The notes beneath the pieces were generated by a model. That model was not told the DNA's origin. It was given only the letters and a program-made list of their open reading frames with translations, and did no database searches. Below, piece after piece: positions 1 to 14,120 of a DNA stretch of 14,120 nucleotides (its first letter is position 1; every line of letters starts with the position of its first letter). A program made the position numbers and the translations under genes. The stretch comes from Anthoceros angustus (taxonomy: Eukaryota > Plantae > Anthocerotophyta), in assembly GCA_010909165.1 (NCBI GenBank), contig VJWM01000413.1:1-14120 (forward strand), in the 5' to 3' direction.

Positions 1-1
1 T

Positions 2-1587
2 GATTCCCCAGCGCTCTGGGCACACTAAGGCGACCGATGTTCGGCCAACCACAGGTGCACCTCATAGGCATCAACAAAAGCGGCAAAACGGGTGGTGAAC
101 AAGACAGCTGTGGTGGACTCCGGTGGCTGGTTCTGTGGCTGCCGTCCTGTGATCAGACCTCTCCATATTCGTACAGGAGGAAGTGGTGCGCAAGGGTGGC
201 CTTCAGCATCCATATGGTGGCAGCATGTCAAGGTCCGTGTTTGGCAGTTTCATTAAGAAACTGAAGAGTTCCCCTATAAGACTTCTTAAGCCTCCGTCAC
301 CCATCAAGGCTGCCTGTGAGCCCGAACAGCACGGGCACTTGTGCAATTGTTCCTTCAGGCAGGTTGATGGAACTGTGGCAGTGGCAATGGAAGCTGAATT
401 TAGGAAAATGGCTCATGAACATGAGGAAAGGATGAAGAACATGCAGGAGGCGTGGAGGACATGATGCGTACCATTGCCAGTCAATTGCAGCAGCTGGAGG
501 TCAGGACCTCTGTATCTGTAGACAATGAGCAGATGCGAAGATTTTGGAACGCTAACGGGGAAGCCAATGGAACGTGGGATAAAGCCACGTATCAAACAGG
601 TCGTCTCACTGGCCTTATCCCCTCAGCGCATGATGTTCTCAAGTACGCCGACTCTGTGGACAGCACTAGGTTTCCTCGGGTTATTGAACCCTTCCAGCCG
701 GACCGGCTTGCAAGGCTGGTTGCTCCCGATCAGTTTTGATGACAACTCAGACCTCCTCAGTCCCCTGGAACCACCAAGCTTGTTAGAGTGGCAGCAGTCC
801 TCGGGAAGTTCCAGAAGTAGTAGCGGTGCCATCCCTCTTTGAATCGTCTGATTCTCGAGAAAGCCACCAGGGATACAAGACAAGCCCTGCATGCATTTAC
901 AGGTGCTTGGTGGCAGGTCAGGATTCTGACTCTGTGTGCGAGATTGTTAACCAGCTATTGCCCCGTGTTCGATTCGTTAAGCCTTATCATGCTAGATATG
1001 GTCTGGAGTCGTGCATAGCGGGTGCCTTCTTCTCAGACTTCGATGAGCCTTTCTGCGGAGTTGGTCAGCACGATGGTGAGTCTGAGGGATCAAGCTGGCA
1101 GCCCACTGTGAAGGATTGCCGGGAAGCATACCAGAGGGTAGCGGACGCCAACCCCCGGGACATCATCAACGATCGGCATCCTAGTTCAGACAAGTCCTTC
1201 CACTATTTCTGCCAGGCCAAGCTCAAGCTTTTCCAGGACGAAGTGAAGTGGGTTTCCAAATGGTCGGTGAATCTGTTGAACACGTTCTTGGAGGCTGCCA
1301 TAGGGGTATGGCGTCTCCATCTCCTGTCTCTGTCATTTGAACCGTCTGCAGTCTTGATACATGCCTCTCAGTTTGAGGACTACTCTCCTGAATACATGGA
1401 GCTGGTGGACTCTGACGTGGGGACTGATGGAAATTCGATCGTGGATGATCACGTCTTCTCCCCTTCAGTGGAGTTCACCGTGATGCCAGGTTTCAAAATT
1501 CTTGAAGGCTACGTAAGGTGCCAAGTCTACTTGAAGGTGCGGACAAGAAGTAGAACAGAGCGACACATGCGGCAGCTGAGTCTGTGA
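2..1587 (+). CDS. IRKI: IRK-interacting protein-like (IRKI/GIL1 family) gene; 5' end outside window, several frameshifts before ~900, intact C-terminal domain ~900-1587
   Basis: C-terminal frame reads HARYGLESCIAGAFFSDF...FHYFCQAKL...KWVSKWSVNLLNTFLEAAIGVWRLHLLSLSFEPS...YSPEYME...VEFTVMPGFKILEGYVRCQVYL, matching the IRKI/GIL1 C-terminal pattern (FC..K...W...W...LL..F..AA..VW.LHLL..SF.P...YME...VMPGF....V.C.V). Upstream pieces in other frames give SVFGSFIKKLKSSP, a coiled coil (MEAEFRKMAHEHEERMKNMQEA/VEDMMRTIASQLQQLE) and LEKATRDTRQALHAFT. Stop TGA 1585-1587. Symbol is family-level, not an orthology call. Confidence 0.85.
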
Positions 1588-2379
1588 TAATCATGGCATG
1601 GCTGTAAATATGGATGCTTCCTGGCTCCGTTTGGGAGGGTTCTGTAACTGTATGACAGAATTTGGTATTTCAGGAGCGCGCAGTCTATCTTCATCAAATT
1701 GGTGAGACCTCTGTGGAAGTTCCATCACCGGGTGCACCTTCCTGAAGAATCGCATCCAGAACGCTCTCATTTCTTTGTTCTTTGACCGCTTACTGTGCAG
1801 TGAAAGTTCTAACCTGAGATGTCTTCCACAGGCTACCTTCCGCCCTCCGCGACAGCAGCATCAACTTGGTGTTGTAAAAACTAGGATCCAGGAATTCCGG
1901 AGCACACTGTAGCCCTGCTTTTAGAGTTCTGCAAACTAAAGCAGCGGGTACCTGTAAGGTACAATCTAACTCTTGCTCCATGGCTTCTGGAGGTGTAGTT
2001 CACATCGGCAAACATATTAGTGCCCTTGGGATGCTTGATACTGTAACATTGTACGGTAGCGAGGGTGTTCTAGTCATTAAATATGTCCATTTCAGGACGA
2101 ACGACGACATTGGCGAGAACCGTGTACAGAGGAGCCTAGTGGTGAAGAACGCTGTCAACAAATCCCGCTCCGATTTATGGAGGAAATGCAAAGAAATTGC
2201 CGTTGAGAGAACTCGTGCTCCCTCTTCAAGCTGCGCGTTCATCGATGCACCCTCCATCGCGCTAATTTTAAATCGGCATGAATTGGAGCCACAAGTCATC
2301 ACCATTCGAGTCGTGGAGCTTGTGATAGTAGAATGTGGAGACCTTATGTAAGAGGGATCCCGCATGTGTCGCTCTGTTC
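1553..2379. repeat. Perfect 20-bp inverted repeat pair (1553-1572 and 2360-2379)
   Basis: GAACAGAGCGACACATGCGG at 1553-1572 is the exact reverse complement of CCGCATGTGTCGCTCTGTTC at 2360-2379. Confidence 0.95.
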
Positions 2380-2443
2380 CATCCATGATGAAAGATCCAT
2401 CTACCAAAAGGAAAACGGGGAAGAAGAATACATTATAGTCCAC
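1790..2443 (-). other. Unassigned long reading frame (one internal stop) with a strong 3' splice site; possible gene fragment
   Basis: ORFs 2000-2443 and 1790-1981 share a frame (218 codons, one TGA at 2000-2002). Minus-strand polypyrimidine tract ttcttcttccccgttttccttttggtag ends at ~2401. No recognisable domain. Confidence 0.25.
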
Positions 2444-2679
2444 ATGGATGGAATTTTCCTGTCATGGGACTTGTACTTAACAACTTACAGCATGGTGTGC
2501 TTAAACTACACCAAGGGCATCCATTCTCTTTAGGCACCCCATCTAAATACCAATTTAGGCGGAGGACGTTCTTATGAAAGTGTGTCCATTTGGCCTAAGC
2601 CATTTGGATACACATTTATAACAACCCAACCAAGGACACAGTGCGAAGGACCTGAAGTGTCCCCCTTTCGCTTTTCAGG

Positions 2680-2830
2680 TGTTGTGGGTAGCCGAGCACT
2701 GACCAAGGATGTGCTGGCGGGTTTCTTCGGAAGACATACATTCCCGACAAAATGGGTTTCCAGCGAAGTTGAATCGCCTGAAATAAGCCCCAATAGCCAT
2801 ATGCCCAGTCCGTAAACTGGGTGAGAAAAG
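2680..2830 (-). pseudogene. LINE ORF2 C-terminal zinc knuckle
   Basis: LRTGHMAIGAYFRRFNFAGNPFCRECMSSEETRQHILGQC fits the QLRTGH...C..C...ET..H.L..C pattern. Confidence 0.85.
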
Positions 2831-2999
2831 ATGAGACCTTACGATCATGAAGGCCAAGACGGTGTAACACCGAGAGAACCAAGCACCACTCGCTTTGAAG
2901 CTTTAATAGATGAGGCCCTTGTACATGCCACTCCCAAACTTGCCACATGAATCGATTGACGCCGGACACAAATAAGGTACAATCAATGGAAATTGGAAG

Positions 3000-3390
3000 A
3001 AGAGTGGGCGCCTTAGCGATAACATCGCCACTCAAAACTACATTATTATGGCCCGAATCAAGTGGAGGTTTAGGGAAACTTGAGGGTGAGCAAGAGAGGC
3101 ATATTGAGATTATGAGCCCGTGTGAGATAGCACAGGAGGCAGATGTGTCGATTAAAGACAATAAAGGCTGCTTGGTTATCAATGAATATGTTAAAAGCGA
3201 ACCCCAGAGGGCTAAAAGAGTAGGTAGGTACGAGATGGCCTTAACCACAGAAAGGAGTTCTGCCTCAAAACCATAGTAAGTCTCTAAACCAAAAGACAAT
3301 TGATGCACATGATCCTTGTTGAAATAGAAAACCGCGCCTCACTTTACCATCCATGAGGGAACCATCGTGTAAATTGCAGAGTATTAGGAG
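3000..3390 (-). pseudogene. LINE RNase H domain (disrupted)
   Basis: IY(T)DGSLMDGKV; FEAELLSVVKAI; NIFIDNQAA; SGHNNVVLSGDVIAKA, matching the four RNase HI motifs (YTDGS, AEL, DxQAA, H...AD..AK). Confidence 0.85.
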
Positions 3391-4009
3391 CCAGCGATCA
3401 CGAGAATGTGAGGCAATGGCTAACTCGGAGATGGTAAAATCACGGTGGTTGAGGTAAGGGAGGGGAACAAGGCGAGGAAAATGGTCTCAATGGCGGTAGG
3501 GGTGGGAACACCAAGAGGAGCTTGGGAAGGAGGGTGAGTCGGCTACTTAGCTTTGTAATACCGTTTTTTGTAGTTAGAGGCCGGTAGGAAGGCTTGGTGG
3601 ATTGGGTGGGAAGGAGGGCAAGAGAGGTTACGGAGAAGAGCGAGAGAATGGCATTGAAGACGGATCTCGGTGGCGGAAGAAGCTTCAAATTCAAGGGCCT
3701 TAGTGGAGGTGGTTGAACGCGCCATTGCCTTACAAGCTAGACGTTGAACCCGTCAAGATGTTGAATATGCGTGAGCCTCCATTAAACCAAACACCAGACC
3801 ATAATCGAGTTTAGGCAAAACAATAGTAACATATAGTTGTCGCGGAGGTTAGCTTTGAGTCCCCAAACAAGGTACCAAGAGATAATAGGCGATAGAGTCA
3901 TAGCCGGCTGTTGCACATGGGTGTTCCAAGTTAACTTGGAGTCTAAGTAAAAGCCCAAGAATTTGACACACTCGAGGGAGTAATAAGGGAGCCATCAGGC
4001 AAAGAAAGA

Positions 4010-4860
4010 GTATACTCCTTAATATTTTCCTTGCGCTTGAGAGAAAATGAATGAGCTCGAACTTGTTGAGATCAAACTCCACGAGGTGCGTGGAGGCCCA
4101 CTCTAAAGCTACATGTAGCATAGCTTGAAGCTTTTTGTGGATTTCTTGCACGAAGGAGCAGTGGCATATGCCCCAGTATCATCAATCCAACCAATGTTGC
4201 CGCCCATAGATTGAAGTTGAGAGATGAGGCCAGAGGTGAAGAATAAAAAAAAGAAATAGGCGAACCTTGTGGTAACCCCGCACAGACCAGCGCAAGAGTA
4301 TCACAAGGGCCATCCAAACATAGTGAAATTGCTCGTTGAGATAAAAAGTGAAAGACCCAATGAATCAGTGCAGTTGGAAGACCTTTCCTGCATAAAATAG
4401 ATAGGAGGATCTGATGATTAACTGAGTCAAATGCACCCTTGATGTCCATAAGGAGAAGGGAAAGAACGTGGCGTTGTCCCCAAACCCTGCGAATATCTTG
4501 TACCAGAAGAGTTGTTGCATCACTTGTACTCCGTCCTGGCCGACACCCCAAATGACCGTGGGGAAGAAGGCCAACATGAGTTTCAACTAAGAAAGAAAGT
4601 CGTGAGGCCATAAAACTCTCCGAAGCCTTGCCCAAGCAGTTAAGAAGTGCAATAGGGTGATAATTAAGAACGTGGCAGTGAATAGTTAGCTTAGTTTAAC
4701 TTGCGGAGAATGATGATAAGCGAGTGACACCACGCTATGTGATGATAACCCAATATAGAGCATGCATGAAAGATAGATAAATAAAAGCCTTTGAGGAGAT
4801 CCCATCCTCTGGAGAAACCCAGCAGCAATAGTGTGTGGGCCCGCCACCTTCCACGCCTTA
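4010..4860 (-). pseudogene. LINE reverse transcriptase domain (disrupted)
   Basis: YHPIALLNCLGK; GCRPGRST; LLLMDIKGAFDSVNHQILL; GLPQGSPIS; after a frameshift NIGWIDD (catalytic Y/FxDD position, ~4170-4190); EFDLNKFELIHF. Confidence 0.92.
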
Positions 4861-6372
4861 GCACCAAACATAGCCTTATGCAGGTGCGAGTAGGGATCGC
4901 CACTGAATTGAGAGTTTGTCAAGGTGGTAGGGAGGTACCGGATGAAGAGGGAAACAAAGGGATCGGAGGATCGACATTTGTCAAGATGAGTGAACAAGTG
5001 ACCCATCCCCAGAAAGTAAAGGGGGGGTGAAAGAAGGGGAAGCGGGTTTAGTAGAACGATAAATTCTCCAAATATCTGAGTCGCTAGCCTCTGCAAGAAA
5101 TGTCTTCCAATGGTCCTTCTTGGCCATTTTAACCATGCAAAAGTACTCATTCCTGGCTGTCCGAAAAATCGCAATGTCCGATGAACTGTTAGTGGTGCGC
5201 ATAATCCAGCGTGCCCGAGCTAGTCCCTTATGCAAAGAGGACAGGGTAGGAGACCACCAAGGTTTAGCACGGAGGTGAGGGTGCACAACTGGGGTAGAGA
5301 CGGAAATTGCCCTTTGGAGAGAGAGGGTGACCGCAACTAAGTGATCAACTGAGGCGGTATGGCGCGACTTTCGGCCGACGGCCACCGGCATGCCCCGTGT
5401 CGTTGTAGTAAGGGGTCCGTTCCCAAGAGAATGATAGGTTCCGTTTTGCACGTCTCAAACCGATTCTCGCCCCGCCGTGGCTGCTTTCTAACCAAAGTCG
5501 CGCGCCCTCACGGTTTTACTATTAACTACTTTAAACATCCGCCGAATGCGTGGCTAAACGTTTAAGGACCTGCTCACTTCTCAGATCCTACCTACCCCGT
5601 CTCTACGCTTCGCCTAGTCCGCCTTCCTTACCCTCTCACTACGCCATCATCCGCTGGGGAAGAGTGGGTATGCGGGTCCACCTCCGTCTGCTCCACCAGT
5701 GCCTCCGTCCTGCTCTACACGCCTCCGGAGTTCCACTGGTCTCATGTGTTCCGGTCCGTCCGACGCCAGGCACCTGCTCCGGAAGAGCAAGGATCTCGGT
5801 CGTCACCGCACACACCACACGTTAGGGGTCCGTCACCAGGACCTTGATCAATCTCTCCGAGGTTATCGTGCCCGCTTAGTGACTCGTGACTCGTTAGCAG
5901 GACACACAAGGGTCTACAAGAGAATGCGGTATCCACTTGTAAACGATCCGTATTGGAAACTCCTGCTGGATTGTGTCTTTGAGTGATTTTTTGTTTTTTG
6001 CTAAGTTTGGTGTCAAGAAGAGCTGGTTGTCGTGAGGAAGGGATATTTATAGCAGAAGTGTCCTTGACCTATGAGTTTTGGGTTGTTTCGTTAAATAATC
6101 ACCCTTACACTATGAACTCGATGCTCCTTGGCCTTTGGTCTCGAATATTTAATAAAAGGCCTATATGGGTTCAAGCACGAGGTTAGGTAGACCACATTAT
6201 GTGGGGATGGATTTAAAGTGGAAATATGTCCATATGTGGACATATTTACCTTGCAAAAACTCTTCTCGCTAGAATCATGGATGGACAAGTGAGCTTTGGA
6301 TACAAAAGTGAGCACAAGACACACAACCCAAGCTCATTTGAATTTCAACGAAACCGTCAAGTGAACACGAAC

Positions 6373-6550
6373 ACTAAAAGTGAGTCTTTGTCATAAGAAG
6401 TTGGAACTTGTTCAAATTTCAAAGTTTGGAATAAGCGGAATTTCAAAGTTGTACGCTTTTCAAGAGCAAGGAACTAAAAGTGAAGCATGGTCACAAACAA
6501 GTGTAAACTTGTTTGTATTTCAAAGTTTTGTCTAAGCGGATTTTCAAAAG
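6373..6550. repeat. Diverged direct duplication, 100-bp period, two copies
   Basis: actaaaagtga...gtca...aacttgtt...atttcaaagttt...taagcgga.tttcaaa starts at 6373 and again at 6473. Confidence 0.85.
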
Positions 6551-7584
6551 ATGGTAAGTACCCATGTTGTGCGGCACATCTATGAGAGCATAACGCCATC
6601 TTCACGCTGCGAGACCTTTCACACCACTGCTTTGCGCTTGAGGCGCTCGGTGCCCGTGTGAACCATGTGCCCGATCTTGTGAGGCTGCGAGAGGGAGGAG
6701 GCGGGGAGCCCGTCGGGCGAGCAAGGGAATTGAATGGCTCCAGGCGCCTCCCTCTCCGGGTGCACTTAGGAGCAAAACACGCTGGGCGCGGTGGAGGAAA
6801 AGCAAATTCGAGTTGCATCTTTGCGTGTGGAAGATGGAGCATCTTTGTGCGTGGCGGATGTTAGGCAAGAGGCGAGTCCTTGGCATGGAGGAGGATTGTC
6901 ACGGTGATAATCATACGGCGGAGGTGGGTGTGAGGCGGCTTCTCCGGATCGAAGAACCCTCAATGAGTGAGGAGGGAACTAGTCTGAGGGCAAAAAGCAC
7001 AGTCCTCTTTCATCCACAGGCGGTCAAGGCGATTCACGCAAAGGCGGGATCTCACCCGTCGATGGGGCTGTGATGCACAATGTGGGCGTGCTCGAGAACT
7101 TGGCTACGTTTTCGGATGTAGAACTGCCCACTTCAATTCGATAGCTAAGGTGTTAGATGCTTTTCCGGGCTTTGGCCTCAAGGAATTCTTCCCTTGCGTA
7201 GGGGTGAAGGCTCGAGCCACATCCTCGCTTTCCACATCAGGCGGCCATGAAAAATGCGGAGTGTACAAGCGTCATCACTTGAAGGCAAGACAAACCTTTA
7301 TGAATATTGTGCTAACTAACGACGTGAGGCAAGCTGGAGCAGCCGGGCCGAGTCCTTGGGGTGACAGTTGTGTACGCCATCTTCAAACCCGCGGCGATTT
7401 GCAAAGTGCACGAGGAGGGCTGTGGTGTGGGGGACGGGCTCGTTCGATTGTTTGCCCCAAGGGGTTAAAATTTTGCAATTTTGGGAGTCGGCGTCAAGGC
7501 CTTCCTCCAACTCCAAGGATGCGAGGCGCGGCGGGTGGCTCCTCTTGTCTTCCGCACATCATCCATTTCCTAGATACCTCTCGG

Positions 7585-8243
7585 GTGATTCGATTCACGC
7601 ATTTCTCTTTCGCTTCCGGTCGCACCGCGGTGGTGGCGCGTCTCCTTGCCGTGCGCTAGTCTATGCTTGCAATTGAACACGCCACTAACCCTTTAACTTG
7701 TTTCAGCAAGCCGTCGGGATCATCACTATATGTGATAGCACAGCGTGCCACTACATCACTCCATGTTCGAGTTTCCTCTGTGTGCTGCTCGCTTGACACC
7801 TTCCTTTGTCTCTTTGCTTGCGCCATCTCTGGTCATTTGCCACAGTGTGCTCATTGCTCGCTCCTTGTCATTTGCTCAGCTCCTTGTCATTTGCTCAGCT
7901 CTTGTCATTTGCTCGCTCCAGTCATTTTGCAGCTCTTTGCTCATTTGCTCGCTCCTTCTCATTTACTCACGGCTCTGGTCGGGTTCCCAGCTCCTGCTCA
8001 TTTGCCAGCTCCCGCTCCTTTGCCAGCTCGATCATTTGCTCTGCGTGCAATGTTCATTTGTTGTAGCTCAGGTTCACTCAAGGATATACAAGGCTCACCT
8101 GCTTTGTGAGTGGGGCACTTCATGTGGCTCTGTGTCCTTTTGTGTAGACCGCTCCACTCTATCTACTTTGTTTGGTCACATCTTGGTGTCCCAGCTTTTA
8201 GAGGGAGATGTTATGAGCATGCATTGTCGTGAGTGATGTGCAG
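7585..8243 (+). other. Predicted phase-0 GT-AG intron in the transposase gene
   Basis: CGG|GTGATT at 7585 and gatgtgcAG|ACG at 8243. Removal joins HFLDTSR to TEFFLRF in frame, restoring the H.L..SQ.EF...F...P.I.I pattern. Confidence 0.7.
7846..8045. repeat. 19-bp minisatellite (ctccttgtcatttgctcag), about 10 degenerate copies, inside the transposase intron
   Basis: Identical units at 7861-7879 and 7880-7898, with decaying copies on both sides. Confidence 0.92.
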
Positions 8244-10329
8244 ACGGAGTTTTTTTTGCGCTTTCAAAAGGAGAATCCGGATATCAAGATTGGCCATGAG
8301 CATTGAAAAGCCCTTCTTCATCAAATCCGCAAGAGAGAAATGTTTGTTGCGGTACCATGTCGAGATGGCATTTTGAAGACGCTCGAATGCTTTCGCGATT
8401 GCCACATCAAAGGTGCACCTCGTGTGCACGTGTACTGTGGGGTGTGTGGAGAGGAACCCGAGGAGGGGACAAGTGCCAGCGCGCCGGAGATGTTTTCATC
8501 CGTCCAGAGATGGTGCACTCTGTTTATGCCCTAGAGCACCGGATGAGGGGCGCATAGGCGAAAATGTTTGCTTGGTAAATGCACTGTGGAGTTTCAAGTG
8601 GCCCTCTGTCCTAAGGAGGTTTCACAAGCATTTTCCGGAGATGAAGTAGTGGCGGTGCTTGAATATCGGAAGGTGGGAGTGAATGAGGACGGAACCTCCA
8701 AGTCGAATAAAGCTAGTTTACGAAACCCATCCGTCGGCGATGATTGAATTTCTTAAGGATAAATTGGCATTTCATTCACTACGTCCAAAGATGGCAAGCC
8801 ACAGGTTTGGAAGTGCATTGATTGGTTTCAGGATGTGATAGTTTACTTATGGACTTTTGAACTATGCTTTTCAAGTTCGAATGAGATACAATCAATGCGG
8901 CATAGTGATCAAGTTACTATTCTAGTTCATGTTACATATATGCGGATGGGGGGTGGTGGAGGAGGACCCCTGTAATGTTCGAAGTTTTACCACTTTTAGT
9001 GATGACATGCACATGACTCTCTTTGTCCGGCATGCCCTTATGCTACATTGGGATACTCTTGTCAAATGGATACAAGAGTCCACGAGCATTGGATGTGGTC
9101 GGATGGTGCTTGCAATTTAAGGCTTGCAGACCAAGCTATTTTGTGGCGGTACCCAAGTCTAGCAGGAGGATGCGAGAATCTTTGTGGAGCTATTTTGGGT
9201 CGAGCCACGGAAAGGGGAGCACGGCAGGCGGTGCCATATTAAAGAGGGCACTACGTCGAAGATCACCTTCATCGACAGGCTGCGTGCAGTGGGCGTTGTC
9301 GACTTCTGCGGTCCAAGTATATCCAATGTGCATCCTCCTATGCAAGTGGAGAAAGGCGGTGCAAAGGGTTTTTGGTTGGTGGGAAAGAATGAAGTCAACC
9401 GTGCAGCGGTGGGGTGTGCACCAATCCGGGTTCTAAAGGCATGCACACATATATGGTGACTCGGTGGATGCAACCAACCCTCGGCTCAAGATCACGGCAT
9501 CTTGCGTGTTTTGTCTTTGTGCATGGGCGGTGACCATGGAGCATGTGAGGAGTGCCCTACGGGCATATGGCATTCGATTACTCGAGGCGGACGGTAGGGA
9601 GGTTGGTGGTCGAGACCGTGACCTGCACCATTAATGCTACATGCGGTTGGACGGATGGGCCGATCCTGCTAATGGTGTTGCTAGTGAAGATGTCTTTGCG
9701 GACCTCTTGGAGCTTAGACAACTTTGTGTGCGTGATCCGGATCCGAGGTTCAACTTTTTTTGGCAAAGTGCACTTGCTGCATGTGACCACGGAGCACATT
9801 ACTGTCCTAGGACAAAATTTCCTCCGAGGATAAGGTGGTTGTGGGCGATCTACTCGGGTTGAGCCGGATGGTTGTGTGTACACTTTGGATCATGAGGTCG
9901 GAGGTCACCCTTCTTTCATCCTCGTGGAGACCGTTCCCACTTTTGGACGCGTGGAAGGAGGCCGATTAGTGTATGTGCTTGACTCGGACACGGTCGAGTC
10001 CTTTAAGGAGCTTGTGAGGGAGACGAACCCATTTGTGTTTTCGTAGTCTCGACTCTAAGGCCTCAATTGTACATATGACGAAATTGAAATGACCTTGACG
10101 AACTTGTAAATACCATGGTTTGGTTGCTCAAGATGTGGCCATATTCACCTGTGATGACCCGCTCCACTCGCTTGGGATCTGGAGCACTTTGCTTGACTTG
10201 CGACCTTGCGGGTGACAATGCCCAACTTAAGCGCCTTTTAAAACCCCATCTCGTGGAAGACCTTGGAAGAGCCAAGATTGATGCAAGTGAGCCATGGCCC
10301 ACGGCGTGTCAGTGTCATTTGTCGGGCGC

Positions 10330-10420
10330 CTGCGATGGTAGCGCGGTGTTCTGCGATGGCGGTAGCGGTGTCGATGCGATGGCGAGCACGGTGTTGCGAT
10401 GGCGGATGCGGATGGTGGCG
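10330..10420. repeat. Short degenerate GC-rich repeat (gcgatgg(c/t) core)
   Basis: gcgatgg recurs four times between ~10332 and 10402 in the spacer between the convergent genes. Confidence 0.6.
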
Positions 10421-11399
10421 GAGACCATTCATGGGCGCAGCCCTCTTGGGCAAGTGTCCGGAAGACTTGCGTAGTCATTTGGTGGTGATCGGCAACCCCG
10501 GATCCGGCATGGCGATGCGGAAAATCGCCACGGCGGAGGCGTCGGTGATCACGTCGTCGGTGGCCCACCGACGATGATGAGGATACACAATCGGTGAAGT
10601 CAAGCTAGTCTCTAAGAAGGGACCAAGAAAAGGGCCATCTAGTGTTTGGGAGAAGTTCGTTATTTCACATGTTTGTTCTTGCGTGTTTAGGCGTGGTGTG
10701 TGTTGGAAGGAAGGCTCTCCCTGTACATGCAGGCGCTATTGTTTCTCAATTGAAGCACTTCAAAATTGTCCGACATTCTATCAAGTATGTCAAGCGGTGT
10801 CTTTCTAGTCTCTCCATTGTCCGGTTGTCTAGCCACCTCTGATTCAGCGTTTGACATGTGCCTCTAGGGCTTCCTCTAGCGTGGCCAGCAACGTAGGGCT
10901 TACCCAATACTTGGGCTTGTCCTTCTTGTGGGGATCCGGCTGTCTGCTCCGGCATCTCGACTTTGGCTGCGGCCACACGCGATGCCTTGACGGAGACGGT
11001 TGCCCAAGCTTCCCTTGTTCGTGGTATAGCCGGGCCCTACTTCCACATAATAATTACCTTCAACAACCTCGGCGCCTTTGCGAATTGGGCCCTTCCAAAA
11101 CTTGTCTTCATGCGTGCTTGAGCCTGCGAACACCCTCGACACACCAGGAGGTAGAATTTAACGTTCTCGCATTGCACCTCCGCACCCATATAGTTGTCTC
11201 GGGCTCCAACTCTCGCACTCCGAGACAAGTGACTAGTCTTGGTCTTGATGAATGCTTGGTTTGGTCGTCTTTGGAGCCTTCCGCTTGCCTCTACTCCCAG
11301 GCGGGTCCCCATCCTCGGCGGCCTCACTATTACCATCTTGCACCAAACACGCCCACCCCACTCATTTCGCCTCGAACGTTCGGTGACACCTCCACCCAG

Positions 11400-11830
11400 C
11401 ACCTCCACGACATGTGTCCTTGTCCACTTCAGTCCATCATCCTTCGCCTCATGAGATGTGTCCTCATTCTCCACCTCGGTGTGTCCCTATCCACCTCAAG
11501 TGGGGCCTTCTCAACCTCAAGTGTGTCATTCTCCACCTCATGTGTGGCATTTGCAGTCGGTGTGGCCTTCTCTACGATGCCCCTCCATGTCCACCTCAAG
11601 CGTGTCCTTGTCCACCTCTAGTGTGGCCTTCTCAACTGAGCTATGTCATTCTCCACCTCATGTGTGGCACTTTTACGCCGTGTGGCCTTCACCTCGTAGC
11701 TCCCATCCACCTCAAGTGTGTCCTTGTCCACCTCAAATGTGGCATTCTCCACTATAAGTGTGGCCTTTTCCGCTCGGGTGTGGCCTTCTTCACCTCAGCT
11801 CATTCTCCACCTCCTCATTGGTCGCTTCCT
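11400..11830 (-). repeat. Coding ~21-bp tandem repeat (T-L/H-E-V-E/D-K/N-A/D) with a 120-bp higher-order duplication
   Basis: Minus strand reads THEVENDTLEVEKAPLEVD / TLEVDKDTLEVD. The 26-mer tgtcattctccacctcatgtgtggca is identical at 11524-11549 and 11644-11669. Confidence 0.9.
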
Positions 11831-12159
11831 CGGTGTGGGCGTTGTTGCAAAGTTGTCCAAAACCGCATCATGTAAAAAGTCATCAAGTGCTTGGGATTGG
11901 ATGTAGTCCACTAAGCCAACCACGTCATCACCTCCATGAACCTCTGATCGCCTCCCCCACCGCACCTCGTTCCACGGACCCTTTGGGTCTTCACAGCAGT
12001 CGGCTCCTGCGTGGGTGTCATCAGCTTTGCGGCAATTCCATTGTTACCTTCTACAAAGGGCCTACGAGATTGACCCCTTGCATTGGGCGTTTTTCCTGGG
12101 CGGGTCCAAGCACCCCCTCGTGCTAACACGGCACGCAACACGATAAAGTTGCAAAGTTG

Positions 12160-12490
12160 CAAACTCTATAGAAGGGTGAACCTCTTGTCCAATTGCGCCG
12201 GCCGAATATCCCTATTTCGGGAGGACATTACAAACTGACCATAGGGGGCGTGCACATCTTTGTCGTGTTCCAGTATCCGGCCGCAAGCGGCGGTAGCGAA
12301 GGATTTGAGGGTGTGGCCAAAGCCTTCCTATTTCGGATTTTGTACACGGCTATGGGCGATTGAAGCACTATGGCTCGCTGGTTGTCAGCGTAAAGCATAC
12401 GACCGCGATGGGAGAGCGATTCTCGTTAAATGTGCTCCGAAAATAACAAACTCTCCGGCGGCGAAAGCGGGCTCGCCAAACGAATCAACC
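12160..12490 (-). pseudogene. Putative SET-like domain (needs assumed frameshifts)
   Basis: FAAGEFV (~12445-12465); AAGYWN+HDKD (12255-12285, one missing C in aac[c]ac); QFV; EIGIF (12204-12218); IGQEV..TL.Y (12166-12195). Order and spacing resemble SET motifs GE.I..Y.G / NHS..PN / IFA.R.I..GEE.T..Y. Confidence 0.45.
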
Positions 12491-12789
12491 TGGCAACAGT
12501 TATAAAGTATTCCTGGTATCGTGCGTCGAGCGTATCGATTTCGTCGAAGAAAATCTCGTGGCGTCGTTTACACGTCGCCACTCGATCTCCCCAAAGCGGA
12601 TCCAAAGTCGCTGCCCTCTTCCAAGCATCATAAATCGCTCATTCTCTTCCTTCGTAGTAAAGACACAATCGGGCTTTCATGCGGTATGTGTCACTAATGC
12701 ACCACTTCTTGGCCAAAAGCGAGAGGGTCCTCGTCCATGCGGATCAAATGTTAGCTCTTCCTCGCATTTGGTAACACTTCAAACCCATG

Positions 12790-13400
12790 GATGCGGGGGA
12801 ATATAACCGCATCTCATATCGCTTTCGATGTAGCGATTTCGACCACTCAATAATAAGCCGGGATAGTTGTGCCTCTCGGAACATGCATCAACCACCCACT
12901 CTCCTTCTTTGGAAAATGCCTCCACAAGCGTCGCGCATAAGGCCCGGTGGCGTTGGTGAGAACACACCACGTTTGTCGTGAGATAAGTATACCTACTTCT
13001 TCACAACCATGTCGTGACTAATGACGGATCTCCCATTATTGAATCTCCCTCGCTGACTTCCTGAGAGCATGTTGGCCTTGTCTCTTGAACATTCTTCCTT
13101 CACACACCAGCCCACAGTGACATACTCCAATGTTTCACAGCCCACCCCCTCGGCGTGCATGTTCGTCTTGTCCCAGACGAAGGACACCATCCCACCTTTT
13201 CGGCACCACTTCCTCATACATTCTCTGACAGTGTGGGAGTCCTCCACTCCATGCATCACAATAAAGCGGAATTCCTCTAACGTTGTCTTCTCCGCAAAAC
13301 TCTCGAACACTGATGACATCATATTCCCGTTATTTCTTGTATCCATCGGGCCTATATTGAAACACCTCGGCACATCCATCACGAAAAGCGAGTACTAGCG
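12790..13400 (-). pseudogene. Amino (N6-adenine/N4-cytosine) DNA methyltransferase domain, beta motif order (N6_N4_Mtase-like)
   Basis: YSLFVMDVP (motif IV, DPPY position, 13368-13376) precedes FVWDK and EYVTVGW, then HQ.HRALCATLVEAFSKEGEWVVDACS + (shifted frame) GTT + LLSGRNRYIESD (~12820-12960). This matches HxxQKP..L...LI...S.EGD.VLD.F.GSGTT..AA...GR..IG.E.D. Confidence 0.8.
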
Positions 13401-13667
13401 TGCGCGTAAATAGCCACGCATATCCAGCACACTGCGGGTCTCAATCTGGTACTGAACTTGATAGTCGACTGATGGGACATTGAAAACAAATAGCCCTTCT
13501 TCCATATCTTTGTCCGCTAAGGCCCTCTGCTCAATTTCCAGCCCTTTCCAGTTGTTGACCTCGAAAATGAAGTGCTGGAAATCTTCTGGAAGCCGGGACA
13601 GGTTCTCGATGTCCTTTAATTGCTGCACAATATAACATCAAACGTAAGAACAGAGAAGGTCTTGCTC

Positions 13668-13968
13668 ACAACATGTGGAGGGCGCCGGCCGGCCGGCGCC
13701 CTCCATGCACACAACTTTGGGCGCCGGCCGGCGCCCTCCCTCTGAGGCATGTAGGCGCGGGCAGATAGCACCCTTCATGCAGAGCATGTGGAGGCGCCCG
13801 GTCGGCGCCCTCCATGCACCATGTGCGGAAGCCGGCCGGCGCCCTCCATGCACACACCATGTGCGAAGCCGGCCGGCCCTCCATCACCATGTGCGAGGCC
13901 GGCCGGCGCCTCCTCATCACACCATGTGCGAAGCCGGCCGGCGCCCATGCACACACCATGTGCGGGGG
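13668..13968. repeat. GC-rich minisatellite (30-37-bp units, core GCCGGCCGGCGCCCTCCATGCACACCATGTGCG) with a perfect 30-bp palindrome; in a predicted intron
   Basis: GCCGGCCGGC at 13684, 13723, 13831, 13868, 13898 and 13933. 13676-13705 (TGGAGGGCGCCGGCCGGCCGGCGCCCTCCA) equals its own reverse complement. Lies between the acceptor at 13623-13624 and a candidate donor AG|GTAGGT at ~14026 on the minus strand. Confidence 0.92.
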
Positions 13969-14120
13969 CCGTGGCTTATTTAACATATGGCATGTCTCCT
14001 GATGCCAGAGAATTTGAAGTACCTACCTATAGAATCATGGAGGATGAGCGATGATCAGAAGATAGCCGTGTAGCTAGACTAGAGTCTTCATAGAGCATGA
14101 GAACGCAGGGAAGATGCTTT

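Follow-up and report, generated by a model that had tools for sequence, protein, structure and literature searches.

A degenerate Sola2-like transposase gene lies tail to tail with a methyltransferase-like pseudogene in Anthoceros angustus

Transposons equipped with a DNA-modifying enzyme of their own have recently been recognised as a class, and they bear on the evasion or exploitation of host silencing and on the entry of prokaryote-type methyltransferases into eukaryotes. In Ectocarpus, the element Sola1-1_Ec32 has an opposite-strand gene with ParB and N4C/N6A methyltransferase domains, and its authors proposed that the accessory protein attaches to the DNA of the element itself and modifies it (PMC12477816). 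PAG2, a fusion of PF01555 and SET, is found on red-algal Plavaka (EnSpm), Mutator, Zisupton and Fanzor elements (10.1101/2025.02.11.637652), and dictyostelid Sola2 elements (DFa-1/2/3 and PPa-1/4/5) carry interchangeable 3' cargo modules (PMC3627910). Among plant N4C enzymes, the MpDN4MT1 proteins carry TSPPY (10.1101/2021.02.12.428880). A sequence-only reading of the locus described here knew of no description of its pairing of transposase and methyltransferase; reports of transposons with PF01555 cargo already exist from red, brown and green algae, and the concept of a transposon with its own methyltransferase is not new.

We analysed a stretch of 14,120 nt of Anthoceros angustus (contig VJWM01000413.1 of assembly GCA_010909165.1, positions 1-14,120, forward strand), referred to here as the window. 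Two genes are present in tail-to-tail arrangement, a Sola2-like transposase gene on the plus strand and a methyltransferase-like gene on the minus strand (Table 1). Both are broken, with a similar density of lesions, and ~2.5 kb separates the transposase core from the methyltransferase-like gene; their convergence and shared decay had been recognised from the sequence-only reading. We lean towards reading the stretch as a dead, incomplete copy of a land-plant cargo-carrying cut-and-paste transposon that paired a Sola2-like transposase with a methyltransferase-like accessory gene. This copy is without any function. The window also contains a LINE (RVT_1), and a high-copy repeat cuts in at ~13995-14010. 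The 21-bp repeat recurs elsewhere in the genome, and an identical 104-nt contig aligns there in X2.

Table 1. Coordinates of the features of the window, by strand and basis of annotation
Feature	Position	Strand	Basis
18-bp tandem repeat preceding the transposase gene; may be subterminal	7848..8029	+	Repeat search
Sola2-like transposase pseudogene; extent is the multi-copy conserved coding core, N-terminal limit uncertain	8398..10046	+	Sola2_DFa-2 block chain, contigs
Block 'FTTFSDDMHMTLFVRHALML', matches FSD..NH block of Sola2_DFa-2	8986..9045	+	Smith-Waterman score 33; opens the chain of three blocks
Block 'WMWSDGACNLRLAD', includes WSDGA, the second catalytic Asp position in Sola2	9090..9131	+	Score 36
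Block 'WSYFGSSHGKGSTAGGAILKR', matches YHGKSxxD block of Sola2	9185..9247	+	Score 29; frame from stop-to-stop list
21-bp tandem repeat (7-residue, '..TLEVEK..'), between the two genes	11465..11797	-	Repeat search
Beta-class (PF01555-related) DNA amino-methyltransferase-fold pseudogene, one long exon, D[VL]PR subfamily	12757..13622	-	Homology, contigs
Motif I region 'DACSERH'	12869..12889	-	HMM alignment, relatives' D-x-C-S-G-S-G
Motif IV, D-V-P-R	13365..13376	-	Read from sequence
In-frame stop TAG, splits the exon	13395..13397	-	Read from sequence
3' part of intron, acceptor ...ttatattgtgcag followed by CAA at 13623/13622	13623..13994	-	Intron position equals that of the L002 5199-5310 intron

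To assess the transposase, we scored its three blocks as an ordered chain. The chain reached 98, compared with 76.9 +/- 6.0 for shuffled sequence (0 of 1000 shuffles as high) and 68-72 at eight control loci, and a further Sola2 block-chain test gave 148, the highest of 150 shuffles scoring 134. Single ungapped blocks are not significant one by one; the block at 9090 is the window's best ungapped match for its Sola2_DFa-2 counterpart. FSD and WSDGA are retained, and the third Asp position, aligned by eye, is Ala in 'HGKGSTAGG'. The transposase fragments had no match in Pfam, PDB or Atlas. The Sola2-like identity proposed earlier for the plus-strand gene is confirmed at the motif level, from three short blocks and one distant reference (Dictyostelium Sola2_DFa-2), with Sola2 the only Sola type compared. 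The gene changes reading frame several times, with each of the three blocks in a different frame, and from the sequence introns and frameshifts cannot be told apart in it.

The methyltransferase-like gene was recognised through its relatives. The minus-strand fragment 12996-13394 matched P0002 with 34% identity (pairwise E 1e-15), the library-wide E-value of the methyltransferase match being 1.6e-6, and fragment 13398-13637 matched residues 11-51 of P0007 (E 6e-7). A family HMM built from P0002, P0007, P0008 and P0006 had two matches, collinear and on one strand, at 12996-13394 (E 1e-17) and 12782-13000 (E 9e-7), in agreement with the earlier claim of a minus-strand gene with beta-class methyltransferase motifs. 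The PF01555 (N6_N4_Mtase) gathering score was passed by P0002 (47 bits), P0007 (30) and P0008 (50); the window's own fragments had no Pfam match at E<=1 and none in PDB or Atlas. An AlphaFold2 model of P0008, of moderate quality (pTM 0.62, mean pLDDT 55), retrieved CcrM (6pbd), M.MboIIA (1g60), M1.HpyAVI (5hfj), rotifer N4CMT (8s9o), M.RsrI (1eg2) and M.PvuII (1boo) in Foldseek at E 7e-10 to 3e-6, and the beta-class methyltransferase fold is accordingly a prediction for the relative P0008 only. In the relatives' N-terminal region, where a ParB-like domain would be expected, there was no Pfam match and the AlphaFold2 model is unusable (pLDDT 45); the N-terminal exons of the window's gene fall outside the window.

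The motif order of the gene is permuted, with DVPR N-terminal to the motif I region, and motif IV before motif I is the beta-class order. The beta-class catalytic motif IV is (D/N/S)PP(Y/F/W). In P0002, P0006, P0007 and P0008 this motif reads DLPRG, and the only relative that keeps the aromatic residue is the metagenomic P0011 (DIPYG). The SAM-loop variants of the relatives (AGSGS, AGAGS and CGTGS) keep all glycines, and this copy reads C-S-E-R-H-N where most relatives have C-S-G-S-G-S/T; as judged from the alignment, the SAM-binding glycine loop (FxGxG type) is present in the family and destroyed in this copy. The copy is further interrupted by two stops and three or more frameshifts, some of them in the exon near 13000 and 12800. 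It had been suggested that the element may mark its own copies with 4mC/6mA. Because of the D[VL]PR(G) motif, the stops, the frameshifts and the lost SAM loop, self-marking is unproven in the family as a whole and out of the question in this copy. A relative of DN4MT1 or N4CMT in the narrow sense was considered and rejected, since those proteins carry TSPPY and the D[VL]PR family does not.

One intron of the methyltransferase-like gene is supported by sequence comparison: its position is exactly that of the L002 intron at 5199-5310, which is spliced out of the mRNA L009. This intron carries a GC-rich tandem array of ~35-bp units (13675-13965), which holds a perfect 30-bp palindrome (13676-13705) and an 18-bp palindrome (13719-13736). 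Of the introns that had been claimed for both genes, the one at 13623/13622 therefore stands, and any in the transposase are inseparable from frameshifts. Other parts of the sequence-only reading fared less well. The SET-like motifs found no support, with no SET match (Pfam, E<=1) in eight minus-strand fragments of 11798-12676, neither a Pfam nor a PDB signal in any fragment of that strand within 11800-12680, no PDB match for fragment 12388-12567 (-), and low-complexity C-termini without SET in the relatives. A tail said to be common to both proteins did not appear when the window was compared with itself by tblastx, and no mark was found at 7250, the proposed left limit. Nor did any convincing inverted pair, or any TSD, enclose the two genes, as shared TIRs and TSDs of one element would; the right end may lie outside the window or have been cut by the repeat that starts at ~14000. 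A transposon with its own amino-methyltransferase is a reasonable reading of the layout, and neither termini, a TSD nor a bridging copy was found for it.

We examined the distribution of the two cores in DNA contigs. In organism A (this species) both occur in multiple copies, the 141 aligned contigs comprising 20 at >=99% likeness, 34 at 95-99%, 48 at 90-95% and 39 at <90%; relative B has both cores too. The transposase core (8398-10179) is matched by short contigs from organism A, 80-99% alike, and from relative B, the methyltransferase core (12556-13743) by contigs from A, B and C, and look-alike contigs concentrate on precisely these two cores. No contig bridges the two genes and the intervening 2.5 kb is mostly bare, a hole in the contig layout that proves nothing. 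Summed contig depth, a poor measure of copy number, was several-fold higher on the transposase than on the methyltransferase core. In another organism, six contigs (L001-L004, L007 and L008) carry methyltransferase paralogues with no Sola2 core within reach; these paralogues share 35-58% protein identity, and their homology is confined to coding sequence. The family is transcribed in that organism, where L009 is a spliced mRNA from which three introns have been removed. L002 also bears the ordinary-looking genes Peptidase_C48 and RecQ.

The alternative that deserves most attention is chance adjacency, in which a dead Sola2-like fragment came to lie beside a dead, independently mobile or duplicated methyltransferase-like gene in a repeat-rich, invaded region. 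The LINE and the high-copy repeat within the window, the failure to find termini shared by the two genes, the unequal contig depth (for what this measure is worth) and the relatives' methyltransferase genes that have no Sola2 core nearby all speak for it. Against it stand the comparable lesion density of the two genes and the published Ectocarpus layout, in which a Sola-type transposase and a PF01555 gene lie tail to tail (PMC12477816), and we regard it as somewhat doubtful. We consider it improbable that the methyltransferase-like gene is instead a pseudogene of an old, diversified, intron-bearing host family, domesticated or never mobile, with the transposase alone derived from a transposon. 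The divergence of the other organism's paralogues with homology in coding sequence only, the spliced transcript of one of them, and the company of Peptidase_C48 and RecQ on L002 would fit such a family, but organism A has multiple copies of the core at varied divergences, the copy described here is dead and amid transposons, and homologous domains in the literature are transposon cargo (PMC12477816, 10.1101/2025.02.11.637652).

It is scarcely credible that either gene, or both, amounts to a chance match of motifs in non-coding sequence. The database searches without a match for the window's own fragments and the insignificance of individual ungapped Sola2 blocks point that way, but the family HMM and library-wide E-values, the collinearity of the HMM matches on the same strand, a Sola2 chain above all shuffles and all control loci, and the pile-up of look-alike contigs on just these two cores weigh against it; for the methyltransferase, this explanation is very unlikely.

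Under the cargo-transposon reading, a Sola2-like DDD transposase on the plus strand would be faced by an accessory gene with a beta-class N6A/N4C methyltransferase fold and a D-V/L-P-R motif, and the two genes would travel together, by analogy with published algal elements of like layout. In intact copies, the accessory protein may bind SAM as well as DNA of the element itself, for which the GC-rich palindrome array of the intron is a possible site, and such binding would mark or shield element DNA and so allow escape from, or steering of, host silencing. The Arg that replaces the aromatic residue of motif IV suggests that the protein may bind rather than methylate. A broader proposal, which we offer tentatively and think rather unlikely, is a land-plant Sola2-type family that regularly carries an intron-bearing beta-class-fold protein with a conserved D-V/L-P-R, acting as a new DNA or base modifier or as a SAM-dependent 'reader' of the element's GC-rich palindrome array, and that could have seeded plant host genes of this fold. 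The locus adds to the class an example from a land plant in which the partner is Sola2-like, and a D[VL]PR subfamily that has exchanged the catalytic motif yet, in intact relatives, keeps the SAM loop and the predicted fold, so that one may ask if any methylation activity is left in these proteins. With a dead copy and a pairing that remains unproven at this locus, it counts as one further data point.

Compared with the beta-class enzymes CcrM, M.MboIIA, M.RsrI and M.PvuII and with N4CMT and MpDN4MT1, the relatives of the window's gene share the PF01555 profile, motif IV before motif I and the predicted fold, and they keep a GSGS SAM loop. Unlike those proteins, the window's family has D[VL]PR(G) in place of (D/N/S)PP(Y/F/W) or TSPPY, as well as introns and a long N-terminal extension. 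PAG2 differs in its C-terminal SET domain, of which none was detected here, in the transposase superfamilies that carry it and in its red-algal hosts, but it likewise represents a PF01555 DNA methylase as transposon cargo, moving among transposon superfamilies, with tandem inverted-repeat arrays near accessory genes and mostly degenerate copies. In the dictyostelid Sola2 elements the cargo is Fanzor1, and no counterpart was found here of their terminal repeats (12-22 bp) and AT-rich 4-bp TSDs, whereas the catalytic blocks are collinear with those of Sola2_DFa-2 and these, too, are large elements whose 3' part holds a further, unrelated gene. Sola1-1_Ec32 is a Sola1 rather than a Sola2-like element, resides in a brown alga and has a ParB-like domain in a region that lies off the window here; the window's family has DVPR/DLPRG as motif IV, and its two genes are known as neighbours, not as one element. 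Like the window, Sola1-1_Ec32 joins a transposon of the Sola superfamily with a prokaryote-type N4C/N6A methyltransferase gene on the strand opposite the transposase.

With the minus-strand fragment at 12996-13394 as query, exhaustive HMMER searching of 1.84 billion representative sequences revealed two real relatives of the methyltransferase-like gene, P0002 (E 1.6e-6) and P0003 (E 5.4e-5), and P0002 scored 47 bits against PF01555 (N6_N4_Mtase; cut-off 26.7). The fragment aligned with residues 44-140 of P0002 at 34% identity (pairwise E 1e-15), and the fragment at 12782-13000 aligned with its residues 196-222 as 'YQKP..L....SK.G.WV.D.CS', the run-up to motif I. Further searches added the relatives P0007, P0008, P0009, P0010 and P0011, with P0007 and P0008 also passing the PF01555 cut-off. 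We built a family HMM from four members and searched it against the six-frame fragments of the window; it matched 12996-13394 (E 1e-17, profile 76-184) and 12782-13000 (E 9e-7, profile 231-264), in order on one strand, and nothing else. Immediately upstream, 13398-13637 matched residues 11-51 of P0007 (E 6e-7). No Pfam match at E ≤ 1 was obtained for the ten minus-strand fragments (0 of 10), and a word-indexed search with the 133-aa fragment returned nothing; PDB sequence searches with three fragments gave chance matches or none, and three ESM Atlas look-ups gave no lead. A metagenome scan found no relatives, and a viral scan gave a single generic PF01555 match.

The AlphaFold2 model of P0008 (pTM 0.62, core pLDDT 70-90) had as its best PDB matches CcrM, M.MboIIA, M1.HpyAVI, TTHA0409, rotifer N4CMT, M.RsrI and M.PvuII (Foldseek E 7e-10 to 3e-6). 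Because these are beta-class DNA amino-methyltransferases, and in line with the PF01555 relatives and the collinear HMM matches, the beta-class methyltransferase motifs claimed in the sequence-only reading are real. The model matches the fold of these enzymes, but the family does not keep their DPPY motif IV, which reads DLPRG in P0002, P0006, P0007 and P0008 and DVPR in the window. In DPPY-type enzymes the flipped base is stacked against the aromatic side chain, which would make it doubtful that the D[VL]PR proteins transfer methyl groups. The SAM-loop glycines are kept in the relatives, mostly as CSGSGS/T. The metagenomic P0011 (L006, JGI metagenome 3300009029) is the sole family member with an aromatic motif IV residue (DIPYG) and has an acidic C-terminal tail; it may represent the subfamily's older and possibly active form.

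The window copy, in which the SAM loop is changed to CSERHN, is a pseudogene, and its lesions are listed in the table below. Its exon starts at 13622, directly behind the textbook acceptor ttcttacgtttgatgttatattgtgcag (exon beginning CAA). Comparison of contigs L009 and L002 from another organism (runs SRR33208241/2) showed the two to be identical save for three L002 segments absent from L009 (2642-2736, 3330-3419 and 5199-5310), indicating that L009 is a spliced transcript. The intron at 5199-5310 directly precedes 'RVRSVGNL', the residue-for-residue equivalent of 'QLKDIENL' in the window. Taken together, the splicing of L009 and the common intron position indicate that the family is an intron-bearing eukaryotic gene, transcribed in at least one organism. 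The expressed copy may itself be a pseudogene, since the reading frame of L009 is split into six ORFs. The conceptual product in that organism has ~1200 residues; thus, most of the N-terminal part would fall outside the window's end.

Other ORFs accompany the relatives. On L002, ORFs at 254-1708 (-) are arranged head to head with the methyltransferase-like gene and are cut short by the end of the contig; in one of them a '...FCKLWQRDFRLVKIPKSNRFSVCQDC...' stretch resembles the CxxC N-terminus of Sola-type transposases, and this ORF had no significant match in the window. On L001, which carries the P0002 gene, two paralogous ORFs (3361-4050 and 4534-5091, +; 'MEPPNKRA...GDFWTVQGTGNP...') lie upstream of that gene on the same strand and belong to no Pfam family.

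Features located in the window, with their coordinates, strand and basis
Feature	Position	Strand	Basis or detail
GIL1/IRKI C-terminal domain ORF	826-1587	+	PF24994, Pfam E 4e-11
LINE reverse transcriptase RVT_1	4072-4635	-	PF00078, Pfam E 1e-9
Sola2 blocks	FSD..H 8986, WSDGA 9090, HGK 9185	+	chained gapped alignment
TAA in methyltransferase-like gene	near 12768	-	read from sequence
Frameshifts in methyltransferase-like gene	near 13000, 12800, 12790	-	read from sequence
In-frame TAG in methyltransferase-like gene	13395-13397	-	read from sequence
GC-rich tandem array, ~35-bp units, palindromes GGCGCCGGCCGGCGCC	intron of methyltransferase-like gene		30-bp perfect 13676-13705; 18-bp 13719-13736

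Two further features proposed for this gene, SET-like motifs and a tail common to both proteins, fell away. Eight minus-strand fragments within 11798-12676 gave no SET signal in Pfam, one fragment had no PDB match, and no SET domain was found in the methyltransferase-like relatives. A tblastx comparison of the window with itself gave no plus/minus similarity, and an HMM built on the C-terminal tail of the relatives had no match in the window; a by-eye match of 12503-12676 to 'FRKEPMVN..GGRGS' was dropped on the latter result. A second motif-I look-alike, 'LDPLWGD' at 12429-12638, was likewise dropped because the family HMM did not match it. The minus frames of a 21-bp tandem repeat at 11465-11797 would encode the 7-residue unit '(A/D)T(L/H)EVE(K/N)', and an identical 104-nt contig occurs in the species' DNA run.

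Plus-strand fragments had no transposase match in Pfam or ESM Atlas. As the reference for the transposase-like gene, we used the Sola2_DFa-2 transposase of Dictyostelium, of which five short conserved blocks were taken (Additional file 3, PMC3627910). Single ungapped blocks were not significant, their observed scores being reached in 41 to 825 of 1000 shuffles; the significant version of the test combined gapped local alignment with collinearity on one strand. In this version the five-block chain scored 148 (shuffle maximum 134; reached in 0 of 150 shuffles), and the three-block chain scored 98, compared with 76.9 ± 6.0 in shuffles (reached in 0 of 1000) and 68-72 at eight unrelated control loci. 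The proposed Sola2-type transposase was borne out to the extent that the three-block chain exceeds all of these shuffles and control loci, which supports a putative 'Sola2-like' assignment, one made against a single Sola2 reference. The gene is dead, as the three blocks occupy three different frames and a by-eye alignment places Ala at the expected third catalytic Asp ('HGKGSTAGG'). For the first Sola2 block (…MDFKEN…), the best match in the window, 'DDVVGLVDYIQSQALD' at 11884-11931 (-), is probably due to chance, since 41 of 1000 shuffles reached its score.

The window comes from the nuclear genome of a land plant, with G+C ~50% along its whole length. Among 30 window fragments, Pfam matched only the LINE RVT_1 and the host GIL1/IRKI_C domain, and no transposase, methyltransferase, SET or ParB. 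The ORF with the GIL1/IRKI_C domain probably represents the final exon of a normal host gene of the plant, which is present in two sequencing runs of the same species and also in runs of related species. The RVT_1 lies in a decayed non-LTR (LINE) retrotransposon at 2600-5500 (-), flanked on both sides by broken ORFs. An AT-rich stretch at 6000-6550 may be a small non-autonomous element. At 6222-6247 it has a near-perfect 26-bp palindrome, mismatched once at the center, and at 6493-6516 a near-palindrome of 24 bp; it also contains a ~100-bp direct repeat (6373-6447/6473-6548). The observation followed up here covers 7250-14120. CpG observed/expected was 0.8-0.9 across the candidate element, an uninformative value.

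Whether the two genes form one element was examined by comparing 8200-14120 with the same species' DNA contigs. The 141 short contigs that matched (20 at ≥99% likeness, 34 at 95-99%, 48 at 90-95% and 39 below 90%) concentrated on 8398-10179, on 12556-13743 and on the 21-bp repeat at 11170-11763. Look-alikes of both cores occurred in one related species and of the methyltransferase core alone in another; the RNA run had no match to 8200-14120. These contig matches and look-alikes indicate that both genes belong to repeated, diverged families, as expected of transposon genes. None of the 141 contigs bridged the two genes, and the spacer was mostly without contig cover, a gap in layout that proves nothing. 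No Sola2 core lay within reach of the methyltransferase paralogues on six tested contigs from the other organism (L001-L004, L007 and L008), and homology among these paralogues was coding only. Termini enclosing both genes did not emerge, inverted pairs in the window being at chance level. A high-copy repeat begins at ~13995-14010 (summed contig depth ~570 in the species' DNA run) and is also found in a related species; left of 14010, 18 contigs depart from the window and agree with one another on another sequence. This repeat, at ~13995-14120, either cuts into the intron of the methyltransferase-like gene or ends the unit. The alternative continuations at contig ends (10022 and 14010) had no counterpart in the rest of the window, and hence no insertion was delimited. 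Given the repeated families, the lack of a bridging contig and of a Sola2 core near the paralogues, the pairing of the Sola2-like transposase with the methyltransferase-like gene is plausible, with the balance tilting slightly in its favor, but unproven.

Among the papers searched, none described a Sola2-methyltransferase pairing or the D[VL]PR subfamily. From the original observation of a transposon with a methyltransferase, both genes stand, whereas the SET motifs and shared tail do not; its reading as a transposon with its own methyltransferase is partly supported and is not novel in kind (PMC12477816; 10.1101/2025.02.11.637652). Sola1-1_Ec32 of Ectocarpus carries a gene for a 1104-aa ParB-like and N4C/N6A-methyltransferase protein on the strand opposite its transposase, and transposons of green and red algae are reported to encode comparable proteins (PMC12477816). 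PAG2, a PF01555 and SET protein, is found on Plavaka, Mutator, Zisupton and Fanzor elements (Bostrychia preprint, 10.1101/2025.02.11.637652), and Sola2 elements exchange 3' cargo (PMC3627910). MpDN4MT1, with its TSPPY motif (10.1101/2021.02.12.428880), falls outside the family of the window's DVPR gene when that family is defined narrowly. The intronic palindrome array resembles the inverted-repeat arrays beside accessory genes in red-algal Plavaka. The window copy is dead and window-truncated, and is probably a cargo-carrying transposon of a kind already published.
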